Shown here one piece after another: positions 1-64,000 of a DNA stretch of 64,000 bases. Source of the DNA: Bacteroidota bacterium (GTDB taxonomy: Bacteria > Bacteroidota > Rhodothermia > Rhodothermales > Bin80). The position numbers and the translations under genes were made by a program. The DNA is taken from assembly GCA_026709065.1 (NCBI GenBank), contig JAPOTS010000035.1, forward strand, positions 16,033 to 80,032, in the 5' to 3' direction. Below the pieces are notes generated by a model that was given only the letters and a program-made list of their open reading frames with translations, ran no database searches and was not told the DNA's origin. Each line of letters starts with the position of its first letter. Positions within the stretch are counted from its first letter, which is position 1.

Positions 1-647
1 AGAATCTCTGAATACTGTATCCGATTCTCATCAGACATATCTTCACGGGAGTAGGGCTCAACGCCACCTTTATATGACCCCACTTTTAAGATCGTTGGAT
101 CAACGTTAAGCTTGTCAAACAAGCCTTTGTAAAAAGAAACTCCTAAATAAAACCCATTAAATTCAAAAAAAGCATTTGGTGCACTAAATATGCTATCAGC
201 AACAGATGCAAGAAAATAATCCGATTCTCGCATACTAAAATCACCAGCTGAGGAAGCGATGAGCGGTTTACCACTCATCTTGAAGTCTTCAAGAGATTCC
301 CTGATCTCCAGCAGTGTAGACCAGCCAGCAATTACTCCCTGTGGCTTCACCCATACGGCTTGAATACGATCGTCATTAGCCGCACTTTTTAACGCCGCCC
401 TAACACGATTCAAACCCTGAGGTTGTGGAATATCAAGCAGATCGTACAACGGATCGGTCGTTCCTTGTTCTTCAACAGGGCCCGTTAAACTCAACACTAA
501 GACTGATTCAGAGGAGATAGACGGTTCATTGATTGAAACGGATGAAGTCACAACGACGGTCATAATCATGATACCAACGAAGATCACCAGTCCAACGGCA
601 ATGAATGAACCAAGCACACTTGCAATAAGAGTAGAAAAGAAGCGCAT
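1..647 (-). CDS. sppA: signal peptide peptidase SppA (67K type), N-terminal part. The 3' end runs off the window start.
   Basis: Not in the ORF track because no stop lies in the window. My manual translation from ATG 647..645 gives MRFFSTLIASVLGSFIAVGLVIFVGIMIM (TM anchor), then ...VLSLTGPVEEQ...NRVRAALKSAANDDRIQAVWVKPQG...KGGVEPYSRE, which is typical of SppA. Confidence 0.7.
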   Translation of the reverse strand, partial: MRFFSTLIASVLGSFIAVGLVIFVGIMIMTVVVTSSVSINEPSISSESVLVLSLTGPVEEQGTTDPLYDLLDIPQPQGLNRVRAALKSAANDDRIQAVWVKPQGVIAGWSTLLEIRESLEDFKMSGKPLIASSAGDFSMRESDYFLASVADSIFSAPNAFFEFNGFYLGVSFYKGLFDKLNVDPTILKVGSYKGGVEPYSREDMSDENRIQYSEI

Positions 648-813
648 ATGATTAAATGAAGGTGGTATTTGAAAGTACGCACAACCCTAAACACTGTTGC
701 ATTCAACTGAAACCACACGCAAAGTTCAGGGTATTCTACGGACAATTTGGCAGTCTTATACGCTCTAAGGCACTCTTTTGCCCTACGGCAAGAAATTTGC
801 TCATTTATTTTCA

Positions 814-1905
814 ATGAAAGATGATAGGTTTACATATCAAAAAACAGCTTCTGAGTCGTTGACTGATCGTGAAAGTGCAATCCTCCGATTAGTGGTACGT
901 AATTTTATTCACACCGCTGGTGTCGTAGGATCACGCAAATTAGCCCAAAAATTCTCTCTTGGGCTGAGTGCTGCCACGGTTCGTAATACGCTGTCGGATT
1001 TAGAAGAACTTGGATATCTCAGGCACCTTCATCAGTCTGCAGGCCGGATGCCTACCGAACTCGGTTATCGGGCTTTTGTGAACGAGTTAATGGAAACCCC
1101 AGAGTTATCCACCATAGAGCGCCGCGTGCTAAAGGCCCGCTTGGATCGCCTCATCGGAGATGCGGATGCACTTTTTCGTGAAACATCTCGCTTGCTCGGA
1201 CGCATGTCTAATCTCCTCGGAGTCGTGCTGAGCCCTAAAATATCGACTGGAATCTTAGAGCGTTTAGATGTGGTTCAACTATCAGAGTTAAATATCATGA
1301 TTATCATTAGCGTGCGGAGCCGTCTAGTGAAAACAATCATTTATGAGACAAAATTAGATGTTAACAGGGAAGATCTTGATCGAATTGTGACAATTCTCAA
1401 TGAGAGACTCGCCGGGTTACGACTTGAGAAAATTCGCCAAGATTATGCTGCCAGAACTCAGGATATAGATGATGATCCCACAGGAATCGTCCAATTGATT
1501 CTTAATGAATCTGCCTCTGTTTTTGGTGACTCTGATGAAGGTAGGTTAACCCGTTCTGGAACTATCGGATTACTCGCACAACCAGAATTTCAAGGTACCG
1601 ATGAAGTTCGTCATCTCATTGACTTGATTGAGGATGAAGACTTTGTGGTTCAACTCTTTGAGAAATCTCCTGGTAGTCAACTAGATTCAAATCGCTGGGT
1701 CTCGGTAGGTATCGGAAGCGAAATTCAGGACGAATCGGTTCGCCCTTACTCTATTGTCACCGCAAAATACAATGTCGGTGATCATTCTGGTACTGTTGGG
1801 CTACTTGGTCCAATACGTATGGATTATAGTCGGGCTATTTCACTTGTTGATACAATGGCTTCTTTACTTAATCGCCCTACAATTACAGGTTCAATACATC
1901 ATTAA
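814..1905 (+). CDS. hrcA: heat-inducible transcription repressor HrcA
   Basis: N-terminal winged helix (RESAILRLVV...GSRKLAQKFSLGLSAATVRNTLSDLEELGYL) and length fit HrcA, and grpE-dnaJ follow directly. The track ORF starts at 778. ATG 814 (MKDDRF) is the more likely start. Confidence 0.88.
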   Translation: MKDDRFTYQKTASESLTDRESAILRLVVRNFIHTAGVVGSRKLAQKFSLGLSAATVRNTLSDLEELGYLRHLHQSAGRMPTELGYRAFVNELMETPELSTIERRVLKARLDRLIGDADALFRETSRLLGRMSNLLGVVLSPKISTGILERLDVVQLSELNIMIIISVRSRLVKTIIYETKLDVNREDLDRIVTILNERLAGLRLEKIRQDYAARTQDIDDDPTGIVQLILNESASVFGDSDEGRLTRSGTIGLLAQPEFQGTDEVRHLIDLIEDEDFVVQLFEKSPGSQLDSNRWVSVGIGSEIQDESVRPYSIVTAKYNVGDHSGTVGLLGPIRMDYSRAISLVDTMASLLNRPTITGSIHH

Positions 1906-1909
1906 ACGA

Positions 1910-2539
1910 ATGAAGAAGGAATTTACAGAGGAAAAAGATGAATCACTTGATCAATCTGCACACGAAGATGTGGTAGATGATGCCATTGATCATGATTCTG
2001 ATGCATCGGATGAGCAGTCTCAGGAAGAACAGATTGATCCCCTTCAGCAGTGTACAGATGAGTTAGCTGCCGAAAAAGATCAACGACTCAGAATTACTGC
2101 GGAATTTGCAAATTATCGGCGCCGAATGGAGAACCAACGAATTGAATGGTCTGTAAGAGCAAAATCGGGAGTCATTCGGACGCTGTTACCAATTATTGAT
2201 GATCTAGAAAGATCCTTAATCGCCGCAGATCAGTCTGATGCGTCAGACCAAGCGTTTGAATCATTAAAATCAGGTCTCACTTTAATCAATCAAAATTTTG
2301 TCTCTGAGCTTCAAAAATTAGGACTCAAACGGATTGATTCTGTTGGATCAAAATTTGATGAACACCTGCACGAAGCAGTTGGACAGACCCCAGCAATTGA
2401 AGATCAAGCCCCAGGATTAGTGGTTCACGAAAGTCAGGCAGGTTATCGCCTTGGAGATCAGGTACTCAGACATGCAAAAGTCATTGTTTCTGTTTCTAAT
2501 GATCAAGCACCACAAATGATTGAGGCGGAGCCATCATGA
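1910..2539 (+). CDS. grpE: nucleotide exchange factor GrpE
   Basis: Acidic N-terminus, a coiled coil and a GrpE C-terminal domain ([11 protein letters not shown]...). ATG 1910 lies 5 nt after the hrcA stop. The first 52 aa of the track ORF (from 1754) overlap hrcA and do not look like protein. Confidence 0.9.
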
Positions 2540-3681
2540 GTAACTATTATGATATTCTCGGAGTCAGTCAAAGTGCATCATCCGAAGAGATCAAAAAAGC
2601 TTATCGTAAAAAAGCCTTAGAAAATCACCCTGACCGGAATCCAGATGACAAAGGTGCAGAAGCCCGATTTAAGGAAGCTGCAGTCGCGTACGAAGTATTA
2701 AGTGATCAAAAAAAGCGCGACATCTATGATCGCTATGGTGAGGCTGGTTTGAAAGGAGCTTCTGGAGGAGGTCGGCAACAAGGTTTCAATAATGTTAATG
2801 ATATATTTAGTACATTCGGCGATATTTTTGGGGGTGGTTTTGATGATTTTTTCTCGGGTGGTCGCCAGCAAACTCGTGAACGAGGTCAACGGGGTGCTAA
2901 TGTAGTTCATAGCTTGGATTTGACGCTTGAGGAAATTGCAGATGGAATTGAAAAGCGAGTTCATATTCGTCGATTGACCACCTGCGATACATGTGAAGGG
3001 ACAGGTGCTAAAGGAGGATCTAAGAACTTAAAGCAGTGCTCAGATTGCAATGGCTCAGGTGAAGAACGAATGGTTCGTAACACACCTCTCGGGCAAATGG
3101 TCAGTGTTTCTGTATGTAGACGATGTCAAGGGCAGGGGATGATTATTGAAGAACAATGTCCAGAATGCAGAGGGCAGGGTAGGCTTGATGGGGAATCGTC
3201 AATCAAGATCAAGGTACCTGCAGGGGTTGAAGACGGAATGGTTGTGAACCTTCGTGGTCAGGGGCATGCGGGCGCACGCGGAGGGCGATCTGGAGATTTA
3301 CACATTGAGATTCGTGAAAAAGCACACGAGCATTTTATCCGCAATGGAAGCGATCTGATTTATAATTTGGAGATTTCATTTCCCGATGCAGCCCTAGGAT
3401 CCGAAATTGAAGTCCCCACTCTGGGCGGACGTGCTATTGTCAAGATTGATCCTGGAACCCAATCTGACAAAGTGCTGCGCATGAAAGGCAAAGGACTAGG
3501 TGAACTCAGAACATCAAGAAAAGGTGACCAACTCATCCGAATCCATATTTGGACACCAGATACTCTGACGGATACCGATAAAAAACTGTTAGAGCAATTA
3601 AAAGAATCTCCCACGTTCACCCCGAAAGAGTCTGATTCAAAAAAATCATTCTTTTCTAAGGTTAAAGGTGCATTTGGATGA
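2536..3681 (+). CDS. dnaJ: molecular chaperone DnaJ
   Basis: J domain with an HPD motif ([10 protein letters not shown]), a G/F-rich linker and four CxxCxGxG zinc-finger repeats. It has an ATGA overlap with grpE. Confidence 0.95.
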
Positions 3682-3729
3682 TTTACTCCAACTCACTCTA
3701 AGTGTATCTTTAGCGAGGATGTGATCATC

Positions 3730-6324
3730 ATGGCAAAATACCCATTTCGGGAATTAGAAAATAAGTGGCAAGCCTATTGGCAGTCAAATAAAACCTTCAA
3801 AACCCCAACCAAGGTTGACACGACCAAACCCAAGTACTATGTCTTAGATATGTTTCCCTATCCTAGTGGAGCTGGCCTACATGTAGGTCATCCAGAGGGA
3901 TATACAGCAACAGATATAGTCGCTCGTTACAAACGGATGTGTGGATATAATGTCCTGCACCCGATCGGATGGGATGCTTTCGGACTTCCTGCAGAGCAGT
4001 ATGCACTACGTACCGGAACTCATCCTCGTATTACAACCGAGGCTAACATTAATCGATTTCGGAAACAGCTTCAGTCTCTTGGATTGTCTTATGATTGGGA
4101 CAGAGAGATTGATACCACCGATCCTGAATATTATAAATGGACACAATGGATCTTTCTCCAATTACTTGAACGGGGACTCGCCTATGAAGCGAAGGTCCCT
4201 GTTTGGTGGTGCGAAGCGCTTGGGACTACACTCTCCAATGAAGAGGTCGTAGATGGGAAAAGCGATATTGGAGGGCATCCTTGTGAAAGACGAATGCTCA
4301 GACAATGGGTTTTACGAATTACTGAATATGCTGAACGGTTACTCAAAGGGCTTGAGCATACAGACTGGCCTCAGAGTACCAAAGAAATGCAGCGCAATTG
4401 GATTGGTCGTAGCGAAGGAGCCGAGATAGATTTTAAAGTCCAAGGGGGGGACTCATCTGTAATACGAGTGTACACAACACGCCCAGATACGATGTTCGGT
4501 GCAACCTATATGGTGTTAGCTCCTGAGCATCCATTAGTTGATCATATATCAACCAAAGCGCAACGTAACGAAGTTTCTCATTACATAGAACTTGCATCAC
4601 GTAAAAGCGATATTGAGCGTACTGAATTACAGAAAGAAAAAACTGGGGTTTTCACGGGAGGTTACGCACTCAATCCAGTGTCCCAAGAAGCGATTCCTAT
4701 TTGGATTGCTGATTATGTCTTATCCTCGTACGGAACGGGAGCAATCATGGCAGTTCCAGGAGAAGATGAGAGAGACTGGGCATTTGCAGCCAAGTATGAC
4801 CTTCCGATAGTTCGCACTGTCCAACCCCCCTCGGACTTCACTGGGTTAGCCTACACCGGAGATGGCCCCGCCATTAATAGCGCGTTTCTGAATGGATTAT
4901 ATATTCAAGAGGCCAAAGAACGTATCATTGATTACTTGGAGTCTGAAGGTCTAGGAACTCGTAAGGTCAACTATAAATTACGTGACTGGCTGTTTTCTCG
5001 CCAGAGGTATTGGGGTGAGCCGATTCCCGTTGTTTTTGAGGGAGATCAAGTGTCATCACTCCCAGAAAACGCTCTTCCACTTACATTGCCTGAGCTTGAA
5101 GAATTCAAGCCAAGTGGTACACCTGAGGGGCCATTGGCGCTTGCACAAAACTGGTTGCAGACCATCAATCCCAGTTCTGGTAATATAGCTAAACGTGAAA
5201 CCAATACCATGCCCCAGTGGGCTGGTTCTTGTTGGTATTTTCTGCGCTATATAGATCCAAAGAATTCAATGCAGATCGTTGATCCAAAACTTGAGAAGTA
5301 CTGGATGCCCGTTGACCTATATATTGGAGGCGCAGAACATGCCGTTCTGCATCTTCTATACGCACGCTTCTGGCATATGGTGCTCTATGATGCAGGGGTG
5401 GTTTCGACCCCTGAACCCTTTTCAAAGCTCGTTCACCAGGGAATGATTCTTGGCGAGCTAGAATACACGGCATGGAAGAATATTGAGTCTGGTCAGTGGG
5501 TTACCTCACCACAAGTGAGTGGAGGAAAGGATGTCCATACAGGGGCACATCTTGAGGCGGTCCGCATTGATGAGGAGCGTGTGACCAAAGACGGAGACAA
5601 ATTCTTCTTGAAAGAGAAGCCTCAGATTCAATTAGATGTCAGAGCACACAAGATGAGTAAAAGCAGAGGTAATGTGATTAACCCTGATGAAATCATCTCT
5701 CAATTTGGAGCAGACGCGTTTAGATTGTATGAAATGTTTATGGGCCCCCTTGAACAAGTCAAGCCGTGGAATACTCGTGGAGTTCATGGGACATTTCGAT
5801 TTCTTACTCGGGTATGGAGATTGATCACTGAACGTCCAGTCCATGATATTAAGCCAGAGCGTGAACAATTAAGGCTACTACACCAGACCATTGATCGTGT
5901 TACAAGTGATATTGAAGGTCTGCGAATGAATACAGCAATTGCTGCATTGATGGAATTCGTCAATGCAGCTTTCAAATGGAAGCAGATCCCCCAAGAGATC
6001 GCCGAGTATTTTGTTTTATTATTGTCCCCGTTTGCACCTCATATTTCGGAAGAACTTTGGCAATATCTTGGACATCAAGAATCATTGGCTTATGAATCTT
6101 GGCCTGAGTTGGACAAACAATATCTTACCGAAGACATGATTGATTTGCCAGTACAGGTCAATGGGAAGCTCCGAGCTACGATCCGTATTCCAGTTGAAAT
6201 TGATAAACAACAGGTTGTAGAACGTGCAATGCTTGAGACTAATGTCCTAAAATTTGTAGCGAATAAACCTGTCAATAAAGAAATTTACGTTCCAGGTCGC
6301 ATTCTGAATATAGTCGTTGGATAG
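3730..6324 (+). CDS. leuS: leucine--tRNA ligase
   Basis: Class I signatures HVGHPEGY and HKMSKSRGN, with LeuS-like length. The track starts at GTG 3721; ATG 3730 (MAKYPF) is preferred. Confidence 0.95.
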
Positions 6325-6326
6325 GC

Positions 6327-7067
6327 ATGTCAAATCACTTAGACATTTTAGCAATTGGTGCACATCCAGACGATATTGAATTAACGATTGGGGGAACACT
6401 CATAAGATCTGTAATGCAGGGGCTCCGTGTAGGAGTATTAGATTTGACCAAAGGAGAATTGGGTACCAGAGGAACCGTTCAGATTAGAGCTCAAGAAGCA
6501 GCTAACGCATCAGAGATCATCGGACTTTCTATTCGGGAGAATCTTGGTTTACCTGATGGAAATATTACCTCCGATGGGTTGATTGCTCTCATCAAAATAT
6601 TACGTCAGTGGAGGCCTCAAATTGTGATGACACATCCAAATGAATGCCGTCACCCTGATCATACTGCCGCACATCATCTTGTTCGGAATGCATGTTTTTA
6701 TTCTGGATTAAATAAGATAGAATCAAGTGATGACTATCTCTCATGGCGGCCAAAACATTTGCTATATTTTGCCGAGGTTCAATTATTTACGCCTTCATTT
6801 GTCGTGGATGTGACGCAAGAATGGGAGGATAGAACCAAAGCATTAAAATGCTATGAGTCTCAAATTCATAGTCCAGAGTATAAGAGAGAAAAGTCTGAGC
6901 CAGAAACCTATATATCTAATTATAGCTTTTTTGAATGGGTAGAAGCGCGTGCCAGAACATACGGACAACTGATTGGCACTACATATGGAGAACCCTTTCA
7001 GTATCATGGAACGCTTGGAGTTTCAGAACTTGACAAATTTTTGCACATGGAGGCACCTTTTCGGTAG
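6327..7067 (+). CDS. bshB1: PIG-L/LmbE family deacetylase, bacillithiol biosynthesis deacetylase BshB1-like
   Basis: LDILAIGAHPDDIELTIGGT...DLTKGELGTRG...HPDH motifs of the LmbE zinc deacetylase fold. The layout strongly resembles BshB1. Confidence 0.8.
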   Translation: MSNHLDILAIGAHPDDIELTIGGTLIRSVMQGLRVGVLDLTKGELGTRGTVQIRAQEAANASEIIGLSIRENLGLPDGNITSDGLIALIKILRQWRPQIVMTHPNECRHPDHTAAHHLVRNACFYSGLNKIESSDDYLSWRPKHLLYFAEVQLFTPSFVVDVTQEWEDRTKALKCYESQIHSPEYKREKSEPETYISNYSFFEWVEARARTYGQLIGTTYGEPFQYHGTLGVSELDKFLHMEAPFR

Positions 7068-7121
7068 ATAATTCGTAATTTTCATGATACGCCCCGCTAG
7101 TAGGTGTTTTAACTTTTGAAT

Positions 7122-7688
7122 ATGGCAGATACGACTGATTTCAGGAATGGCTATACCATGCAGATTGATGGTGAACTATGGCAGATCATTAAATTTCAGC
7201 ATGTCAAGCCCGGTAAAGGCGGTGCCTTCGTTCGTACATCATTGAAAAATATCCGAACGGGGCGTGTGGTAGACAAAACCTTTCGGTCTGGAGAAAAGGT
7301 GCAGGGAGCAAGAATTGAACGAAGAGAACACCAGTTTCTTTACGAAGATTCCTTAGGTATGCATTTTATGAATTTAGAAAATTATGAGCAATTTTCTCTC
7401 CCTTCCAATCAAGTTGAAAAACGGGAATTTCTCAAAGAGGGAGGGGCCATTGATATCCTGTTTCATGCTGAAACAGAAGAGCCCCTCATTGCTGAAATCC
7501 CTAAAAGTGTAGAATTACTTGTCACTCAGTCAGATCCGGGAATTCGCGGTGATACTGCCACGGGTGCAACAAAGCCAGCAAAACTTGAGAGTGGAGCGAC
7601 GATCAATGTGCCGTTGTTTATTTCAGAAGGTGATCTCGTACGGGTAAATACCGACAATGGAGATTATATTACCAGAGTGACTGGCTAA
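7122..7688 (+). CDS. efp: elongation factor P
   Basis: KPGKGGAFVRT loop and a 188 aa length. It precedes accB-accC, which is a common arrangement. Confidence 0.95.
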   Translation: MADTTDFRNGYTMQIDGELWQIIKFQHVKPGKGGAFVRTSLKNIRTGRVVDKTFRSGEKVQGARIERREHQFLYEDSLGMHFMNLENYEQFSLPSNQVEKREFLKEGGAIDILFHAETEEPLIAEIPKSVELLVTQSDPGIRGDTATGATKPAKLESGATINVPLFISEGDLVRVNTDNGDYITRVTG

Positions 7689-7717
7689 CTATTTAGATTA
7701 ACAAGATTCTTAATTCA

Positions 7718-8236
7718 GTGACTAAACTATTTTCAAAAAATTGGTCTGAGAAAGATTTTGAACGCATCCAGAAGTTAATTTCCATGGCATCTGATGGAGA
7801 CGCTGCCGAGGTCGAAATTGAAGCAGATGGAGTACGTGTGGTTGTGCGTAAACACCCTTCTCCCACTACGCATATCGGTTCAGAGGCTACTGTTTCAATG
7901 GTGCCACAACCAGTTGTAGATTCCATAGCTCCTGCTGAATCTCTCCCAACTGAGGCTTCTAATGCAGTGACGGACTCAGTTAATCAGCATTCTAAAGGAA
8001 TCCCAATTTTATCGCCCACTCCGGGCACATTCTACGCAAAACCTGCACCCGATGCAGATGCCTTTGTTCAGGTAGGAGATTACATCACTAAAGGCCAAAC
8101 TGTCTGCATTATTGAGGCAATGAAGCTTATGAACGAAGTTGAAGCAGATCGTTCAGGAACGGTTCTTGAGATCCTTGTCAATGATGGGGACGCAGTTGAA
8201 TATGATCAGCCACTGCTTCTGATTGAAGCTTCTTAG
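7718..8236 (+). CDS. accB: acetyl-CoA carboxylase biotin carboxyl carrier protein
   Basis: C-terminal biotinyl domain with an EAMKLMNE motif and a Pro/Ala-rich linker. GTG start. Confidence 0.9.
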   Translation: MTKLFSKNWSEKDFERIQKLISMASDGDAAEVEIEADGVRVVVRKHPSPTTHIGSEATVSMVPQPVVDSIAPAESLPTEASNAVTDSVNQHSKGIPILSPTPGTFYAKPAPDADAFVQVGDYITKGQTVCIIEAMKLMNEVEADRSGTVLEILVNDGDAVEYDQPLLLIEAS

Positions 8237-8242
8237 ATCTCC

Positions 8243-9592
8243 ATGAACAAAATTCTGATTGCGAATCGGGGGGAAATTGCTTTAAGAGTGATTCGTGCCT
8301 GTAAAGAATTAGGGATTCAAACTGTTGCGGTTTATTCTACTGCAGACAGTAATGCTTTACATGTTCGTTACGCTGACGAAGCAGTCTGTATCGGACCAGC
8401 CTTATCATCCGAAAGTTATTTGAAGCCGGATCGAATCATGGCCGCAGCTGAGATCACCGGCGCTGATGCCATCCATCCGGGATATGGTTTCCTCTCTGAA
8501 AATGCGGTCTTTAGTGCGATTTGTGGAGATAATGGAATAAAATTTATCGGGCCAGCACCTAAAACAATTGCAATGATGGGCGATAAGAGTCAAGCCAAAG
8601 ATCAGATGCGTGCGGCTGGCGTTCCAGTCATTCCAGGCTCTGATGGAATTGTTGAATCCATTGAAGATGGTCAACGGATTGCCGAATCTATTGGCTTTCC
8701 AGTAATGATCAAGGCTAGTGCAGGTGGGGGAGGGAAAGGCATGAGGGCTGTGATGGAAGCAAAAGATTTTGAACTTCAGTTTCAATCAGCCCAGGCTGAG
8801 GCAGAGTCATCATTTGGGAATTCCGATATCTACATTGAAAAGCTTATCCAAAAACCTCGCCACATTGAAATTCAGGTGATGGGAGATGGGCAGGGGACAA
8901 CATTGCATTACGGGGAGCGAGAATGCTCTATACAGAGGCGACATCAAAAATTATTGGAAGAAGCCCCATCGCTTGCCGTAAACGAAGATTTGCGTCAACG
9001 CATGGGATCTGCCGCAATTAGTGGAGCATCTGCGGTGAATTATGAGGGAGCAGGCACCATTGAATTTTTGCTTGATTCATCTGGAGAGTTCTATTTCATG
9101 GAAATGAACACTCGCATTCAGGTTGAACATCCAGTTACCGAGGAGATCACTGGATTAGATTTAATCCGTCAGCAGATCCTAATTGCGATGGGGGAGCGAC
9201 TCACTAAGTCAGACATTCCGATTAATGGTCATTCAATTGAGTGTCGAATTAATGCCGAAGATCCGTCCAAAAACTTTCTCCCTTCTCCGGGTATAATCAA
9301 AAATTTTCATCCACCAAATGGCCCTGGCATCCGAACCGATACTCATGTATATGCAGGTTACACGATTCCACCTCATTATGACTCAATGATCGCAAAGCTG
9401 ATCGTACATGCTCCCAATCGTGAATGGGCGATCCTTCGAATGCAACGTGCCTTAGATGAATTCGTACTGGAAGGGATTGCTACAACAATTCCGTTCCACC
9501 AAGAGTTATTGCAACATCCAGCGTTTATTTCTGGTGAGATAGAGACTCACTTCGTTGAGAATACAATGTTACCACAGCAGGTATCAAATTAA
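8243..9592 (+). CDS. accC: acetyl-CoA carboxylase biotin carboxylase subunit
   Basis: ATP-grasp motifs ([26 protein letters not shown]) and a 449 aa length. Confidence 0.95.
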
Positions 9593-9603
9593 CTATATGA
9601 TCC

Positions 9604-9987
9604 ATGAAAATACCATCAAACTTAAAATACACTGGAGATCATGAATGGGTTCAAGTCCATGATGATGGTGTAACAGCGAAGATTGGAATCACTGACTTTG
9701 CTCAGAGTGAGCTAGGAGATATTGTTTTTGTAGAACTTGAACCTGAGGGGCAATCTTTTGAGATAGGTGAAGTATTTGGTTCAGTGGAGGCAGTTAAAGC
9801 AGTTTCTGAACTCTTTTTGCCTGTTACCGCTACAATTACACGCCATAATCCAGGCTTAGAAGCGGAGCCTGAAATGGTCAATAATGATCCTTATGGTGAT
9901 GGTTGGATGATTGAAATATCTCTTTCTGACCCATCTGAGATAGATAACCTTCTATCGGCAGACGACTATGCAAATCATGTGAAGTAG
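9604..9987 (+). CDS. gcvH: glycine cleavage system protein H
   Basis: Lipoyl-lysine motif VEAVKAVSE and a YTGDHEWV N-terminus, 127 aa. Confidence 0.9.
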   Translation: MKIPSNLKYTGDHEWVQVHDDGVTAKIGITDFAQSELGDIVFVELEPEGQSFEIGEVFGSVEAVKAVSELFLPVTATITRHNPGLEAEPEMVNNDPYGDGWMIEISLSDPSEIDNLLSADDYANHVK

Positions 9988-10000
9988 TGATCTTTCTGCA

Positions 10001-11563
10001 ATGGGAGAGCGAATTATTGTACTTGATTTTGGGGCACAGTACACACAACTGATTGCCCGACGAATTCGCGAGGCTGGTGTATTCTCAGAAATTCTTCCCT
10101 GCACAGCATCGATCAGCGACCTAAGTTCAGCAAATGGAATTGTTCTATCAGGTGGACCTAACTCTGTTTATGAGGAGAGATCCCCTCAACTTGATCCAGA
10201 CCTCCTTGAGCTCCGAAGGAAGGACGGTTCTCAGATGCCATTACTTGGCATCTGTTATGGGTTTCAGGCCTTAGTTCATTGCACGGGCGGTAAAGTATCT
10301 GCTGCTGATCATCGGGAATTTGGGCGTGCTCGTATCAATATCATCCTTGCCAATGACTTATTCTCAGGGGTGACAAATGGATCACAAGTATGGATGAGCC
10401 ACGGAGATCTGCCTGTAGAAATCCCTGATGGCTATGAAATTATTGCCGACACACCAAGCGCCCCGATCGCTGCGCTAAGGCATATCAAATTACCACACTA
10501 TGGAGTTCAATTTCACCCGGAAGTGGTACATACTGAACATGGTTCTACTATTTTTGATAATTTTGTCCACACCATTTGCGGTTGTCAAGGGCAATGGTCA
10601 TCTGCTTCATTTCTTGAACAGAAGACCTCTGAAATTCGCAGTATCGTCGGCAATGATCATGTGATTCTTGGGTTGTCCGGTGGAGTTGATTCTAGTGTTG
10701 CTGCCCGATTATTGGATCAAGCCATCGGAGATCAATTAACCTGTATTTTCGTCAATAATGGGCTGCTCAGACATGGTGAATGGGAACAGGTTCAAAAAAT
10801 GTTTCGTGATCATTTTCAAATCCGAGTGGAAGCCGTCGATGCAAGTGAACGTTTTCTCAATAATTTGAAGGGAATCATTGATCCAGAGCAAAAACGAGTG
10901 ATCATAGGAAATACATTTGTGAAGGTGTTTGAGGAGGCCATTTCATCTATTTCATTTGGGTTGGGTCAAAAGCCAAAATTTCTTGCACAAGGAACCCTTT
11001 ATCCAGATGTCATTGAGAGTGTCTCGTTTAAGGGGCCCAGCGTAACGATCAAAACCCATCATAATGTTGGTGGATTACCTGATAACCATCCTTTTGAAAT
11101 TCTAGAGCCATTTCGTGAACTCTTTAAAGACGAAGTGAGAGAGATTGGTCAGTTGTTAGAATTACCCCCAATGATGATTGGCCGACATCCATTTCCAGGC
11201 CCTGGGCTTGCAGTTCGTATTTTGGGAGCTGTATGCGATGATACTTTACACTTGCTTAGGCAGGCCGACCGTATCTTCATTGAAGAGTTACATTCTCATC
11301 AGCTTTATGACAAGGTATGGCAGGCCTTTGCGGTCTTACTTCCTGTCCAGACGGTTGGTGTCATGGGCGATGAACGAACTTATGAACAGGTTTGTGTACT
11401 TAGAGCTGTGACAAGTCAGGATGGGATGACTGCAGATTGGGCAAAACTTCCTGATGACTTTTTAGGATATGTATCTAATCGAATCGTCAATGAGGTGAAA
11501 GGGATCAATCGTGTGGCTTATGATATTAGCTCAAAACCACCTGCTACAATTGAATGGGAATAA
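10001..11563 (+). CDS. guaA: glutamine-hydrolyzing GMP synthase
   Basis: GATase1 (GICYGFQ), PP-loop SGGVDSSV and the C-terminal ...KPPATIEWE. Confidence 0.95.
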   Translation: MGERIIVLDFGAQYTQLIARRIREAGVFSEILPCTASISDLSSANGIVLSGGPNSVYEERSPQLDPDLLELRRKDGSQMPLLGICYGFQALVHCTGGKVSAADHREFGRARINIILANDLFSGVTNGSQVWMSHGDLPVEIPDGYEIIADTPSAPIAALRHIKLPHYGVQFHPEVVHTEHGSTIFDNFVHTICGCQGQWSSASFLEQKTSEIRSIVGNDHVILGLSGGVDSSVAARLLDQAIGDQLTCIFVNNGLLRHGEWEQVQKMFRDHFQIRVEAVDASERFLNNLKGIIDPEQKRVIIGNTFVKVFEEAISSISFGLGQKPKFLAQGTLYPDVIESVSFKGPSVTIKTHHNVGGLPDNHPFEILEPFRELFKDEVREIGQLLELPPMMIGRHPFPGPGLAVRILGAVCDDTLHLLRQADRIFIEELHSHQLYDKVWQAFAVLLPVQTVGVMGDERTYEQVCVLRAVTSQDGMTADWAKLPDDFLGYVSNRIVNEVKGINRVAYDISSKPPATIEWE

Positions 11564-11570
11564 ATTGATA

Positions 11571-12968
11571 ATGAGATATTTTGTGTTTACTGTACTAATG
11601 ATAGTGACATTTGTCACTAATACAAATGCCCAACCTATTTATTCATCAGATGGAGAGTTAGGGTTTAAATCCGCAATAGATGCTTTTGAATCAGCCGATT
11701 ATGCGTTGGCATTTTCCCAATTTCAAGATGTTTACCAAATACAACCTGAGCATTTCAAAACCACGGTAGCTGGGGTGATGGCTGCGAAGTCATTATACCA
11801 ACTTGAGAATTATAGCCAAGTCATTGCCTTATTGAGTGAGTTTCTTGAAGTGTATTCTACGAGTCGATATCGTGAGGTAGCCCTTCAAATCATGGCTGCT
11901 GCAGAATTTGAAATGCAATCTATGCAACGTGATTCGGCATCAATTCGTTTAGGGGTAGCACTGCCGTTGGATCAGTTGAACGTCACGAGATCCCTACTTC
12001 AGGGAATTCTACTTTCGGTCAGACAATACAATCGTTTCTCTGAGCCTAAGATTAAGATTATATTTAGAGATACCAATGCCTCACCTGAAGGTACATTAAT
12101 TGCTATCAGATCACTTGTTGATGAGGGCGTAATAGCAGTCATTGGGCCCTTATTCAGTGAACATGTAGATGCCGCGGCAAGGGTGACTGAACAGTTTGAG
12201 GTTCCCCTAATTGCACCCCTGGCAACCGACGATGGAGTTACTTCTGGGCACAACTATGTATTTCAGGTCAATGCAACACCTGCAGAAAGAGGGCGCGCCA
12301 TCGCAAGGGAGTCAATTGATTATCTCAAAGTCACCCAGATTGGAATCATCACAGAGTCGGAATCAACTCAAAGTCATCTGGTGGCCCAAGGATTTACTGA
12401 AGAACTCAATTCACATGGTCTTTCTTCAGTCTTTAATCTTGATGTTGAGTCTTCAGTTGATTGGGCTAGATTGCCACTTATAGTTCACCAAGATACCCTT
12501 GCTTCCGCACAGGCAATCTTATTTTCTGTTGATCACGATAACGAAAGTCAAGCCGCTCGCCATGTGCAAGATGGGGTAAATAGTATTGGACAGATAGGAT
12601 TGCGACCCTATATTTTGGGCCCTTATTCATTTCAGTCATTAAACTTAGAGAGTTTACGAACACAAATTAGCGCATTTTTCGTAGATACCTATTACGAAAA
12701 TGATCTAAGGGTTACAGCTCAGACATTTATACGGGATTTTAAGGAATCCAATAATGGGTTGCCTCCTGATCTATTTGCATACATTGGATATGATATAATG
12801 GAAATGCTTTCAAATTCATTTGATTATGATGCGCCCTTATTTAAACATTTGGTTAATGCACCTCCTTATGAAGGCATCAGGTTACGCATTCATTTTGGAG
12901 ATCATAGAAAAAATACAGGAATGTATCTTTTTGAACAAACTCCAATTGGTCCACAACTAATCCGTTAA
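11571..12968 (+). CDS. secreted periplasmic-binding-protein-fold (type 1 PBP, Leu/Ile/Val-binding-like) protein with an N-terminal TPR-like region
   Basis: ATG 11571 gives the signal peptide MRYFVFTVLMIVTFVTNTNAQ. TPR-like helices follow, then IRLGVALPL...VIAVIGPLFS, typical of PBP1 or LpoA-like lipoproteins. The track start at 11511 overlaps guaA. Confidence 0.55.
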   Translation: MRYFVFTVLMIVTFVTNTNAQPIYSSDGELGFKSAIDAFESADYALAFSQFQDVYQIQPEHFKTTVAGVMAAKSLYQLENYSQVIALLSEFLEVYSTSRYREVALQIMAAAEFEMQSMQRDSASIRLGVALPLDQLNVTRSLLQGILLSVRQYNRFSEPKIKIIFRDTNASPEGTLIAIRSLVDEGVIAVIGPLFSEHVDAAARVTEQFEVPLIAPLATDDGVTSGHNYVFQVNATPAERGRAIARESIDYLKVTQIGIITESESTQSHLVAQGFTEELNSHGLSSVFNLDVESSVDWARLPLIVHQDTLASAQAILFSVDHDNESQAARHVQDGVNSIGQIGLRPYILGPYSFQSLNLESLRTQISAFFVDTYYENDLRVTAQTFIRDFKESNNGLPPDLFAYIGYDIMEMLSNSFDYDAPLFKHLVNAPPYEGIRLRIHFGDHRKNTGMYLFEQTPIGPQLIR

Positions 12969-13289
12969 TAGGAACAGAAGCCTATATTAGAGCGTAATTA
13001 TATATTGATCGTTCATACATTATCAGTAGGATCGTTCCTAACTTAACTCAGATTGATTCCATAAATTGAGATAGAATTTAATTACAAACATTTTCATATC
13101 CACCACTCATCGCTTGCAAAACATTGCTTGGATACATTGCGTGATCTTCCTATGGTGAATCATTTTCTTAAAGACATTACTCTTTAAGAACTGATGAGTT
13201 TTAATGTGTTTGCTTCTTTGATTCAGACTGAATATAGACAGCGCATCAATCTCTTCAATTAACCGTACTCTTACTTAATATTGAATTCC

Positions 13290-14090
13290 ATGTATAAATA
13301 TATCGTCACATTGGTGGTTGTTCTTGGAGGATGCGCTGGGGCAGGGCGTGTCAGCCATGATTCTCCGCGTGATGCATTTGAAAAGGGTGTCAGCTATTTT
13401 GAGAGAGGGCGTTATAGCCGCGCAGCTGAGTATTTTCAGGGAGTATTTGATTATGGGCGTACGCATGAGTGGGCTGCTGATGCCCAGTTAAACCTTGCTC
13501 GTTCTCATTACAAGAATCGTGATTACATTATAGCGGCGAGCGAGTACTCCCGGTTTGCAGAGATTTATCGAACGCATGAACGCGTAGCTGATGCCGAATT
13601 TGAAAGAGCAATGACGTTTTATGAACGGTCTCCGAAGATTGAATTGGACCAAACGACTACCCGTCAAGGCGTTGAGGTATTCAACTTGTATATCCAGCGT
13701 TATTCCAACCATGATTCTGTTAATGTAGCCATGCAACGTGTTGGCGAATTGCGCCGCAAACTAGCAGATAAGCAGTTTCATGCCGCAAAGTTATATGAGC
13801 GCAGAGGATTGTATGAGGCAGCTGCACTATCGTATGAGAACGTATTTGATACGTATCCCGACACACCACTTGCGGATGATGCCTTACTCGGCGCATTAAG
13901 ATGTTATATAGAATTCAGTGAATTAAGCATTGTTGCGCGTCAGCCTGAGCGACTTCAGAAGGCAATTACTCACTACCAGAGGCTTGAAGATCTTTTTCCA
14001 GATAGCGAGTTATTGAATGAAGCGAGGGAGTTTGGTGGCGTCGCAGAGAGTAAACTAAATGCATTAATTGAAGATGACTCAACTTTGTAG
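13290..14090 (+). CDS. bamD: outer membrane protein assembly factor BamD
   Basis: Lipoprotein signal (VVVLGGCAG) followed by TPR repeats, with BamD/YfiO-like length and composition. Confidence 0.75.
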   Translation: MYKYIVTLVVVLGGCAGAGRVSHDSPRDAFEKGVSYFERGRYSRAAEYFQGVFDYGRTHEWAADAQLNLARSHYKNRDYIIAASEYSRFAEIYRTHERVADAEFERAMTFYERSPKIELDQTTTRQGVEVFNLYIQRYSNHDSVNVAMQRVGELRRKLADKQFHAAKLYERRGLYEAAALSYENVFDTYPDTPLADDALLGALRCYIEFSELSIVARQPERLQKAITHYQRLEDLFPDSELLNEAREFGGVAESKLNALIEDDSTL

Positions 14091-14098
14091 ACATTCGT

Positions 14099-14683
14099 AT
14101 GAAAGTGGGGATTTTTGGTGGCACGTTTGATCCACCACATATTGCACATTCAATTATTGCAGAACGTGTTCTTGAAGAATTTGGACTTGATCAAATAGTA
14201 TGGGTTCCAGCATTTGATCCCCCTCATAAATCGTTACATCAACTCAGTTCCTTTACCCATCGTGTGGCTATGGTTGATGCTGCGGTATCAAATCATTCTT
14301 CGTTTCAAGTATCGGAGATTGAATCAACACTTGACTGTCCGACCTATACGATTCGAATGCTTCGTGCCCTAAGAAAACAATTCAGCCATGCGAAGCGTTA
14401 CTTGATTTTAGGCGGTGATAGTTTAAATCATTTCCATACATGGATGGAACCCGAGGCCATTATGGAGCACGTTGAGCTCATTGTATATCCTAGAGCAGGG
14501 CACTTAATTGAGGAGATGGATTTACCACCTTACTTATCCGACCAAATTCATTATATTCAAGCACCAATGATGTCCTTGAGTGGGGAGCATGTGCGTACCT
14601 GTTTAATTGAAGAAAAGTCTATTCGTTATCTCGTATTAGAAAGTGTGAGAGATTATATTGTTCACCATCAAATATACCATTAA
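14099..14683 (+). CDS. nadD: nicotinate-nucleotide adenylyltransferase
   Basis: GIFGGTFDPPHIAH nucleotidyltransferase motif, 194 aa. Confidence 0.9.
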   Translation: MKVGIFGGTFDPPHIAHSIIAERVLEEFGLDQIVWVPAFDPPHKSLHQLSSFTHRVAMVDAAVSNHSSFQVSEIESTLDCPTYTIRMLRALRKQFSHAKRYLILGGDSLNHFHTWMEPEAIMEHVELIVYPRAGHLIEEMDLPPYLSDQIHYIQAPMMSLSGEHVRTCLIEEKSIRYLVLESVRDYIVHHQIYH

Positions 14684-14697
14684 TCGCCTTTTTTTGT

Positions 14698-15348
14698 ATG
14701 GGAATACTAGACTTTCTTATTGGTAACCAGCCACCTCTGATTCAAGACTCGTTGGATGATATTAAGGTCATGTTAGATACGGGGTACAACTTGTTTTCTG
14801 CTTCAAGTGCTCGATTGTTAGAAAATGAAATTTTAGATGAAGATTTGTCTGCCCAAGAAGCCGTGATTTGCAAGCGAGAGCATTCAATTCGGCGGGCTGT
14901 ATTGGAGCATTTAAACATTGATCCTAAGCGAGAATTGGTTCTCTGTATGAAGTTGTTAACCGTTGCTCAAGATGCTGAGCGCATTGGAAGAGTTGGGCGA
15001 ACGATTGAATGGGCTGCTACCATTGCTACGAGTCCTAGAATTGACTCCACTGTTGACGATATCCGAACCTTACGTAATCAGACTCTTATACAGTTTGAAT
15101 GTGCGCGGGATTGTTTTCTGGAAGGAGACATTCAGAAAGCTCATGATGTTCAAGATAAACAAGTACAAGTTGATGAAGGGTTGCGTCAAGTCCTGAGTCA
15201 CTTGGTTGCCTCTGAATTAGATTCAAGTAAAGTTGTACCGTATACTATTGGGGCTTTTGCTATTGGACGCATCGGAGGACATTTAGCAAATATTGCTCGT
15301 TGCGTTACTGAACCCTTACATCGTGTGCGAGAAAGAGGGGATTCGTGA
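14698..15348 (+). CDS. PhoU-domain-like all-helical protein
   Basis: Two helical repeats with conserved D/E..R patches (AQDAERIGR, LANIARC) resembling PhoU. No pst genes are nearby. Confidence 0.45.
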   Translation: MGILDFLIGNQPPLIQDSLDDIKVMLDTGYNLFSASSARLLENEILDEDLSAQEAVICKREHSIRRAVLEHLNIDPKRELVLCMKLLTVAQDAERIGRVGRTIEWAATIATSPRIDSTVDDIRTLRNQTLIQFECARDCFLEGDIQKAHDVQDKQVQVDEGLRQVLSHLVASELDSSKVVPYTIGAFAIGRIGGHLANIARCVTEPLHRVRERGDS

Positions 15349-15405
15349 ATTCGGTAAGACTCAAAAATTCATCCTAACCTTTAAGTTCATTCAATCATAT
15401 ATATC

Positions 15406-15969
15406 ATGGCATTAACTTATTCAAAAATGGGCGAGCTTGGGACAAAAGCCCCATCATTTACCCTACCAGTATCTAACCCTACAAGTGGAAATCAACCCCT
15501 AATGAGCCTTGATGAAGTTTCAAATGGGGCTGCCCTGGTAGTTGTATTTATGTGTAATCACTGCCCCTATGTGATCCATGTAGAGGATGCACTCATCAAG
15601 GCTGCTCAGATTTGCAAGGAAAAAAAGGTTCAATTCATTGCAATCAGCAGTAATGATGCAACACAATATCCAGAGGATTCATTTGAAGCAATGAGGCAAC
15701 GCGCGGTGGATAAGAATTATCCATTTCCCTATCTGTATGATGAATCTCAATCTGTTGCAAAAGCCTATGGTGCTGAATGCACCCCAGATTTTTTCTTATA
15801 TGACTCTAACCTTTCCCTCGCATATAGGGGGCGCTTTGATGAAACTCGCCCCGGTGGAAATCCAGCGACAGGTGAAGAGTTTCTACAAGCTTTAGATGAG
15901 CTATTGAGTTTTGGTTTTGTCACGATGCCTCAGCGCCCATCATTGGGTTGCAATATTAAATGGAAGTAG
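15406..15969 (+). CDS. thioredoxin-fold (AhpC/TSA-like) redox protein
   Basis: VVVFMCNHCPYV active-site region and a redoxin-like length. Confidence 0.7.
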   Translation: MALTYSKMGELGTKAPSFTLPVSNPTSGNQPLMSLDEVSNGAALVVVFMCNHCPYVIHVEDALIKAAQICKEKKVQFIAISSNDATQYPEDSFEAMRQRAVDKNYPFPYLYDESQSVAKAYGAECTPDFFLYDSNLSLAYRGRFDETRPGGNPATGEEFLQALDELLSFGFVTMPQRPSLGCNIKWK

Positions 15970-15975
15970 GGTAGC

Positions 15976-17397
15976 ATGGATTGGATTGTATTACTGCCTC
16001 CATTGATTGCCATTGGATTAGCTCTTCTTACGCGCCAAGTATTTCTATCATTGGTCGCTGGACTTTTAGTTGGAACCACCATCTTGGCAGGTGGAAATCC
16101 TATTGGTGGGTTGATCCAGATGGCCGATGTAATTGTGGGAGTGTTTGGAGATCAATCAAATACGAAAATTTTATTATTTAGCCTCTTGGTTGGTGGATTG
16201 ATTGCACTGGTTCAGGTATCAGGGGGTGTCAGTGCATTTGTACAATATGTTCAGAAATCTGGATTAGCGAAGACGCGAAGAGGTGTAGAGTGTATGGCTT
16301 GGTTTACGGGCTTACTCATATTTGTTGAATCCAGCATCACTTCACTGATCGTGGGGACTCTTAGCAGGCCATTTTTTGATCGATTGCAACTCCCAAGGGA
16401 GAAACTGGCTTATTATTGTGATGCCACAAGTGCACCTGTATGTATGCAGATTCCATTAAATGGCTGGGGTGCGTTTGTTTTGGGCTTATTACTCGTTCAA
16501 GGATATGAAAGTAACGCAGTTTCTACTCTCATTGGTGCTCTTGCCTTTAACTTCTTTTGCATTATAGCCATCTTGTTTGCTCTCTTTCTTGCTTTAACAG
16601 GGTGGGGTTTTGGTTCTATGCGTAAAGCAGAAATCAGAGCCTTAAGCTCCGGTGATTTAATTCGACCGGGGGCTAAACCGATGATTGCTGACGAAGTCGC
16701 TGGTTTAGAGCCGGTAAAGCCATCATTAGGGCGAATTTATGATTTTTTGATTCCTGTAGCTGTCATGATTATGATGATTTTTGTCAGCCTGTATGTGACT
16801 GGTGATGGTAATCTCATGGAGGGCAGTGGATCTACTGCAGTATTGTGGGCTGTTAGTGTTGCGGTATTGGTTGGATTGATTATCTATATGATTCCGCGTG
16901 AGGGACAGATGCTATTATCTCCCGCGAAAAGTACTGACTATGTGATCAAGGGAGCATCTGGGTTAGTTGGGGTTGTGGCCTTATTAGTCCTGGCTTTTGC
17001 ACTTGGACAAGTCTCTCGGGATTTGGAGATGGGTCCATATATTGTTTCTGTATTGGGAGAAGATATTTGGACTTGGTGGCTCCCTGCTATGGTTTTCCTT
17101 ATTGGATGTTTTGTATCATTTACGTTAGGATCATCTTGGACATGCTTCGCAATATTAATTCCACTTGCGTTACCGCTGGCGGAGGGCTTGGAGATTCCTA
17201 CTTCTCTGATGCTTGGTTCAGTTCTATCTGGTGGGGTTTTTGGAGATCATGCGTCCCCATTATCCGATACCTCAATCATTTCGTCTATGGCATCGGCATG
17301 CGACCATGTTGATCATGTGAATACCCAGCTACCTTATTCTTTACTGATTGCAGCCATGGCATTTGTTACCTTTTTGGTGGCTGGAATTCTAACCTGA
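15976..17397 (+). CDS. nhaC: Na+/H+ antiporter, NhaC family
   Basis: Polytopic membrane protein of 473 aa with an NhaC-like layout (C-terminal GVFGDHASPLSDTSI motif). Confidence 0.8.
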   Translation: MDWIVLLPPLIAIGLALLTRQVFLSLVAGLLVGTTILAGGNPIGGLIQMADVIVGVFGDQSNTKILLFSLLVGGLIALVQVSGGVSAFVQYVQKSGLAKTRRGVECMAWFTGLLIFVESSITSLIVGTLSRPFFDRLQLPREKLAYYCDATSAPVCMQIPLNGWGAFVLGLLLVQGYESNAVSTLIGALAFNFFCIIAILFALFLALTGWGFGSMRKAEIRALSSGDLIRPGAKPMIADEVAGLEPVKPSLGRIYDFLIPVAVMIMMIFVSLYVTGDGNLMEGSGSTAVLWAVSVAVLVGLIIYMIPREGQMLLSPAKSTDYVIKGASGLVGVVALLVLAFALGQVSRDLEMGPYIVSVLGEDIWTWWLPAMVFLIGCFVSFTLGSSWTCFAILIPLALPLAEGLEIPTSLMLGSVLSGGVFGDHASPLSDTSIISSMASACDHVDHVNTQLPYSLLIAAMAFVTFLVAGILT

Positions 17398-17527
17398 TGA
17401 GATGAAGGTGTGATCCACCCAATTCTCAACTATCACATTGAAAGATTACTTATCCTGCCCATTTGCTACACTGACGGTAGTAAGGACACATCAAAACAGT
17501 ATTCTTTTCTGGTGAGAGTCTTGTATC

Positions 17528-18262
17528 TCAGGATTGAAATATATGCTGTGCAAATCTACGAATGAGATTATTTGCTTCCGGAGTTTCTCTGAGTTTTAAG
17601 ACAAATTCATCCAATGGGATTCCTACGATTTCTTCTGTATACTCAGGATAGGTGCTTAATCTCTGTATTAATAAATCCTTAGTGAGTTCTGAATGGAATT
17701 GTGTACAGTATAAGGGGGCATCAGGCATTTTGAATGCATGGTTCGGGACAAGAGATGTACACGCGAGTCGAATTGCATGTTCTGGTAGTTGAATCACGGT
17801 GTCATGATGGCCTACATGTGCCCAAAAATTAGAACCTAAATATCCGAAAATCGGATCACTTTTTCCTTCTAGGGTTACAGTCAGTTCAATTGTTCCTAAT
17901 TCAGCGAGATGCGAAACGGTATCAACAGATCCACCTAAGGCGGCAGCCATCGCTTGAAATCCCCAACACGATGCAAATACAGGCTTGCGCTTAGCATATA
18001 AAGATCGCATTGTATCCAGTGCGCGCTCCAACCATTGCCCACCCTTTGGAACTGAATAGTCCCCAGCACCGCCAATTAAAATCAGATCGGCATTCTTGAG
18101 CTCCAGTTTGGTTGGGGGCGAATGGATCAAATCAGCCGTGATAATTTGATTGGGCATCAAGTCAATTGAATCTGCAAATGCTCCAACTTCATTCATTCGC
18201 ATTGGGTCTTCGGGCTTCCGAATCTGAAGCAGAAGAACATTCAAGTTAGAAGAAATTGCCAT
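17528..18262 (-). CDS. class I glutamine amidotransferase-like protein
   Basis: GATase1 nucleophile elbow (FASCWGFQ) and HSE near the C-terminus. ATG 18262 is preferred over the track start at 18307. Confidence 0.7.
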   Translation of the reverse strand: MAISSNLNVLLLQIRKPEDPMRMNEVGAFADSIDLMPNQIITADLIHSPPTKLELKNADLILIGGAGDYSVPKGGQWLERALDTMRSLYAKRKPVFASCWGFQAMAAALGGSVDTVSHLAELGTIELTVTLEGKSDPIFGYLGSNFWAHVGHHDTVIQLPEHAIRLACTSLVPNHAFKMPDAPLYCTQFHSELTKDLLIQRLSTYPEYTEEIVGIPLDEFVLKLRETPEANNLIRRFAQHIFQS

Positions 18263-18342
18263 ACCTGTCACAAGGGGGAAAATTATCCTTTGAACTGCGA
18301 AAAACAAGTCATGCTCCAGTGATAAACAGTCTACAAGTTGTT

Positions 18343-18978
18343 TTAATGCTTATGGGGGCTTCTATGATGACTTTCATGAAAAATTACGTGTAACAATGAA
18401 CCGGCTACGAATGCTTGAAATAAATTGCTTCCAGTCAATTCATGTGGCACTAAATCTGCTAATGTAAAACCGATGATGGTAACCAAAAGGAGCCAAGCAA
18501 TGCCAATTACGGCAATGAATGAGCCGTAACGGGGATGCAATATCCACCAGATCATGAGCCCTACGGTAAGACGATGAACCATGATAGGTAGCATGGCAGT
18601 AGGGGTTTCAGCGTTGAGGCTTGCGCCTTCAAGAAGGGCATGCAAGCCGAGTCCTAGAAATCCAGCAATGATTGACAGAGCCTCAGTAGTAGGCGCTATT
18701 TGTCGATACATGTGCTCAATAACAATTGGAATGAATATTCCCAATGTCATGATTCCAAGTAGAATTAAAATGATTTTAGGGGCCCAACCACTATGCGCGA
18801 TTTCGTGGCCAATGATCTGAGATAATACTAGTACTGGGACAATTACATACATTGAACGATCAAATAATCGTCTAAACTTTAAGCGGTCATGTAATAATGG
18901 GTACAATAATACACCAATGATTGGAGCGGCTAACGCAAAAATTAGGGGAGCCATCAATGAAAGAAATCGAGACAACAA
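18343..18978 (-). CDS. integral membrane protein, possibly a ZIP-family metal transporter
   Basis: About 7 TM segments, an HALLEG motif reminiscent of the ZIP HNxxEG motif, and a His-rich tail (HESHHRSPHKH). TTG start; ATG at 18954 is an alternative. Confidence 0.4.
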   Translation of the reverse strand: MLSRFLSLMAPLIFALAAPIIGVLLYPLLHDRLKFRRLFDRSMYVIVPVLVLSQIIGHEIAHSGWAPKIILILLGIMTLGIFIPIVIEHMYRQIAPTTEALSIIAGFLGLGLHALLEGASLNAETPTAMLPIMVHRLTVGLMIWWILHPRYGSFIAVIGIAWLLLVTIIGFTLADLVPHELTGSNLFQAFVAGSLLHVIFHESHHRSPHKH

Positions 18979-19596
18979 CTCATTAGTTCAACGATCAAAA
19001 TCATCCTTGAAAATATCAGTTCTGGATATTGGCTAACTTTTAAGGGGTAAGTTATAGATCATTGGTAATGGTCGAATTTGTAAGCTAATGGATGATTCAG
19101 GAAGCCATTCAATTCAAAAACAGATACTCTGCCATATATAACTCGTCTTAGAAAGGATAAATCAATCATGATCTCTTCAACGAATAGTAGTATGATTTTA
19201 TGGATAGATCTTTGTACGCTATGTGTTCCCTGTTCTCTTAGAGAGTTCATTCAGGGCTCCCATATTTCTGACGATTACAATGTTTTTCTGCTGATCAATG
19301 AATGAACCGCTTTCTGAGACTACAATACTATCGACTATCTACGTAAATGCCCTCAATATAAAACCGTATAGCACCTGATGATGGATCATCTTCTATAAAC
19401 CGCACGAACTTAGAAAATGAGGATTAGTTTTATCCTCATTGAGATTGTGATTAGGTTTTGAAGTACACGATGTAATGTATACATTTCTAAGTCTGTGAGA
19501 TTGAGGCAGTCCCTATCTGGCTTATTGATCCTCGTTCAGTGATTAGGGTCATACACTCGTTTTCCTTCTGGTAATTTCAATACTGTTGCTAAGAAT

Positions 19597-20472
19597 ATGA
19601 ACATCAAGGAGTTAATGATCAAAGTAATAGATCGTTTACAATATAGCAATCTACCACATTCTCGCATCACCGCGAAATGGATTTTCTGTCATGTCCTTGA
19701 TTGCAGTGCAACATATCTCATTGCCCATGAAGACTTATTATTGAACACGAAACAGATCTCCACAATTCTGGAAATGACAGAACGCTGTGCTAATCATGAA
19801 CCTGTACAGTATGTCATTGGATACACAGAATTCTGTGGGTTGATGATTGATCTTTCCCCAAATGTAATGATTCCTAGACCCGAGACAGAACACCTTGTAG
19901 AGCTATCACTCAAAGCTTTAAAATCGATTGACACACTTAGCGTGCTTGACATAGGTACGGGAAGTGGATGCATCGCATTAGCAATGAAACATTTCTTGCC
20001 AAAAGCAAATGTCACGGCATGTGATATTAGTGTAGAAGCACTTAGTGTTGCTAAGGGTAACTCAGAAAATCTCGGACTTCAACTGAACTTTGTCCATGCG
20101 GATATATTTTCATCAAATTTTTTAACCAATGTTGAAACAGCCTACGATCTTGTGATTAGCAATCCGCCATATATTCCTGATCATGAGTCTTCAGGCTTAC
20201 CTAAAATGGTTCGAGATTTTGAGCCCCCTCAAGCGCTTTTTTGTGGTGATGATCCTATGAGCTACTATCAAGCAATTAATGACCATCTTGATGATGAATT
20301 ACTTAAGGAGGGCGGGATTATAGCATTAGAAACTCATTCTGACTATGCCGTGACTGTAAGTGATTTATTTGAAAAACGCCAAGAATATCATGTTGAAATG
20401 AAGTATGACCTGAATGAAATGCCTCGCTTTGTAATCGCAACCAGACGGCCGAGAAATTCATCGCAAGCATAG
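19597..20472 (+). CDS. prmC: peptide chain release factor N5-glutamine methyltransferase
   Basis: SAM motif LDIGTGSGCIA and catalytic ISNPPYI. Confidence 0.9.
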   Translation: MNIKELMIKVIDRLQYSNLPHSRITAKWIFCHVLDCSATYLIAHEDLLLNTKQISTILEMTERCANHEPVQYVIGYTEFCGLMIDLSPNVMIPRPETEHLVELSLKALKSIDTLSVLDIGTGSGCIALAMKHFLPKANVTACDISVEALSVAKGNSENLGLQLNFVHADIFSSNFLTNVETAYDLVISNPPYIPDHESSGLPKMVRDFEPPQALFCGDDPMSYYQAINDHLDDELLKEGGIIALETHSDYAVTVSDLFEKRQEYHVEMKYDLNEMPRFVIATRRPRNSSQA

Positions 20473-20482
20473 TAACTGTTCC

Positions 20483-21340
20483 ATGAAATTAGCACTTATT
20501 CAATGCTCAGCATCAGAAGATTTACATAATAATCTTGCTCGGGGATTAAAATCATTAGAAACTGCAGCGGAATCTGGGGCGGATATAGTCGTTTATCCAG
20601 AGCTGGCGTTTACACCATTTTATCCTCAACATAAGCGGGGTCATTATCCAGAATGTCAGAATACTCATTTGCCTCCATTATCATTAGCTGAAGAAATTCC
20701 AGGCCATACAACCGATGTGTTTTGTGAGGCGGCTCAGCGATTGGGCGTGGTTGTTGTTCTTAATTTGTATGCCCGAGTAGGCGATCAAGGCTTTGATGCA
20801 TCCCCCGTCATTGATGCGGATGGAACATTATTAGGAGTCACAAAGATGATGCATGTTACACAATATGAGGGTTTTTATGAGCAGGATTATTATACCGTTG
20901 CAGGTCAACAAGCATCTGTCTATCAAACTGAGGCTGGTAGAATAGGTGTTGCAATCTGCTACGATCGACATTATTTTGAATATCTCAGGGCATTAGCATT
21001 GCAAAAAGCCGATCTAGTTGTTGTGCCTCAGGCTGGTGCGCTCAATGAATGGCCGGAAGGTTTGTTTGAGGCCGAATTGAGAGTTAGTGCTTTCCAAAAC
21101 GGCTACTATATGGCCCTTGCCAATCGGGTGGGGAAAGAAGATGTATTAACCTTTGGAGGTGGTTCTTTCATTGTTGATCCAATGGGAAATGTCATTGCCC
21201 GCGCATCGGAAACAAAGCCATCCATGTTACTAGCTAACCTAGATTTAAAGCAATGTGATGAATCCTACGCGCGAAAATTATTTCTCAGAGATCGTCGACC
21301 TGAGATGTATGAAGGTGGGGCAGTGCGCTTTCATAATTGA
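20483..21340 (+). CDS. carbon-nitrogen hydrolase (nitrilase superfamily)
   Basis: Glu-Lys-Cys triad context (YPELAF..., GVAICYD). Confidence 0.8.
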   Translation: MKLALIQCSASEDLHNNLARGLKSLETAAESGADIVVYPELAFTPFYPQHKRGHYPECQNTHLPPLSLAEEIPGHTTDVFCEAAQRLGVVVVLNLYARVGDQGFDASPVIDADGTLLGVTKMMHVTQYEGFYEQDYYTVAGQQASVYQTEAGRIGVAICYDRHYFEYLRALALQKADLVVVPQAGALNEWPEGLFEAELRVSAFQNGYYMALANRVGKEDVLTFGGGSFIVDPMGNVIARASETKPSMLLANLDLKQCDESYARKLFLRDRRPEMYEGGAVRFHN

Positions 21341-21852
21341 GCAAATTCTTCGTAGGACGTTTCTTTCCAAGCTCCAGTTGCAACATACTGTAGCACAACG
21401 CTAAATTCGTCTAATGCCCAGTAGCCTGGGCATTTTGCAATATAGCTTCCATCGTTAGTTAAAAATACAGATGTAGGAGTCCCTTCAGCCCCAAGGCTAT
21501 ACCCAAGCTCCTGAGATGTTAATATATAGTCTTGAAACGTATGAGTGGTTTCTGAATCATCAATATTTAGTCGACCGTAAGCAAAGTGATTTTGAACATA
21601 TTCTACCAATGCTGCATCTGTATAGACCTCCTCCTGCATTTTACGACACCACCCACACCACGGTGCATAAATATCAATCAAAATAGGTTTACCCGTCCTT
21701 GATGCAGTAGCGATCGCTTCATCAAAGGTTGGCCATGTCATCGGGGCAGGTAATGGAGGGATTTCATTGATGGCTATCGGTTTGGGATTATCATTAGATC
21801 CACATCCAATGATCAGGGGTAATAATAGTAGAAATCGAGAAGTGTTTAGCAT
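21331..21852 (-). CDS. thioredoxin-fold lipoprotein
   Basis: Lipobox LIIGCGS and a WCGWC redox motif. It overlaps the upstream glycosyltransferase by 7 nt. Confidence 0.75.
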   Translation of the reverse strand: MLNTSRFLLLLPLIIGCGSNDNPKPIAINEIPPLPAPMTWPTFDEAIATASRTGKPILIDIYAPWCGWCRKMQEEVYTDAALVEYVQNHFAYGRLNIDDSETTHTFQDYILTSQELGYSLGAEGTPTSVFLTNDGSYIAKCPGYWALDEFSVVLQYVATGAWKETSYEEFAQL

Positions 21853-22997
21853 TCTAATAGGCTACGGTAGGGGGTAAGAAAGTGTTTGGATTCTATGGTA
21901 TAGTTAAAATTTTCTTTAAATTTAGATGTATTACTAGCCCATTTGTATAGGTATTCAGGGTTTTGAATTGCAGTATTGAGGGCAGACCCCAAAGCCTTTA
22001 CATCTCCACTTGGAACGACACAGCCTACATCAAATCGCTCAATGATCTGACGGATTTCTGGAAGATCACTTGCAATGACAGGAATCCCAGCCGAGAGATA
22101 TTCAAACAATTTATTTGGAAGGGCATATTTATGATTAAGACAACAGTCTTCTAGGAATGTGATTCCAATATCTGCGGTAGCTGTAACATTGAGTAATTCA
22201 TCTGGTGAAACTGGATCAAGGAATTTTACTTTGGAACTTAGATTCAAATCCTTCACGAGTCGCTCAGTTTCGCCCCTCAGCGGACCTTTCCCCAAGAACA
22301 CCAAGAGAGCATTTTCAGTGTAACGCATCGCATTTACCATCATTGAACCACCTCTATGTTTTTGGATACTTCCTTGATGAAGGATGATCGTTATATTATC
22401 AGTGACATTCAATGTTTTTCTAAGCGATGGTGAGGTACTTGCTTTTTGGGGCTCAGGTACGTTTAACATCAAATATACAGAATCTAAGCCGTAGCTGTCT
22501 GAGAGATGTTTGGATATGCTTTCACTGACTGTAAATACGCAATCAGCTTTGCGGATGTATTTACGTTCAACCAATGACCATACACCACGTACCCATGGAC
22601 GTTTGATCGTTGCAGGTACATGTGTATAGAGCTCACGAGAATCAAATACTAACTTGCCTCTATGCCGAGTGGCAGTTTGTGACATGGCAGCAAGGACGTA
22701 TAAATCACTTGCATGGTAGACCCTAGAAACGACATTGCGAAGTGCACGCTTGGATTGTTGATAAACATTAAAAAAGAATTGTGGTCCATGCCCATTTGGT
22801 TTAGGGAGATATTTCATAGTCACATTTGGAATATTGATCGTTGCATCTAAAGACTGATCGGCTATTGCTAAGACCAATATATTGGCTCCTAAATCTGATA
22901 GCAACCTTAATTGACGGAGTGCTCTTGAATTCACCATTGGATCACCTGTAAGTGCAAACGCAACATCAAATATATCCATGGAATGATGTGTATTCAT
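21846..22997 (-). CDS. glycosyltransferase family 4 (GT-B fold)
   Basis: C-terminal GT1/GT4 region (E..PNKLFEYLSAGIPVIASD). ATG 22979 is an alternative start. Confidence 0.8.
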   Translation of the reverse strand: MNTHHSMDIFDVAFALTGDPMVNSRALRQLRLLSDLGANILVLAIADQSLDATINIPNVTMKYLPKPNGHGPQFFFNVYQQSKRALRNVVSRVYHASDLYVLAAMSQTATRHRGKLVFDSRELYTHVPATIKRPWVRGVWSLVERKYIRKADCVFTVSESISKHLSDSYGLDSVYLMLNVPEPQKASTSPSLRKTLNVTDNITIILHQGSIQKHRGGSMMVNAMRYTENALLVFLGKGPLRGETERLVKDLNLSSKVKFLDPVSPDELLNVTATADIGITFLEDCCLNHKYALPNKLFEYLSAGIPVIASDLPEIRQIIERFDVGCVVPSGDVKALGSALNTAIQNPEYLYKWASNTSKFKENFNYTIESKHFLTPYRSLLEC

Positions 22998-23627
22998 CAG
23001 ATTATGTCTTCTTCAAATAACATGGCTATAGATTATCTGGAAGTCTGAACCCCAAATGTTGGGTCCGCACATGTGATTCAGTGAATGTGTTCTAATTGAA
23101 GAAATTTAAGATCCTTTTCCTTTAGGTTGTAATCAAATTTAATGATTTTCTTAAATCATTAAAGCATTATTTACTGATTGTCCTTGTAATTTCGTGTACT
23201 ATTTTGGAATCAGAGTCTTATTCGCCAGCGGTGCGAGTCAAAGTGATTCTGTGATTCAACCGTTTTTCGATTGGTTTTTGTAAGGAACGTCTTAGTGTAG
23301 GATGGGACGAACATCATGTAGTTGTTTCTGAGGCAATGCGTCCTCACAGGAAGATCAAATTATCCAGACTGCATGGGCATTTGATCGTACTTCTTGAAGC
23401 GGGTGACTCAAGCCAGATAACGTTCTCATGTGGAAGCAATTTATTAGAAACACAAGATTTGAGTGGAACTTTGCACTAACAGGAGGAGACTGGAGTTTTA
23501 CAGACAGCTTATTGGAGTGCTTCTATATCAACAGCATCTCAGTCTACATCCCCACTGAAAGTTGAGTCGCTGACCTTGTCCTCCATGTCCAACGGAGAGT
23601 CATCCAACTCACATACACATCTGGAAG

Positions 23628-24581
23628 CTAAGGTTTCCATGCCAAAAAGAAAAATATCGGAGTAAAAACACCTCTTTGACTTCCTTCAACCACAGCATCT
23701 GCACCTTTATTCAGGAATGTGCTAACAGCTCGGGTTCCTTTTGGGGCTAGTCGAAATGATTCCCCAATCAGTATAGCAAAATTCGTCAGAGACCATCCAA
23801 TCGGTGTACGCGGAGTGATTATCAGACTCAAGTCACGGCCTTGTAGGGCGCGATACCATGGTGTATTTGGGTCTGCTTCTGGGACTAAGTTGCGAGCTTC
23901 AAGGATTTCAAATCCTGCATCATGCAATGCTTTATGCACCTCGTGTGTTGAGTTGATATCTGAGAGCCCGTTTCCTAGCATGATGTGTTGCTTGATCTGT
24001 TGGTGATCTTTATTATCTGGATTAAAATCTTCGGTGGACACCATTCATAACCCGCAGAATATGCCTCTGAACTAAGCAAACGGAAGACTTCTCGGAATGC
24101 TGCAGTTTTATTTGGTGCGTGCGGCATGAATTCAATTGCAAATGCAGCGTCATAGTTATTATCTTCTTCGGGAATTTACATATTGCTTGTGTGGATGAAA
24201 CGACAGAGTTGACTGATATCCTTGGTATGCATTTTAGCACATTCAATCTGATAGGCATTGATATTGATCCCGACAAAGTTGGCTCCTGTCCATTTGGTAA
24301 AGTTTCTCATTGGACCTCCGACACCACAACCAATATCCAATACCTGCATTCCTGATTTAAGCGATAATTTATCGGATAGGAAGCGTTGATGCCTGAGCGG
24401 GGATTCTTTGAAAGATTCATTTTGGAGGCGTGGTGCGAAGTGAAAAGATTGCCCCCCAGCCGAACTCATAGAAATTTGTCGTGAGGTCATAATAGTCATT
24501 GACAAGATTCTGGTAATTATCCTGTCTATCTTCAAGTCGGCCGTCTTGGAGTTCTTCGTAACGATTGACCGTAGATTTCAT
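23628..24581 (-). pseudogene. disrupted sterol 24-C-methyltransferase (ERG6/SMT family) gene
   Basis: Three track ORFs and one unlisted frame join into NDYYDLTTNFYEFGWG|QSFHFAPR...VLDIGCGVGGP...NM*IPEEDNNYDAAFAIE..PHAP...GYEW|STEDFNPDNKDHQQIK...PWY...RLAPKGT...FTPIFFFLAWKP. This is collinear with yeast Erg6 and plant SMT1. There are two frameshifts and one TAA. Confidence 0.8.
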
Positions 24582-25360
24582 CTCTTCTGGAACTAGATGT
24601 GCTAATCAGTCAGTTTGTGGTATTTTAATACATGTATGAGACATGAACAATTGATGATGAATGAATAGAGTAATAATGCACCCATGAAGGCTTCATTGCT
24701 AAACCAACTAGGGAATAGTAGTGGGAGAAAGTTACGCAACAATATTATGAATGTTGCACAAAACCATAAACTTAGGGAATTACGAGCAAACTGTAAGGTG
24801 CCTCCTGAGACGGCGCTCAATCCTATGACTTTGTTCCTTGATCACTTCCCCATTGCAGTCTTTAAACAGTCCATGCATCGCTTGGCGATCCGTCAAATCT
24901 TTGTTTTGCTCATTCATCTTCTATATGGCTTGTTCCAGATCAGTACTATCGCACAATCATTGTTCATGGACCAATCTGTCTCGCTACGATATCAGCAATG
25001 TCTATATTGAGTTCTTGGATGTTAACTTTTTCAAGGGTATCCTATTTTTCTACATCCGACGAAACCGCAAGATTGTAATCATTATCAATGATCATCTCTT
25101 TGTCTACCAGCATGGTATGTAGTCTATACTTCGGCGATCGGTAAACGCGTCTATGCTCTCTGTCTGATAGGTATAGTTGGGCTACGTACCTAATTGATGC
25201 ATTGTTGTTACCGATAGATGACTCATCGTTCAACAATTTGATTATTATTTATTCTGTTTTGCTTGCATTTATGATCATTTCACTGGGCACTCTGGAGAAC
25301 ACAGACCAGATCCAAAACGTATAATTTTTCCGTGATGATCTTTGCATTAAGAGGTCTATT

Positions 25361-25519
25361 ATGCCTAATTCTATGCCACTTCGGAATGGATTTCTGTCGG
25401 GGTTAATCAGCATTAATGAGGGATCATTAAGATGGATCTTTCCTAAATTTACCGGAAAACCTGCATTCCATAAAGCAAGAGTGGTACAAGATATTGTTTT
25501 TTACAAAATAAGTTTGTAA
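25361..25519 (+). CDS. 52-codon ORF coupled to plsC (hypothetical)
   Basis: ATG 25361 with no internal stop. Its TAA overlaps the plsC ATG as TAATG at 25517-25521. It is below the track size cutoff and has no recognisable motif. Confidence 0.25.
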   Translation: MPNSMPLRNGFLSGLISINEGSLRWIFPKFTGKPAFHKARVVQDIVFYKISL

Positions 25520-26280
25520 TGCGCGTATTGATACGCTTAATTGTCGTGTTGATTATAACCATTATTGGATGTATATATACGAGAATCGGAGCCTGGTTTC
25601 AACCGAAAGATCAGAGATTGTCATACAAAATGATGCGTCAAGGAGTCGCCGCTCGAAATTTTTGCCGTGTATTTAACATACATGTCCATGCATCCACCGA
25701 TTCAAAAGTGTCTCCATGTACACTTCGTGTAAGTAATCATCTAACCGTTCTTGATCCTATGATCATAGCATCACAATTAGATGTCTGTTTCGCAGGTAAA
25801 GCTGAAATTGCCCGCTGGCCTATCATTGGATGGATCGCACAATCTTATGCAATGCTTTTAGTCAATCGACGGACAAAGTCACATGCCAAAACATTTGCTT
25901 CCCAAGTTAGAGAACGTCTTATGGAGAATGGATCCGTAATGGTATTTCCAGAAGGCACAGTAGGTAATGGCACAACCCTACTCCCTTTCAAAACAGGAGC
26001 CTTTGAAAGTTTAAAAGGATGGGATCAAGGTAAGCTTCAACCGATCTTTATAAATGTAACGGGCATTAATGACCGCACGGTTGACGGCAAAGATGGGCGG
26101 ATATTTATATCCATGGCTTCGGATGTAAAACGCCATTCATTTATTCAGCAAATCGTTCATATTGCAGGTTTACGTAGATTAGATATTGAATTAAATATTG
26201 GCCCCTATATCAATATATCTGGAATGAATCGTAGAGAAAGTTCACTTGTAGCACGCGAAGCAATCAACAGACTTTCTTAA
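25519..26280 (+). CDS. plsC: 1-acyl-sn-glycerol-3-phosphate (lysophospholipid) acyltransferase
   Basis: HX4D motif (SNHLTVLDP), FPEGT block and an N-terminal TM anchor. Confidence 0.85.
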   Translation: MRVLIRLIVVLIITIIGCIYTRIGAWFQPKDQRLSYKMMRQGVAARNFCRVFNIHVHASTDSKVSPCTLRVSNHLTVLDPMIIASQLDVCFAGKAEIARWPIIGWIAQSYAMLLVNRRTKSHAKTFASQVRERLMENGSVMVFPEGTVGNGTTLLPFKTGAFESLKGWDQGKLQPIFINVTGINDRTVDGKDGRIFISMASDVKRHSFIQQIVHIAGLRRLDIELNIGPYINISGMNRRESSLVAREAINRLS

Positions 26281-26591
26281 ATTCAATGGCATTAGCAATG
26301 AAACAAAATCTCGGATGAAGAAATTTGAATCTTAATAACCTCATTTTCATGAGATTTTATTATTGTTGATCAATAGCTTCACTACGTTGGTTAGCTGTGA
26401 GGCACATAATGAGTACTTTCTGTGTAAAATCACATTATGAAGCATTGAACATGTTTTAATGATGCTTCTAATCACAGATACCTGAATCATAATCACTTCA
26501 ACGAGGAGTCCGTCAATCATGCGATTGATTTTCTGATAACATATATAGATGTTGTTCAATTTTATTCAATTTGGGGCGTGTTAGGTTATAG

Positions 26592-27785
26592 ATGCTGAGA
26601 TATTTAACTTCTGGTGAGTCTCATGGTGAAGCACTAATTGGAATTGTTGAAGGGATGCCCTCGGGGGTCCCACTGACTACAGAAGTCATTAATCATCATC
26701 TTGCTAGACGTTGGTTGGGCTTTGGACGAGGAGGCCGGGCTAAATTTGAGCATGACCTGATTCATATCTACTCAGGAGTTCGATTCTCAAAAACAATTGC
26801 AAGTCCCATTGCTCTAAGACTTGATAATGCAGCCTATACCAAAGACAAAAGTGGTTGGCCCCATGTCATGTCTATTGATGGAGGCGCTGAAGGTATTGAA
26901 CGGGTCACATTACCTCGCCCGGGACATGCCGACCTTGAAGGAGCACGTAAATACGGATTTAACGATATTCGGCCCGTAATTGACCGTGCGAGTGCTCGAG
27001 AAACTGCTATTCGAGTCGCATGCTGTACGATTGCTCGTCAACTCCTTAAACAATTTGGAATCGAAATTGGTAGCCATGTTCTGAGGATCGGAGACGTAGG
27101 AATTGATAGCGAAGATACATATATGGATCAAAGAGACCAGCTACTGTTCAAGGGAGCAGAGGCAATTAATGATCTAGCGGATCAAAGTCAGGTACGCATG
27201 ATTGATCCCGAACTCAGCCGCGCCTGCGTAGAGCATATCACTGAAATAAAACGCTCTGGCGACTCGCTGGGCGGAGTTTATGAGGTCATCGTAACTGGTG
27301 TGCCTCCAGGGTTAGGCTCGTATGTCCACTGGGATCGACGACTTGGAGGGCAACTCGCACAGGCCATCCTCTCAATCCAAGCTCAGAAAGGTGTTGAAAT
27401 TGGAAACGGTATTGAAAATTCTTCTCGCCCTGGTTCAAAAGTACATGATGAAATCTTTCTGGATCCATCCAACAATTATCAAAGACGCACCAATCATGCT
27501 GGAGGTCTGGAAGGTGGCATGACAAATGGAATGCCAATCATTGTAAGGGGCTATATGAAACCGATACCCACATTAATTAAGCCCTTAGAAACCGTTGACA
27601 TAGAATCTGGCGAGGCTCAACCTACACGCTATGAGCGAAGTGATGTAACTAGCGTACCTGCTGCATCTACGGTTGCTGAGGCAACAGTTTCTTGGGTTAT
27701 TGCAAATGCATTTATAGATAAATATGGGGCAGACTCGTTAGACGAAATGCAGAAATATTATCATTCTTCCCCTCATACAGGCTGA
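26592..27785 (+). CDS. aroC: chorismate synthase
   Basis: MLRYLTSGESHGEALIGIVEGMPSG N-terminus and GRHDP-type core blocks. Confidence 0.95.
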   Translation: MLRYLTSGESHGEALIGIVEGMPSGVPLTTEVINHHLARRWLGFGRGGRAKFEHDLIHIYSGVRFSKTIASPIALRLDNAAYTKDKSGWPHVMSIDGGAEGIERVTLPRPGHADLEGARKYGFNDIRPVIDRASARETAIRVACCTIARQLLKQFGIEIGSHVLRIGDVGIDSEDTYMDQRDQLLFKGAEAINDLADQSQVRMIDPELSRACVEHITEIKRSGDSLGGVYEVIVTGVPPGLGSYVHWDRRLGGQLAQAILSIQAQKGVEIGNGIENSSRPGSKVHDEIFLDPSNNYQRRTNHAGGLEGGMTNGMPIIVRGYMKPIPTLIKPLETVDIESGEAQPTRYERSDVTSVPAASTVAEATVSWVIANAFIDKYGADSLDEMQKYYHSSPHTG

Positions 27786-27790
27786 TAGTC

Positions 27791-30454
27791 ATGAGTAGTA
27801 CGAAGGGACACTCGGCTCCCTATGATCCCAAAACAACAGAATCTCGATGGTATGAATACTGGGATTCTAAAGGCTTTTTTTCAGCAGACCGAAAGACTGG
27901 ACAGCCCCCTCACACAATCATGATGCCGCCCCCCAATGTGACTGGAGCACTTCACATGGGACATGCACTGCAAGATACGATTCAGGATGCCCTGACCCGT
28001 ATGCGCAGAATGCAGGGCAGGGAGGCCCTCTGGATGCCAGGCAAAGATCATGCAGGTATTGCGACCCAAAATGTGGTTGAACGAGAACTAAAGAAGAATG
28101 AAAATAAAACCCGGTTTGATTTAGGACGAAGTGAGTTTGTTAAAAAAATCTGGGAATGGGTTGAGGAATATGGGGACAGAATTTTACAACAGAAGCGCCG
28201 TCTTGGAGATTCCTGTGACTGGCAGAGAGAGCGTTTTACGATGGATACAGGTTATGTAAATGCAGTTCAGACAGTCTTCGTCAAGTTGTATGATGCAGGA
28301 TTAATTTATCGAGGTAATTATTTAGTGAACTGGTGCCCCGTAGACCAAACGGCCTTATCTGATGAGGAAGTTGATAATGTTGAGCGAGATGGATTCCTCT
28401 GGTATATTCGATATCCATTCGTTGATGGATCTGGTCATATCACCGTGGCAACGACTCGGCCAGAAACAATGCTTGGTGATGTCGCCGTTGCAGTCAATCC
28501 TAAGGATCCACGATACAGCCACCAAATCAATCAGCCCATTCATTTACCCTTAACGGATAAAATTATCCATGTCATCGCAGATGATTATGTGCAACAAGAA
28601 TTCGGCACGGGGGCCCTAAAAATCACGCCAGGGCATGACAAAAATGATTTTGAAGTAGGGCAGAGACATCAATTAGAAGCGGTCAGTGTGATTGCCGAAG
28701 ACGGAACGTTAAATCATTATTGTGGAAAGTACGACGGAATTGATCGGTTTGAAGCGCGCGAGTTGATTGTTAGGGATTTAGAATCTGGCGGTTTTCTTGA
28801 AAAAGTTGAACCTTACAAAAGCACTGTACCTATTTCACAACGATCTAAGGCCATTGTTGAGCCACTTCTGTCTCGTCAATGGTTTGTGAAGATGAAACCC
28901 TTAGCAGAACCAGCGATCGCCGCAGTGAAAGACGGGACGATAAAGTTTTATCCAAAGCGATGGGAGAATGAATACTTTCGCTGGTTGGAGGAGATACGGG
29001 ATTGGTGTATCAGCCGTCAATTATGGTGGGGGCATCGTATCCCTGTATGGTATTATATAGATTCTGATGGTAACATTGACGAATCTCGAGGATATGTCGT
29101 TTCAATTGAGCAACCTGAGCCTGATATGATACAGGATGAAGATGTTCTTGACACATGGTTTTCTTCTTGGCTCTTTCCTTTTGCAACCCTGGGTTGGCCT
29201 GAAGATGATGACGATACGATATCTGATTTAAACTATTTCCATCCGACTGATGTCCTAGTTTCAGGTTATGATATTCTATTTTTTTGGATAGCAAGAATGA
29301 TCATGGCATCCCTTTATTTTACAGGCCAAATCCCGTACCGTGATATTTTCATTACCGGTATGATCAAAGACAAACTTGGCCGCTGGATGTCTAAAAGTTT
29401 GGGTAACGGAATTGACCCATTAGAGTTAATTGAAGAATATGGTGCGGATGCTGTTAGGTTCTATTTAACGATTTTATGTGCCCAAGGACAGGACATACGG
29501 CTTGATCCTACAGGGTTTCAGATGGGCCGTAATTTTGCGAACAAAATCTGGAATGCATTCAATGTATTTGGGCGATTCATTGATTCCGATAAAGATTATC
29601 AGCGATCCAGATCAATGGATCAACTTGAATTAGTAGAACGATGGATGTTAACAAGGCTTGCAGAATGTATTGAATCTGTACAAGATGCTCTGACCCGTTA
29701 TCGCCTTAATGAGGCTGCAAATATTTTATATACGACATTTAGAAGCGATTACTGTGATTGGTACCTAGAATTAGTTAAGCCCAAAGTCGGAGAAACTATG
29801 TCAGAGGAAAGAATTTCACTTGCCATTGAGATATATGAGCAGTTAATTCAACTTCTTCATCCATTTATGCCATTTATCACAGAAGATCTGTGGCATCGCT
29901 TGCGTCCTCGCGCAGATGGTGAGGCATGCATGGTATCTAAATGGCCTGTTCCACATCAGGATAGAGATTCTTTAGGAGCTAAGCAATTTGAATTTATTCA
30001 GGAATCAATTAGCGCAATCCGAAATTTACGAAGTCGTTACGGAGTTCCCCCAAATAAATGGATTCAAGTCATCATTAGCCTATCAAAGCAACAACATCAT
30101 TTAAATGAAATTATCAATGAGCAACAAGAGTATTTCACTAAGCTCGCTCATGTAGAGACTCTCCAAGTTGGAATTGATCTACCAAAACCCAAGCGGTCGG
30201 CTACATCCGTTGTTGGATTTGCAGTTATTTATGTTCAGGGTATAGTTGACCCCAAAGAAGAGTATCAACGATTAGCAAAAGACTTAGCGCAAAAGGAGGC
30301 TTTTCTTCAGAGAGTCCAGAAAAAACTATCCAATGATAAATTTATCACTAATGCGCCTGCGGAGGTCGTCCGACGTGAACGCCAAAAGGAAATAGATGCT
30401 AAGACTGAAATTGATAAATTGCGTGCTAGTTTATCCGATTGGATAGAATCGTGA
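27791..30454 (+). CDS. valS: valine--tRNA ligase
   Basis: PPPNVTGALHMGH and MSKSLGN class I motifs with a C-terminal coiled coil, 887 aa. Confidence 0.95.
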   Translation: MSSTKGHSAPYDPKTTESRWYEYWDSKGFFSADRKTGQPPHTIMMPPPNVTGALHMGHALQDTIQDALTRMRRMQGREALWMPGKDHAGIATQNVVERELKKNENKTRFDLGRSEFVKKIWEWVEEYGDRILQQKRRLGDSCDWQRERFTMDTGYVNAVQTVFVKLYDAGLIYRGNYLVNWCPVDQTALSDEEVDNVERDGFLWYIRYPFVDGSGHITVATTRPETMLGDVAVAVNPKDPRYSHQINQPIHLPLTDKIIHVIADDYVQQEFGTGALKITPGHDKNDFEVGQRHQLEAVSVIAEDGTLNHYCGKYDGIDRFEARELIVRDLESGGFLEKVEPYKSTVPISQRSKAIVEPLLSRQWFVKMKPLAEPAIAAVKDGTIKFYPKRWENEYFRWLEEIRDWCISRQLWWGHRIPVWYYIDSDGNIDESRGYVVSIEQPEPDMIQDEDVLDTWFSSWLFPFATLGWPEDDDDTISDLNYFHPTDVLVSGYDILFFWIARMIMASLYFTGQIPYRDIFITGMIKDKLGRWMSKSLGNGIDPLELIEEYGADAVRFYLTILCAQGQDIRLDPTGFQMGRNFANKIWNAFNVFGRFIDSDKDYQRSRSMDQLELVERWMLTRLAECIESVQDALTRYRLNEAANILYTTFRSDYCDWYLELVKPKVGETMSEERISLAIEIYEQLIQLLHPFMPFITEDLWHRLRPRADGEACMVSKWPVPHQDRDSLGAKQFEFIQESISAIRNLRSRYGVPPNKWIQVIISLSKQQHHLNEIINEQQEYFTKLAHVETLQVGIDLPKPKRSATSVVGFAVIYVQGIVDPKEEYQRLAKDLAQKEAFLQRVQKKLSNDKFITNAPAEVVRRERQKEIDAKTEIDKLRASLSDWIES

Positions 30455-32193
30455 CTTATATTCTCGGGATTAGTTGCTGGTATCATGATGCTGCCGCATG
30501 TATAGTAAAAGACGGACATATCATTGCGGCAGCACAAGAAGAACGCTTTACTAAGATCAAACATGATCTATCCTTTCCAGTCAATGCAATTCACTGGTGC
30601 CTTGATTATGTTGGAATTACCGCCCAAGAATTAGCTTGCATTGCTTATTATGATAAGCCATTCCTTAAATTTGAGAGGCTTCTTGAGTCATATTTGGTAG
30701 GCGTTCCTTTTGGGATCCCATCATTTGTCAAGGCTATGCCAGTATGGCTTAAACGCAATCTATGGATTCCTGAAATTCTTCGTAAGGAGCTTAGCTATGA
30801 TGGTCAATTATTGTTTTGTGAACATCATGAAAGTCATTCAGCAAGTGCATTTTTGCCATCACCATTTCGCTCTGCGGCGATTTTAACCACTGATGGAGTA
30901 GGGGAATGGGCTACGACTTCAATTGGGAAGGGGCATGATTCCAGAATCATGATTGAAAAAGAGATTCATTTTCCACATTCACTTGGATTACTCTACAGTA
31001 CATTTACGGGCTATTGTGGCTTTAGAGTGAATTCGGGTGAATATAAGTTGATGGGATTAGCTCCCTACGGGGAGCCCGAGTATGTTCAGACAATTAAGGA
31101 TGAACTAATTGATATAAAAGACGATGGGTCATACAAGTTGAATCTCAAGTATTTTGCTTTCCCTTGGGGGTTAAAAATGCACTCAAAAGCATTTGAATCT
31201 CTTTTTGGAGGTCCAGCGAGAATCCCTGAATCAGATATTACAGAAAAGCAGATTAACCTTGCATGCTCGATTCAAATCGTTATTGAAGATGTCGTTTTAC
31301 GGATGGCAAAATTTGCCGTCAATGAATCTGGCGAAAAAAATCTTTGTTTAGCTGGTGGTGTTGCACTCAACTGTGTCGCAAATGGAAAACTCTTAGAATC
31401 AAAGATGTGTGACCAATTGTGGATTCAACCAGCATCTGGTGACTCTGGTGGCGCATTAGGAGCAGCCTTGATGGCATGGTATCAGTATCACGGAGCATCT
31501 CGTGAACCTCTACGGTCTGATGGGATGCAAGGGGCTAGTCTTGGACCGTCCTATCATAGAGATGAGATTCAAGCTACGCTAGAAAAAGCCAACCTTAGCT
31601 ATGAAGAGCTCAATGATCAAAGGATGTGTAAGCGAGTAGCTGAGTTGCTTGATCACCAAAAAGTCATTGGCTGGTTTCAAGGGCGGATGGAGTTTGGTCC
31701 GCGGGCGCTTGGGCACCGCAGTATTTTAGCTGATCCACGTAGGCTTAAAATGCAGCAGCATGTAAACCTATCAATTAAATTTAGAGAAAGTTTTCGTCCT
31801 TTTGCTCCCGCAGTCCTTGAAGAAAAAAGTGATGAGTGGTTTCAACTATCTTTTCCAAGTCCTTACATGTTACTTACTGCACAAGTCAAACATGCCAAAA
31901 TTGATGGGCATGGTTTAAAGAAACAGCAAAATATTAAGTCTCCCATTGCTGCTGTCACTCATGTAGACGGATCGGCTAGGGTTCAAACAGTCAACCGAAA
32001 TGATCACCCCCTCTTTTATCAGTTGTTAACCGAATTTGAAGCGATCACGGGATGTCCAGTGCTAATTAACACTAGTTTTAATGTTAGAGGAGATCCAATC
32101 GTTTCTTCTCCGAATGATGCTGTAAATTGCTATAAAAATACAAATATTGATGCCTTATCCATCGGCCCATTTTTAGTGATCAAAGACTCTTAA
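30451..32193 (+). CDS. carbamoyltransferase (NodU/CmcH family)
   Basis: N-terminal ILGISCWYHDAAA and C-terminal NTSFN motifs. GTG 30451 gives a GTGA overlap with the valS stop. The track uses TTG 30439. Confidence 0.85.
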   Translation: MTYILGISCWYHDAAACIVKDGHIIAAAQEERFTKIKHDLSFPVNAIHWCLDYVGITAQELACIAYYDKPFLKFERLLESYLVGVPFGIPSFVKAMPVWLKRNLWIPEILRKELSYDGQLLFCEHHESHSASAFLPSPFRSAAILTTDGVGEWATTSIGKGHDSRIMIEKEIHFPHSLGLLYSTFTGYCGFRVNSGEYKLMGLAPYGEPEYVQTIKDELIDIKDDGSYKLNLKYFAFPWGLKMHSKAFESLFGGPARIPESDITEKQINLACSIQIVIEDVVLRMAKFAVNESGEKNLCLAGGVALNCVANGKLLESKMCDQLWIQPASGDSGGALGAALMAWYQYHGASREPLRSDGMQGASLGPSYHRDEIQATLEKANLSYEELNDQRMCKRVAELLDHQKVIGWFQGRMEFGPRALGHRSILADPRRLKMQQHVNLSIKFRESFRPFAPAVLEEKSDEWFQLSFPSPYMLLTAQVKHAKIDGHGLKKQQNIKSPIAAVTHVDGSARVQTVNRNDHPLFYQLLTEFEAITGCPVLINTSFNVRGDPIVSSPNDAVNCYKNTNIDALSIGPFLVIKDS

Positions 32194-32432
32194 TGTCAAG
32201 TAATTCTTAGCCACTCATAAGGCAATTACAAAGATTCATCTCCTTGAATAGCCATAAAATATACGCGTAAAACCAAACTTGATGTACTCCGTGATTTTAC
32301 TTAATGCTTTGAATATTTTTTCACTTGAAGAACATCATACTGTGGAACCGCAGCATTTAAGTTTCGCTTTGTGATCGTCAAAAAACCCAAGTTATAAAGC
32401 GGTTTGATACTAATTTTATTGATTGATTTGTG

Positions 32433-33539
32433 CTATTTTTTGTGCTCTTCAAATTGCTTCCATGCTATGATTCCGCCATCAAGGCTCTTTGCATGATGAA
32501 ATCCTTTATGTCTGAGAATGTGGGTCGCTTTGAGAGATCTAACTCCAGTTTGACAGTGTACGATAATTTGATCATTAACATCTGCATTAATCTCAGAAAT
32601 CCTATCAGAAAGTTCGTCCACTGACAATCTCTGATCAGCTCCCATCTCTAGAGAATCTGCTTCATGAGACTGCCGAACATCTAACAAATAAAATGGTGTC
32701 TGATTGCGGATTAATTTACCAAATTCATGCACTGTCATTATTTCGTCAGACTCACATACATTAACATACTCCACCAACTCGGTAATTTGTTGGCACTGCC
32801 CAGATCTTTGGCAATCAGGATTTTTTTGAAACGCAATAGTGTCCCAATCTGATTCTATTAGGTTGATCATGGCCATCCGGCCGATAAGTGGATTGCCGAT
32901 ACCGAGCAATAGTTTAATCACTTCATTAGCTTGTAGAGTGCCAATCAGTCCAGGTAATACTCCTAACACTCCGCTTTCTGCGCAATTTGGAATCAGATCA
33001 GAATGTGGTGGAGTAGGGTGGATGCATCGGTAACATGGACCGTCTTGGGCACCGAATATGCTGATTTGCCCCTCAAACTGATAAACGCTTCCAGAAACAT
33101 TTGGAATGCCCAATAATACTGATGAATCATTGACTAAGTAACGCGTTGAGAAGTTATCCGAACAATCAGCCACAATTTGATAATCTTTAAGAATGTCTAA
33201 TGCGTTCTCTTGATTCAGGCGAACTTCATGGATTGAAATTTTGATATTCGGATTTCGAGATTTCAGAGTTTTTGAAGCTGATTTCAGTTTAGATTCTCCG
33301 ATAGAAACGTCTTTATATAAAATTTGTCGATGAAGATTGCTGATCCCTACAATATCAAAATCAATTAACCCTAAGTGACCTATTCCAGCAGCTGCAAGAT
33401 ACAATGCCAAAGGTGACCCCAATCCACCAAGGCCGACAATTGCGACGGAGGATGATTTTAATTTCTTTTGGCCAGAGGTTCCAATTTCAGGTAGACACAT
33501 TTGCCGAGAATATCGTAGATTCTCGTCTTGGGTTAACAT
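32433..33539 (-). CDS. MoeB/ThiF-family adenylyltransferase fused to a C-terminal rhodanese domain (MoeZ-like)
   Basis: RYSRQ...VGLGGLGS nucleotide loop and a CYRC zinc/thiol motif. The C-terminal rhodanese has the active-site loop HCQTGVRS. Confidence 0.85.
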   Translation of the reverse strand: MLTQDENLRYSRQMCLPEIGTSGQKKLKSSSVAIVGLGGLGSPLALYLAAAGIGHLGLIDFDIVGISNLHRQILYKDVSIGESKLKSASKTLKSRNPNIKISIHEVRLNQENALDILKDYQIVADCSDNFSTRYLVNDSSVLLGIPNVSGSVYQFEGQISIFGAQDGPCYRCIHPTPPHSDLIPNCAESGVLGVLPGLIGTLQANEVIKLLLGIGNPLIGRMAMINLIESDWDTIAFQKNPDCQRSGQCQQITELVEYVNVCESDEIMTVHEFGKLIRNQTPFYLLDVRQSHEADSLEMGADQRLSVDELSDRISEINADVNDQIIVHCQTGVRSLKATHILRHKGFHHAKSLDGGIIAWKQFEEHKK

Positions 33540-33710
33540 GGGAGATTGGTTAAATATTGAGACATGAATTACGATTAGTAAAGATGAATCGCATAGAGAT
33601 GTGATACATCATACAGAGACCTGTATTTCTCTCACCAAATTAACGAATAATATTATTCGCTGGAACGGAAGTTTCATTAAAGAGGTATATCACATTTTAA
33701 GTTCACTCAT

Positions 33711-34175
33711 ATGAAATATAGCATAATCTTAATCATTCTCAGTTTCATACTTACAATCACCAATAGTCTAAATGCGCAATCTGAACAAGACCAAGTTCGA
33801 GATGTGATAGATCGTCTATTTGATGGAATGCGAGCAGGAGATAGCACGATGGTACGTAGAGTGATGCATAACGAGGCTCTGATGGCACGCGTTGGTAATC
33901 GGGGACTTCGCATTGAAACACCTGATCGTTTTGTTGAAGCGGTCGGTACACCACACGAAAGGGTGTGGGATGAAAAAATCTGGAATGTTCAGATTTCAAT
34001 AGATGAAAAGCTTGCATCCGCTTGGATGGAATTTGCCTTCTTCCTTGGAGATAAAATGCTTCATTGTGGAGTCAATTCAATGCAACTATATCAGACAGAA
34101 GACGGATGGAAGATTATCTACCTTGCTGATACCAATCGCTCACCCACCTGCAATCCCCCAGACTCTCAGCCCTAA
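33711..34175 (+). CDS. secreted NTF2-fold (SnoaL/DUF4440-like) protein
   Basis: Signal peptide, then an alpha+beta cone-like pattern (VIDRLFDGMRAGD...WKIIYLADT). Confidence 0.45.
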   Translation: MKYSIILIILSFILTITNSLNAQSEQDQVRDVIDRLFDGMRAGDSTMVRRVMHNEALMARVGNRGLRIETPDRFVEAVGTPHERVWDEKIWNVQISIDEKLASAWMEFAFFLGDKMLHCGVNSMQLYQTEDGWKIIYLADTNRSPTCNPPDSQP

Positions 34176-35680
34176 TCGTAAGCTTCTTTACTGACACAAC
34201 TACTCACGGGGACAGGATAGTCACCTGTGAAACATGCATCGCAATATCCGTAAGGGCTATCGTGCGCGTCGGACACCGCCTTTTTGAGACTATCAATGCT
34301 TAAATAAGCTAAGGAATCAACCCCAAGCCATGTTTCAATGGCCCCGACATCGTCAAACTTACTGGAAAGAAGCTCCTCTTTACTCGGAAAGTCCATACCA
34401 TAAAAACAGGGGCTTATGACCGTTGGTGATGCAATGCGAAAATGCACTTCTTTGGCTCCAGCATCACGAATCATTTTGATCAATAACTTTGCAGTGGTTC
34501 CACGTACAATTGAGTCATCCACAACAACCACAATTCGATCTTTAAGTAGGCCATCCACAGTGTTAAATTTGCAACGCACTCTCATTTCCCGGCTGTCTTG
34601 ACCCGGAGAGATAAAGGTACGTCCCACATAATGGTTCCTGATTAAACCAATGTCGTACTTGCATCTATATCCAAGTTTTTGACATTCACTGACATACCCC
34701 AGAGTCGCAGTATTTGAAGAGTCAGGAACTGAGATCACAAGAGGTGCTTTCTCTTCACTTGCTACACGAGGTACAGGGGCATCATGAGCTAATTGTTTTC
34801 CGCATTTTCTGCGGACTTTGTCAACCATCTCACCATAAACAAGAGAATCCGGGCGAGAAAAATAGATATACTCAAATACACATTGGCTGACACCTCGATG
34901 CGGACTCTCAAAGTGCTTCGTGACAAACGCTCTTTTTTGAGTGGATTCCTGATCAATGATAATGACTTCACCAGGTTCAACATCACGGATATATTGCGCA
35001 CCAATTAGATCAAAGGCGCATGTTTCACTTGCAATACAATAGCCTTCAGTATCATCGCCATTTGTTTTCTTAATCATGCCAAGCGACAGTGGACGAAATC
35101 CATTTGGATCACGTACAGCAATCAGACTCTCATCGGTTAGAAGGGCGAGTGCATAACCTCCTTGTACCTGAGCAAGCGCTTCTAGAATTTGATCAATCTG
35201 ATGTTTCTGGCGACTTTGAGAGATCAAATGGAGAATTAATTCTGTATCAGATGTACTCTGAAAAAGTGTACCTTGATCGCTAAATATGCGACGAAGTTGG
35301 GGACCATTTGAGAGGTTACCATTATGGGCAACAGCCAAATTACCATCTTTATATTGGACATGAAAGGGCTGAATATTGGCTCGGTTGACAGAAGATCCGC
35401 TGGTTGAATAACGCGTATGTCCAATTGCCGATCTACCCTTTAAAGACGAATGAAATAGACTCCGATCGTTAAAGACATCTAACACGAGCCCAAAATCTCG
35501 AACGGCAGACATCACCTTTTTCTGGCGGCCAGAATCATATGACGATGTTACGATACCGCATGATTCCTGTCCTCTATGTTGGAGGGCATGTAGACCAAAA
35601 TACGTCAGGCGGGCAGCATCTGGCGAATTGAATACACCAAAAATACCACAGTGGTCTCTAATACTGTCCATGCAAGCCAA
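34172..35680 (-). CDS. purF: amidophosphoribosyltransferase
   Basis: Ntn nucleophile CGIFGV and the PRPP loop VVVDDSIVRGTT. Confidence 0.95.
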   Translation of the reverse strand: MACMDSIRDHCGIFGVFNSPDAARLTYFGLHALQHRGQESCGIVTSSYDSGRQKKVMSAVRDFGLVLDVFNDRSLFHSSLKGRSAIGHTRYSTSGSSVNRANIQPFHVQYKDGNLAVAHNGNLSNGPQLRRIFSDQGTLFQSTSDTELILHLISQSRQKHQIDQILEALAQVQGGYALALLTDESLIAVRDPNGFRPLSLGMIKKTNGDDTEGYCIASETCAFDLIGAQYIRDVEPGEVIIIDQESTQKRAFVTKHFESPHRGVSQCVFEYIYFSRPDSLVYGEMVDKVRRKCGKQLAHDAPVPRVASEEKAPLVISVPDSSNTATLGYVSECQKLGYRCKYDIGLIRNHYVGRTFISPGQDSREMRVRCKFNTVDGLLKDRIVVVVDDSIVRGTTAKLLIKMIRDAGAKEVHFRIASPTVISPCFYGMDFPSKEELLSSKFDDVGAIETWLGVDSLAYLSIDSLKKAVSDAHDSPYGYCDACFTGDYPVPVSSCVSKEAYD

Positions 35681-35734
35681 TCAGGCACATTCCTAAAATT
35701 ACTTAAATCCTAAGAAGCTTAATGGGTTCATTTT

Positions 35735-37105
35735 TCAGTTAATCCCATTAGATTTTGTAGGCTCATTCAAGATTCTGATATAAACCATACCAATTCTATT
35801 ATTTTCAACATCCACTACGGTCAGCTCTAAGCCATGATGTATAGCGGTGAATCCAGGTTCAGGAATGTCGCCAGCTAAATGAAAAATTAGTCCACCAAGT
35901 GTCTCAAATGCATAGTCGTCGGTCTCAAGCCAATGGTTGAGTGTTTCATTTAGATCAATCAGATTTATTCGAGCATCGGCATGAAACTCCTGATTGCTCA
36001 CCGCGGTGATAAGAGTATCATCTCGTGCTTCGTCAAGTTCATCTTCAATATCTCCAACGACTTCCTCTAAAACGTCATCAAGCGTCACGAGTCCAGCAGT
36101 GCCTCCATACTCATCAACCACGATGGCAATATGAGTTCTGCGATGTTGAAAATCTTGTAATATATCGTCTAGTTTTCGGCCAAGAGGGACAAAAATAGGT
36201 GGCCTCATTATATGATTCAGATTCAGATCTGAGTCAGGATCATTGAGGTATTTCAGTAAGTCTTTGGCGTAAACGATCCCTTGAATCTCGTCTAGATGAT
36301 CTTGGTAAAGAGGTAGTCTAGAATGTCCACATATACGAATTAAATCAAGGGCTTCTCTCAATGAAGCAGTAACTGGAATAGCTGATATATCAAGCCGGTT
36401 TACCATAATACTCCTGACAGTCGTTTCTCCGATGTTAAGAAGTGAATGAATCCAACGTTGTTCATCTTCTTCAATTGAACCATGATCTTTACCGATCTCC
36501 GCCATGGCCTTTAGATCCTCCGAAGAGAGAACATCTGGGGCGTTAGCACTCGCTAACCTATGGTAGATCTTTTGGACGGTATCTGTCAATTTTATCAATA
36601 AGTATATGACAGGAAATAGGGGGCGGGAGATCAATGCGAGAACACCTGCAATGCGACGACTGTAGGCAACTGAGAATCGAGTAGCAATGAGCTTGGGCGT
36701 GATTTCTGAAATAATTAATAACGTGAAAGTCAGTGCAACGACTTCTATAGCAAAAACAACCTTAGTCGGTAAGTTGCTGATCTCTGCTATGTCTTTTGTC
36801 ACCAGTGCAGCTAGGATAGCTATGGACACATTAATCAGTGTATTAAGAAATAAGATTGTAACAAGAAGATTTCTAGGTTTTTCCAGAAGAGTCAACACAT
36901 GATTACTTTTTTGATCATTCGCTTGCCCTAGTGATTCTTTATCAGTTGCACTTAATGAGAAGAGTGCTACCTCAGAACCAGAAACAATTGCACTAGCGAT
37001 GAGCAACAGCAGAAACACAATGATCTCTGTCGGGGATACTGGGAACTGTTCGATTTGGGTAAGCAGTCCCGATACCACTAAGTAGGGTCCTTCAGGAGGG
37101 TCCAA
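35735..37105 (-). CDS. CNNM/HlyC-CorC family membrane protein (DUF21, CBS pair and CorC_HlyC domains), GldE-like
   Basis: N-terminal 4-TM DUF21, a CBS pair and a C-terminal CorC domain. Its position near ssb mirrors the gldE-ssb synteny of Bacteroidota. Confidence 0.8.
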   Translation of the reverse strand: MDPPEGPYLVVSGLLTQIEQFPVSPTEIIVFLLLLIASAIVSGSEVALFSLSATDKESLGQANDQKSNHVLTLLEKPRNLLVTILFLNTLINVSIAILAALVTKDIAEISNLPTKVVFAIEVVALTFTLLIISEITPKLIATRFSVAYSRRIAGVLALISRPLFPVIYLLIKLTDTVQKIYHRLASANAPDVLSSEDLKAMAEIGKDHGSIEEDEQRWIHSLLNIGETTVRSIMVNRLDISAIPVTASLREALDLIRICGHSRLPLYQDHLDEIQGIVYAKDLLKYLNDPDSDLNLNHIMRPPIFVPLGRKLDDILQDFQHRRTHIAIVVDEYGGTAGLVTLDDVLEEVVGDIEDELDEARDDTLITAVSNQEFHADARINLIDLNETLNHWLETDDYAFETLGGLIFHLAGDIPEPGFTAIHHGLELTVVDVENNRIGMVYIRILNEPTKSNGIN

Positions 37106-37155
37106 ACTATTTAGGAGGTTGGTAGAAACGAACCATTAACTGCATTGGAAATACA

Positions 37156-38562
37156 TCAGAAGTAGTTTCCAGTCACAATAATAAAGATAAATACGATGAG
37201 AACGCATAAGGGGCAGATAATTTTCACTAAAAAACCAACAACCTCGCGTCCTGGCATCGGAAATGTCCGATCTTCTCCATCTTCAAGAGATGCAAGAAAT
37301 TTTGGAACCCCCCAAAACCATGCGACTCCAATACAAATAAAAATTGCTCCAATACTCAAAGAGTAGTTTCCCCAAATATTGTTATTGAGCGTCAAAAAAT
37401 CAAGGTTAAACGGAAGGATGGATTGTTCACCACCACTAAGTTGAGGGACAGCTCCAAAAGCAAGGGCAGAGGGAACGGCCAAAGCAAAACAGAAACCAGA
37501 AATCGCTGTCGCCGCCTTGTTACGGCGCCAACCTTTTTCATCAACAAAATATGCAACCGCTACTTCAAGTAAACTCACAGTCGATGTCAATGCAGCAATT
37601 GTAAGTAATGAGAAAAACGCAATAGCAAAGAAACTGCCGAAAGGCATTTGATTAAAAATTGTTGGTAAAACCACAAAGACTAGACCAGGGCCAGCATTGG
37701 GCTCTGCACCAGCAAAGAACAGGGTAGGGAAAATGATCAGACCAGCCAATAAAGCGATGCCTGTATCTGCGATAGCGATGTAGGTCCCTGATTTCCAGAG
37801 GTTTTCACGTTTAGAAGCATAAGATCCATAAGTGATCATTGCTCCCATGCCTAAACTTAAACTGAATAATGCTTGTCCTAAAGCTCCCATAACTACATTT
37901 AAGCTAAGCTTAGACCAGTCTGGAGTAAAAAGGTAGATAATTCCATCAATCCCTCCAGGGAGAGTCAACGCTTGTATCGCGAGAGCGATCAATAGAATCA
38001 ACAGAGCTGGCATTAAAAATTTAGTCGCTCGTTCAATTCCTTTTGCCACACCGCCACGAACAACTAAGAGCGTGATAGCAAGAAAAATGCCAGACAGTAA
38101 AACTGGCCATAACGGATCTGCAACGAACGAAGAAAAGACTGCTCCGCTTGATTCGCCGTCGGTTGCCTCGGCCAAAGTTCCAGATAACGACTTGCCCAAA
38201 TATCCAACAGTCCATCCAGCAATGACTGAATAAAATGCTAAAATTGCAGTACCAGTCAGGACACCAAGTCCCCCAACATAAGGCCAGAATTTTCCAGGGA
38301 TTAACGCTTTAAATGCCCCGACAGGATTTCTCTGGGATTGTCGGCCAAGACTGAGTTCTGCCAATAATACTGGAAGGCCAATTCCAAGAACAAAAAAGAG
38401 GTAGATGATCACAAAAAGTCCACCCCCACCTTCGGAAACAGAGTAGGGAAATCTCCAGATATTACCCAATCCGATTGCGCTGCCAGCAGCAGCTAAAATG
38501 AATCCGATTCTACCAGTCCAATGCTCTCGGTCAATTGAGGCATTCTGTTGAGTGGCTGCCAT
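37156..38562 (-). CDS. sodium-dependent transporter, neurotransmitter:sodium symporter (NSS/SNF) family
   Basis: GLGNIWRFPY signature and 12 TM-like segments. Confidence 0.9.
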   Translation of the reverse strand: MAATQQNASIDREHWTGRIGFILAAAGSAIGLGNIWRFPYSVSEGGGGLFVIIYLFFVLGIGLPVLLAELSLGRQSQRNPVGAFKALIPGKFWPYVGGLGVLTGTAILAFYSVIAGWTVGYLGKSLSGTLAEATDGESSGAVFSSFVADPLWPVLLSGIFLAITLLVVRGGVAKGIERATKFLMPALLILLIALAIQALTLPGGIDGIIYLFTPDWSKLSLNVVMGALGQALFSLSLGMGAMITYGSYASKRENLWKSGTYIAIADTGIALLAGLIIFPTLFFAGAEPNAGPGLVFVVLPTIFNQMPFGSFFAIAFFSLLTIAALTSTVSLLEVAVAYFVDEKGWRRNKAATAISGFCFALAVPSALAFGAVPQLSGGEQSILPFNLDFLTLNNNIWGNYSLSIGAIFICIGVAWFWGVPKFLASLEDGEDRTFPMPGREVVGFLVKIICPLCVLIVFIFIIVTGNYF

Positions 38563-38758
38563 AAGATTAAATGCTAAGACGACTATTCAATGAATAATTT
38601 AACACAAAAAATTGAACTAATCTCGTCCCATTACAATAAATTCATTGAATTAGTCAAAAGGTGGTGAGTCATTAACATTCAATTCATCCATAAGACATCT
38701 TGTACAATTGCATGTAATGAGGCACATGGCCTCATTAGACAGCGACTGAAAATCAGAT

Positions 38759-39283
38759 CTAAAATGGTAAGTCATCTTCTGGGGTGACCGTGGAGGGAGC
38801 GGGTTGTGGAGGTGCAGCTTGTTGCTGAGGAGGTTGATATTGTGGTGCTGCAGTTTGAGGAGCTTGTTGAGGTTGAGGTGCAGTTTGTTGGGGGGGTACC
38901 GAATGATGGTAATTTTGTTGAGGCTGAGCATATGCTCCTTGCTGTACAGGTGCATCCAAAGCAATCGCTGTTTGTCCCTCAATTTCAGTTACCCATTTTT
39001 TTTGTCCAGTATTATCGTCATAGGATCGATTTCTTATACGTCCTTCAATAAGCACACGAGAATTCGGTTGTAGCAAATTTTTGAGGGATTCAGCTTTTTG
39101 TCCCCAAACCACAACAGAATGGGTGGCTTTACTCTCCATCGTCTGACCGTCCCTTTTCACATAGGTTTCGGTAGTGATGACACGCATATTGAGGACAGCA
39201 CTATTGTTTTGAGTATATCGTAGGTCAGGAACTCCGTCTACAACACCGATGATGAGGGCTTTATTTACGCTGATATTTTGCAT
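38759..39283 (-). CDS. ssb: single-stranded DNA-binding protein
   Basis: OB fold N-terminus (NKALIIGVV...), a Q/P-rich linker and an acidic tip DDLPF. Confidence 0.9.
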   Translation of the reverse strand: MQNISVNKALIIGVVDGVPDLRYTQNNSAVLNMRVITTETYVKRDGQTMESKATHSVVVWGQKAESLKNLLQPNSRVLIEGRIRNRSYDDNTGQKKWVTEIEGQTAIALDAPVQQGAYAQPQQNYHHSVPPQQTAPQPQQAPQTAAPQYQPPQQQAAPPQPAPSTVTPEDDLPF

Positions 39284-39557
39284 TTTATAGTAGTCTAATG
39301 ATTAAAATTGTTTTTACGCACGAACTTGAAAATCGTCCCAAACCCTTTCCCAAAAAATTGGACATCTCAATTTGGTCATTATTCTCTCCATTTCGTAGAT
39401 CTATTGTTGAAGCTTCATTTTTAGTCGCATCCAACCTTGTAACGGTAACATATACATTGATTCATTGCATTCAAAGTCAATGAAAATAGCTCAGGGTGAA
39501 TGCTAAAATTGATTTTTTAACGTTGGTACGCAAGACAGTGCAGAGACATCAATTTCA

Positions 39558-39979
39558 ATTTCCCCCTCCCTTGCGTGGATTACTGAATCGGAGGCGCACG
39601 GACACTTTACGGTCTTCAATACAGGAACACATCCTGTGGAGATGAAAGCCGAGCCAGACTTCGGGGTCATCGCATCCTCTGGCGAAAACAAGAGCATCGA
39701 TCCTTATCGGGGGCAAACATCCCTCCATACGCAATCTCACAGAGCATCTGAGTCTCTTTCCACCTCGGATGATCATTGCTCCTGGTGTGTCACAAACGGC
39801 GAGGTATATGGTGCAACGCGTAGAGCTGCTTCCGCAAGGCGGCTACATCTCTATGGTGAGTTTTTCCATGAATCAGCGGGTCTGAGCGTGCAAGGGCTAG
39901 TGCCTAAGACATCTGCAGGTGTGAAGATCAACTACTCAATGGTGGCTCCACTGGTCCTGATTCGTGGGGAGGGGGGAAT
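39558..39979 (+). ncRNA. candidate large structured RNA, family unrecognised
   Basis: GC-enriched with no credible CDS. A terminal helix (39558-39571/39966-39979, 14 bp) stacks on 39585-39591/39957-39963. Hairpins lie at 39621-39637, 39641-39671, 39762-39805 and 39820-39846. All six G-U pairs are valid only on the + strand. Confidence 0.5.
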
Positions 39980-40086
39980 AAAAATGTGAGACACCTGTAA
40001 AATCATTCGCTTGCATAGAGTCTATCGGATTCAATGCTGTTGCTAGGACATATTACAGGTTCAAATCTAATCATTCCACACGATTC

Positions 40087-40908
40087 GTGATAGAACCAAA
40101 AATTGATAAACACAATAATATGCATCAAGATCTCATAAATCCTGCCTATAATGAGAAAAATGATTCCACAGATCAGTGGGCTTTGTTAGTGAATGTCGTT
40201 CGCCAACTCCGGCAATTGTGCCCTTGGGATCGTAAGCAGACACATGCCTCCCTACGCCATTTATTGATAGAAGAAACCTATGAAACCATTGAGGCACTAG
40301 ATCATCAAGATATGCGTGAGTTAAAAATAGAACTTGGTGATTTATTACTGCAAATCATTATTCACAGTATCATAGCCGAAGAATCCAATGAATTCAATTT
40401 AGCTGATGTAATTGCAGGAATTACTAATAAAATGGTTGAACGCCATCCACATGTTTTTCAAGACACTGAAGTTTCTGAGGTCAAGGAAGTGCTCCAAAAC
40501 TGGGAATCAATTAAAGCCAAAGAAAGGGGAGGAGAATCCGTGCTAAGTGGTGTACCTTTCGGATTACCAGCTCTACTGTGTGCATATAGAATGCAGGAGA
40601 AAGTAGCCAACGTAGGATTTGATTTTCCAGATCAGAAATCGACTTGGGAGAAGGTTGAAGAAGAAATTCATGAATTCAAATCCTCAACGTCAAATGAGGA
40701 GCGTAGCCGAGAATTCGGGGATTTATTATTCGCGCTAGTGAATTATGCTCGTAAAAATCAGATCAATCCAGAAGATGCTCTCCGTGAATGTAATCGTCGG
40801 TTTCTCAAAAGATTCCAGCATGTTGAAGCCAATGTTGATGACATCAGGAATGCGACAATTCAAGAATTAGATATCCACTGGGAAGCCGCCAAACAACGAT
40901 CAGGTTAG
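40087..40908 (+). CDS. mazG: nucleoside triphosphate pyrophosphohydrolase MazG
   Basis: Tandem MazG EExxE motifs (LIEETYETIEAL; EEIHEF...ELGDLLF-type). GTG 40087 or ATG 40120 could be the start. Confidence 0.85.
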   Translation: MIEPKIDKHNNMHQDLINPAYNEKNDSTDQWALLVNVVRQLRQLCPWDRKQTHASLRHLLIEETYETIEALDHQDMRELKIELGDLLLQIIIHSIIAEESNEFNLADVIAGITNKMVERHPHVFQDTEVSEVKEVLQNWESIKAKERGGESVLSGVPFGLPALLCAYRMQEKVANVGFDFPDQKSTWEKVEEEIHEFKSSTSNEERSREFGDLLFALVNYARKNQINPEDALRECNRRFLKRFQHVEANVDDIRNATIQELDIHWEAAKQRSG

Positions 40909-40949
40909 ATCATGATCTCACGATATAAGATCTATTTTCATGATTATCA

Positions 40950-41408
40950 TTATTCGCTCACGATAAGAACTAAGTCATATTCGTGATCAATGATTTGAAA
41001 TGGCCTATCATAATAGGGAATCACATAATGCCCTTGACTGTCACGTGAAAGCTCAGTATAGTTAAAGGTGAGCATACCACTGTCATAAGAACCCTGAAAT
41101 GTAAAATCCATCATGATACGGTTTGAAGTGACACTTCGCTCCAACTCGTAACGTCGGACCTCATCAAATTCTGGTCCTACATGAAGAGAAATATCAGAGA
41201 CCTCATAGTTACGTCGAATCCGAACAGTAGCGGGAGTTGCTCCCTGCTGATATCCATCAACAAATAACCAAGCTCTTTTAGGGGAAACAGCTCCAGACGA
41301 AGTTGAATCTTTTGGTGCTCTTGAGGTAACAGAGACACCCATAGGAGTGGTGACACAACCCCCAATAAGCAAGACTAACAGTATGATTGGTAGTAGAACG
41401 TCTTTCAT
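40950..41408 (-). CDS. hypothetical lipoprotein
   Basis: Lipobox LLIGGCVT. I recognise no other motif. Confidence 0.45.
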   Translation of the reverse strand: MKDVLLPIILLVLLIGGCVTTPMGVSVTSRAPKDSTSSGAVSPKRAWLFVDGYQQGATPATVRIRRNYEVSDISLHVGPEFDEVRRYELERSVTSNRIMMDFTFQGSYDSGMLTFNYTELSRDSQGHYVIPYYDRPFQIIDHEYDLVLIVSE

Positions 41409-41955
41409 CTAAGAAGTGGATCGTAGTTAAAGATACGACAAAACACATACCCTCCTGCAATCATCATGATGAAAGTCAACCATCATTCAATGCTTCAACA
41501 GTGAAGTTTGAAAATTATAGACATGTCAATTCGATCCATGATTGTAGTAGCAATTCATATTGAAGTTTAAACATTGATTACCGTCTGACTGAATGTATCT
41601 AAATATTACCATTCGTTTTTTTATCTGACTGGTAATAACGGCTATGTTGGGTTTTCCGTATCATTGAAGCCATGACAGTCTCATCCATCCAATTTGAGTA
41701 GCAATTTGACAGATGCTATTCCCCTTGATCCATCATTCAATTGCTATTTTATATTCAGCTCTTTCGTAATAACTTACATACCTGCACAGATATGTCTATT
41801 GATATTTACAATTTCATCTTGAGTCATGAACCTAAGAGAGTCATTTAATCAGATTTTCCACAATGAATGCTTATTGTTCAATGATAAGATTCATGAGAGG
41901 TTGATTAAAATGATTTTATTTTTGTAACTTGTACTCAATTGTTCCATACAAATAT

Positions 41956-43314
41956 ATGACACGTGTTATCTGGGCATCAATCGTAGCAGCTCTTGGCGGC
42001 TTACTCTTCGGGTTTGATACAGCCGTCATCTCCGGCGCTGAGGGTGCTCTTAGAGATTTGTACGATCCTACATATCAGCGTCTAAGTTCTGCATTTGGTT
42101 CTCCAGCATTCTGGCATGGTACACTGGTTGCCAGTGCACTACTTGGAACGATCATTGGATCACTTGCATTTGCAAAGCCTGCTGACCGCTATGGACGTCG
42201 TCCGATGCTAATGATTATGGGAGTTCTCTACCTTTTATCTGCTCTTGGAAGTGCAATTGCTTGGAATGCAGAATCATTTACACTATTTAGATTACTTGGG
42301 GGGCTTGGAGTTGGTGGGGCCTCAGTGGTAGCCCCGATGTATGTTGCGGAAATTGCACCTGCTCATATGAGAGGGCGACTCGTTGCTATGGTGCAACTCA
42401 ACATTGTGCTTGGCATTTTAATCGCTTACTTATCAAATTTTGTGATCGCATCCTTTGACCTTGGTAGTATTGAATGGAGATGGATGTTTGGCGTAGAGGC
42501 AGTTCCTGCACTGGCGTTTACCTTACTATTATTTACCAATCCTAGAAGCCCCCGATGGCTGATTGCTAAAGGTCGTGATGACGAAGCTGAAGGAGTTCTT
42601 AAAGCAATTGGTGGGAATAGTCTGGATGTAACCAAAGAGCTAAATTCAATCCGTGACTCACTCGCCCAAGCGCGAGAACATTTGACTGAAAAGTTCTTCC
42701 AACGCAAGTACCTTACTCCCATTCTACTGGCTATCGCGATCGCTACGTTTAATCAACTCTCTGGAATCAATGCCTTGATCTACTATACGCGGAGAATTTT
42801 TGAAATGGCAGGTGCATCTGGCACATCCGCTCTATTGCAGTCTGTAATTATCGGAGGTGTCAATCTCATTATGACCGCCGCAGCATTATCAGTCATTGAC
42901 AAACTCGGACGCAAAAATTTGATGCTTGTTGGTTCAATAGGATATATTGTAAGCTTAGGAGCTACGGCAATTGCATTTTATACCGACACGACGGGGCCTG
43001 TAGTATTGGCAAGTCTCATTGTATTTATTGCTTCCCATGCATTTGGTCAGGGGGCAGTCATTTGGGTATTTATCGGCGAAATATTCCCGAACAATATTCG
43101 CGCACGAGGACAAAGTCTTGGCAGTTTTGTTCACTGGATTATGGCTGCTATCATTTCTCTCACATTCCCAATGATTGCAGAAGTATCAGGTGCCAATATA
43201 TTTGCATTTTATGCCGTATGTATGGTGGGGCAGCTACTTTGGGTCATATTCGTGATGCCAGAAACAAAGGGCATTCCGCTTGAAGAAATGAATGAGAAAT
43301 TAGGGATTGAATGA
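41956..43314 (+). CDS. MFS sugar porter (sugar:H+ symporter)
   Basis: GFDTAVISGA, GRR-type loop, PRSPRWL and PETKG sugar-porter signatures. ATG 41956 is preferred over TTG 41929. Confidence 0.9.
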   Translation: MTRVIWASIVAALGGLLFGFDTAVISGAEGALRDLYDPTYQRLSSAFGSPAFWHGTLVASALLGTIIGSLAFAKPADRYGRRPMLMIMGVLYLLSALGSAIAWNAESFTLFRLLGGLGVGGASVVAPMYVAEIAPAHMRGRLVAMVQLNIVLGILIAYLSNFVIASFDLGSIEWRWMFGVEAVPALAFTLLLFTNPRSPRWLIAKGRDDEAEGVLKAIGGNSLDVTKELNSIRDSLAQAREHLTEKFFQRKYLTPILLAIAIATFNQLSGINALIYYTRRIFEMAGASGTSALLQSVIIGGVNLIMTAAALSVIDKLGRKNLMLVGSIGYIVSLGATAIAFYTDTTGPVVLASLIVFIASHAFGQGAVIWVFIGEIFPNNIRARGQSLGSFVHWIMAAIISLTFPMIAEVSGANIFAFYAVCMVGQLLWVIFVMPETKGIPLEEMNEKLGIE

Positions 43315-43685
43315 TGATACCACCATAATCAATAAAGTTGGTTGACAAATTGACTACTCACACATTCAGAGTATCACTTACATCGCTTTCGTTTTATTCT
43401 ATAATCATCCTCGCCTTCCATTGAAGTTTATCTCCGATAAAATTTTGATTTGAATAAATACACAGTCTCATCCCTATTCAATTCTTTCTCTCTCAATTGG
43501 AATATACCCTAATAGATTAACCATAGACTGTCGTAGTGATAGAATGCGTATATTTGACCATTCATTGATTCTAATTACGTAGGAATACCTCAAGCAAGTC
43601 ATAGGCTCATTATCTTGGCTCAACTCCTTTTTCATTGTATCTCTCTGCATCAATCCAGATTTTGCGCTATAACGAATAATAAGTA

Positions 43686-45242
43686 ATGCTTTCAGTCATT
43701 GATTTTATTGTTATTGGCGTTTATCTCATCGGCATTGCAATTCTTGGCATTCGTTTAGGTGGAAAGCAGCGCTCTACTGATGACTACTTTCTAGGTGGTA
43801 GAGATCTTCCATGGTGGGCAGTTTGCTTCTCAGTTGTTGCCACTGAAACTAGCACGCTCACGATTATTGGTGTTCCAGCAGTTTCCTATGGTGGAACAAT
43901 GATCTTTCTTCAGATCACTGGTGGTTATCTTCTAGGCCGTATTGCTGTTAGTGCACTTTTGTTACCAAGATACTTTAAGGGGGGTATGAGCACTGCATAC
44001 GCCTTTTTAGGTGAGCGCTTTGGGGATCGAATGCGCTCCACTGCATCTGTGACCTTCATGGTGACGAGGCTTTTAGCCGATGGTGTACGGTTATTTGCAA
44101 CAGCGATTCCAATCAAAGTCATCGCCGACTCAGCAGGCATGACCTTGATGGGAGATCCAATTTCCTATGGGCAAATCATCCTACTACTCGGAGTCATTAC
44201 CGCTATTTATACGATGGTCGGAGGGATTCGCGCTGTCATTTGGATAGATGTTGTTCAAATGATTTTGTACATCTTTGGTGGCATTCTATGTGCCATTCTT
44301 CTTCTTGATGGATTACCTGACGGTTGGTTTCAAATAGCTGCACAAGAGAGTAAATTTAAAGTAATTAATCTAGGGATTGGAGGTTCACTGACAGATTGGA
44401 TCACCCAGCCTTATGTCGCGGTCACTGCAATTATTGGTGGGGGAATCTTCTCAATGGCATCTCACGGAACAGATCAGTTGATTGTTCAGAGGCTTCTGAC
44501 CTGTAGAAATTTAAAAGATAGTCAGCGGGCTTTGATTGGTAGCTCTGTGCTGATTGCAGTACAGTTTGCCCTCTTTCTTATCATTGGGGTATTACTTTGG
44601 ATTCACTTTGGCGGATTAACTCCACAAGAATTAGGACTCAGCCGTGCAGACGAAGTGTTTCCCCGCTACATCATTGAGGGCTTACCATCAGGGTTATCAG
44701 GATTACTATTAGCTGGGATATTAGCGGCTGCAATGAGCACCCTGTCGTCCTCATTGAACTCTCTGGCCTCATCGTCCATGCTTGACCTAGTTGAAAGATT
44801 TGTCAAAAATTCAATTTCCAATTCGCGCAGATTGCTATTTTCAAGAGCGCTGACGTTTTTCTGGGCAGGACTGTTTATCGTTTTTGCAAGCTTATTTGAA
44901 AATACGGATAATCCGGTCGTAGAACTTGGCTTAGCCATTGCATCATTTACCTATGGCGGATTATTGGGAGGCTTTTTGCTTGGAATTATTATTAAGCATG
45001 CACAGGAATGGGATGCCATAATTGCATTCTGTCTGACCATAATTACGATGGTTTTAGTGATTTTTGGAGTCTGGTACAGCCCCGAACAAGGGTGGTTGTT
45101 TCATTTGAATCCCAGCGATGCTATGATTGAAAATTTGAATATGCGTCAAATTGCGTGGCCCTGGTACACATTCATAGGGAGTCTTCTGTGTATATGTGTT
45201 GGATTTATCTTATCCTTGCGTCATAGATTCATGAATCAATAG
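43686..45242 (+). CDS. sodium:solute symporter (SSF) family transporter
   Basis: DYFLGGRDLPWW N-terminal signature and about 13 TM segments. Confidence 0.85.
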   Translation: MLSVIDFIVIGVYLIGIAILGIRLGGKQRSTDDYFLGGRDLPWWAVCFSVVATETSTLTIIGVPAVSYGGTMIFLQITGGYLLGRIAVSALLLPRYFKGGMSTAYAFLGERFGDRMRSTASVTFMVTRLLADGVRLFATAIPIKVIADSAGMTLMGDPISYGQIILLLGVITAIYTMVGGIRAVIWIDVVQMILYIFGGILCAILLLDGLPDGWFQIAAQESKFKVINLGIGGSLTDWITQPYVAVTAIIGGGIFSMASHGTDQLIVQRLLTCRNLKDSQRALIGSSVLIAVQFALFLIIGVLLWIHFGGLTPQELGLSRADEVFPRYIIEGLPSGLSGLLLAGILAAAMSTLSSSLNSLASSSMLDLVERFVKNSISNSRRLLFSRALTFFWAGLFIVFASLFENTDNPVVELGLAIASFTYGGLLGGFLLGIIIKHAQEWDAIIAFCLTIITMVLVIFGVWYSPEQGWLFHLNPSDAMIENLNMRQIAWPWYTFIGSLLCICVGFILSLRHRFMNQ

Positions 45243-45247
45243 GCCTC

Positions 45248-47593
45248 ATGCAACTAGCTAAAAGACTTGATTTATGGCATCTATTCACCTCAATCAAGAC
45301 GTTAATTAATTTCAAAGTCGGAATTTTCATATCGTTGATCATTCTGACCACCTTGGCATTTGATCAAACCAGTAGCCCCGAGACGTTAATCTCTGTTGGT
45401 GATCGCTGGAGTAAAGAAACATTAGTGGCAGAGTTAGACTTTCCCATATACAAATCTGACGATTCTCTGCGTGCAGAGACACAACGCATACATAACTCAA
45501 TTGAGCCAATTTTCTATGATTTTCCAGATGCATGGCAGCGATCGCGTCAAATCGTTGATTCCCTTTCAGTATCTCTTGAGCGCACATTTGCTGCATATAC
45601 AGATTACCTGGTCGGGGCTCGTAGAGATACCGTTGCTGCTGGTAATGAGATAGACTTGATCAGTCTATCTCAGTCCACGATTGATGATTCACTCTTGTTT
45701 ATTGACCTTCGGCTTCAGACATCCATTCGTATGAGCGATTTGGATTGGCGTAAACTCGGATGGGATTATGCATTGAGAACACCCGAGATTCGTACAAATG
45801 TACCCATTGAAACTTCAAGCTCACCTTTATTTGAGCGGATCCTCAATGGAATTGCAAGCCGTAGCCAGCGCTTACAACTTCAAAAAGTTCTTAACATCCC
45901 CCGAGATTCAATCCATTCATCAAATGTCATCATTCGAGATACTGTTGAACAGACATTTAGCCGACTGCCATCATCTAACGTCCTCACGCAATTTGAGGCT
46001 CGTGAGCGAATCCAAGTATGGCTTGAGGAAACAATTCTTCAACAAGATTCAGTGCTTACATCAAACGCTATTTCCCAATTAATTGCTGCGGTATTCACTC
46101 CTTCGGCAATTTATCAAGCCGATCCAACAGAGCAGAGAAGAAAAGAGGCGGAATTTCAAATCATTCCTGTCCGAGGTATGGTTGCCGAAGGTGAAGAAAT
46201 TGTTCGAAATGGTGAGATTATCACACAGGAAATTAAACAAAAAATTGACTCCTTAGAGCGAGAATTAGGCAGTGAAATGCCTGCGACTCGTGAGCGATTG
46301 CAGTTGATTGGAAAAATTTTATTATCGCTTACAATCATTGCCATATTATCAATATTTCTTAGATATGCACGCCCAAATATCTTTCAAGACACTAAATCAA
46401 TCATTCTAATTTCGGTCTTGTATGCTGGAACGATCATCGCATTTGGAATCGTCATACGTCTTGCACCTCCCGAGTTTATGTATACCGTTCCTGTTGTCAT
46501 TGTCTCTGTGTTATTGACAGTCATTTTTGATTCCCGCCTTGCGTTGCTGACCACCTGCGCTATTGCCTTAGTAGGAGGATTTTTGTTACACTCTGACTAT
46601 ACCTATACTTGGTCAACCCTCGTTGCAGGGACTGTCGCCATTTTAAGCGCACGTGATCTTCGGAATCGTGGCCAGTTATTTTTGACCGCTGCGTATGCCT
46701 TCGGTGGTTACGGACTAGCGCTTGGAACGCTATGGCTCTATGAAGGAGGTGTTTGGCCACAACTCCAAGAAGATCTTCTATTGGCAGGAGTTGGTTCATT
46801 TCTACTGATCACTGCTTATCCGTTTCTGTGGGTTTTAGAGCGAGTATTTGATATTACAACAGACTTACGACTGTTAGAACTTTCTGATACCAATCATCCC
46901 CTGCTTAGGGAATTAATGAAAAAAGCCCCAGGAACATGCAATCACTCAATGCAGGTCTCCAGCCTTGCCGGATCCGTTGCAGATGAAATTGGAGCCAATA
47001 CGCTCCTTACACGCGTGGGGGCTCTATATCATGATGTTGGGAAACTATATTCTCCTGAATACTTCATAGAAAATCAAATGGGAGGTAACAATCCACACGA
47101 TGAATTGCTACCGTCAAAAAGTGCTCAGGTTATCATTAGTCATGTATCAAAAGGACTTGAATTAGGTGAGAAGTATCGCTTACCAGCCAAGGTAATACAC
47201 CTAATCGCCTCACACCATGGAACCACTAGGACAGAATATTTTTATCAAAAAGCCCTTGAGGACAGTAAGTCTAACAGCAAGGATCTTGATGAAAAACCGT
47301 TTACTTATCCAGGCCCTCAACCCAACTCAAAAGAAGCAGGCATCTTGATGCTTACCGATACAGTTGAAGCAGCCAGTCGAACAATGCAAGATATAACATC
47401 AGAAAAATTACAGGACTTAATTGATCAATTAATTGATCACAAGATTGAAGACCGGCAATTAGATAACACTGGGCTAACATTCCGCGATATATTTCTCATC
47501 AAAAAGATATTGTTAGAACAACTTCTGGCATTTCATCATGTTCGAATCAGCTATCAAAGCGACAGAGATTCCAAGCCCAATCAAATAGCTTGA
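45248..47593 (+). CDS. 7TM-receptor HD-domain phosphohydrolase (PgpH/YqfF-like)
   Basis: Extracellular N-domain, a 7TM block and a C-terminal HD domain (NHSMQV...LYHDVGK...ASHHGT). Confidence 0.85.
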   Translation: MQLAKRLDLWHLFTSIKTLINFKVGIFISLIILTTLAFDQTSSPETLISVGDRWSKETLVAELDFPIYKSDDSLRAETQRIHNSIEPIFYDFPDAWQRSRQIVDSLSVSLERTFAAYTDYLVGARRDTVAAGNEIDLISLSQSTIDDSLLFIDLRLQTSIRMSDLDWRKLGWDYALRTPEIRTNVPIETSSSPLFERILNGIASRSQRLQLQKVLNIPRDSIHSSNVIIRDTVEQTFSRLPSSNVLTQFEARERIQVWLEETILQQDSVLTSNAISQLIAAVFTPSAIYQADPTEQRRKEAEFQIIPVRGMVAEGEEIVRNGEIITQEIKQKIDSLERELGSEMPATRERLQLIGKILLSLTIIAILSIFLRYARPNIFQDTKSIILISVLYAGTIIAFGIVIRLAPPEFMYTVPVVIVSVLLTVIFDSRLALLTTCAIALVGGFLLHSDYTYTWSTLVAGTVAILSARDLRNRGQLFLTAAYAFGGYGLALGTLWLYEGGVWPQLQEDLLLAGVGSFLLITAYPFLWVLERVFDITTDLRLLELSDTNHPLLRELMKKAPGTCNHSMQVSSLAGSVADEIGANTLLTRVGALYHDVGKLYSPEYFIENQMGGNNPHDELLPSKSAQVIISHVSKGLELGEKYRLPAKVIHLIASHHGTTRTEYFYQKALEDSKSNSKDLDEKPFTYPGPQPNSKEAGILMLTDTVEAASRTMQDITSEKLQDLIDQLIDHKIEDRQLDNTGLTFRDIFLIKKILLEQLLAFHHVRISYQSDRDSKPNQIA

Positions 47594-47615
47594 ATCTCAT
47601 AATTTGGATGATCAC

Positions 47616-48644
47616 TCATACCTTGCCTAAATAACATCGAGGTACAGGCAAGTCCGCGACAGTTTTTAATCCTGGTGATGCCTGAAAAACTTGTGGTATG
47701 GCATTAACTAACGCTGCTACAGTTGCCGTATCACCAAAAATCCCTCCCTCTACAACTAGATTGATTGGAGGATCTCCTGTTACAATTACACGATCCTCAG
47801 GATCTTTTGCACCTACATACATCCGTAAATCTAATGAGACCACTACTTGATCGCCACTCAGTACCTCAGCTGTATGTTTAATTCCAGCAACTCGGCCAGA
47901 TTTCACGGTCAAATAGGGAGTTTCTGTCGTTTCATCACAAATGACAGGCTCCAATACTTCAGAGTAATCCTCAATTGGCCATCCGAGTCCACTCATGACT
48001 AGTCGTAGAGATTCAACCAACCCAATATGCCCAAATCCTCCCTTTGCTTTTCGATCTTGAAATTCTTGAACAGTCATACCAGCTCCAACCTTTTTTTGGA
48101 GAGGGAGTCGTCTTAATCCAGCATCTACGCGGCGCGTAATCTTAATTGATTCCACATTTGAGCATACTCCAGTGGCGACCAAGGCAAGAACATCCATAGC
48201 ATATCCAGGATTCACCCCAGTCCCAAGAATGGAGACCCCATAATATTTTGCAAGAGAATCAAGCCTAAGGGCAATTTCTGGGTGTCTGTCAAAAGGATAA
48301 GGCAGTTCCTCAGTACTTGAAACTACACACACACCTGATTGAATGCATTGCGTCAATTGCTCTTCAACTTGAGGCATAAACGAACTGGTAGTATGAACGA
48401 CAACATCTGCATAGCTATGAGAAAGGACCTGTTGAGCGTTTGCTGAGATGACGACATCTGATTCAGCATTGACTAGCTCCCCAACAGTTTGATTGACTTT
48501 TTTCGGATCAATGTCAATAGCACCGACGAGTTGAATTTGTCCAGATTTCTGCTTTTCAAGAATGAGCTTTGCAGTTCCTTGCCCAATCGGGCCGAGGCCG
48601 TATTGGACGACTCGTATTGGAGATTTTTTTTGAAGACCCTTCAT
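47616..48644 (-). CDS. DapB-N-like NAD(P)-dependent amine dehydrogenase family protein (2,4-diaminopentanoate dehydrogenase-like)
   Basis: Rossmann N-terminus IRVVQYGLGPIGQ. ATG 48644 overlaps the pruA stop as TAATG. The track's upstream extension overlaps pruA. Confidence 0.65.
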   Translation of the reverse strand: MKGLQKKSPIRVVQYGLGPIGQGTAKLILEKQKSGQIQLVGAIDIDPKKVNQTVGELVNAESDVVISANAQQVLSHSYADVVVHTTSSFMPQVEEQLTQCIQSGVCVVSSTEELPYPFDRHPEIALRLDSLAKYYGVSILGTGVNPGYAMDVLALVATGVCSNVESIKITRRVDAGLRRLPLQKKVGAGMTVQEFQDRKAKGGFGHIGLVESLRLVMSGLGWPIEDYSEVLEPVICDETTETPYLTVKSGRVAGIKHTAEVLSGDQVVVSLDLRMYVGAKDPEDRVIVTGDPPINLVVEGGIFGDTATVAALVNAIPQVFQASPGLKTVADLPVPRCYLGKV

Positions 48645-50275
48645 TAGTCTGATTTTATAAATGGATAACTGAAGTGTCTTGGAGGATTGAATGTCTCTTT
48701 GATGGTTCTTGCAGAGACCCAACGCATGAGGTTAGGCGGAGCGCCAGCTTTATCATTGGTTCCCGATGCACGAGCACCTCCAAATGGTTGCTGGCCAACA
48801 ACTGCGCCAGTTGGTTTATCGTTGATATAAAAGTTACCAGCCGAGTTCCGTAACGCATTACAAGCTTGAACTATGATCTGACGATCTTGCGCAAAAACTG
48901 CCCCTGTTAATGCATACGGTGAAGTTTGATCTAACAAAGTAAGGGTTTCGTCAAATTTTTCATCATCGTAAACAAAAATAGTAACAACGGGTCCGAAAAT
49001 TTCCTCACACATCGTGCGATACTGGGGATCGGAGGCTAAGATGACCGTTGGCTCAATGAAGTATCCATGTTTATCGTTATAATGTCCCCCAGTAACGATC
49101 TCAGCATCTGTTGAATGCTGTGCTTCTTTGATGTAACCAACAATATTCTGATAAGAACTTTGATCAATGACGGCATTGACAAAGTTTGAAAAATCTTCAA
49201 CTGTCCCCATCTTGATTTCATCAAGTTGCCCAATTAAAGCATTTCTAATTAAACTCCACTTGGATTTAGGTAAATAGATTCGTGAGGCCGCCGAGCACTT
49301 CTGGCCTTGATATTCAAAGGCTCCACGTACAATTGCTGTGGCTACCGCATCTGGATCAGCCGAGCTATGGGCAAGGATAAAATCTTTCCCTCCTGTTTCA
49401 CCAACAATTCTGGGATAGGTATCGTAATTTGAAATATTGGCACCAATCGTTCGCCACATATGTTGGAATGTGTCAGTTGAGCCTGTAAAATGAAGCCCTG
49501 AGAAGCTTGAAGAGGCTAAGACTGGATCCCCAATATTCGCGCCAGATCCAGGGACCATATTAATGACTCCAGGAGGTAATCCTGCTTCTTCAAGTAATTT
49601 GTAGATAAAATACGCTGAATAGATTGATGTAGAAGCTGGTTTCCAGATTACAGTATTGCCCATCAATGCAGGAGCAGTGGGCAAATTTCCGGTAATTGAT
49701 GTAAAATTAAATGGAGTCACAGCGAAGACAAAACCTTCAAGAGGACGGTATTCTAAGCGGTTCCAGACTCCTGGGGAGGAGTAGGGTTGTTCTTCGTAGA
49801 TCTTAGAAGCATATTCTACATTGAAACGAAAGAAGTCAATGAGCTCACATGCTGCATCAATTTCAGCCTGGAATACATTTTTACTTTGCCCAAGCATTGT
49901 GGAGGCATTGAGGACATCACGCCAGGGTCCAGCCAATAAATCTGCGGCTTTGAGGAAGATTGATGCTCTATCAATGAAGTCCATTTCTGACCATGTCTTC
50001 CGGGCTTCAAGTGCTGACTCAATTGCTTGTTGCACTTGTTTACTACCACATTTATGGACAGCACCAAGTAAATGTGCTACTTCATGAGGGGGACGGATTT
50101 CTCCGAGGTCTCCAGTATGAACAGCTTTTCCATGAATGAATGCTGGAATTTCGGTCTGGGTGCCTTTTAATTCCTTTAGTTTTAACTTTATGGATGCACA
50201 TTCAGAAGAGCCTGGTGCGTAATCTAGTACTGGCTCATTGATAGCTTTTGGTATAATCGGTTTACTGTTATTCAT
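48644..50275 (-). CDS. pruA: L-glutamate gamma-semialdehyde (1-pyrroline-5-carboxylate) dehydrogenase
   Basis: ALDH catalytic blocks (VGETGGKDF, EYQGQKCSA) and the PruA-type C-terminus FGGARASGTNDKAG. ATG 50275 is preferred. Confidence 0.9.
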   Translation of the reverse strand: MNNSKPIIPKAINEPVLDYAPGSSECASIKLKLKELKGTQTEIPAFIHGKAVHTGDLGEIRPPHEVAHLLGAVHKCGSKQVQQAIESALEARKTWSEMDFIDRASIFLKAADLLAGPWRDVLNASTMLGQSKNVFQAEIDAACELIDFFRFNVEYASKIYEEQPYSSPGVWNRLEYRPLEGFVFAVTPFNFTSITGNLPTAPALMGNTVIWKPASTSIYSAYFIYKLLEEAGLPPGVINMVPGSGANIGDPVLASSSFSGLHFTGSTDTFQHMWRTIGANISNYDTYPRIVGETGGKDFILAHSSADPDAVATAIVRGAFEYQGQKCSAASRIYLPKSKWSLIRNALIGQLDEIKMGTVEDFSNFVNAVIDQSSYQNIVGYIKEAQHSTDAEIVTGGHYNDKHGYFIEPTVILASDPQYRTMCEEIFGPVVTIFVYDDEKFDETLTLLDQTSPYALTGAVFAQDRQIIVQACNALRNSAGNFYINDKPTGAVVGQQPFGGARASGTNDKAGAPPNLMRWVSARTIKETFNPPRHFSYPFIKSD

Positions 50276-50417
50276 TGGTATATGGATTAAGATTGAACAA
50301 TGATGAAGATGTCTTTTCTGATCAAGATTCACTTGAAAATGTTATACTACTGATATCTAAGAATATTTCCAATTATTTAGAGACAATCAAAAGTTAAATT
50401 CCGTTTGATTCGATTAC

Positions 50418-51662
50418 TTGTTTAACGTGTCCTTTAAGGTATTCATAGCATGGAGGTATTTACGCGGTGCCCAAGGGGGGGACAGCGGTGGTAAGTTTCT
50501 ACGATTTATTTCCCTCGTTGCGGTGGGTAGCGTATCAGTTGGGGTTGCAACACTGCTACTCGCTCTATCAATTGTGCGTGGGTTTAGCCAAGAAATTCAT
50601 GATAAAATCACTGGATTTGGTGCGCATATTCAAGTAGAGAATATACGTCATGGTCCACTGATTGGATCAGATGAGTTATCATTGAAGATCCAACAACAAG
50701 ATTCGGTCATTTCTTTACAGCCGGTTGTAACTGAATTTGTTTTATTGAGACGATCGAGTCAAGACATTGATGGGGTAGGGTTATGGGGAACTGATCGACT
50801 ACCTGATTATTTAGCTCAACATATCATCAATGGATCAGATAATATAGAACCGGAGAATTCTCCAAAATTAGTGGTTGGTAATATCCTTGCAGAAAATCTT
50901 AATCTCAAAATTGGAAACCTTGTGACCCTCCTTTCTATCAGAAACTTATCGTCTGTTGAGTCTCTGTTTGGTTCTCGTCCCCGCTTTAAGCAATTTGAAA
51001 TATCTGGAATTTATGAAACATTTCTCATTGATTTTGATGAGACCTATATCTTTACAGATATTAATTCAGCAAGACAATTACTTGGATATAAGGAGGATCA
51101 TGTCACACGTTTTGATGTGATGCTTGAAGATGCAAGCTTAGCTCCATCAATCTCATTACTTCTTGAAGATTCGTTAGGATTCGGTGTGCTGGTTCGGACT
51201 ATTTTTGAAATCTACCGAGGATTATTTGCGTGGATTGATTTACAGGAAGCAATTGTACCATTGGTGATCAGTGTTCTGATATTTGTTGCGGCATTTAGTG
51301 TTATGGGAATGCTCCTTATGATTGTATTAGAAAAAACTCGTGAAATTGGAATCCTAACAAGCATGGGCGCGTCACAGCAAAGGATTCAACAACTATACAT
51401 TTATCTAGGCTTCTTTGTAGGTAGTTTAGGAACTGGAATTGGTTTATTACTCGCTGTGATATTAGGTTTCATTCAGGCAAGATTCGGAATTATTGGGCTT
51501 CCTGTGGAGACATACTTCATGGATACAGTTCCAATATCACTGATGTTGTCTGATTTTGGGATCGTTGCAGTGGTTTCTATAATATTATGTCTGTTAGCTT
51601 CGTATTTTCCCTCACGTATTGCATCACGAATTTCTCCACTTCAAGTTTTAAGATTTCGTTAG
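50418..51662 (+). CDS. lipoprotein-releasing system permease (LolC/LolE, FtsX-like)
   Basis: IAWRYLRG N-terminus, a MacB-like periplasmic domain and a C-terminal FtsX 3-TM domain. TTG start. Confidence 0.8.
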   Translation: MFNVSFKVFIAWRYLRGAQGGDSGGKFLRFISLVAVGSVSVGVATLLLALSIVRGFSQEIHDKITGFGAHIQVENIRHGPLIGSDELSLKIQQQDSVISLQPVVTEFVLLRRSSQDIDGVGLWGTDRLPDYLAQHIINGSDNIEPENSPKLVVGNILAENLNLKIGNLVTLLSIRNLSSVESLFGSRPRFKQFEISGIYETFLIDFDETYIFTDINSARQLLGYKEDHVTRFDVMLEDASLAPSISLLLEDSLGFGVLVRTIFEIYRGLFAWIDLQEAIVPLVISVLIFVAAFSVMGMLLMIVLEKTREIGILTSMGASQQRIQQLYIYLGFFVGSLGTGIGLLLAVILGFIQARFGIIGLPVETYFMDTVPISLMLSDFGIVAVVSIILCLLASYFPSRIASRISPLQVLRFR

Positions 51663-52035
51663 ATTACAGACTGCCCTTTTAAGAAACATTATATCAAAAC
51701 AATGATTACAATTATTGTCTATAAGCTGATGAGTCTCATAATTAATGACTACACTGACCTGGGTTTTACAATTCTGGATAATGATCATTTATGATTCCCG
51801 ATCGAGCATGCATAAAATTTATTCGTGGATGTCACATTGTCTGTTAATGAAATTAACTAACGCAGTAAGTATTACTCCTACTGAGAAAATGTAGCCTATA
51901 TGAATACTATGAGCTATGAAAGAGAATTCAAATCATTCCAGATTTATTAAAGGGGAATATCGGCCATAGTGCTATATTTTATTGATCATCATTTAGGTTG
52001 AATTTATTACTTAATTCATAGAAAAGATTAGTGCA

Positions 52036-52284
52036 ATGCCATTATTCCAAATACAACTATTTAGTGTGTTGCAGTCAAAATTCAAAACATCATCCATTGA
52101 GGTCGAAGGCCCAGAAGGCATTACTGTTGCTGAACTTCTTGATTCAGCATGTGAGCAATATCCCTTAATAGTCCCATATAGGAATGTAATGCGTCTTGCA
52201 GTAAATCATCAGTATGCCCCAGACTCGCAGATCCTACAAGATCTAGATGAAATCGCAATAATAACCCCAGTAAGTGGTGGCTAA
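52036..52284 (+). CDS. moaD: MoaD/ThiS-family sulfur carrier protein
   Basis: 82 aa beta-grasp-size protein ending in ...PVSGG. It overlaps moaE by 11 nt. Confidence 0.75.
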   Translation: MPLFQIQLFSVLQSKFKTSSIEVEGPEGITVAELLDSACEQYPLIVPYRNVMRLAVNHQYAPDSQILQDLDEIAIITPVSGG

Positions 52285-52765
52285 GCAAGACCAACAACGG
52301 ATTGTTCAACTTTCGGAGGAACCCATTGACCTTGCTTCGGCATATCAATTCTTGCAAACTCCCGAAGCGGGGGGGATTTCAATATTTGCAGGAATCACAC
52401 GTCGTTGGACCAAAGGGAAAGAAACCCTTTGTCTAAACTACACATGTTATGAGACCATGGCACAAGAAGAGATGCATCGACTCGTAGATTTAGCATCTTC
52501 TAAATGGATTCTCCATAGGGTATGCTTAATCCATAGAATGGGGCAAGTACCTGTTTCAGAGGCAAGTGTCGTCATTGGGGTTGCGACTTCTCATCGCCCT
52601 GAAGCATTTGAAGCGTGTAGATTCCTGATAGATCAATTAAAAATACAAGTCCCCATATGGAAACATGAAACATATACAGACGGGACTGCTTCATGGATTG
52701 AAGGAACACATCCACCAGAGCCGCACGTATCTGATGACAACATGGTAAGAGCTTCTATAATTTGA
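52274..52765 (+). CDS. moaE: molybdopterin synthase catalytic subunit MoaE
   Basis: MoaE blocks (GGISIFAGITR, IGVATSHRPEAFEAC, VPIWKHE). GTG start. Confidence 0.85.
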   Translation: MVAKQDQQRIVQLSEEPIDLASAYQFLQTPEAGGISIFAGITRRWTKGKETLCLNYTCYETMAQEEMHRLVDLASSKWILHRVCLIHRMGQVPVSEASVVIGVATSHRPEAFEACRFLIDQLKIQVPIWKHETYTDGTASWIEGTHPPEPHVSDDNMVRASII

Positions 52766-53420
52766 TGGTTGAGAGTACCTATCTCTCTTATATTCAGAAT
52801 GGCTTTGTCTACAGCATACCATTGATGAAGAAGGTGCACAGTTGATCGAGAGAGATCTCATCCTCAAATAGGTCTGTTGCTTGGATGATTTTTGAATCTA
52901 TTCTTTGAGATTTGAAACGAGAAATCTACTGAAGATCAATATGCTTCCTCATCATAAAGACATGAATTTTATTTTCGTAGTCAAATCTTTGTATACCGAA
53001 TATTTAATGAATGTAAGTCCATCAGAAGGGAAGTTTCAGAGTCAATGAACATAACTATTAAACATGTTACGATCTTGATATCAGTGCTTATCTCAGCATG
53101 TAAAGTAGATAGGTCAATGAGTTTCAAACTTAGCCACCAACACAATTCGTTTGATACCTCTGCACAATGCGATCAATCTGATAATTATATTCTTAAATAA
53201 ATAGACCGAACTCAATGAATTTTTCTGGGTTTTACGGTATGAATGACTTTGATGTCCAAGCACAAACTATCTAGTCTGAAATCAGTGCTATCATTGGGTA
53301 ATACAGGGTATCATCGTGGGTTGCCACATCATTGAAATCAGAATAAAACTGTGACTACATTCCATTGTTTGCTTGATAGGATGACTGATCGTTGAAGATG
53401 GATTATGATACATTATTGAT

Positions 53421-54923
53421 ATGCCAACTGTTAAAAATATTCCTCTCTTGGTAAAACGGCTCTGCCAGCTACCGGAAGAAACAGACTGGGTTGAGTTTAA
53501 GTCCAACGATGCTGACCCAATTCAGTTGGGAAAAAATATCTCTGCTATCGCCAATGCTGTAGCGGTTTCTGGAAGATCACATGGGTACATCATTTGGGGA
53601 ATTCATGATCATGATCACCGTATCATTGGAACAGCATTCAATCCAGCGACAAAACTGGTACAGAAGGATAATCTGGATCATTGGCTGGCAAATAGATTAA
53701 AACCATCGGTTAATTTACGTTTCTACCAAGAGAATATTGATGATAAAACTGTGGTCGTATTGGTGATTCCTCATGCCTTGAATCAGCCAGTGAGGTTTAA
53801 TCATGAAGCCTACATTCGAATAGGATCCCATACCAGAGATTTAAATCATTTTCCAGAGAAGGAAAGAATCTTGTGGCGCATATCTGAGAGTAGAATCTTT
53901 GAAAAAGCGACAGCGATTGAGTATGTAAAAGATAAAGATGTGATGAAGTTGCTTGACTATGAATTCTACTTCAAGCATGAGAAAATTCCCGTCCCCACCC
54001 ATGTACCAGCGTTACTTCAACAGTTACAGTTGGAGGATTTTATTCATCAAAGAGATGACGGAGCATGGGATATTCTAAATTTGGGATTTCTATCAATTGC
54101 TCATGATTTTTCAGATGCACCCTCATTAAGACACAAAGCAATCAGGGTTGTTACCTACAATGGATCGGGTAGGCATCATGAAAGTCGTCAGGAAGAGTTT
54201 ATGGTTGGTTATGCATCTGGATTTTCCAAATTCATTCAATTTGTTGATCATGTGATCCCAACCGATGAGACATTCAGAAATGGAATAAGGAAGCAAAGTC
54301 AACGATTTCCAATTTTGGCTGTTCGTGAGGTGATCGCTAATGCAATGATTCATCAAGATTTATCATCCAGAAATGGAGGACCAATTGTTGAAATCTTTGA
54401 TAATCGTATTGAAGTCATGAACCGTGGTATTCCACTAATTGATTGTAAGCAGTTTATAAATGCACCTCCGAAAACTCGCAACAAAACCTTGGCAACTCTT
54501 TTCCGTAGATTTGGAATGTGCGAAGAATTAGGCAGTGGGTGGGATAAGATCGTTGATGAGATTGAAAAATTCCATTTACCAGCCCCTAAAGTTGAATTGA
54601 TGGATGATTGTACCCGTGTGACCATTTATGCTTACCGTCCTCTTTCTGAAATAGATTTCGACGATCGGATTCGCGGGGTATATCAACACGCTTGTTTGAC
54701 GTACATTAGCAAAGGGAGGGGTATCACTGAATCAAGTATACAGCAGCGATTTGGCTTGAGTAACGAAGATAATAACCAAGTTAGCGAGTTATTAAGACAG
54801 GCTTTGGATGCTGGTGATATTGCCATTAAACATCCACATGTTCAGCAACCAGACTTGCAGTACATTCCATTTTGGGCGATTCAATCTGAAAATGATTACA
54901 TGGACCTTGCTACACTCAGCTAA
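53421..54923 (+). CDS. Schlafen/AlbA_2 (divergent AAA_4) domain protein with an HATPase_c_4-like region and a C-terminal wHTH
   Basis: N-terminal EETDWVEFKSN...AIANAVAV...GYIIWGI (AlbA_2). The middle has REVIANAMIHQDL...IEVMNRGIP (HATPase_c_4-type). Confidence 0.7.
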   Translation: MPTVKNIPLLVKRLCQLPEETDWVEFKSNDADPIQLGKNISAIANAVAVSGRSHGYIIWGIHDHDHRIIGTAFNPATKLVQKDNLDHWLANRLKPSVNLRFYQENIDDKTVVVLVIPHALNQPVRFNHEAYIRIGSHTRDLNHFPEKERILWRISESRIFEKATAIEYVKDKDVMKLLDYEFYFKHEKIPVPTHVPALLQQLQLEDFIHQRDDGAWDILNLGFLSIAHDFSDAPSLRHKAIRVVTYNGSGRHHESRQEEFMVGYASGFSKFIQFVDHVIPTDETFRNGIRKQSQRFPILAVREVIANAMIHQDLSSRNGGPIVEIFDNRIEVMNRGIPLIDCKQFINAPPKTRNKTLATLFRRFGMCEELGSGWDKIVDEIEKFHLPAPKVELMDDCTRVTIYAYRPLSEIDFDDRIRGVYQHACLTYISKGRGITESSIQQRFGLSNEDNNQVSELLRQALDAGDIAIKHPHVQQPDLQYIPFWAIQSENDYMDLATLS

Positions 54924-55545
54924 TGTATTAAAATCTGCATGACAATAGAGGTAACATTGCTCATTATCGCAAATCTTTTTATGATCGGTTATTTATTGAG
55001 CATATAAAATGGATGGATTTGATTACATGCGATCTCAGTTGGTGCGTTACTTACTACAAAACATGTCCAGAAAGATCATCTAATTCATTGGAAAGGAATT
55101 GAAGTAGTACTAAGAAATGCTTCCACATAGAGTAGGGTTATAAGCACTTCAAAATATGTATAGGTTCGGGTAGTTGAAAAAATAATTTGCTCTCATAGCA
55201 ATTCCACATTATAGACCGACGCTGGTTTTATGGTACAGTTCCAATATGGAAAAATCCACCATACAAGGTATTGAGTTCATCCGCTACTTAGGAAGTATTT
55301 CCGAAGCTTGTATGACTGAGATACACCCTAATTCTCCCAAATAGGGGCTAACTTCAGTTTGGAAATTTCACATTTCTGTTTCTTTCTTGTGTGTTATCTG
55401 GGTCTCTATCCAAATGATTCGTGTTAGAACCAAATTTAAAGGGTTGAAGAAGATTTTATCTCTCTTGTTATTCAACCAGTAATTATTTAGTTCAAACTGA
55501 TTCTATAATCACTCGATTCCAGATTATGTCACCAACAGTAAAGTA

Positions 55546-56499
55546 TTAGCTCTTGAGAGCATTAATGATTCGCGCTTCAGGGTTTTGATGAGTGTCAGGG
55601 GAAAATGTTAGCCCTGACACTTTCTCAAATAGTTCAATGTAACGTTCAGATACTTGAGCACGAAAGTCGTCGGGAAGGGCAGGGGGGAGTTGCCCGTCTT
55701 GACCTCTGAAACTTTGCTTCATCAGCCACTCCCGTACAAATTCTTTGGAAAGTTGCTGTTGAGGGTTTCCTTCCTTTAATTGCTTTTCATATGGCTCCAA
55801 ATAGAAGTAGCGCGAAGAATCCGGAGTATGAACCTCGTCAATTAACACCCAGTCCCCATCGTTGGTTTGACCAAACTCATACTTGGTATCAACCAGAATT
55901 AATCCCTGCTCACGAGCTAATTCCGTTCCCCTCCGAAATAACGACAGTGAAATGTCTTCTAGCCTTTCAAATGTTGTTGCTTCAATGAGCCCCTGATCAA
56001 TAGCCTCTTCACGGCTAATATCCTCGTCATGACCGACCTGCGCTTTCGTTGTGGGAGTGAGAATAGGTTCAGGGAGTTTCTCATTTTCAGTTAATCCGTC
56101 TGGAAGGGATTTTCCACATAGCGAGCGCTTACCTGTTTTATAAGTCCGCCATGCATGGCCTACAAGATATCCTCTCACAACAAATTCCAATTTCCCAGGA
56201 TCGCATTTGTGGGCGATCGTAACATTAGGATCAGGCACGCTTACAACATGATTAGCAATAATATCTTTAGTTACATCAAAAAAGTAAGCGGCTAATTGGT
56301 TCAGGACCTGACCTTTGAAGGGAATCGTCTGATCCAAAACTATATCAAATGCAGAGATTCTATCGGTGGTTACCATGATAAGGAGTTCTCCTTGATCATA
56401 GGTATCTCTCACTTTCCCTTGATACTTATGACCTAGTTCACTGTAATCAGTGCCAGTTAAAGTGTGATTTAATTGAGTGTTAATGATGTTTTGATCCAT
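55546..56499 (-). CDS. purC: phosphoribosylaminoimidazole-succinocarboxamide synthase (long form)
   Basis: GKVRDTY...TDRISAFD...LVDTKYEFG SAICAR synthase blocks. Confidence 0.9.
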   Translation of the reverse strand: MDQNIINTQLNHTLTGTDYSELGHKYQGKVRDTYDQGELLIMVTTDRISAFDIVLDQTIPFKGQVLNQLAAYFFDVTKDIIANHVVSVPDPNVTIAHKCDPGKLEFVVRGYLVGHAWRTYKTGKRSLCGKSLPDGLTENEKLPEPILTPTTKAQVGHDEDISREEAIDQGLIEATTFERLEDISLSLFRRGTELAREQGLILVDTKYEFGQTNDGDWVLIDEVHTPDSSRYFYLEPYEKQLKEGNPQQQLSKEFVREWLMKQSFRGQDGQLPPALPDDFRAQVSERYIELFEKVSGLTFSPDTHQNPEARIINALKS

Positions 56500-56501
56500 T
56501 T

Positions 56502-57542
56502 CTATTTAGAATTATGAGTGTAATTACTTGATCGTCTAATCATCAAAGTCGAAGATATTTCTTTATCAACCCTTGACATTACTGTGGGATGTTTCTGGCG
56601 ATAAATCAGGCGCTTGGCAGCAAGTAGACCTGTTTCTTCTATTTTCTGATTAATACTGCTCAAACCGATATAATAACTGGTTTTAATATCGTCATATCCG
56701 ATTAAAGCAATATCCTCTGGGACACGTAACTGTGCATCAGTGATGGCTTTCCAAGCACCAACTGCTTGAACATCACTACTGGCAATGACTGCGCTAATAT
56801 TCGGGGAGACTTGTAAGAGACTATTCATTGCCTCATATCCATGTTCTTCACTAAACCCAGCATGCTTGATGGTTGATCCGCACTGAATCAGATTAGAGTC
56901 AAATTTGACTCCAAAATGTTTCAATGCATCCTTATATCCTTGAATTCGTTGTAGCTGAACATAACCATCAGTATAGGCGCGGATCAAGCCGATATGTTGA
57001 TGACCGTTTTCAAGCAAGTGCTTAGTTGCTTGAAAAGCGCCATCGGAATCATTCCAGTAGTAACAATCAAATTCAGTGTGATGATTACCAATTAGGATCA
57101 CTGGTGCACTAAATGCTTTCAATTCTTTGGCTAAATGGGGACTTACTGGAATTCCAGCCAAGATCAGACCATCAACCTTGCCACCTTTTAATTTATCCCG
57201 CAAACGGTTAAGGGGGTTTTGACTTCCAAGATCAAACAGAAGAATATCACACTCATAATCAATGCTGGCGAGAACAGTCCGAAGCCCCTTAAGAAGCGAA
57301 TTATGGAATGCAGTCGTAATAGTAGGCGAAGCAATAGCAATGAGACTTGAATTTTGTTGCGCCAAAGATCGGGCTACCCGATTGGGGAGATATTTCAGTT
57401 CATCAATTGCCTCAATTACGCGCCTTTTAGTTTTTTCTGAAACGTCACTAGACTCGTTAAGTACTCTAGAAACAGTTGAGATCGCTACCCCTGCATGGTT
57501 AGCAACATCATATATTGTCACTGCTGGCTTATTTGATGACAT
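56502..57542 (-). CDS. LacI-family transcriptional regulator
   Basis: HTH TIYDVANHAGVAISTVSRVLN followed by a periplasmic-binding-fold effector domain. ATG 57542 is preferred. Confidence 0.85.
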   Translation of the reverse strand: MSSNKPAVTIYDVANHAGVAISTVSRVLNESSDVSEKTKRRVIEAIDELKYLPNRVARSLAQQNSSLIAIASPTITTAFHNSLLKGLRTVLASIDYECDILLFDLGSQNPLNRLRDKLKGGKVDGLILAGIPVSPHLAKELKAFSAPVILIGNHHTEFDCYYWNDSDGAFQATKHLLENGHQHIGLIRAYTDGYVQLQRIQGYKDALKHFGVKFDSNLIQCGSTIKHAGFSEEHGYEAMNSLLQVSPNISAVIASSDVQAVGAWKAITDAQLRVPEDIALIGYDDIKTSYYIGLSSINQKIEETGLLAAKRLIYRQKHPTVMSRVDKEISSTLMIRRSSNYTHNSK

Positions 57543-57637
57543 TAAGAAGTTAATTCTAATGATTGAAGTGATCACTGAGACTACATTACAAACAACTTGT
57601 ACTATATTGTATAAAAACCTGTTCTTATTTATTGATA

Positions 57638-58744
57638 ATGGCAAATGTAGTTTTTGAAAATGTCCAAAAAATCTATGACAGCAATCATGTTGCCGTAGAT
57701 GGAATTAACTTCTCTGTTGAGGATGGAGAATTATTGGTCCTTGTTGGCCCCTCAGGTTGTGGGAAAAGTACCACGCTCAGGATGCTAGCTGGATTAGAAT
57801 CTGTTACGAGTGGATCTATACTCATTGATAATCAGATAGTGAACCAAATTCCTCCTAAAGATCGCGATATTGCGATGGTGTTTCAAAACTATGCCTTGTA
57901 TCCTCATATGACTGTATATAATAACTTGGCTTTTGGGTTAAAGCTACGGAAATACCCTATATCTGAAATAAAGCAGAGGGTAGGGCAAGCGGCAGAAATT
58001 TTAGGAATCACTGACATATTAGACCGTAAACCTAAGCAACTCTCTGGTGGACAGCAACAGCGTGTTGCTGTGGGGCGTGCAATTGTTCGAAAACCCAAAG
58101 TATTTCTATTTGATGAGCCCCTATCAAATTTAGATGCAAAATTACGTGTGCAAATGCGTACAGAGATATCACGGTTACACCGAGAACTCAATGCCACAAT
58201 GATTTATGTGACTCATGACCAAACTGAAGCAATGACCCTTGGTAATCAAATTGTTGTTATGAATAGGGGAGTAGTACAGCAAATTGACAATCCAGTGGAG
58301 TTGTATCATCATCCACAAAACCAATTCGTTGCAGAATTCATAGGCAATCCGGGAATGAACTTTATCACTGGCATGATTGAAGAGATAGACAGCAAACAGA
58401 TGTTTGTTTCCAAAAATCGTGAGTTATGTTTGAGGATTTCAAAAAATATATACTCCCAAGATCATTCAAATGGTGTTGTACTTGGTTTTAGACCCGAGGC
58501 CATTAAGCCACTGAGGAAAAATAGCTCTAAACGGGGAGTTGGAATCTTTGAGGCAGAAATTACATTTGAAGAGCATTTGGGGTCAGAATCCTATGTTTAT
58601 GGAAAAACGCTCTCAATGACATTTATGTCAAGAGTTTCGGGGACTACAAATTTTGATATTTCAGAGTGTCGAATGTTTGAAATAGATGGAAAGCGAATTC
58701 ATATTTTTGATATTGATACGGGGCACTCTCTTCTTCACAGGTAA
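57638..58744 (+). CDS. ABC transporter ATP-binding protein, MalK/UgpC/MsmX type
   Basis: Walker A GPSGCGKST, signature LSGGQQQRV, Walker B FLFDEP and a C-terminal TOBE-like regulatory domain. Confidence 0.9.
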   Translation: MANVVFENVQKIYDSNHVAVDGINFSVEDGELLVLVGPSGCGKSTTLRMLAGLESVTSGSILIDNQIVNQIPPKDRDIAMVFQNYALYPHMTVYNNLAFGLKLRKYPISEIKQRVGQAAEILGITDILDRKPKQLSGGQQQRVAVGRAIVRKPKVFLFDEPLSNLDAKLRVQMRTEISRLHRELNATMIYVTHDQTEAMTLGNQIVVMNRGVVQQIDNPVELYHHPQNQFVAEFIGNPGMNFITGMIEEIDSKQMFVSKNRELCLRISKNIYSQDHSNGVVLGFRPEAIKPLRKNSSKRGVGIFEAEITFEEHLGSESYVYGKTLSMTFMSRVSGTTNFDISECRMFEIDGKRIHIFDIDTGHSLLHR

Positions 58745-58791
58745 GATTAATTGATAATGCATAAATAACTAAAATTTTTGATGATCAATAC

Positions 58792-59688
58792 TTATGAGTC
58801 ATCATCAATATCTAAATAATTTGATGAAGATTCACTTGGGCGGGCATGAGTATATTTACTGGTAGTTGTTAGAGATTTATGCCCCAGAGTTTCTTTTACC
58901 AGATGAATTGGTGCTCCATGATCAAGAGCATGAGATGCATGGGCATGACGTAGCCAATGGGGGGAGACATCCTGGTTCAGTCCAGCATTTTTAGCGGCAT
59001 TGCGGACAATTCTCCAAATTTGTTGTCGAGAAAGTGGACCTCCTTTACGAGATTTTAGGACTGGTTCATTAGGTTCTGCTGAATCGGATTCTGCTTTTAA
59101 TTTCATCAATTGACTCCATACGTTGGCAGGAATCAAAACGTTTCGGGTCTTATTACCTTTTCCGAGTAAAGTGACTTGTCCTTCGTGATTATTATTGCGT
59201 GGGAGAACTGCTCCCCAATAGAGGCGAGTCAGTTCTGACACTCGTGCACCTGAAGCGTAGAACAGCTTCAATAGAACAAGATCACGTAGCGATGATGCTT
59301 GATCAAAAATTTTAGTGACTTCATCCTCGGAAAGTATTCGTTCACTGAGACTATCTGGGATATTTGGCAGATTAACAGCGGCACCTACATTAAACTGTAA
59401 AAATCCGATCTTATGAGCGAAGCTGAATAAACTCTTAACTGCTGCTAATTTACGGACTTGAGTTGCGGGCTGTGTTTCACGATTTTTGAGATGATCCACC
59501 CATTCCCAAAAATGGTCTAATTTTACCTTGTCAAGTGGTAAATCAACAAAATCTACAAATTGCGCAATATCCCGAGAATAAGCCTCCTGAGAATGTATGC
59601 TTTTTCCCTGTAGCCAAAGACTGATTAGATGTATGTCATCATCGGCTTGGCTGGCACGTTTATCACTAACAGGGACTAACATATTCAT
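58792..59688 (-). CDS. tyrosine recombinase/integrase (phage integrase family)
   Basis: N-terminal SAM-like domain. The catalytic domain has ...GARVSEL..., HWLRHAHASHAL, LGHKSLTTTSKYTH (R-H-R-Y set). Confidence 0.85.
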   Translation of the reverse strand: MNMLVPVSDKRASQADDDIHLISLWLQGKSIHSQEAYSRDIAQFVDFVDLPLDKVKLDHFWEWVDHLKNRETQPATQVRKLAAVKSLFSFAHKIGFLQFNVGAAVNLPNIPDSLSERILSEDEVTKIFDQASSLRDLVLLKLFYASGARVSELTRLYWGAVLPRNNNHEGQVTLLGKGNKTRNVLIPANVWSQLMKLKAESDSAEPNEPVLKSRKGGPLSRQQIWRIVRNAAKNAGLNQDVSPHWLRHAHASHALDHGAPIHLVKETLGHKSLTTTSKYTHARPSESSSNYLDIDDDS

Positions 59689-59984
59689 TTTAGATACCTG
59701 TTGTGTGATGATTCACAGGGTTGATGAATGACATGTAGGGGAAACTTGGTCTGAATGAATTGAACGTGTTAGTGATATATGTAAACTTAAAAAACATGAG
59801 AAATGGCATGACTCTCAGGGGTGCTTTTGGCTATGATTAGGTAATCTTTCCATTGAGAACCCGTCTATATCTTTTCGCGTGTCTTCGCCTTTGTCATTTT
59901 TCACACTAAGTTGATCATTCATTCTACTAGAAAGCAAAACAGGTCGGGCATGGGAGGTAGCTACTTGGGTAGCAGTAGAATTTA

Positions 59985-61109
59985 CTAGCATTTTCTTTTC
60001 GCATATTCATCAATCAGCCAGTTGTGGAAGTAGGGGATCGGTATTCCATAACGCCCCCCTTTACGCTGATCTATCATTCCTTGTTCAAGTGCTCGGGTGA
60101 AGAGGTCATCTGCTTCTTTTTGATTGAGTCCGCTCTGCAGAAGGCTAGATAAGACGGCAGGTCGGGTCATAGTATCATCTATTGGAACATCCATGACGGC
60201 TTTTGCCAAGGCAAGGCGGTGATCCTCGTCAATATCATGTGCTCTCTGATCATAATACTGTAATCGAAATTCGTTGCCACTTTCAAGCACAAACTCTAAC
60301 CCTTCATCCGTCAAGCGATAGTTATTGGATTTAAGGCATTTTATAGCAGGCTTGATATAGGATATGATATGCTGAGGCCACCCATGCGTGTGCTCCGCAA
60401 TGGAGTCAATCCATATAGTCGGATCATCTACCGCTCCACCTGCAAGTGTGAGCCAATCTCGGATCACTGCAGACTCTGACTCTTTGTCAAGTCGACCAAG
60501 TTTCACGGTGCATCCTGTGACATACCGTGAAATTCCTAACGTTTTCAAGGCAGACTCGGTCGTCCCAAGTCCACCAGCGAGTAGCATGACTGGCCTTCTC
60601 AAGTCCCCATTATGAATTTGTTTGAGAATACTAATCACAACACTCTTCATATCATCGGGTACATTGCCTTTAAGTCCCAAGGATTGAGCTTCGTCCAAGA
60701 TCAAAAGTAGTGGCTTCTTCTGTTTCTGTAAGAGTTTAATGATTGTCCATACAGGGGCCTTAATCTCTGCACTTAAATTCGCTGGTCCAGCATTGTCTAT
60801 ATCACCCTCAATACTCAAACCACTGATTTGACGTTTACTTCTCTTCCTGAGATAGCGCAATAGTTCATTTGCATTCCAAAGCGCATGGGGATAGATGTGA
60901 GTGGTTTTCCATCCGCGTTTCTTCGCTTGCATTGATAGCACATCGAGCAAGGCCGTCTTACCCACACCCGGCGCGCCTTGGATCAAAAAGATAGTACCAC
61001 CCTTTTTTTTCTGAAAGATTTCAAGCGCACTATTGAACGTATCTATGATCTCTTTGCGCCCATGAAAATATTCTGTGGGTCCACGATCGAAAATGAAATC
61101 TGAGCTCAT
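59985..61109 (-). CDS. P-loop NTPase (AAA_16/Arch_ATPase-like) with a C-terminal wHTH-like tail
   Basis: FHGRKEII..., Walker A GAPGVGKT and Walker B LLLILDEAQ. The C-terminal helical region ends in GRYGIPIPYFHNWL. Confidence 0.7.
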   Translation of the reverse strand: MSSDFIFDRGPTEYFHGRKEIIDTFNSALEIFQKKKGGTIFLIQGAPGVGKTALLDVLSMQAKKRGWKTTHIYPHALWNANELLRYLRKRSKRQISGLSIEGDIDNAGPANLSAEIKAPVWTIIKLLQKQKKPLLLILDEAQSLGLKGNVPDDMKSVVISILKQIHNGDLRRPVMLLAGGLGTTESALKTLGISRYVTGCTVKLGRLDKESESAVIRDWLTLAGGAVDDPTIWIDSIAEHTHGWPQHIISYIKPAIKCLKSNNYRLTDEGLEFVLESGNEFRLQYYDQRAHDIDEDHRLALAKAVMDVPIDDTMTRPAVLSSLLQSGLNQKEADDLFTRALEQGMIDQRKGGRYGIPIPYFHNWLIDEYAKRKC

Positions 61110-61581
61110 GAACTGTAGGTTTACGATATCAAAGATAACTTAATGAACCGTCAGCCGATGGGTTGGTTCCAAGAAACTGGGAGACTAAGCCACATAGAAC
61201 GAACTGAGTTTAATTGATTAAGCGAGATGAAACGAAGTCTCCAAGATCAGCTAAGCCTAAGAAATCACAATCACTACTATGTTCTGGTAAGCCCCAGTGG
61301 AATTGCATCAATGCCTTAGCAACTTAAGGGTACCGACTTCTCCTCAGGCTCTCTTAGCAGTATTCCGACAGATGCCCACGCTCCGAATGAGTCACAAGCC
61401 ACAGTATAGTCATGTTTATGCAGGAGGCCAGTTAGCCAGTTATCAGGTACCTGCTAATCTTATCATGGAGTACCCTTAATTTCACGACGATTGAGTTTAA
61501 ATTATCCTTATTGGAACTTAGAAAGTGTGTGATCTTAAAAACCTTTACGGTTATATTTAACCATCACCCACCGAAGCCATC

Positions 61582-62100
61582 ATGACGAAACCACTTACCG
61601 ATTTCTCCAAGGAGGATTTGAAACATGCTTTGCAATGGGCAAAAGAGGGAGCATCATTTGATCATGTTAAATATGATGTACCCGAAGCGGCACGGGCATG
61701 GGTAAGTGAGCGAATTGAACTTGTGCGGGAGATGTTTCATGCCCAAAACGAATTCAGTGATCAGTGGCTACAGGGAGAGATCGGATTGAGCGACATTGAG
61801 CAGCCTTTCCGCGAAACGTTCACAGGTTGGATCCGCGAGGCATTAGCCTATCGTAAGGAATACTATGAACGTCATAAAGATAAAGGGATTACGGATTATC
61901 AAAGCAGGAAACGATCTAAAAAAGAATGTCAGGAAGCATTTGCATTCCTTGCAAGTGGGCAACCTGTGGGTCGCTTGAACGATCTCCCATCTGCATTGCG
62001 CACAGATGTGGATCTTGATTCTGGACTGGAAGTTCACACCAGACATCTTGAAAAAAAGAGAGAGATGCCGACTGGATTGCATCTGGGTTCTACCATATGA
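61582..62100 (+). CDS. hypothetical protein (172 aa)
   Basis: Clean ORF with an ATG start and protein-like composition. I recognise no motif. It is divergent from the ATPase gene. Confidence 0.4.
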   Translation: MTKPLTDFSKEDLKHALQWAKEGASFDHVKYDVPEAARAWVSERIELVREMFHAQNEFSDQWLQGEIGLSDIEQPFRETFTGWIREALAYRKEYYERHKDKGITDYQSRKRSKKECQEAFAFLASGQPVGRLNDLPSALRTDVDLDSGLEVHTRHLEKKREMPTGLHLGSTI

Positions 62101-62545
62101 GTCGGACAGAGAAGAATATTGACGCAGAGTGTATTGCGTCGGTGCAATCGGGGCTGGACGATTTTGTACATGCTCTTGAAAGGAGACTACACGATCTTGA
62201 CCGCCAAGAGATCGTACGATGAATCCGTCTAAGATCACATAATTCATTTGGATCGCCAAGATGCCCGTAAGGAGTTGGAAGCTCAATCCGAGAGGAAGTG
62301 GACCGATCAGAAACTGACCAGAATCTTGCAGGGTTCATTGCCCATCTCCATGAAGTTGATCAATTATCCAAGTCCACAATTGCTCCAACGATCGCGGGAA
62401 TCCGATTTGCATATAGTTACATAATAAAGATGTTTACGGCACCGAGTCCCAGATGGTGATCCGCGGAATTCAGAGTACAGGTAACCAAGGATGTGGGTCA
62501 CCCACATGCACTTATCAGAGCTTCATTAAATCGAATGTAACATAA
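62097..62545 (+). pseudogene. truncated and frameshifted tyrosine recombinase N-terminal region
   Basis: A 41-codon ORF (62097-62222, ATGA overlap) comes first. Two further frames read ...NLAGFIAHLHEVDQLSKSTIAPTIAGIRFAYSY... and ...SQMVIRGIQSTGNQG, which is the integrase N-terminal SAM-like domain pattern. No catalytic domain follows. Confidence 0.5.
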
Positions 62546-62565
62546 TTATCATTATGTTACATTCG
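62532..62565. repeat. perfect palindrome (15 bp arms, 4 nt spacer)
   Basis: cgaatgtaacataat-tatc-attatgttacattcg. On the minus strand it is followed by AUUUAAU and preceded by a start-less 46-codon ORF remnant. Confidence 0.85.
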
Positions 62566-63166
62566 CAGGGTAATATACAATATTTGCCTAAACTATATCA
62601 TATAAAAGGTATCTCTCCTGAGCACGGTAGAATTCATCAATTTTTTTCAAAAGGTTAGATAGAATCTTGCGTTTCCCGGATAATATGTCATTAGATATAC
62701 TCTCTCCGCTCTCAGAAATCTTGATAACACAGGCAGATTAGATCCCTAATTGTTCATATTTTGACATTCCATTGTCTTAGGCATCCTGAATATCAAACTC
62801 TCCTAGTAATGAGTTCGTCAGATGAAGTGTCTTTTTCGCAGATTATCCACCTGATTGCAGTCAATAATTCTCAAATTCTCTGGAAATATTGTATCTTCTG
62901 GAAAATTGTGAAAAGTGATAATTTCTGCCCCTACTCATCAGAATTTCAATGCATAAATTTAACGAGATATGAAACAACTCATAGAACCTGAACTGCGATT
63001 CTACACCAATCACTCATAGATTGGTAATATTGGGTACGAGGATTAAATCTTTAGACCCCCAAGGATCAATGAATCATTTGTAATCTCCCCGAGCTTCATA
63101 AAATTGATCACATCAGCACAACAAGGAGATTCAGCAAGTTATATTATACTTGAGTGATAACTGAAA

Positions 63167-64000
63167 TCACCGCTGCCATTGCCGGCTGATTGAGAGACTA
63201 AAGAGATAATATCTGTCTCCTCTAGTGGGAGAGGTTAGCAACTGAAAAAGATTGTCCCAGTTCTCAGAAACATTGCCTACTCCAACTGACCTCCCCAAAT
63301 TCACACCAAATGATAGTAAAGACCTGCGCTTGAATTCCCACCTAAACACGCCAATCAATTCGGTGAGCCCATCAACAATCGTCCTAAGATTCTGGCGATC
63401 GGTGATGCCAATTCCCACTCCATGAACACCAACCTCAAAATTTAATTTTTTGTTTAATCCAATAGATGCAATTGCATAGGTACGAATGCAATTAAATGAT
63501 TTAAATATAATGGATCTTTCATATCCAAAACCAGAGGCGCACTGAACCGATGGATTCAGTAACAGGTGCTCAGCAGTCAATAAAGAATTGGCCAACAAAG
63601 TTTGAGTTAACCATTGAGGTGTGCTCAGATTTCCCGAAGCATATAAAGTCATAAGATTCGCCTCCAGAGAAATCCATGATTTTGGACTTCCTCTAAGGTT
63701 CAATGAACTGTAAAGACTATTTGGATAATCTTGCCCCAATATCATACCAACCCTGGGTGTCACCGTCATTTTTCGCCGATTATCTGAAGAAATAGAAGCG
63801 TCCAGTCCAAAACGAATGTGTCCTGAAGACTGAACCCCTGTATGCATAGCGAGAGAAATCATATTATTTCGTGATGTTAAGAGGTCGGCCATGCCTACTA
63901 GGATGGTCTTTTTGGCTGAAAGACTGGTATATTCAAATCTCTGAGCAATTCCCCCACTCCACTGTCCCCGCTTGAAGACTCCTTCTCCATTGGTTAGCGT
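63167..64000 (-). CDS. hypothetical outer-membrane beta-barrel-like protein. The 5' end lies beyond the window end.
   Basis: The reading frame stays open to position 64000, so the track's ATG at 63892 is internal. It shows alternating hydrophobic patterns rich in G/S/N/Y. The assignment is weak. Confidence 0.35.
   Translation of the reverse strand, partial: TLTNGEGVFKRGQWSGGIAQRFEYTSLSAKKTILVGMADLLTSRNNMISLAMHTGVQSSGHIRFGLDASISSDNRRKMTVTPRVGMILGQDYPNSLYSSLNLRGSPKSWISLEANLMTLYASGNLSTPQWLTQTLLANSLLTAEHLLLNPSVQCASGFGYERSIIFKSFNCIRTYAIASIGLNKKLNFEVGVHGVGIGITDRQNLRTIVDGLTELIGVFRWEFKRRSLLSFGVNLGRSVGVGNVSENWDNLFQLLTSPTRGDRYYLFSLSISRQWQR

Follow-up and report, generated by a model that had tools for sequence, protein, structure and literature searches.

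Functional sterol C-24 methyltransferases (SMTs) have been described from uncultured bacteria, some of which live as sponge symbionts (Brown et al. 2023, Nat Commun, PMC10070321), and steroid gene clusters are known from symbionts of Ircinia sponges, Rhodothermia among them (Kelly et al. 2022, Microbiome, PMC9531527). In Bacteroidota/Rhodothermia MAGs the latter study reported horizontal transfer of a core cluster of ERG24, CYP51 and lanosterol synthase, with the core genes under purifying selection and SMT1/ERG6 annotations enriched (PMC9531527). Neither paper uses the term "pseudogene" in its main text.

Here we describe an SMT pseudogene in a 64-kb stretch of a MAG from an uncultured Rhodothermales bacterium (the window, to which all coordinates refer). 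It has the architecture of the bacterial enzymes (PMC10070321; Brown & Welander 2025 preprint, 10.64898/2025.12.19.695621), a class I SAM methyltransferase domain with Sterol_MT_C and Region I and II motifs, and its close relatives share with them a clustering with OSC, CYP51, ERG24 and sdmA/sdmB-like genes. The described SMTs are intact and active, whereas the relic lies outside any cluster, beside nothing but a scrap of an oxidosqualene cyclase (OSC) gene. The intact clusters used here for comparison (L003, L006, L024 and L029) have the same core gene order, ERG24-CYP51-OSC, as those of the Ircinia symbionts; SMT1/ERG6 annotations are enriched in the latter, whereas here SMT has decayed in two related genomes with the core intact. 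Yeast ERG6 and plant SMT1 belong to the same Pfam families and carry the same motifs, and it is the nearest bacterial relatives that would place the relic apart from the eukaryotic enzymes. The pseudogene is a new instance of an SMT family already described in bacteria, and is otherwise ordinary.

Results

A decayed sterol C-24 methyltransferase gene

Three-frame translation of the minus strand yielded three pieces of a single SMT. The first, MKST...YEFGWG, ends at 24453; the second runs from QSFHF...LDIGCGVGGP...HTSNM to a TAA codon and continues as IPEE...AIEFMPHAP...YEW; the third, (C)xTEDFNPDN...PWY...FTPIFFFLAWKP, ends at a stop codon at 23628-23630. That fragments within 23628-24581 join into an SMT had been proposed in a preliminary description of this DNA. 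Its 3′ limit is retained here, but the ancestral ATG lies 21 codons upstream of 24581, at 24644-24642, and a further lesion lies in the added segment. The relic thus spans 23628..24644 on the minus strand, from this ATG to a TAG stop at 23630-23628; a repaired version would code for about 338 aa.

Sterol_MT_C (PF08498) was the top Pfam match of a repaired 317-aa protein (E 6.9e-16; 58.5 bits against a cut-off of 21.7; residues 259-317). Methyltransf_11 (1e-13) and Methyltransf_25 (1.5e-12) were also matched, and the preliminary description's own ground for giving up the SMT assignment, a lack of Sterol_MT_C, did not apply; in the N-terminal half, CMAS and UbiE profiles matched along with Methyltransf_11/25. 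The native 138-aa C-terminal fragment has a precomputed PF08498 match of its own. In the NCBI annotation this ORF is a hypothetical protein. The class I SAM-binding motif (Region II, DxGxGxxGP) is present as LDIGCGVGGP, and Region I (YEFGWGxxFHF) is present at the amino-acid level as YEFGWG|QSFHF, which an additional G splits in the window strain but not in strains L014, L015 and L017, where the frame is kept. NCBIfam, which has no SMT-specific model, returned no model at its cut-off, and a PDB sequence search returned generic methyltransferases only, with no solved SMT structure.

The search for homologues returned more than 2000, and the top 120 of them are all about 340 aa long, carry Sterol_MT_C and align with the relic at identities of 60-79% and a coverage of 99-100%. 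Named matches include Nitrospira and Rhodospirillaceae, and the best matches lie on bacterial chromosomes of 2.5-3.7 Mb titled Rhodothermales, Nitrospirales and Arenicellales. The closest intact SMT is P0001, from Rhodothermales MAG OZ244061.1 (79% amino-acid identity at 100% coverage; 83% nucleotide identity). All contigs examined were bacterial, and on them SMT lies in operon-like clusters with genes for bacterial-type sterol demethylases, Rieske SdmA-like and 3-beta-HSD SdmB-like; in the clusters of P0001 and P0002, SMT accompanies a fused squalene epoxidase-oxidosqualene cyclase (SE-OSC), CYP51, ERG24, Rieske and 3-beta-HSD genes. These relatives speak against the earlier label "eukaryote-type": judged by them, the relic is best assigned to a known bacterial SMT clade. 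We regard it as practically certain that this is a genuine pseudogene of the SMT family, and the ancestral enzyme presumably methylated the sterol side chain at C-24.

An oxidosqualene cyclase relic adjoins the SMT relic

Searches with tblastn and a DNA alignment with L003 identified the heavily decayed 3′ end of an SE-OSC gene at 23191..23665 on the plus strand (E 8e-11 and 2.6e-5, in two frames). It covers the final ~170 codons (residues ~979-1148 of 1151), contains stop codons and frameshifts, and is convergent with the 3′ end of SMT, which it overlaps; the two genes are arranged likewise in the intact L003 cluster. When the remaining proteins of that cluster were searched against the 64-kb window by tblastn, no relics of CYP51, ERG24, Rieske or HSD genes were found.

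The two relics differ in their degree of decay. The OSC segment is 67.9% identical to L003 at the nucleotide level, with 11 gap openings in 468 nt, as against 83.1% and 2 gap openings in 1016 nt for SMT, a contrast with a binomial P of 1e-4. Between the intact clusters L003 and L006, the two segments are about equally divergent (78.9% and 81.5%; 0 and 1 gap openings). The comparison indicates that the OSC piece probably died before SMT did. The C-terminal tail of OSC is perhaps less constrained, which may inflate its apparent decay, although the stops and indels argue against this as the sole cause.

The relic lies in a lineage-specific insert

On the left, the relics are bounded by an intact glycosyltransferase gene (21846..22997, minus strand), with which homology to sister genomes ends at 22998-23000; on the right, homology resumes at ~25493-25508, ahead of an intact acyltransferase gene (25519..26280, plus strand). 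In sister genomes L018, L019 and L020-22 the gap between these two genes measures 76-637 bp and contains neither SMT nor OSC, and in L023, where the glycosyltransferase side is rearranged, neither is found upstream of the acyltransferase. Because the four sister genomes have nothing at this locus, the 2.5-kb spacer is taken to be a lineage-specific insertion. It includes a left spacer segment (22998..23190), which runs from the glycosyltransferase start to the OSC relic and showed no homology to sister genomes or sterol clusters. In the spacer upstream of SMT (24645..25518), DNA homology with L003 ends near 24680. For the ~1 kb made up of 22998-23190 and 24681-25518, tblastx, blastn, Pfam and Rfam searches gave no recognisable source. 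Searches of the insertion, including one for repeats, found no signature of a mobile element, insertion sequence, integrase, tRNA or direct repeat. A 28-nt repeat (D1, 75% identity) is probably due to chance.

An intact core cluster consisting of 3-beta-HSD, Rieske, ERG24, CYP51 and SE-OSC genes, and containing no SMT, is present on contig k141_74403 (L024). This contig occurs in the same two samples as the window and has a similar GC content (42.1% vs 41.7%); its SE-OSC is MCY4170002.1, and the window proteins are MCY4170447-452. The cluster very probably belongs to the window's MAG, an assignment that draws on the nearness of NCBI accessions, occurrence in the same samples, similar GC content and synteny with sister genomes. 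As judged from these sequences, the lineage very probably keeps its core sterol biosynthesis genes. The check for squalene epoxidase and oxidosqualene cyclase advised in the preliminary description yielded the relic beside SMT and, on L024, an intact fused gene. As to intact SMT orthologues, none is present at the locus in the four sister genomes; in sister genome L029/L030 SMT is independently frameshifted beside an intact sterol cluster, and an intact SMT is present in Rhodothermales OZ244061.1.

The OSC of the MAG is 75% identical to that of the sister genome and 62% identical to that of L003, while the SMT relic is 79% identical to L003 SMT and only 54-62% identical to the native-type SMT relic of the sister genome. 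A duplication of the genome's own OSC was considered as the source of the OSC relic and rejected, as the relic resembles the L003/L006 type more (59+40 bits against L003 OSC; 33+31 bits against the MAG's own OSC).

We suggest that the insertion brought a piece of an L003/L006-type sterol cluster to a site between two divergent genes, those for the glycosyltransferase and the acyltransferase. The piece would have comprised the whole of SMT and the 3′ end of SE-OSC, genes that in the source cluster type converge with an overlap of ~38 nt, and the truncated OSC would have been dead on arrival and would have decayed heavily. On balance, we consider such a horizontally acquired fragment to be somewhat probable. 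A complete L003-type cluster, inherited or acquired whole, could instead have stood at the locus and been deleted down to SMT and the OSC 3′ end. The exact convergent, overlapping junction of intact clusters has been kept, OSC breaks off at residue ~979 beside 190 nt that could not be assigned, in the manner of a deletion scar, and sterol genes occupy different loci in related genomes, which makes mobility of whole clusters plausible. Against this remnant in situ, the four sister genomes carry no trace of a cluster at the locus, and the complete native cluster elsewhere would have made a second full one superfluous; we judge it unlikely, if worth keeping in mind. The truncation of OSC itself fits arrival as a fragment and deletion in situ alike.

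Four lesions interrupt the reading frame

The SMT reading frame is interrupted four times on the minus strand. An in-frame TGA (24606..24608) lies in a 21-codon N-terminal extension that is present in intact homologues. A run of six G (C6 on the plus strand, 24452..24457) causes a +1 frameshift inside the Region I codons GWG|Q, where L014, L015 and L017 have G5 and remain in frame. An in-frame TAA (24176..24178) replaces a Gln codon, which is CAG in L003, the nearest relative, and Q in the consensus of the 120 homologues. Finally, 1 nt is deleted from the Leu codon after YEWC, between 24037 and 24036 (TGGTGTC-CACC, vs TGGTGTCTCACT in L003).

The alignment comprised five strain sequences whose samples and pipelines differed (MEGAHIT at ENA, Logan, an NCBI MAG and JGI). 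The TGA, the TAA and the deletion are invariant among them. G6 and G5 segregate with more than 10 linked SNPs, and because of this co-segregation the difference is a haplotype and not noise; gene calls of 134 aa and 107 aa agree with it. The G6 allele is polymorphic among strains and is the youngest lesion. The deletion is older than the extra G, being common to all strains while the extra G occurs in some only. The window sequence is 100% identical to two other assemblies, and the 138-aa C-terminal fragment was found on 19 contigs (ENA, NCBI, JGI and Logan), with a close variant on 6 more.

These data show that the lesions are real and not sequencing errors. The view that they arose in sequencing or assembly, the gene being intact in the cell, could draw on the position of G6 in a homopolymer, a classic error site, and on a G5/G6 call that varies between assemblies. 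It is nevertheless extremely improbable, since the other three lesions, including a deletion outside any homopolymer, are the same in five strains from different samples and pipelines, the fragment ORFs that they create recur on 19+6 contigs, the G5/G6 alleles travel with their linked SNPs, and the excess of replacements at conserved residues described below is independent of indel error. Reassignment of TAA in the genetic code was ruled out by stop-codon usage, as TAA ends 11 of the 32 long ORFs in the window's genome.

The three lesions placed by the preliminary description at C6, at the TAA and after YEW are all present, and its call of a genuine pseudogene is borne out by their recurrence in independent assemblies. 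Its reading of the TAA as a replaced Lys has to be corrected to Gln, and the 1-nt deletion, which it took for a compensating -1 shift, cannot have that role given the order of the two events.

Sequence decay after a probable period of constraint

The relic deviates at 14 of the 112 alignment columns that are at least 97% conserved, as compared with a median of 1 and a maximum of 9 among the 120 intact homologues, and at 5 of the 56 invariant columns (maximum among intact homologues, 3). With disabling lesions, their reproducibility in independent data and this excess of change at conserved sites, the locus has the features of a unitary pseudogene. Of the 25 residues reported to be conserved in functional SMTs, mapped here through motif offsets with the numbering transferred by inference, the relic lacks G217 (Region IV; Glu) and G352 (Ser), and the other placeable residues are present. 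P0001 also lacks G217 (Lys); for this reason the function of the SMT of its sub-lineage, which is predicted from sequence, is in question. The departures from KGDFM and EATCHAP that had been read as drift of invariant motifs are for the most part typical of the clade: where the relic has HTSNM and EFMPHAP, its closest intact bacterial counterparts have HTSYM and ESMPHAP, and only slight drift remains.

On the window branch, dN was 0.078 and dS 0.405, an omega of ~0.19, and on the intact L003 branch omega was 0.18; these are rough values from a three-taxon Nei-Gojobori estimate in which one distance is near saturation (dS 1.1). Among strains, SNPs are about twice as dense in the relic as in the flanks (P 0.017). 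Most likely, SMT was inactivated fairly recently, after a period of purifying selection.

The locus can make no enzyme today. A working product assembled by programmed frameshifting, stop read-through or split subunits might be argued from the 79% identity to an intact enzyme and the low omega of the branch, but it would require two stop read-throughs and one or two frameshifts. Both TAA and TGA are ordinary stops in the window's genome, a search for a recoding signal found none, the lesions vary between strains, two residues reported as conserved in all functional SMTs are replaced, and the fragments separate the Rossmann fold from the Sterol_MT_C domain. We give continued function hardly any credence. 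Least credible of all is a generic class I methyltransferase pseudogene (e.g. of CMAS or UbiE type), which the N-terminal profile matches, the empty NCBIfam result and the generic nature of the closest solved structures might favour, but against which stand the top-ranking Sterol_MT_C match above cut-off, the presence of Region I (YEFGWGQSFHF), closest homologues within sterol clusters and the adjoining OSC relic.

Discussion

The pseudogene is associated with sterol-ring biosynthesis genes: the OSC relic adjoins it, its nearest intact homologues lie in full clusters, and L024, very probably of the same MAG, carries an intact core cluster. After insertion of the fragment, SMT would have been maintained by purifying selection over most of the time that followed and presumably methylated sterols produced from the genome's own core cluster on the other contig. 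It would then have been inactivated fairly recently by a change of CAA/CAG to TAA, the 1-nt deletion and the N-terminal TGA, all common to the strains compared, and a homopolymer slip from G5 to G6 would have been added later in some strains. This account as a whole, in which a bacterial SMT with a scrap of OSC was acquired in a lineage-specific 2.5-kb insert, selected and lost, appears quite probable to us, and it agrees with the preliminary description in reading the relic as a record of acquisition followed by loss.

If the organism makes sterols, these should be without C-24 alkylation unless the genome contains a further SMT. The genome may hold a more distant intact SMT at another locus. 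A scan of genome contigs with the repaired SMT found three loci only, and the window's own genome was not among the matches.

More broadly, the two decayed genes raise the possibility that side-chain methylation has been lost repeatedly within one, probably sponge-associated, Rhodothermales clade that keeps the core sterol pathway. Such a reading takes in the lack of SMT at the native cluster, a foreign SMT gained by horizontal transfer, used and lost, and the independent frameshift in L029/L030; we put it forward tentatively, as somewhat less probable than not. If repeated loss is general, SMT or Sterol_MT_C matches in metagenomes would overstate bacterial capacity for 24-alkyl sterols, the 138-aa ORF being an example, and this capacity is the quantity disputed in the debate over 24-isopropylcholestane as a "sponge biomarker". 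With SMTs in bacteria, steranes alkylated in the side chain are less secure as biomarkers of eukaryotes or sponges alone. The relic adds the opposite caution that bacterial SMT matches are not always working genes, as the relic fragments, which are called as ORFs and carry a Sterol_MT_C match, would be counted in surveys of gene presence.

The locus also offers a natural experiment, in which one genome very probably keeps the core cluster and has discarded the methyltransferase twice, with a sister genome having discarded it independently. Because the methyltransferase was lost in this manner while the core was kept, C-24 alkylation is suggested to be dispensable, or conditionally costly, for these bacteria.

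Identity and lesions of the SMT relic

The minus strand of 23400-24800 was read and translated in all frames. The first frame gives MKSTVNRYEE...YYDLTTNFYEFGWG; one frame over, past a run of six G, it is followed by QSFHFAPR...MQVLDIGCGVGGPM...CRFIHTSNM and an in-frame TAA (24176-24178), beyond which the reading continues as IPEEDNNYDAAFAIEFMPHAP...SAGYEW. After YEWC the first frame resumes as (L)TEDFNPDN...NTPWYRALQGR...GVFTPIFFFLAWKP and ends at a TAG stop codon (23630-23628, minus strand). These are the same pieces that the preliminary description had joined into a decayed eukaryote-type sterol C-24 methyltransferase (SMT, ERG6) gene; that observation is confirmed, although its interpretation is supported only in part. 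The repaired protein (317 aa) has Sterol_MT_C as its top Pfam match (E 6.9e-16, 58.5 bits against a cut-off of 21.7), which bears out the SMT assignment, and also matches Methyltransf_11 and Methyltransf_25. More than 2000 homologues came from a search of a large protein collection; the top 120 are all ∼340 aa long, carry Sterol_MT_C and show 60-79% identity at 99-100% query coverage. The relic is an ordinary pseudogene and a member of a known bacterial SMT family.

Relic DNA was aligned with the closest intact gene, P0001, which lies in sterol gene cluster L003 (locus L003/L008, chromosome OZ244061.1, “MAG: Rhodothermales bacterium”). In the alignment the ancestral start codon is the ATG at 24644-24642, which lies 21 codons upstream of Met 24581, and this N-terminal extension is also present in intact SMT homologues. 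An in-frame TGA within it (24608-24606, minus strand) adds a fourth lesion to the three described previously. Those three, all on the minus strand, are an extra G in the run of six (C6 on the + strand, 24452-24457), which converts TGG GGx CAA to TGGGGGGCAA; the TAA at 24176-24178; and a 1-nt deletion in a Leu codon between 24037 and 24036 (TGGTGTC-CACC vs. TGGTGTCTCACT in L003). The TAA had been thought to replace Lys, but Gln is the consensus residue here among the 120 homologues and L003 has CAG. Two motifs had likewise been described as drifted, from KGDFM to HTSNM and from EATCHAP to EFMPHAP. Since the closest intact bacterial SMTs read HTSYM and ESMPHAP, from each of which the relic differs by one residue, these departures are a feature of the clade and not of decay.

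Distribution of the lesions among strains

ENA ERZ27276907 k141_37508 matches the window at 100% identity along 21 kb, and Logan SRR10996923_819 does so along 13 kb. The 138-aa C-terminal fragment of the relic (23628-24044, minus strand) occurs on 19 contigs (ENA, NCBI, JGI 3300009910 and Logan), with a close variant on 6 more. Its NCBI entries, MCY4170448.1 and MCY4234088.1, read “hypothetical protein OXE59_10180”; public annotation thus treats it as a hypothetical protein, with no pseudogene label, and the N-terminal fragment (107 or 134 aa) is likewise output by gene callers as a protein in its own right, with methyltransferase matches. SMT fragments called as proteins would inflate SMT tallies in metagenome surveys.

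Five strain sequences, differing by 0.7-0.9%, were aligned: the window, L011, L014, L015 (GCA_026709525.1) and L017 (JGI). All five share the TAA, the TGA and the 1-nt deletion without variation, whereas the G-run differs: the window and L011 have G6, and L014, L015 and L017 have G5, which is in frame. As G5 and G6 co-segregate with many linked SNPs, the G-run variant is a haplotype; the N-terminal gene calls (a 134-aa ORF in G5 strains, 107 aa in G6 strains) agree with the alignment. With G5 in some strains and the other lesions invariant, the extra G is the youngest lesion, and the 1-nt deletion, common to all five sequences, did not arise to compensate for it as originally proposed. Ordinary stops in the window comprise 11 TAA, 11 TGA and 10 TAG (n = 32 long ORFs). 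Strain L014 (ENA ERZ27276890) has a DDE_Tnp_1 transposase gene (L014:1-481) at the place of chorismate synthase, window ∼26592, a strain-level rearrangement just past the acyltransferase and beside the relic locus.

Decay and selection

The relic departs from consensus at 14 of the 112 columns with conservation of 97% or more (median 1 and maximum 9 among the 120 intact homologues) and at 5 of 56 invariant columns (maximum 3). Brown & Welander (2025 preprint, 10.64898/2025.12.19.695621) list 25 residues that functional SMTs conserve, including G217, which every SMT tested there keeps. When these residues were placed by motif offsets, an inferred transfer of numbering, the relic had Glu in place of G217 and Ser in place of G352. 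P0001, mapped in the same way, also lacks G217 (Lys is present), so this change is older than the P0001/relic split; for the same reason the enzyme activity of P0001 is uncertain, though its ORF is intact. In Region IV the sequence of P0001 (L003:10001-11017) is RSK, against RPG in almost every homologue; three assemblies show its ORF intact.

Strain SNPs in the relic number 11 against 5.2 expected from the flanking 19 kb, ∼2-fold the density (P 0.017). Three-taxon Nei-Gojobori estimates, which are rough because one distance is near saturation, give dN 0.078, dS 0.405 and omega ∼0.19 for the window branch and omega 0.18 for the intact L003 branch. Rough as it is, this estimate indicates purifying selection on the SMT through most of its divergence, followed by recent death.

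A neighboring OSC relic within a lineage-specific spacer

Every L003 cluster protein was run by tblastn against the 64-kb window. Beyond SMT the single match was to the fused squalene epoxidase-oxidosqualene cyclase (SE-OSC), residues 979-1148 of 1151, at 23191-23653 on the + strand, in two frames and interrupted by stops (E 8e-11 and 2.6e-5). The window contains no relic of CYP51, ERG24, Rieske or HSD. The DNA alignment with L003 is unbroken from ∼24680 to ∼23199, and the convergent SMT/OSC junction, with a ∼38-nt overlap as in intact clusters, is preserved. The OSC piece is 67.9% identical to L003 at the nucleotide level with 11 gap openings in 468 nt, vs. 83.1% and 2 in 1016 nt for the SMT relic. 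Intact L003 and L006, a second cluster of like type, show similar divergence from each other in both segments (78.9% and 81.5%; gap openings, 0 and 1). The indel excess in the OSC piece is significant (binomial P 1.2e-4; 0.002 when the SMT is debited with three small N-terminal indels). The OSC piece thus became non-functional long before the SMT.

The best homologues of the window ValRS (MCY4170452.1) are 77-84% identical and include Rhodothermaceae bacterium proteins; Rhodothermales-named homologues follow at ∼64-67%. Four sister genomes keep the local order PrmC, CN-hydrolase, thioredoxin, glycosyltransferase, acyltransferase ... chorismate synthase, ValRS, carbamoyltransferase, and none has SMT or OSC at this locus. 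The glycosyltransferase-acyltransferase gap is 637 bp in L018 (4.15 Mb, ValRS 83% identical), 76 bp in L019 (3.83 Mb, 80%) and 331 bp in L020-22 (JGI samples, 84%); in L023 (82%) the glycosyltransferase side is rearranged. Because nucleotide homology to the sisters ends at the two gene starts, 22998-23000 and ∼25493-25508, the 2.5-kb spacer between them (22998-25518) is specific to this lineage and would most simply be an insertion. Outside 23191-24680, no homology, Pfam, Rfam, repeat or insertion-sequence signature was detected in the spacer.

An intact core sterol cluster and the source of the relic

A search with the L003 SE-OSC found fused proteins of ∼1130-1160 aa to be widespread in such MAGs. 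This fusion is the usual state in the 120 top homologues (P0281-P0400), some of them proteins named from MAGs of Nitrospira, Acidimicrobiia, Rhodospirillales and Bacteroidetes. One match, P0331 (MCY4170002.1, “[Bacteroidetes bacterium]”), is encoded on contig L024 within an intact cluster of 3-beta-HSD, Rieske, ERG24, CYP51 and SE-OSC (L024:5282-13486) with gene lengths as in L003. The L024 cluster has no SMT by tblastn, and a 0.6-kb spacer follows OSC; in sister L029 an SMT relic plus ∼2 kb more occupies that place. The accession lies 445-450 numbers from window proteins MCY4170447-452, the contig is found in both samples holding the window contig (ERZ27276907 k141_74403 and SRR10996923_4752), the GC content of the locus is 42.1% vs. 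41.7% for the window, and a matching SE-OSC copy, MCY4232188.1, is present in a second strain group. By these observations the L024 cluster very probably belongs to the window's own MAG, which would have kept de novo sterol-core synthesis. The earlier proposal of a trait used and then lost would accordingly be limited to side-chain methylation and very probably does not extend to the sterol core.

At 75% identity the MAG's own OSC is nearer to the OSC of L029 (ValRS 81%) than to that of L003 (62%). The OSC relic scores 59+40 bits against L003/L006-type OSC, 33+31 against the MAG's own OSC and 31+25 against sister P0404, and for the SMT relic identity is 79% with the SMT of L003 and 54-62% with the L029 SMT remnant. 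These scores and identities point to an L003/L006-type cluster, not the genome's native one, as the source of the relic. Horizontal transfer within Rhodothermales would be the simplest reading; L003-type and window-clade organisms co-occur in sample ERZ25070844, the source of L003, L018 and L023.

Apparent repeated SMT loss and mobility of sterol genes

L029/L030 (4.19-Mb chromosome; also in JGI 3300009846) carry a native cluster syntenic with L024 and a second SMT pseudogene (L029:13500-14580, minus strand; same arrangement in L030), convergent with an intact SE-OSC and bearing at least three frameshifts plus stops. Its lesions are unrelated to those of the window relic, and the remaining core cluster is intact. 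SMT thus appears to have been lost at least twice independently, with the core cluster retained.

Sister genome L028 has a lone SE-OSC at another site, between genes syntenic with window 13-17 kb. The differing locations in L028 and L029/L030 suggest that sterol genes are mobile in this clade. The L028 insert (L028:8300-20700; window 13281-17397) consists of SE-OSC and small ORFs, including N6_N4 DNA methylases, and separates AhpC/Na-H antiporter from PhoU-like/CTP-transferase/YfiO genes that are adjacent in the window. The species of L003 is also represented by assemblies L004 and L005, in which TnpB-like (Cas12f1-like_TNB) genes lie on either side of the intact sterol cluster (L004:7246-8490 and 19430-20779; L005:2620-3864 and 14807-16156); these genes are missing from L003 itself and are insertion polymorphisms around the cluster.

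Relation to known bacterial SMTs

Functional SMTs have been described from uncultured bacteria, sponge symbionts included, many of them clustered with OSC and sdmA/sdmB (Brown et al. 2023, PMC10070321). Kelly et al. 2022 (PMC9531527) reported that ERG24-CYP51-LSS clusters occur in 11 bacterial classes of Ircinia symbionts, Rhodothermia included; purifying selection and horizontal transfer were also reported there, as was an enrichment in annotations for SMT1/ERG6. The relic belongs to the same bacterial family as the SMTs of Brown et al., although it is decayed and theirs are functional. The word “pseudogene” is absent from the main text of both papers; the family was already known, and what is new here is the decayed state of the SMT and its reconstructed history. 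The window organism likely lives in a sponge. Its SMT was probably acquired horizontally with a hitch-hiking OSC fragment, outlived that fragment and was inactivated recently, in a genome that very probably still holds the core sterol pathway. A probably transferred and recently dead SMT, a core pathway very probably kept and an apparently independent loss in a related genome together make for a moderately interesting context.
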